The translations under genes and the position numbers were made by a program. From Promethearchaeota archaeon (lineage in GTDB: Archaea > Asgardarchaeota > Lokiarchaeia > Sigyniarchaeales > SOKP01), in assembly GCA_048939995.1 (NCBI GenBank), contig JBHLOY010000027.1, positions 1 through 20,562 of the forward strand: a stretch of 20,562 bases of DNA, read 5' to 3'. The notes below the pieces were generated by a model. That model did no database searches. It was not told the origin of the DNA and saw only the letters and a program-made list of their open reading frames with translations. Shown one piece after another: positions 1-20,562 of the stretch. The first letter of the stretch is position 1. Each line of letters begins with the position of its first letter.

Positions 1-530
1 CCTCTCATTTTAGCTAATTTGTATTTGCATTTCTCTCCGCATCCCACTTCTTCGTTTGGCTCATGATTTTCAGAATCGAAATCAATAGGGAGTACGAAAT
101 CTTTAGCTATATCTGTTACGATTTCCATAGAGACTGAACTTACATCTGGATTTTTTCTAAAATGATAATTAACTACAGCATCAAGTTTATTTAAACTTGA
201 ACTAGCAAGAAGTATGCAAATATTATGTTCCCCACTTAATCTAAAAGCATTTAGCATGAATGGACAACATTTCCCCATATCTAAAACTTCATTAGGGTTA
301 CGTGTATTAACCTCTACAGTTGCCAAATGAAGCTCTACTTTTTTAAAATTAATGCCTGGTTGAAATTGAAGGATCCCTTCCTTCTCAAGTTTCTTTATAC
401 GCATTCCAACAGTTGGTTGAGATCGATTAATCTTTTCTGCTATTTCTGTGTGTGTTAAATTAGGAGATTCTTGCACTAAAGTAATAATTTGCCTATCAAT
501 ATCATCGAGTTTTAATTTTTCTGAAAGCAT
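1..530 (-). CDS. Lrp/AsnC-family transcriptional regulator (3' end runs off the window; not in ORF track)
   Basis: Manual translation from ATG at 530: MLSEKLKLDDIDRQIITLVQESPNLTHTEIAEKINRSQPTVGMRIKKLEKEGIL (AsnC-type wHTH), then a RAM-like domain (KCCPFMLNAFRLSGEHNICILL) and a GCGEKC tail. The frame stays open to the window edge. Confidence 0.92.
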   Translation of the reverse strand, partial: MLSEKLKLDDIDRQIITLVQESPNLTHTEIAEKINRSQPTVGMRIKKLEKEGILQFQPGINFKKVELHLATVEVNTRNPNEVLDMGKCCPFMLNAFRLSGEHNICILLASSSLNKLDAVVNYHFRKNPDVSSVSMEIVTDIAKDFVLPIDFDSENHEPNEEVGCGEKCKYKLAKMR

Positions 531-658
531 ATAAAATACCTTTGATAAACTATATTGATTATATAATTTGAATAATTATTTCTTTAATTTATTATTTATA
601 ATTTTTGCTGAGATATAGTTTAATAAAAATTAAGAAAAAGCATATAGTTAATCAAGAA

Positions 659-898
659 TTAATCTATGGTTATTGCCCTTAATTTGCAAGCAGTTGTACA
701 AATATGACACTTAACACATCTGTCTTCCCTTTCTTCAATGACAATACTTCTAGGTTCAGCTTCCTTATTTATAACTTTATAAATTCCTCTGAAGCATGCT
801 TCTTCGCATGAGAACTCCCTACACTGCTTGCATTTAGTAGTATCAATATGGTGAAAGCGATAATTTTCAATATTAGATTGATTATTTGCCTCACTCAT
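659..898 (-). CDS. 2x[4Fe-4S] dicluster ferredoxin-like protein
   Basis: 79 aa; CKQCREFSCEEAC and CVKCHICTTAC motifs. Confidence 0.85.
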   Translation of the reverse strand: MSEANNQSNIENYRFHHIDTTKCKQCREFSCEEACFRGIYKVINKEAEPRSIVIEEREDRCVKCHICTTACKLRAITID

Positions 899-996
899 TA
901 AATATCCTAAATCAGATTGATTTTTATCTATTTAGATTATAGATTATAATAAATTGGTTTTAAATTCTTATTTAATGATCTTAATCACTGAAAAGA

Positions 997-1677
997 ATGC
1001 ATTATTATATGAATCCAATAAATATCCCTCTTTTTGAAATTTCAAATCTTAGTAAAGGAAAATTTCTTTCTCGTCCTAATAGATTTGTCGCAGAAATAGA
1101 ATATGAAAAAAGAATAGAATTGGCACATGTTCATGATCCAGGACGCTTAAAAGAAATATTAATAGAAGGATCAGAAATCCTTTTTACACGTTCTAATGGT
1201 AAATTAAAATATTATATAAAAGCTGTAAAGACTGAGAAGGAATGGGTGTTGATAGACACGGGTCTTCACTCAAAAATAGCACAAAATATTTTTAGCCTAA
1301 TCCCTAAATTGTCAGATGCTAAGGAAATTAAGAAAGAAGTGCCCTTAGACAACAGTAGGATAGATTTCATGTTGGATGGAGTCCCTTTAGAAGTAAAAGG
1401 GGTAACTCTTGTTAAAGAGGGAATTGCATTATTTCCTGATGCTCCCACGGAACGAGGTACTAGACATATTCAAGAAATCATTAGACATAAGGGGATAATT
1501 CTTTTTTTGATCTTCCGTAATGCGTTAGAATTTAATCCAAATTGGAAATTGGATCCCAAGTTTTCCAATAAGTTATCTGAGGCAAAAGCTCAACAAATCC
1601 CGATAATAACAGCTAGAATTGGTTTTGACGGGACAAAATTGTATTATAAGGGAGATATACCAATAGGGAATTTTTGA
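997..1677 (+). CDS. sfsA: SfsA-family DNA/RNA nuclease (sugar fermentation stimulation protein); start may be ATG 1009
   Basis: RPNRF, HVHDPGRL, SRIDF, EVKGVTL and FPDAPTERGTRH are hallmark SfsA motifs. Confidence 0.93.
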   Translation: MHYYMNPINIPLFEISNLSKGKFLSRPNRFVAEIEYEKRIELAHVHDPGRLKEILIEGSEILFTRSNGKLKYYIKAVKTEKEWVLIDTGLHSKIAQNIFSLIPKLSDAKEIKKEVPLDNSRIDFMLDGVPLEVKGVTLVKEGIALFPDAPTERGTRHIQEIIRHKGIILFLIFRNALEFNPNWKLDPKFSNKLSEAKAQQIPIITARIGFDGTKLYYKGDIPIGNF

Positions 1678-1829
1678 ACTTTATAATTTAAAAAATTATA
1701 TTAACTTGGTCTTTGAAAATTTAGTTCAAAGTAGTCTATTCATTATACTTTATTATCCGAATTTTTAAAATTTCAGATAAAGTAGGAAGATAATAGATAA
1801 AATTAATAATTTTATGCGAGGGATAATTT

Positions 1830-2132
1830 ATGGAAAAAGAAAAATTTGTATTGTCTCCTGATGTATGTGCATGGGCAGATGATGAAAATGAAAATTATCA
1901 TATTGAAATAACCTTACCTGGTGTTGAGAAAGACACAATCAATCTTAAAATCCATGAAGATTCATTTTTTATAAAGGGTGAAACGGACAATACTATTTAT
2001 GTTGGATCTTATGTTATATGTTGCCCTGTTAAAGCAGAAGATACAAAAGCGGTATATAAAAATGGTATACTAAAAATTGACGTCCCATTCCAGAATCCAA
2101 TGGAGAAAGCCATTGATGTAAAAATAGAATAA
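1830..2132 (+). CDS. Hsp20/alpha-crystallin small heat-shock protein
   Basis: IEITLPGVEKDTINL and AVYKNGILKIDVP alpha-crystallin motifs; 100 aa. Confidence 0.9.
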   Translation: MEKEKFVLSPDVCAWADDENENYHIEITLPGVEKDTINLKIHEDSFFIKGETDNTIYVGSYVICCPVKAEDTKAVYKNGILKIDVPFQNPMEKAIDVKIE

Positions 2133-2133
2133 A

Positions 2134-2153
2134 TCTTTTTCTTTTTTTTTTTT
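2134..2153 (+). terminator. Oligo-T tract, probable archaeal intrinsic terminator after hsp20
   Basis: TCTTTTTCTTTTTTTTTTTT directly after the TAA, between convergent genes. Confidence 0.55.
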
Positions 2154-3579
2154 AAATTGGAATTATACCAATTCTACGATTAGGTTTTCCGAGGCCAAAT
2201 GAATTAAAAGTCATAAATGCCACAGTTTGTGTTCCAAATAATCCAGGTTCATCCCTACAAATAATAGGCTGACTCTTTAGGATATTCAATAATTCAGAAT
2301 TAGTTAATTCATTATTATTATAAGCAATTGAAATTAGATTCTCGGCTAAAGCTTGTCTATCCTTTGAATAATTGAGATCAGTTAAATATTTTTGCCAATA
2401 TGGGTTTACATATGTATTGGATTGCACTATAGTGGTTGTAGGAATTTGAATTGTATGATTTTCAGGAAGAGCTTGTACTGATAAGATTGAAGTTCTATTC
2501 GCCACTATAAGATTTCTACTATAAGCACTTTTATTGTTCAATACCAATGTTTTGCAAATATCCTCGATATTTTTATAATTTGTTAAGCCCTCTCTAACTA
2601 CCACAAAAGTTGGTTCTGTAACTGGAGCCTCTATATTTGTTTGCACTAAATTAGTGATTATTGTTAAACCATATTCATTTTTTCCCATTGGTAGAGCAGG
2701 ACATCCTCCTAGTCTGTAAGTAAATATTAAGGGTTTTCCTTTTAATCTATGTAAGACAAATGATTGGACCCAACTAAATGGTTTTAGTAGGTCCATATTT
2801 TGGCCAATTACTACTGATCCATTCATATTTTTAGACCCTAATGCGGTACAACCTAACACCTTATTCATTGATAACTTTGAGGGACTGATTCTACCATAAA
2901 CTACTTCGAAAAATACTGATTGAACCACTATATCTCTGAAACTAATATAAAAGCCACCACCAGCAGAAGCACCATCACTGATCCCTTGAATTTCCTGTTT
3001 ATATATCTCGGGTATATAAGATAAGTAGTTTAAGCATAAATTTTCGAATTCAGAATAGCACAGTCCCAATATCGGAGCGTACAAATATATAAGAAGCTTC
3101 ATTTTTATAATTTCAGAGGAAAGCTGGAATCCTGTATGGTAACCTAGATCATAACTATTATCAGCTTCAATGTAAAGATATTTTTGTCCATTAGAGTTAA
3201 CCCATTCTGAATAACCAGATATATTAAATTTGAAAAATGCTATACGATTACTAATATTATAAGACACAAGCAAGATACTAGATCCTAAAAATAAAACTAA
3301 AAGGATAAAACATGCTTTTCTTAATTTCTTATATTTAATATTACGTTCAAGTTTTAACCAAATACGTCCATAATTTTTAATTTTTCTTATAGAAAAAAAT
3401 CCAATAACGTAATAGATACCGATTGTAAAAATAAACATCAGAAGAATACTTAAACAAATCAGAATCGTCTTGCTCCTATTTTTTAGATTTTTTAAATTTA
3501 TTTTACTTTCAAGAATAAAAAGTCCAATAAAATAGGATAAATAATGAAAAACAAATAATCTTTGTTGATTAATATTCAA
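2152..3579 (-). CDS. Membrane-anchored C45-family (AAT/Ntn-hydrolase) autoproteolytic acyltransferase/peptidase; start uncertain
   Basis: N-terminal hydrophobic segments, YDLGYHTG, EIQGISDGA, G-CTALG nucleophile/cleavage site, GQNMD, GKNEYGL and SNTY. Confidence 0.82.
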   Translation of the reverse strand: MNINQQRLFVFHYLSYFIGLFILESKINLKNLKNRSKTILICLSILLMFIFTIGIYYVIGFFSIRKIKNYGRIWLKLERNIKYKKLRKACFILLVLFLGSSILLVSYNISNRIAFFKFNISGYSEWVNSNGQKYLYIEADNSYDLGYHTGFQLSSEIIKMKLLIYLYAPILGLCYSEFENLCLNYLSYIPEIYKQEIQGISDGASAGGGFYISFRDIVVQSVFFEVVYGRISPSKLSMNKVLGCTALGSKNMNGSVVIGQNMDLLKPFSWVQSFVLHRLKGKPLIFTYRLGGCPALPMGKNEYGLTIITNLVQTNIEAPVTEPTFVVVREGLTNYKNIEDICKTLVLNNKSAYSRNLIVANRTSILSVQALPENHTIQIPTTTIVQSNTYVNPYWQKYLTDLNYSKDRQALAENLISIAYNNNELTNSELLNILKSQPIICRDEPGLFGTQTVAFMTFNSFGLGKPNRRIGIIPI

Positions 3580-4507
3580 CCTTTATATCCTTTAGATATT
3601 CAAACGCAGAGTAAGCAGCTATAACGCCTTCTGCAACTCCTGTAATTGCTTGTTTGAAGGGTGCATTGGCAACATCTCCAGCAGCATAAACTCCAGGTAT
3701 ATTAGTCTCAGATTTCCGATTTATGAGAATCTCCCCATTATCGTTAGTTATTATACCCATTCTTTTGGCTAAATCCGAATTTGGAATCGACCCTATTTCA
3801 ATGAATACTCCATCAACATTTAATTCTTTGCCATTATCAAAAACTACTGAGTGTACGTTATTTTCGCCTTTAATTTCAATAACATTTGTTTTATAAATAA
3901 TCTCTATCTTTTCATTTTCAAGAACACGTTTTTTATTTATAGGTTCGGCTCTAATATCATCTCCTCGATAAATGATGTATACTTTTTTAACGTTCTGTGC
4001 TAAAAATAAAGCTTCTTTTGCTGCAGAATCACTGCCTCCGATAACACAAACGGTTTTATCTTTATAGAATGGACCATCACATGTAGCACAGTATGAAACA
4101 CCTCGACCTGCAAACCCTTCTTCTCCAGGAATACCCAATTTTCTCCTTTCTGAACCAGTTGCAATACAAATACTATATGCTTTAAACTTCTGAAAGAAAG
4201 AATACAGTATAAAATAATCATCTGCTTTTTCTATACTTCTAATCTCATCTGAAATGTAAGGTATATTTAAGGAGTTCATATGGTCCTTAAACATGTCCAT
4301 TAGGCCCTGACCGCTAGTGGAGGTAATTCCTGGATAATTTTCTACCAGATGGGTGGTTGCGATCAATCCGCCAAATACTTTTCCTATGATTAATACATCT
4401 AATGCAAATCGGGCGGCATATATTGCACAAGCAATTGCAGTAGGACCACCTCCCAAAATAATAATATCATAAACTTTCTCTAAATCAATGTTTTCAATAT
4501 TGAACAC
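3569..4507 (-). CDS. trxB: Thioredoxin-disulfide reductase (low-Mr TrxR)
   Basis: ENYPG, GVSYCATCDG, ETNIPGVYAAGD and KQAIT motifs. Probable start is GTG at 4507, with GGAGG 8 nt upstream (track start 4522). Confidence 0.93.
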   Translation of the reverse strand: MFNIENIDLEKVYDIIILGGGPTAIACAIYAARFALDVLIIGKVFGGLIATTHLVENYPGITSTSGQGLMDMFKDHMNSLNIPYISDEIRSIEKADDYFILYSFFQKFKAYSICIATGSERRKLGIPGEEGFAGRGVSYCATCDGPFYKDKTVCVIGGSDSAAKEALFLAQNVKKVYIIYRGDDIRAEPINKKRVLENEKIEIIYKTNVIEIKGENNVHSVVFDNGKELNVDGVFIEIGSIPNSDLAKRMGIITNDNGEILINRKSETNIPGVYAAGDVANAPFKQAITGVAEGVIAAYSAFEYLKDIKVEY

Positions 4508-5186
4508 GAATATTCCCTCCAATCAATGCTCTCAGGATCTCATTGGGACCTACCATCCCCGCAATTGTTCTCTTATCGTTAATAATGGTGTATGGGACTC
4601 CTGCGGCATCATAGTATTGACCAATATCAGGATTTTTGGTAATATCTATAATGATTGTTCTAATTTTACCCTCCGCAGCAATTGCAAATTGATTGACGAT
4701 AGTGACTAGACTGGGACAATAAGGACAAGAATTTGTGATCATCACTTTAATCGTTGATGGGCTAATCCGATCTAGGTTTTGCTTTATTGTGGCTTCATAA
4801 TAATTCGGTGCTCCAGCGAAAATGAAGAGGCTCTGAACAAAAGGTTGTATTTCACCACCCTGCGGAGCGGCTAAATAACGAATCAATTCCCTTCCTTGGC
4901 TATCTATAAATAGAATAGTTGGGACTCTCTGAATATCATACCTTTTTGAAAATTCGGGGTTATCGTCTATGGATAACTCCTCTATAGTCAATAATCCATT
5001 AGAATTTTCTTCATAGACTCTTAATAATGCCATAAACTGTCCGCAATCCATACAAACTTTTACTTTGCTTCCATTAATTTCGGTTTTTTGAGATGTAAAT
5101 ACCTTCAACCTTACGGGCTTTTTTAATTTAGCCATTTCTCTTCCAATAATCTCTTTATATTTATCATCTTGTGAAATTATTACCAC
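4494..5186 (-). CDS. Protein disulfide oxidoreductase (two Trx folds; AhpF N-terminal-like PDO), copy 2
   Basis: CMDC and CPYC sites; RVPT and GVP cis-Pro loops; P-x-G-x-E motif; overlaps trxB. Confidence 0.88.
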   Translation of the reverse strand: MVIISQDDKYKEIIGREMAKLKKPVRLKVFTSQKTEINGSKVKVCMDCGQFMALLRVYEENSNGLLTIEELSIDDNPEFSKRYDIQRVPTILFIDSQGRELIRYLAAPQGGEIQPFVQSLFIFAGAPNYYEATIKQNLDRISPSTIKVMITNSCPYCPSLVTIVNQFAIAAEGKIRTIIIDITKNPDIGQYYDAAGVPYTIINDKRTIAGMVGPNEILRALIGGNIRVQY

Positions 5187-5207
5187 CTCATTTTCTTATT
5201 TTTAAAA

Positions 5208-5900
5208 TTAAGCATACATTCCACCAAAATCTCGTTGACCTTTCGTCAAAGCATCCAATAGATCTTGCGGAGTAAACATTCCATAAATATGTTCCTTTTC
5301 ATTTATAATTGTATGAGGAACGCCTTGTACTTGATACGCCATTGCTATATCTGGATTTAAATCAACATCGATGACATCTACAGTTAGTTTTCCTTTCGAT
5401 ACGATAGCAAATAATGTCAGAACAGGAACGGTTTGTGGACAATAAGGGCAAGTCTGTGTAATAAAGATTTTACTTTTTGATTTAGGTATCTTCTTTAGAT
5501 TCGTTAGAATCTGATCTGCATAAAAAGGTCTTACTCCTGAAAAATATTGAATACTATTAAGAAAAGGTACAAATTCAGCTCCAATAGGATGAGTAGAATA
5601 TCGAATAATTTCCTTATCATTCTCATCAGTGAATATTATGGCTGGAATACGATTAACATCGTACTTTTTAGTTTCTTCCTTATTTTCTTCAATAGAATAC
5701 TCCTCTATTTTAAATTTTCCATTCGAGTATTCTTCTAAAGTCTTTAATAGAGTATAGGTTCCTTGACATGCCATACAATTTCGTTTCTTTGACCTATCCC
5801 CTTCAGTCTTAAAATCAGTGAATAGTTTCAAGACAACTGGATTTTTTAATTTTCCCATTTCTCGCTTAATATTTTCAATCTCATTAGGAGAAAACATCAT
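5208..5900 (-). CDS. Protein disulfide oxidoreductase (two Trx folds), copy 1
   Basis: CMAC and CPYC sites; RIPA and GVPH loops; PIGAEF. Confidence 0.88.
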   Translation of the reverse strand: MMFSPNEIENIKREMGKLKNPVVLKLFTDFKTEGDRSKKRNCMACQGTYTLLKTLEEYSNGKFKIEEYSIEENKEETKKYDVNRIPAIIFTDENDKEIIRYSTHPIGAEFVPFLNSIQYFSGVRPFYADQILTNLKKIPKSKSKIFITQTCPYCPQTVPVLTLFAIVSKGKLTVDVIDVDLNPDIAMAYQVQGVPHTIINEKEHIYGMFTPQDLLDALTKGQRDFGGMYA

Positions 5901-5907
5901 AAAATCA

Positions 5908-5915
5908 ACCTCCTT
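5908..5915 (-). promoter_or_regulatory. Shine-Dalgarno site of the PDO-PDO-TrxR operon
   Basis: Minus strand reads AAGGAGGTTGATTTT-ATG. Confidence 0.7.
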
Positions 5916-6174
5916 TAATTCGTCCTATTATGATTATTTAAATTCAAATTTAAATTTTTTTTTCGTTTAAATTATAAATTCAATAAAGAAAAATTCAAAA
6001 TTCCATAATGTTGTATTTATATCAATTAATATTTAAAAAATTGTCTTTAGAAATTGCTTTCCTTTATGGTATCATTCTGATATCACCTTAATATTATTCT
6101 CTCAATCAAATATAAATAATAAGTTATTCTTTATTATACCAAAAGTACCTAAGATAATCTAAAAGCTTGTTAAT

Positions 6175-7212
6175 ATGAATTTAGATTTCGTCCCCGCGAT
6201 CTTTTATATTGATTTAAATGATTTTAATCGACCTAAATCTTTTTTCTGGTATCCAACACATATTCCAGAAGAATTTAGAAAATTAATCGAGATAAAATGT
6301 AGTGATATCCTTTCAACCGACCAAGCATTTATTCCTGAAATTTTATTAATCTACCCATTTAAAAATCTAAAAACTAAAATTTTAATTAAATATTTTGAAC
6401 GAAATAATTCTAAAAAACAAGCAACCACTAAATCTGCTATAACATTTTTATTCAAGGAAGAAGATGACATTATCTTTTACAGATATCTGAGTTATATTGA
6501 TAAATTCTTCACTGAGACTATTCAAAAGATTATTGAATATGAAGAAAATAATATGGATAATCATATGACTTTTCAAGAAATTACTAAATTACGCAATACT
6601 CTCAACGAAACAGTTGATTATTTACGTTCTAAAAGTAATATAATTATAAAAAATGAAACAAAACCCGAATCTGATGAGGATATCGAAGAAGAACCAATAG
6701 AAAAATTTAAAGTTATTGTTCTAGGAGATCCATCAGTAGGTAAAACATCAACTATCCTTAAGTTTACAGATAATGTTTTTATGAGAGCATACATTCCTAC
6801 AATGGGGTTAAACATAACTAAAAAAAGATTTTTTGTACAAAATAAATCGGTTGAGCTAATTTTTTGGGATATTGGTGGACAAAAAAAATTTGAAACCATC
6901 AGAAAGCAATTCTATGAAGGAGCGAGTGCGTTTCTTCTAGTTTTTGACATAAGCAATCCCGGATCTTTTGCTAATGTCCCAAAATGGTATCAAGACCTTA
7001 AAAACCATCTTCTTAATCCATCCAGAATAGATGGTTATTTAGTAGGAAATAAAATCGATCTAACTAAAAACAGAATTGTAAATCCTATTGATGCAATAAG
7101 GTTAGCTAAGGCATTAAATATTCAATATTTCGAAATATCTGCTTTAACGGGAGTAAATATTGAAGAAGCTTTTTCTAAATTATCTTTTAACTTAATAAAA
7201 TCACAGAATTAG
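6175..7212 (+). CDS. Rab-like small GTPase with N-terminal longin/uDENN-like domain
   Basis: The C-terminal half has G1 GDPSVGKT, G2 PTMG, G3 WDIGGQ, G4 NKID and G5 EISAL, with no C-terminal prenylation Cys. The N-terminal ~150 aa has a longin-like beta/alpha pattern (inferred), followed by an acidic linker. Confidence 0.9.
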   Translation: MNLDFVPAIFYIDLNDFNRPKSFFWYPTHIPEEFRKLIEIKCSDILSTDQAFIPEILLIYPFKNLKTKILIKYFERNNSKKQATTKSAITFLFKEEDDIIFYRYLSYIDKFFTETIQKIIEYEENNMDNHMTFQEITKLRNTLNETVDYLRSKSNIIIKNETKPESDEDIEEEPIEKFKVIVLGDPSVGKTSTILKFTDNVFMRAYIPTMGLNITKKRFFVQNKSVELIFWDIGGQKKFETIRKQFYEGASAFLLVFDISNPGSFANVPKWYQDLKNHLLNPSRIDGYLVGNKIDLTKNRIVNPIDAIRLAKALNIQYFEISALTGVNIEEAFSKLSFNLIKSQN

Positions 7213-7233
7213 ATGCCTTCCTGCCTTAACTGG

Positions 7234-8217
7234 TTAAATTATTAATTCAAAAATATCTCTTGTTTTAGGTTGAATTTTATATTTTTTACTAAACCGGCGA
7301 ATTATCCACCAGCAGCTAGGGCAGTATGTTGTGCAAAATTCTGCTCCTGAATTATCAAAATCTTCCATTCTTTTCTTTGCAATAGCTTCAATTACATCAA
7401 TACGTCCCATATATCCACTTCCACCTCCACAACACCAATGTGGCATGTCAATTAACTCATAGCCACTCCTCTTAAGAATTTTATTTACATACTGATCTAC
7501 TCCTTTTCTTCCTCGATTTTTGAGCTGGCAGAGATGTTGTACAGCAATTTTTCCAGATTTTTTTACTTTTGAAGGCTTCAAGTAATCTGCAATATATTCA
7601 ACTTTAATATCTTTATCCATCTCTTTTGCATAGTCCTTTCTAAAAAGATCATAGCAAGCGGGGCAAAGACAGATGATCTTTTTAAATTTTTCAAATATTT
7701 CTATGTTTTCTTTCTTACATGTCTCATATTCTTTTCGTAATCCACTTACTAACAGATGCCATCCACAGCATATTTCTGTTTCTAAAATTGTAAAATCAAT
7801 TTTTTGTTTAATTAAATATTGAAGCGCATGTTCCGTGTATCTAGGAATTCTTATGGTGGAAAGACATCCCATAAAGAAGAGCGTATCAGATTTCTTAGAA
7901 ATGCCTTCAGGCTTTTTTATTCGCATTTCATTTGAAGGATAAGGGCTTCTAAATTTTTCAAAATTTTCAATCATCTCGTTTTTCTCTTCGAAGGTATTAC
8001 CATCCTCGATGAATTTTTCTTTTAATAAAATCCTTTCTTCTTCTGTTTCGCATTCTCCGCAATGTACACAATTGTAGAGTTTATAATAGTCATCTTGATT
8101 GAACTTTACGATATTAATGTTTTCAACCATCCTCTTTACATCTTCATCTTTTATAAAATTATCTGGGTCAACCTCATCAGTAGGAAAGTTTTTCCTTCCT
8201 TCAATCCTTCTAGTCAT
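7234..8217 (-). CDS. CCG-domain Fe-S oxidoreductase (HdrB/HdrD/GlpC-like)
   Basis: CVHCGEC, then FMGC...ICCG...CPAC and HLC...WCCGGG...CPSC. Confidence 0.87.
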   Translation of the reverse strand: MTRRIEGRKNFPTDEVDPDNFIKDEDVKRMVENINIVKFNQDDYYKLYNCVHCGECETEEERILLKEKFIEDGNTFEEKNEMIENFEKFRSPYPSNEMRIKKPEGISKKSDTLFFMGCLSTIRIPRYTEHALQYLIKQKIDFTILETEICCGWHLLVSGLRKEYETCKKENIEIFEKFKKIICLCPACYDLFRKDYAKEMDKDIKVEYIADYLKPSKVKKSGKIAVQHLCQLKNRGRKGVDQYVNKILKRSGYELIDMPHWCCGGGSGYMGRIDVIEAIAKKRMEDFDNSGAEFCTTYCPSCWWIIRRFSKKYKIQPKTRDIFELII

Positions 8218-8376
8218 TACTAAAACCTTATAACTAAATGGGATAGACTTATCAAAATACAGTTCATAAATTATATTAGAAAATAATTTTTGAATTTTAA
8301 AGTAATTCTTTATAATACTTTATAAGTTATTTAACTAAAACTAAGAATAAATTGCGTAAATAAAAGGTAAACAATT

Positions 8377-9483
8377 ATGATAGAAGATTTATTAATAATA
8401 AACGAATCTGGAGCTTTGTTATTTCATTGGGCACCTAACGTAAGTAAAAAGGAAAGCCAACCAGATTTGTTAAGTGGTTTTTTAACTGCAATAGACAGTT
8501 TTGCTTCCGTGGAGAGAGGAGAAGATATTAAATCACTTAAACTCAGAGAAACACAGATCATATTTGAAAAATCCTATGAGAATTTACAAAAAATTACATT
8601 TGTAATAACCACAAAATCTGAACACTTAATTGAGCTTTTACATTCGATTATACACGAAGTTCAAACTAGATTTATAGAAATCTTTAAGGAAGAATTGAAT
8701 AAGGAATTTGATGGAGAAATTACAAAATTTCAAAGCTTTGAAAAAGAGATTTCACAGATAATGATTTCACATGGGATGGATGTGCTAGCTGAATCAGTTG
8801 AAAGAATCGACAGCAATGATATTTTGAAATCAATCATGTTAATTGAACCTAGAAGTGGTTCAATATTCTTTATCCACGCAAAAGAGTATGTAAATAAGGA
8901 AAAAATTAGTTTCCTAATTCCATTACTATTAAATTCTGGACATTTATTATATCAGAAAAACCTTAATGAAAATTTAAGATGGATTCTCATTAATAATGTC
9001 CAGAATGAAAATTTAATAGTGGAACCAAGAAAAAAAATAATAATTGTAAAACAATTTAAATTGGCCTATAATTTTGAAAAAGAGTTTCTAAGTTTAGAAT
9101 TTTTCAAAGAGAAGGACAAATATGTTAAAAAACCCCAAAAATTAAGTGAAAAATTTGAAACTATTAAATGGGATCTAAAATTAAAACAAATCTTCTTAGT
9201 CGATTTAGTAGGAAAAATTTTCTATCAAAAAATGTTTGATGTTGCTTATGATTGCTCTGAATATATTCCTGAAGCCATCAGTCTTTTGACATCATCAAAG
9301 AAGGTAAGTGAAGATGTATATAATAAAAAGTTATTTAATGCTGTAATTGGAGGAGAAAGAATCGTAACCATTTGTCTTAACTTTAACAATTTTGCACTAA
9401 TTTTAATCGGAAATGTTAAAGATTTTAATGAGTTCACATATATTCAAGATACATGCATAAACATTTTTAGACAATTAAAATAA
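8377..9483 (+). CDS. Longin domain protein with two further roadblock/longin-like domains
   Basis: The N-terminus MIEDLLIINESGALLF...DLLSGFLTAIDSFA...FDGEITKF is longin-like. Similar beta-hairpin-G starts recur at LKSIMLIEPRSGSIFF and LKQIFLVDLVGKIFY. Confidence 0.7.
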   Translation: MIEDLLIINESGALLFHWAPNVSKKESQPDLLSGFLTAIDSFASVERGEDIKSLKLRETQIIFEKSYENLQKITFVITTKSEHLIELLHSIIHEVQTRFIEIFKEELNKEFDGEITKFQSFEKEISQIMISHGMDVLAESVERIDSNDILKSIMLIEPRSGSIFFIHAKEYVNKEKISFLIPLLLNSGHLLYQKNLNENLRWILINNVQNENLIVEPRKKIIIVKQFKLAYNFEKEFLSLEFFKEKDKYVKKPQKLSEKFETIKWDLKLKQIFLVDLVGKIFYQKMFDVAYDCSEYIPEAISLLTSSKKVSEDVYNKKLFNAVIGGERIVTICLNFNNFALILIGNVKDFNEFTYIQDTCINIFRQLK

Positions 9484-9562
9484 TATAAATGAAATTTTTA
9501 TATTAGAGAAAATAATTTCTTTTATTTATAATGTTTTTTAAGATGCAATTTAATCATTTTGA

Positions 9563-10627
9563 GTGAAAGATATTATGTCTTTACAAATATGGACTGAATT
9601 AATGATTTTACAAACGATTATAGGCTATTCGTTCGCATTGGCTAATGAATTTATTGGTTTATACAACATTAAGGATTTAAACCTAATGAAAGGAGATTTT
9701 ATTGTTGTTAAATACCATAAAAGATATGGATGGATAGAACTATCACTTTTTTACGTATTATTTGCCCAATGTATGTATGCCTTATATTTACATATCATAG
9801 CAGCTGATCCGTATCTTCTAATACCTTCTGGAGTATGGGCTCATACGTGGATCGGTGGTCTAATTGCTACTATTCTCGTCACATTTAAATTTATAGTTGC
9901 TCGATTTAAAAAAGATCAAATATATTTATACGGGATGTATATTGGACCTATTGGTTTTTTAGGGTGGAGTTTAGCGCATTGGACAAGTCTTTTTAACTTT
10001 TATTATATTGTTGTACCAGCTTGGACATTATTAGGAATCTCACCTCTTATTGTACCTGATTCATTTATTTGGGCCGCGATTATTCCATTTATTATTGGTT
10101 CAGGGTTGTTTCTCCTGGTTTTGTTTAGACGGGGTTCCCGAATGAAAGAGAAGGCACGCTTTGCTTTTAATCAGATCGCCTTCTTATTACATGGTGTAAC
10201 TTTCGGCTACGAGAAATCTGCGAAAGATTTACTAGGTACTCCAGCTATTTTTAAATATGTTATACCTAGAACCTATGAATTTATTGAAAAGATGATGGCA
10301 ATGTCAGGCTTTGATATGAAAAAGCTTGAAAAAATGAATCTTCCCGATGCTCTTAAAGAATTTATGAAAATGGCGGAAAGAATCGGTATGGCTGAAAAAA
10401 TAAAAATAAAATGGGAGTCTGATAAATCATTTACAATTGAATCTGTAAATTGTTCAACTGCACAAGTTAGAAGTGTAATGACAAAAGAAGAATTAACTAA
10501 TGCAGTATGTCCCTGGGCCATTTTTGCGGCCTCTATTGCAAATAAAATAACAGGAAAAGAATTAAAAATGGAACCTTCAGATTTTAATGAAATTGGGGCA
10601 ATTACAAAGTTAACCCTAACGGACTAG
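9563..10627 (+). CDS. Polytopic His-containing (putative heme b) membrane protein fused to a C-terminal V4R/MetOD1-like domain; start may be ATG 9575
   Basis: About 5 hydrophobic helices in aa 1-190 with H52, H77, H94 and H139. The soluble tail carries FTIESVNC...CPWA. Confidence 0.6.
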   Translation: MKDIMSLQIWTELMILQTIIGYSFALANEFIGLYNIKDLNLMKGDFIVVKYHKRYGWIELSLFYVLFAQCMYALYLHIIAADPYLLIPSGVWAHTWIGGLIATILVTFKFIVARFKKDQIYLYGMYIGPIGFLGWSLAHWTSLFNFYYIVVPAWTLLGISPLIVPDSFIWAAIIPFIIGSGLFLLVLFRRGSRMKEKARFAFNQIAFLLHGVTFGYEKSAKDLLGTPAIFKYVIPRTYEFIEKMMAMSGFDMKKLEKMNLPDALKEFMKMAERIGMAEKIKIKWESDKSFTIESVNCSTAQVRSVMTKEELTNAVCPWAIFAASIANKITGKELKMEPSDFNEIGAITKLTLTD

Positions 10628-10665
10628 GGTCTTAATAAGAAACAGGAAAAAGATTGTAAAAAATT

Positions 10666-10830
10666 TCAAACCTCCTTATTTTTTTTAACTTTTACATTCG
10701 TTCTTTGAATCCCAACTTCCTTGCTACTTGGTAGCGCAGTACCACAGTGATCTCGTCTTCCTTCGTTAGCCTTAAAAGCCTTTTCTAATTCCTCTTCTAA
10801 TTCATCATCATCAATTTCTTTTTCTGGCAT
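10666..10830 (-). CDS. 54-aa small protein (not in ORF track)
   Basis: ATG 10830 to TGA 10666: MPEKEIDDDELEEELEKAFKANEGRRDHCGTALPSSKEVGIQRTNVKVKKNKEV. It is GC-richer than the flanking spacers and fills the gap after the FTR gene. Confidence 0.68.
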   Translation of the reverse strand: MPEKEIDDDELEEELEKAFKANEGRRDHCGTALPSSKEVGIQRTNVKVKKNKEV

Positions 10831-10900
10831 AATAAGAAAAGAGAAAGAGTAATATTTAAGGATTATATTTATAAAAAATTGAACAAAGTAGTAGAATTAT

Positions 10901-11272
10901 TTATTTCTCTTTATTAAAGAATTCTAATACAGCTTTTTCTTTTTCAACTGGTCTTCTTTCTGGTACATGAACAAATTCTTTATCAATTGTTTTATAAAAA
11001 TCAGTACGCATGTATAAGTTACAATAACAAGCACCATAATCTTTCACATCTAATGAAGAATATTCGCATGGACAGATTAAATCACGATCTAAATCACGTT
11101 TACCGGAAGCAAGGCGACAAGGACAAGACTGATATCCATATCTTTTTTTATTCACTACTAAACCATCAATTAATTCATTAAGTGTATTTTTATCCTTATT
11201 TAAAATCCACTTATTTTTTTCACTCACTCGCTTAACATATTCTTCCATTCCTTCAAAAGTTTCCATATTCAT
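10901..11272 (-). CDS. Ferredoxin:thioredoxin reductase catalytic (beta) subunit
   Basis: YGYQSCPCRL, ICPC and GACYCNLY give the CPC/CPC/CxC FTR signature. The ATG at 11272 sits 1 nt after the upstream stop (track start 11284). Confidence 0.93.
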   Translation of the reverse strand: MNMETFEGMEEYVKRVSEKNKWILNKDKNTLNELIDGLVVNKKRYGYQSCPCRLASGKRDLDRDLICPCEYSSLDVKDYGACYCNLYMRTDFYKTIDKEFVHVPERRPVEKEKAVLEFFNKEK

Positions 11273-11273
11273 T

Positions 11274-11627
11274 TTACATATCACTCTCCTTCATTATTTC
11301 TTCATATTTGTTAGGGTCGTATCCTACTACAAATTTATTATCACAAACTAAAAATGGATATGCAATTCTATCTGGTTTGTAATTTTCTCTTAAAAACTCT
11401 AATATTTTAGCCTTATCTTGGTAACTTATCTGATCGATATCGATATATTTATACTTAATATTTCTGTCATTTAAATAGGCTTTGCACTTCTTACACCATT
11501 GACAGGTACTGATTGTGAAAATACTTACATCATGCGTATCTTTCTTGCCCTCAACGTCCTTAAAAAACTTCGAAATAAACTCTGGGAACACTTTTTTCAC
11601 TCCTTGTTTTACATTTAAATTTTCCAA
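11274..11627 (-). CDS. Glutaredoxin/NrdH-like protein
   Basis: STCQWCKK active site, AYP cis-Pro loop and VVGY; adjacent to the FTR gene. Confidence 0.88.
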   Translation of the reverse strand: MENLNVKQGVKKVFPEFISKFFKDVEGKKDTHDVSIFTISTCQWCKKCKAYLNDRNIKYKYIDIDQISYQDKAKILEFLRENYKPDRIAYPFLVCDNKFVVGYDPNKYEEIMKESDM

Positions 11628-11635
11628 TTTAATGA

Positions 11636-12091
11636 TTATTTACTTTTACTATTTTTTAAATTTTGTTTGAAATTTGGATCTATACACTCAAAAGCTTGTT
11701 CAGTTAATCGCTTTATATCTGCATCACAACTTTTTAAGAGGACTCCTAAATGTTGTAAGGCTCTTTTATCCCCTATCTTCATTAAACTCTCAACAATTAA
11801 AAATAAGAGTGTTTTATCTTGTTCTGCTTCTGATTTTTCCAATTCTATCTTTAAAAATTCTACTATTGGCATCGTAGCTTTAGGATCCCTAATTTCACCC
11901 ATTGCTTCAATAATTCTATTAATAACAACAGCATCTTTTTCTGAATTTAAAGCTTTAACAAGTAAGTTGGTGGCTCTTCCCTCTTTAATATGACCTAGAG
12001 TTATAGCAGCAGTTGCTCTTTCCATAACTTTGCCATGAAATAAATTTTTCATTGCTAAGTTAAACTCGTTCATCTGAGTATCAAAATCCAT
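11636..12091 (-). CDS. HEAT-repeat (PBS-lyase-like) protein
   Basis: Repeats AAITLGHIKEGRA, IEAMGEIRDPKA and VESLMKIGDKRA. Confidence 0.85.
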   Translation of the reverse strand: MDFDTQMNEFNLAMKNLFHGKVMERATAAITLGHIKEGRATNLLVKALNSEKDAVVINRIIEAMGEIRDPKATMPIVEFLKIELEKSEAEQDKTLLFLIVESLMKIGDKRALQHLGVLLKSCDADIKRLTEQAFECIDPNFKQNLKNSKSK

Positions 12092-12310
12092 ATGATCCTA
12101 AGAAATTTGAAACATTAAAATTTGATTTTTATAAATTATTAAATCTACTCCTAAAATAGAATAATATTAAGGTTATTCATTAGAAATTTCTATTAATAAT
12201 ATTTTTCGAAAATATAAATAAATAAAATGGATGATTAAGACTAACAAAAACAATTTGATATAAAATCAAGATTAACTTTTATATTATTTAGATTAGGATC
12301 TAATTTCGTT

Positions 12311-13393
12311 TTGAAAATGTCTAGCAAGTCAATTTCTATTCCACCTAATGTTTCAAGTGAATCAATCCTATGTTTATCATATTTTGATTCAATTATTGGA
12401 CCCACTATATTCTATAGCAGCTCACCTATAGATAAGAAAGAACATCCGGATATAGGTAGAATTCTTGAATTTCAAGAAACTGAAGGTAGCTTTATTTTCT
12501 CTTATCGTAAGTATCAAACCATTAATCATATTTTTTATATCGATTCAGAATTCGCTCGAGGTGGAAAAGATCTTTTAATGATAACCTATATGATAAAAGC
12601 GGCTTACTTTAAGGGTGAGATTTCAGACGTTTATAGATATATAGAGTCAAAAATACCAGAACTAGAGGATCTAGCGCGAGATCTTAATAACTTAAAAGCC
12701 TTGCCTGGAATTCTCCATAGTGAAAAAAGTAGAAAAATACGACAAGATTTACTTAGTTTAGGTTCACAAGATTTTCAAAATCAGTTCTTAGAACTTTTTT
12801 ATAAATATTATCAAAAAATTTCTCCCGAAATTCCAGTTCCAACACCTCTAATCGCAAGGGGAGCATTAAAAAAGCTATACATATTTGGACCGCCCAAATC
12901 AGGAAAAACAACACTATTGAAAAATTTGGAGGTAATTCAATTTCTTGAATATAAAGACCCTGAGAAAAAGAGAGATTTGATAAATAAAATCTATGACTTT
13001 ATTATTGAAAACATCGAAATCCTAACATATGAGTGTATTGATGAAGACCGTGAAGGAAAGCAGTTGAAACTCTATGAACAATGCCTAGACAATGCTCAAG
13101 GATTTGTACTAATCTTTAATGCTTCCAAAAAAGATTCTCTAGAAGATACGATTGATATGTTTAATATAATATTAAATAGATGTTTAGATAAGGGCATATT
13201 TATGCCTATTTTAATTATTGGTAATAAATTTTATAATAAAGAGGAAATTAAACCAGAAGATATCTATGAACACTTTAATATAACCGAATTAGCAAACTGT
13301 GGAATGATAGTTCATTATTCCGCAATTAATGTCCTAAATGAGGATGAGAAGATTATTGAAGCTTTAAGATGGATTTTGAAGCAACTAATTTAA
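12311..13393 (+). CDS. Longin/uDENN (folliculin/C9orf72-like) domain fused to a degenerate small-GTPase domain; start may be ATG 12317
   Basis: N-terminal LSYFDSIIGP and NHIFYIDSEFARGG motifs. The G domain has G1 GPPKSGKTT, AQGFVLIFN, ILIIGNKFY and YSAIN, but no DxxG. Confidence 0.8.
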   Translation: MKMSSKSISIPPNVSSESILCLSYFDSIIGPTIFYSSSPIDKKEHPDIGRILEFQETEGSFIFSYRKYQTINHIFYIDSEFARGGKDLLMITYMIKAAYFKGEISDVYRYIESKIPELEDLARDLNNLKALPGILHSEKSRKIRQDLLSLGSQDFQNQFLELFYKYYQKISPEIPVPTPLIARGALKKLYIFGPPKSGKTTLLKNLEVIQFLEYKDPEKKRDLINKIYDFIIENIEILTYECIDEDREGKQLKLYEQCLDNAQGFVLIFNASKKDSLEDTIDMFNIILNRCLDKGIFMPILIIGNKFYNKEEIKPEDIYEHFNITELANCGMIVHYSAINVLNEDEKIIEALRWILKQLI

Positions 13394-13423
13394 AATGTTA
13401 TGTTTTTATAGATAGTTAATTAG

Positions 13424-13696
13424 CTTCAGAAATTACAGTTATACCATCAAGAAATTGGAAATTCTGATGCTAGTAAATTTGTACATGAAGGATCATGGCA
13501 TACTGATGAAATGGGTATTATTAATATATCAAATCTTGCATGTTCAGAAAAAAAACTTCTGATTATTGAACAAGAGCAATGGTTATCACAGACTTGGCGA
13601 TTTAAGCCATTACTGCGCCAAAAGATAAGAAGAACTATTAAACTTTAGAAAAGTGAAGAAGTAGAGAAAAAAGGATCAGAATACCTAATTCATTAA
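13424..13696 (+). pseudogene. Possible degraded gene remnant or 45-aa ORF (ATG 13511 to TAG 13648)
   Basis: A stop-free 74-codon frame with protein-like composition, continuing in frame past a TAG to TAA at 13696. No family recognised. Confidence 0.3.
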
Positions 13697-13916
13697 ATTT
13701 AAAGATTCAAACATACTTTTTACAGAAAAATATAGAAAGGGAAACTTGATTTCTTATTATCATGTTTATTCTTCTTGAAGAATACAACAGTATTTACTCC
13801 TAATTGATTCTCCTACCGAGTTCTAATTTAAGCTTTAAATAATCATTAACTGTGAATTCAATTTTCCTACGTTTGAATTTTAATATTTCTGGACGGTTTG
13901 AGATCTCTAATCTGTT

Positions 13917-13933
13917 TTGAGAATATTTCTCAA
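13917..13933. promoter_or_regulatory. Inverted repeat TTGAGAA-TAT-TTCTCAA, candidate operator
   Basis: Perfect 7-3-7 inverted repeat about 60 bp upstream of the glutaredoxin-like gene. Confidence 0.35.
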
Positions 13934-13994
13934 TTAAATTTTTTTTCTACTTTTCACTGTTTATATTATTATTAATCTTTTATTGTGAGTTCAT

Positions 13995-14291
13995 ATGTCA
14001 GAGATGAAAATTCCGATTATTATTACAAAAGAAGGTTGTCACCGTTGCCAAGAACTTAAGAAGTGGCTTAATGAAAATGATGTTAAATATGTAGAACGCG
14101 ATTTAAATGACGAAGAATTTGTCCACGAACTCCTGCATGATGATAACTTTCTTAAAACCTTTTGCGACACTGAGGGTTGTATAGTCAATACGCCCGTTGT
14201 AATAATGAAAGGAAAATATTGGTTTAAGGAGCTTTGGGGAGTAGATGGGCTCCGTCAAAAAGAAGCTAAAAAGTTATTCGGTGCTAAATGA
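13995..14291 (+). CDS. Glutaredoxin-like protein
   Basis: ITKEGCHRCQELKKWL active site and NTP cis-Pro loop, plus an extra FCDTEGC pair. Confidence 0.8.
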   Translation: MSEMKIPIIITKEGCHRCQELKKWLNENDVKYVERDLNDEEFVHELLHDDNFLKTFCDTEGCIVNTPVVIMKGKYWFKELWGVDGLRQKEAKKLFGAK

Positions 14292-14296
14292 GTAAA

Positions 14297-14917
14297 TTAA
14301 GATACATCTTCATTTTTTTTTTTATTTTTAAATTCGGCTAATCTTTTAATAACTTTCCTAATTGTTCTTAGACCTTCTTCATCTTGTTCAGTCCCCTCTT
14401 TTCCTTTATCTCTGGTCCATAGACTAGCTCCTAAATTTGCCCCAAATGCTCCTCCAGAAACAGAAATAATGTGGTTTTGCTGGAAGAAGTCTAAAATACT
14501 CCTAATTGCAATTTCTTGTCCTCCACTCCGATCTCCTCCCACTGCTATGGCCATACCGATTTTATTTTTGAAGACGTTAGGGTTTTTGGCTAGTAATGCT
14601 CGACATCGATCTATTACTGTTTTTAGTTGACCAGATAAATTTCCTTGAAAAATAGGAGTTCCAAATATCAAGAAATTTGCATTTTCTAATTTTGGATATA
14701 GTTCTTGTAAATCATCTTGATGAACGCACCCTTTCTTTTCACGTATACAATAGTCGCAGTGATTACAAAACTTAATAGCTTTATTTCTAACTGTCCAGAA
14801 TTCAGTTTCAAATTGATATTTTTCTGCAGCATATTTCAATGCATATTGAACAGCAAATTCAGTACCTTGATTTCGAGGGCTACCTGATATTCCTAGCAAT
14901 AAGTTCTTTTCATCCAT
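14297..14917 (-). CDS. Iron-sulfur flavoprotein (Isf; multimeric flavodoxin family)
   Basis: GISGSPR, CNHCDYC-x6-C compact 4Fe-4S motif, GTPIF and GGDRSGGQE. Confidence 0.9.
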   Translation of the reverse strand: MDEKNLLLGISGSPRNQGTEFAVQYALKYAAEKYQFETEFWTVRNKAIKFCNHCDYCIREKKGCVHQDDLQELYPKLENANFLIFGTPIFQGNLSGQLKTVIDRCRALLAKNPNVFKNKIGMAIAVGGDRSGGQEIAIRSILDFFQQNHIISVSGGAFGANLGASLWTRDKGKEGTEQDEEGLRTIRKVIKRLAEFKNKKKNEDVS

Positions 14918-15002
14918 AATAATATTACATTTTTTATCTTCTATTTATAATTACTAATTATTTCTAAAAAACATTTTAAATCTATAAAAACTACTCATTT
15001 CA

Positions 15003-15656
15003 ATGGATTCAAGCAAAACAAGTTTAGCAAGGATTAAAATTAAATTTCCAGAGGAAATATGGATATCAGAAATTTTCAGCATTTTTCACGATGTAAAAAT
15101 GGAAATTGAATACTTTCTTCCTTATGATATTGAAAATTCTATTGGTAATTCCATTATTGAAATCTTTCATTACGATATTGATTCCATTATTAGTAAAATA
15201 AGAACTCATAAATCCGTAATTGAATTCAGTTTATTAGAAAAAGAAAATAACAGAGTAAAATTTAATGTAAAAACCAAAGATCCATACTTACTGTATGCTT
15301 TGATTAAATGCGGGGTTTTAGTTAATTTTCCGGTTAATGTAAGAAATGGATATGCATATTGGAGGCTTATCGCTAAAAGAGAAAGCATAGATCAGCTTTT
15401 AACCCTCTTTGAGAAGAATAATATTGAATCAGAATTATTGAAGATTGGGAACTCACCTTATATTATTGATGAAGATAAGAATAAACTAACTTTTGAGGAA
15501 TCAAATGTATTAGCTAAAGCGATATCATTAGGATTCTTTGAAATTCCTCGTAAAATATCATTAGAGGATCTAGCAAATAAATTAGGGAAGTCCAAATCAG
15601 CTCTATCTGTAATGCTAAGAAAAATTATCAAAAAGAAAGTATTATTCGAAGAATAA
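15003..15656 (+). CDS. Bat/HTH_10-type transcriptional regulator
   Basis: C-terminal LTFEESNVLAKAISLGFFEIPRKISLEDLANKLGKSKSALSVMLRK; divergent from isf. Confidence 0.88.
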   Translation: MDSSKTSLARIKIKFPEEIWISEIFSIFHDVKMEIEYFLPYDIENSIGNSIIEIFHYDIDSIISKIRTHKSVIEFSLLEKENNRVKFNVKTKDPYLLYALIKCGVLVNFPVNVRNGYAYWRLIAKRESIDQLLTLFEKNNIESELLKIGNSPYIIDEDKNKLTFEESNVLAKAISLGFFEIPRKISLEDLANKLGKSKSALSVMLRKIIKKKVLFEE

Positions 15657-15678
15657 TTAAAGAAAGTTTTAAAAAAAA

Positions 15679-16464
15679 TTAAATCCATTCTTCTTTTAAT
15701 ATATCTCCTTGAATCCCCACAACCACATACTTAATAGGGACTTTCCGATTTGCGCGTTTAGCACCCTCTTGAGCTAAAGTTAATAGGCCTCCACAGCATG
15801 GTACTTCCATAATAGCAACTGTAAGAGTGTTAATTTTTGCATCATCAATTAAGGATTTGATTTTCTCAATATACACTTCTCTCCCTTGATCAAGCTTGGG
15901 ACAGGCAATAGCAATAGATTTATGCTTTAAGAAATCTCTGTGAAAATCTCCATATGAAAAAGCTACACAATCAGCTGAAAGCAGAACATCTGCTCCTTGG
16001 TAATATGGTGCACGGGGATTTATTAAATGCATTTGAACCGGCCACTGTCTTAATGTTGAATTTAATTTTCCAGATAGTTCTGTTTGCACTTTTGGTTCAT
16101 CAAAAACCATTGTTTGAGCAGAAGGACAACCACATTGATGAGCATGTTCAGATACAATTTGTTTTAATTGTTTTACTTCTGACTGCTCATTTTTCTCAAT
16201 AGATTCCAAATGTTTTTCAACCGCCTCCTCATCGAATTCTAAAGCTTCTCTTTCAATTATTTCAAGTGCGCCCTCTGGGCAGCCAGAAATGCACGCACCA
16301 AGACCATCACAGAATATCTCATTTATAACCCTAGCTTTTCCATCAATCACTTTTAAAGCTCCCTCTGCACAATCCACCACACAATTTCCGCATCCTGTAC
16401 AAAGATCTTCATCGATCTTAATTATTTTCCTTTTAACTAATTTTTGTTGTTTTACTTCAGTCAT
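15679..16464 (-). CDS. 4Fe-4S dicluster protein with conserved C-terminal Cys domain (type often found beside hcp)
   Basis: CTGCGNCVVDC and CDGLGACISGCP clusters, then CGCP, LRQWPVQM, ADC, ACPKLD and MEVPCCGG. Probable ATG at 16464 (track start 16476). Confidence 0.88.
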   Translation of the reverse strand: MTEVKQQKLVKRKIIKIDEDLCTGCGNCVVDCAEGALKVIDGKARVINEIFCDGLGACISGCPEGALEIIEREALEFDEEAVEKHLESIEKNEQSEVKQLKQIVSEHAHQCGCPSAQTMVFDEPKVQTELSGKLNSTLRQWPVQMHLINPRAPYYQGADVLLSADCVAFSYGDFHRDFLKHKSIAIACPKLDQGREVYIEKIKSLIDDAKINTLTVAIMEVPCCGGLLTLAQEGAKRANRKVPIKYVVVGIQGDILKEEWI

Positions 16465-16503
16465 GATTAGATACAATTTTAATTAGAAAATATTTTTTTT
16501 CTC

Positions 16504-16513
16504 GAACATGTTC
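16504..16513. promoter_or_regulatory. Palindrome GAACATGTTC, candidate operator
   Basis: Perfect 10-bp palindrome lying between a TATA-like TTTGATATAAG (minus strand) and the Fe-S gene start. Confidence 0.35.
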
Positions 16514-16619
16514 ATATGCTTATATCAAACCGAATTTAATATGAAATTTTAATATTCTGAAGGTTTGAGCACCAAAATTTTCATTTATTATCTAATTATT
16601 TTAATGAAAATAAGGAGCG

Positions 16620-17867
16620 TTAATAGTCTTCATTTTTAATTTTTGAGGGAATCTCTTTAACTTGATAAGCTAGTTCTCTTGCTAATGCCTCACCTTTTTC
16701 AAGCTCCTCTGCTGTTGGATGCCCCCTAAATGTAAGTGGTTCAATAATATCCCATTTCATATTATTAGAAAGAGTCTCAAAATCTTTTTGCGCCCCTCCG
16801 CTCCACCCATAGGAGCCAAAGAATAATACTTTTTTATACCATACATGCTTCTTTTGTAAAAGCTCCATTAAATATTTCATTGGGGGAAACATACTATATT
16901 CATAGGTAGGAGTTCCTATAACTAAACCAGCGGATTTATATGCATTGGCAAGAATATAGGATACATCTTCATTTGGAACTTGATGAATGTTGACTGGTAC
17001 ATTTTCAGAAGTTATACCTTTTAAAATAGCATTTAACATAGCTTCTGTATTACCATACATGCTACCCCAAACAACACATATTTCTGGTTCAGCAAAATTT
17101 TTATTATAATTTGCATATCGCCTATACTTCTTAATAACAACTTCCGGTTTTCCTCTCCAGACTAAACCATGAGATGGAGCAATAATTTTGATATCTAATG
17201 AAGAGAGAGTATCAATTGCTTTCAAAACATTCGGGGAGAACATAGCTATGATATTTGCGTAATATCTTAACATTTCATTTTCCCAATAGGGTTTATTTAC
17301 TTCTGGAGTCTCATCATCAAAAATACCTCCTTGATGAACTCCAAATGCTCCAAAAGCATCTCCTGAAAATAATATTTTCGAATCTTTTTCGTATGTCACC
17401 ATTGTCTCGGGCCAATGCACATGCGGAATCTCAGTAAACTCTAAGACTTTGTTTTGGCCTAGATCAATAGAATCTCCCGTCTTAACTATCTTTATATTTT
17501 CTTTAATACCATAAAAACCATCTACTAAAGCTGCACCTTTTTCTGTAGTGACAATTTGAGAATTTGGTGCTAGTGATCTTAGAATGTATGTGAAACCAGT
17601 ATGATCAGGTTCAAGGTGGTTAAGAATAATATAGTCAATATTTTCAAGAGATATAGTGAGTGATTTAAGATTTTCTAAAAATTTCATTGCAGCACCCCCC
17701 CATTCTCTTACGAGTTCAATGACAGCAATTTTATCTGCTTTCACTAAATAAACATTTAATGCTACTCCATTATGTATAGGCCAAATCCCTTCAAATAAAT
17801 CTTCTGTATGAACATTTGCACCTATCCAATAAATATTATCGGTTAATTTCACTGCTTGCATTGTCAT
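16620..17867 (-). CDS. fprA: Flavodiiron protein (FprA/A-type flavoprotein; O2/NO reductase)
   Basis: NHLEPDH, HWPETM, FSGDAFG and APSHG diiron motifs, plus a flavodoxin domain (SMYGNT, GTPT, FGSYGWSG). Confidence 0.94.
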   Translation of the reverse strand: MTMQAVKLTDNIYWIGANVHTEDLFEGIWPIHNGVALNVYLVKADKIAVIELVREWGGAAMKFLENLKSLTISLENIDYIILNHLEPDHTGFTYILRSLAPNSQIVTTEKGAALVDGFYGIKENIKIVKTGDSIDLGQNKVLEFTEIPHVHWPETMVTYEKDSKILFSGDAFGAFGVHQGGIFDDETPEVNKPYWENEMLRYYANIIAMFSPNVLKAIDTLSSLDIKIIAPSHGLVWRGKPEVVIKKYRRYANYNKNFAEPEICVVWGSMYGNTEAMLNAILKGITSENVPVNIHQVPNEDVSYILANAYKSAGLVIGTPTYEYSMFPPMKYLMELLQKKHVWYKKVLFFGSYGWSGGAQKDFETLSNNMKWDIIEPLTFRGHPTAEELEKGEALARELAYQVKEIPSKIKNEDY

Positions 17868-18108
17868 ATCATTAAATTCTTTTATAAGATTAATATAATA
17901 ATCTATTATTATTTATTAATTAATTTTTGAAATCTTGATGAAAGCAGGTAAATTATTCCATTACTAAAAAAAAGTAAAGAAAATCGTTAATAATTTATAA
18001 GCTATAGATAAATAAAGAAATATATCCATTTCTTATTCAAGTATATCAAATCATTAAGTTTATGATTAACAATGAAGTTATAATCTAAAAAGAACTATCG
18101 AATTACGA

Positions 18109-19311
18109 GTGAAAGAAATGAAAGTTTATGATTACAAATATCTAATTATTGGAGGAGGAATGAGTGCTGATGCAGCAGCTCATAGTATAAGGGAGGCTGA
18201 TCCTAAAGGAACTATTGGCTTAATTAGTAAGGAAGATAATCCTCCTTATGCACGCCCTCCACTTTCTAAATCAATTTGGAGAGGAGAAGAAAATATTGAG
18301 GATACTGATTTAGGAACTGAAGAAGTTACCCTTAAAATGCATCTTGGGCGAATGGCCGAAAAAATAGATCGATCTAATAAAAAAGTTATAGATAATCATG
18401 GAGACACATATAAATATGAAAAATTACTTATAGCTACTGGTGGCACTCCTAAAAAACTTCCTAATATTAATGAATCTGGAATAATATATTACCGAACACT
18501 TGAAGATTATAAAAAACTGAAAGAACTTGTTGATAATAATAGGACTTTTGGAATATTTGGTGGTGGGTTCATTGGATCTGAGATTGCAGCAGCTATAAAA
18601 ATCTATAAACCAGAAGCAGATGTTACTATGATTTTTCCAGAGAATGGAATTTGTGGACTAATTTTTCCTAAAACGTTGAGTAATTATTTAAATGAGTATT
18701 ATCGGGAGAAAGGCATTAAAGTTCTAGAAGGTGAGATGGTTACCAATGTTAATCAAGACGGAAAAAGTTATTTAGTAGAAACTAAAGGGGGTAAAAATCT
18801 CAAATTTGATTGCATTATTGCTGGATTAGGGATTAATCCTAATATAGACCTAGCAAAAGCTGCCGACCTAAATGTTGAAAATGGAATTATGGTAAACAAT
18901 TTCCTTCAAACAAATGATGAGAATATTTATGCTGCTGGAGATGTAGCATATTACTTTAATCCGGCTCTTAATGAATATATTCGTGTAGAACATGAGGATA
19001 ACGCGCTTATGATGGGAGAAATCGCAGGAAAAAATATAACTGGAGAAGAATTATCCTTTGATCATTTATCCCTATTCTACTCTGACTTATTTGATCTTGG
19101 TTATGAAGCAGTAGGCATTTTAAATTCAAAATTAGAAATGGTGGAAGATTTTAACGAAACATTAGAAGAAGGAATAGTATATTACTTGAAAGAAGGAAGA
19201 GTGAAGGGGGTACTCTTATGGAATGTTTGGGAAAAAGTTGATGAAGCCCGAAATCTGATTGCTGAACCAGGCCCCTTCTCACCAGAGGAATTGAAAGGGC
19301 GAATTAAATAA
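18109..19311 (+). CDS. FAD/NAD(P)H-dependent ferredoxin-reductase-family oxidoreductase, AIF-like; start may be ATG 18118
   Basis: IIGGG, PYARPPLSK, ATGG, GGGFIGSE, YAAGD, RVEHEDNA, FYSDL and VLLWNV motifs. Confidence 0.9.
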   Translation: MKEMKVYDYKYLIIGGGMSADAAAHSIREADPKGTIGLISKEDNPPYARPPLSKSIWRGEENIEDTDLGTEEVTLKMHLGRMAEKIDRSNKKVIDNHGDTYKYEKLLIATGGTPKKLPNINESGIIYYRTLEDYKKLKELVDNNRTFGIFGGGFIGSEIAAAIKIYKPEADVTMIFPENGICGLIFPKTLSNYLNEYYREKGIKVLEGEMVTNVNQDGKSYLVETKGGKNLKFDCIIAGLGINPNIDLAKAADLNVENGIMVNNFLQTNDENIYAAGDVAYYFNPALNEYIRVEHEDNALMMGEIAGKNITGEELSFDHLSLFYSDLFDLGYEAVGILNSKLEMVEDFNETLEEGIVYYLKEGRVKGVLLWNVWEKVDEARNLIAEPGPFSPEELKGRIK

Positions 19312-19458
19312 TCAAAACTATATTTATTGTTATCTTTACAAATTAAGTATTCGAAAGGTTTAACCTAATTATAATAATATAGAATCTTATATTCAAATTT
19401 ATATAAATTCCGAAAGATTACAATCATTAATTAGTAATAAAATAAGGAGAAATCTAAA

Positions 19459-20562
19459 GTGATAGATCGCTTTTTAAACAAATTAACATGGCCATATCCC
19501 ATAAAAGTGAATGAAATGAAAGAAGTGAGTACTGATGTTTTAATTTTAGGAGGTGGAATCGCAGGATGTTGGGCCGCGATTGCAGTTGCAAGAAAAGGTT
19601 TAAAAGTCACTCTCGTTGAAAAAGGTGCAACAATTAGAAGTGGAGCTGGGGGCTCTGGTTGTGATCATTGGGAATCAGCAGCAACCAATCCTTGCTCACG
19701 TGTCACACCTGAAGAATTAACGATTGCAATGATAAAAGATCATAATGGCTATAATAATGCAATTTCACACTACATCGAATGTAGAGAAGGGTTTGATAGG
19801 TTATTAGATCTAGAAAAAATGGGAGGAAAGATAAGAGACACAGAAGATGAATTTAAAGATGCTGAATTTAGAGATGAAAAAACTAAATTTTTATTTTCAT
19901 ATGATTATAAAAATAAATTTACCTTACGTGTATGGGGAACCACCTTTAAACCGGCCCTTTACAAAGAATGTAGGCGATTAGGTGTTGAAATCTATGATCG
20001 TACAATGGCGACAAGTTTATTATCGGATGTAAGTAAGCAAGTAGCCAAGGTAGGTGGAGCCACAGGAGTGAATGGGCGAACAGGACAATTCTTAGTATTT
20101 AAATCTAAAGCCACAATATTATGTATGGCACGTGCAACACGTTTATGGCTTTTTTCCCTAGGTGTACCTGGCATTTCTGAATTTCGACCACTTCAATGTA
20201 TGGGAGATGGCCATGCGATGGGTTGGAGAGCTGGTGTTGAATTTACAATGATGGAAAAATCTATAAGAGGGCAATGGTCGGGTGAACGAAGTTATCCCCC
20301 TTATGGAACTGGAAATACTCATAATACATGGTATGCGTGTTCAATGGTAGATGCAAATGGTAAAGAAATCCCATGGATTGACCGAGATGGCAATATTCTG
20401 ACTAAAGTTTCTCAACGTTATAGACCGTCACCAGGACAAAAGTTTTTTCTCAAAGGAGGAGGTGAATCTGAATTCCATTTGTATGATTATCAAGGTCCGG
20501 ATACTCTCCCTATTGAGAAGCTTTTAGAAAAGGGCTTTAAACTTCCTTTCTATGCTGACTTA
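19459..20562 (+). CDS. AprA/SdhA/FrdA-family flavoprotein (partial, runs off the window; not in ORF track)
   Basis: GTG at 19459 with AGGAG upstream. Translation includes TDVLILGGGIAGCWAAI...VEKGATIRSGAGGSGCDHW...GATGVNGRTG...GDGHAMGWRAG. Confidence 0.88.
   Translation, partial: MIDRFLNKLTWPYPIKVNEMKEVSTDVLILGGGIAGCWAAIAVARKGLKVTLVEKGATIRSGAGGSGCDHWESAATNPCSRVTPEELTIAMIKDHNGYNNAISHYIECREGFDRLLDLEKMGGKIRDTEDEFKDAEFRDEKTKFLFSYDYKNKFTLRVWGTTFKPALYKECRRLGVEIYDRTMATSLLSDVSKQVAKVGGATGVNGRTGQFLVFKSKATILCMARATRLWLFSLGVPGISEFRPLQCMGDGHAMGWRAGVEFTMMEKSIRGQWSGERSYPPYGTGNTHNTWYACSMVDANGKEIPWIDRDGNILTKVSQRYRPSPGQKFFLKGGGESEFHLYDYQGPDTLPIEKLLEKGFKLPFYADL

Follow-up and report, generated by a model that had tools for sequence, protein, structure and literature searches.

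At 12311-13393, on the forward strand of the analysed stretch (the window, 20,562 nucleotides of a Promethearchaeota contig), an open reading frame joins an N-terminal longin domain with a folliculin-like arginine to a small-GTPase-like domain, which raises the questions of whether an archaeal longin can act as a GAP and on which GTPase it would do so. The encoded protein probably acts like a longin GAP subunit.

Gene, family and longin fold

Read from the TTG, the frame encodes 360 amino acids (Table 1), and because the close homologues are 358 residues long, the ATG at 12317, giving a protein of 358 residues, is probably the likelier start. Homologues were recovered from assemblies of Promethearchaeota (Loki). 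Within the host's GTDB family, 46 of 55 genomes carry the full-length protein, mostly once, and a search of 195 other Asgard genomes yielded none at E <= 1e-30, indicating that the family is lineage-specific. It belongs to the Asgard class of longins with GP motif and arginine and to the longin-G domain fusions, and it stands outside the FLCN, SMCR8 and NPRL2 families proper, as it has no DENN part.

The N-terminal domain is a longin of the FLCN/NPRL2 type with a GP motif and an arginine between beta4 and beta5. The fold expected from the sequence-only reading was recovered by AlphaFold2 models, Foldseek, VIA-align and the atlas, with GAP-type longins as the best structural matches in the last three, and FLCN was not clearly separated by its Z in VIA-align from longins that are no GAPs. 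The AlphaFold2 model of the longin (pTM 0.80) comprises beta1 (residues 18-26), beta2 (30-36), alpha1 (48-53), beta3 (59-65), beta4 (68-78), beta5 (86-96), alpha2 (104-126) and alpha3 (153-170), and the full-length model (pTM 0.51) carries no confidence in the orientation of the domains, which are joined by a linker with pLDDT below 50 at 174-186 and a mean column conservation of 0.52. A feature search of the N-terminal domain in the atlas gave a top score of 0.85, to be taken as a lead only.

The eukaryotic families were hardly reached by sequence. The PDB searches by phmmer and by profile (four Asgard alignments, two single sequences) returned no significant FLCN, SMCR8 or NPRL2 match, the protein has no significant match to Pfam Folliculin or NPR2, and a profile search for longer relatives brought back the same family and no eukaryotic protein. 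Pfam Folliculin was touched by 8 of 119 relatives (best E 0.0026, below the cut-off), and hmmsearch aligned the hairpin of the query to the GP of NPRL2 with an E of 0.67, which is not significant alone. When the host genome was compared with Pfam Folliculin and NPR2, C17:451476-451655 alone responded (E 0.007), the control responding in 8 of 14 genomes.

Table 1. Features of the window discussed in the text, with the evidence for each.
Feature	Position	Strand	Basis or remark
Whole ORF: longin, linker and degenerate G domain	12311..13393	+	360 aa from TTG
FLCN/NPRL2-type longin domain, aa 16-170	12356..12820	+	AlphaFold2, Foldseek, VIA-align, atlas
FDxxxGP beta1-beta2 hairpin, FDSIIGP, aa 25-31	12383..12403	+	Sequence, homologue alignments, published spacing
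R83 (CGA), candidate arginine finger, beta4-beta5 loop (A-R-G-G)	12557..12559	+	Register, models, conservation
Flexible linker, aa 171-185, weakly conserved	12821..12865	+	pLDDT, column conservation
Degenerate Arf/Rag-like G domain, pseudo-GTPase, aa 186-360	12866..13390	+	Pfam, Foldseek, motif census, tree
P-loop GPPKSGKT, intact	12887..12910	+	Intact in 90/107 orthologues
Lost G3/switch II, TYECIDED in place of WDxxGQ	13025..13048	+	Register from alignments to intact relatives
G4 remnant GNKF(Y)	13220..13231	+	NK retained; the Asp that specifies guanine is missing or displaced by one position
Neighbouring longin-Rab-like fusion, proposed substrate	6175..7212	+	Intact G1-G4; longin without GP motif and Arg

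The GP hairpin and R83

R83 lies in the stretch NHIFYIDSEFARGGKDLLMITYM (aa 72-94, 12524-12592), and the positions given by the sequence-only reading for the motif stretch, the R83 codon and FDSIIGP all proved exact when rechecked on the sequence. The FLCN peptide cited there agrees letter for letter with residues 153-176 of 6ULG_L, so that its arginine is R164. When this peptide was scored in successive registers against a profile built from 119 Asgard homologues, the best register placed R164 on R83 with a score of 3.3, the next best reaching -12.9; a score of 3.3 was attained in 9 of 2000 shuffles, a figure that is not an unbiased p-value because resemblance had guided the choice of the peptide. 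The sequence register and the place in the beta4-beta5 loop agree in suggesting that R83 takes the arginine-finger position, that of FLCN R164 and SMCR8 R147, and an arginine between these strands serves elsewhere as the mark for choosing candidate GAP longins (bioRxiv 10.64898/2026.01.05.697756). F25-D26 takes the position of W33-D34 of C9orf72, and G30-P31, at the start of beta2, is the GP motif; the C9orf72 motif cited in the sequence-only reading fits the W33-D34/G38-P39 spacing given in PMC12290439, which describes W33-D34 as essential, and F25-D26/G30-P31 of the query show an identical spacing. By this spacing, features of the catalytic subunit and of the holding one are combined in a single chain.

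Both motifs are highly conserved. D26, G30, P31, A82, R83 and G85 are each present in 120 of 120 close homologues, and among about 105 remote matches (roughly 25% identity), found by a profile that itself includes the motifs, G30 is kept in 100%, P31 in 97%, R83 in 97% and G84 in 96%, with flanking columns that vary freely. F25, N72 and F75 are also kept alongside R83 in the remote set, where other family-invariant residues drift. The computations gave no result of the kind that would have overturned the sequence-only reading.

It is possible, if rather unlikely, that the longin is instead a platform that recognises a GTPase or a nucleotide state, with the arginine as a contact or structural residue and the protein as effector, scaffold or GEF-like adaptor, as for most longins. 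The Z comparison given above is in keeping with this, as is the persistence of the motif in Asgard longins with unrelated partners (TIR in P0108, receiver-like in P0269) or standing alone; GEF or sensor roles have been proposed for such domains by Liu et al. (bioRxiv 10.1101/2020.10.19.343400), and the surface residues R66, Q69, T70 and N72 are as invariant as R83 in the close homologues. In the remote homologues, however, R66, Q69 and T70 drift at the depth at which R83 persists, and the combination of GP and arginine is, according to PMC12290439, specific to GAP longins in eukaryotes. P0108, P0283 and P0269, whose longins share 53-64% identity with that of the query and are joined to TIR, KH/HP1451 and receiver-like domains, respectively, are single sequences that may be true shuffles or assembly chimeras.

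The motif as such is not new, since Novak Vanclova, Jackson and Dacks (Traffic 2025, PMC12290439, section 2.6, Fig. 5D) reported Asgard longins of the FLCN/SMCR8 type that have both the GP motif and the arginine finger, and GAP activity on ArfR or Rag GTPases has been proposed for them. The query shares with them the longin fold, the beta1-beta2 GP motif and the place of the arginine finger, and differs in its fusion to a G domain and in the pseudo-GTPase state of that domain, neither of which is mentioned in the accessible part of that paper. Asgard proteins in which a single ORF encodes an N-terminal longin followed by a Ras-superfamily G domain are likewise known: in MK-D1, a roadblock or longin domain is present in 26 of 74 GTPases (Tran et al. 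2024, PMC10933270), and Liu et al. (bioRxiv 10.1101/2020.10.19.343400) describe NPRL2-like longins combined by shuffling with many other domains; the arginine finger is not discussed in these two papers, and the G domain of the query differs in having lost G2, G3 and most of G4. Among eukaryotes, the longin of human FLCN, part of the RagC/D GAP FLCN-FNIP2 (PDB 6NZD, 6ULG, 8DHB) and kin to NPRL2 of GATOR1 and SMCR8 of the C9orf72 complex, is 13-15% identical to that of the query, and these proteins continue into a C-terminal DENN or NPRL-type domain where the query has its G domain. The monomeric DENN GAPs Avl9, DENND6, DENND11 and Afi1 (bioRxiv 10.64898/2026.01.05.697756) share the beta4-beta5 arginine finger, and weak Afi1 and DENND11 matches were observed for relatives of the query; these GAPs grip the GTPase switches with the cDENN, whereas the query has neither a cDENN nor the full module of longin, cDENN and dDENN. 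The literature search found no GAP assay of an Asgard longin, in agreement with the earlier remark that such activity had not been demonstrated for Asgard DENN-like domains, and no description of this pseudo-GTPase family. The finding is real, correctly recognised and largely anticipated by the literature; what is new is that an intact finger and a dead G domain are conserved together in one protein.

A degenerate G domain and its intact relatives

The C-terminal domain has a small-GTPase fold that has lost its hydrolysis motifs and is still well conserved. Pfam Arf PF00025 matches it at aa 188-358 with an E of 6e-6, and its top Foldseek match is the Asgard ArfR 8OUN; the direct fusion of longin and G domain is thus real as first read, and the degeneracy of the G domain had gone unmentioned. 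Among the 107 orthologues, DxxG and the Gln are absent from all, the switch-I Thr is present in 18 (Asn in the query), and G4 appears as NKxD in 15 and as NKxxD in 62 (NKFY in the query). The column conservation outside switch II (0.71-0.86) is near that of the longin (0.82), indicating that the domain is not decaying. Its switch II is flanked by the conserved C242 and C258 (aa 242-258, window 13034-13084), between which 11 of 107 orthologues, mostly those with the switch-I Thr, have a CxxC, making four cysteines and a possible zinc site.

The nearest intact relatives are the G domains of the GP/ARG-longin fusions (E 1e-15, versus 1e-8 for Rab-like domains), and the G-domain tree places the family on the Arf/Rag side with 88/83, a moderate, unstarred support, on a long branch of 1.62. 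These comparisons suggest a likely history in which the G domain of an intact longin-Arf/Rag-like fusion changed its job.

An arginine finger normally acts together with the switch-II machinery, and for this reason the fused G domain is unlikely to be the substrate of R83. The Rosetta-stone reading, by which R83 would serve the G domain of its own chain or of a dimer mate in an unusual hydrolysis without DxxG or Gln, is accordingly improbable, for all that the fusion is stable across the family, that the P-loop is intact in the query and most orthologues (Table 1), and that sister families carry this kind of longin fused to G domains with every motif in place. The guanine-specifying Asp is mostly absent as well, and the P-loop Lys or Thr is replaced in 17 of 107 orthologues, all of which retain R83. 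From the sister families it follows that the ancestor could have worked as a built-in GAP.

Such intact fusions were observed in the host genome. L082:3967-5016 and L082:6549-7625 (G000 C17:469967-471016 and C17:472549-473625) are longin-Rab-like proteins with GP, the RRG loop and intact G1-G4. In 120 homologues of C17:469967-471016, G and P of the GP are kept in 120 and 119 and R-R-G in 120, with G1, G2 and G3 intact in 115 of 115 full-length homologues, and its profile, aligned to that of the query, has GP and RG at matching positions (E 1.4e-4). These two are the best candidates, on their motifs, for a built-in GAP. L081:4477-5889 on the minus strand (G000 C17:450477-451889) combines a GP/ARG longin, a Rag-like G domain with intact motifs (Gtr1_RagA, E 9e-26) and a C-terminal domain; a folliculin-like finger is here fused to a Rag-like GTPase, and aa 79-138 give the sole touch of Pfam Folliculin in the genome (E 0.01). 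Further longin paralogues are L083:4470-5324, L084:3699-4874 and G000 C11:146922-147644 and C31:62110-65478. GP and ARG are preserved in two of these, which have no G domain; a third reads WG instead of RG; and the fourth, of 1122 aa, has neither motif left, its intact G domain being flanked by two longin-like repeats.

Candidate partners and the proposed mechanism

The neighbour 6175-7212, which had been put forward as the target GTPase, has a longin homologous to that of the query and lies 5 kb away, also in the closest relatives. In its 28 orthologues from this genus, GP is absent from 27 and the RRG loop from all, with G1, WDxxGQ and NKxD kept in every one, so that it forms a natural finger-less control. 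The comparisons of loci, orthologues and trees did not support it as a dedicated partner: it lies within the examined flank at 5 of 80 orthologous loci of the query, many of them incomplete, and across six other genera (28 genomes, among them 20 with the query family) no genome had the motif-less type as its best match. This makes it improbable that the two form a complementary heterodimer in the manner of FLCN-FNIP2, in which R83 of the query (live longin, dead G domain) would switch off the G domain of a partner with a dead longin, neatly as their degeneracy and proximity would suit such a pair; the tree also derives the neighbour from the C17:472549 paralogue, a Rab-like origin set against the Arf/Rag-like G domain of the query.

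A conserved GTPase neighbour was also rejected (4 of 80 loci), no other intact GTPase adjoins the query, and the host genome holds 64 ORFs with intact small-GTPase motifs. About 33 of the 80 loci show a thiol-redox cluster around the query (HEAT protein, glutaredoxins, ferredoxin-thioredoxin reductase-like and flavodoxin-like proteins), and about 42 carry another gene set. Two further genes of the window occur together at 10 of the 80 loci: 8377-9483 encodes a protein of 368 aa with no Pfam match, whose closest family-assigned clusters in the atlas are of the roadblock/longin kind (0.82, a lead only) and which is a possible partner longin, and 9563-10627 encodes a membrane protein with a cysteine-bearing soluble tail.

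The reading that we tentatively favour, at a probability of roughly 45%, is that a longin dimer seats a separate, intact and probably Arf/Rag-like GTPase, that R83 accelerates its hydrolysis of GTP in trans and that the pseudo-G domain acts as an adaptor or a gate. The protein would then be a lineage-specific regulator derived from an Asgard longin-Arf/Rag-like GTPase fusion. Known longin GAPs employ two longins, and a Loki longin that has the GP motif, with no arginine in its beta4-beta5 loop, has been crystallised as a dimer (8YQG). Here the longin may pair through beta2/alpha1 with a second one, which could come from another molecule of the same protein or be any of the roughly eight related longins that the genome encodes, forming a pocket like that in which the eukaryotic longin GAPs seat a GTPase; a C9orf72-type F/W-D motif and an SMCR8/FLCN-type arginine in one chain would suit a symmetric dimer. 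R83 would enter the active site of the seated GTPase, and the pseudo-G domain, rather than being the substrate, could bind partners, act as a pseudo-substrate block or sense nucleotide, metal or thiol. A complex prediction with two longins, their own G domain, GTP and Mg gave a score of 0.00 (mark 0.32) and speaks neither way. It is a long shot that the protein is a single-gene prokaryotic longin GAP working as a symmetric homodimer, gated within the thiol-redox cluster by a pseudo-GTPase whose switch II serves as a cysteine or metal sensor, and hence a present-day counterpart of the ancestral homodimer that gave rise to FLCN-FNIP, GATOR1 and C9orf72-SMCR8.

With a fused G domain that seems to be inactive, 12311-13393 is a poor first test object, whereas C17:469967, C17:472549 and C17:450477, with finger and competent GTPase in one chain, make the question of GAP activity directly testable. 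If an Asgard longin does have arginine-finger GAP activity, the chemistry of FLCN-FNIP, GATOR1 and C9orf72-SMCR8, which serve mTORC1 nutrient signalling and lysosome traffic, would be older than eukaryotes; this idea is already in print, and 12311-13393 contributes an example that is small and soluble, together with a variant in which the GTPase has become a pseudoenzyme.
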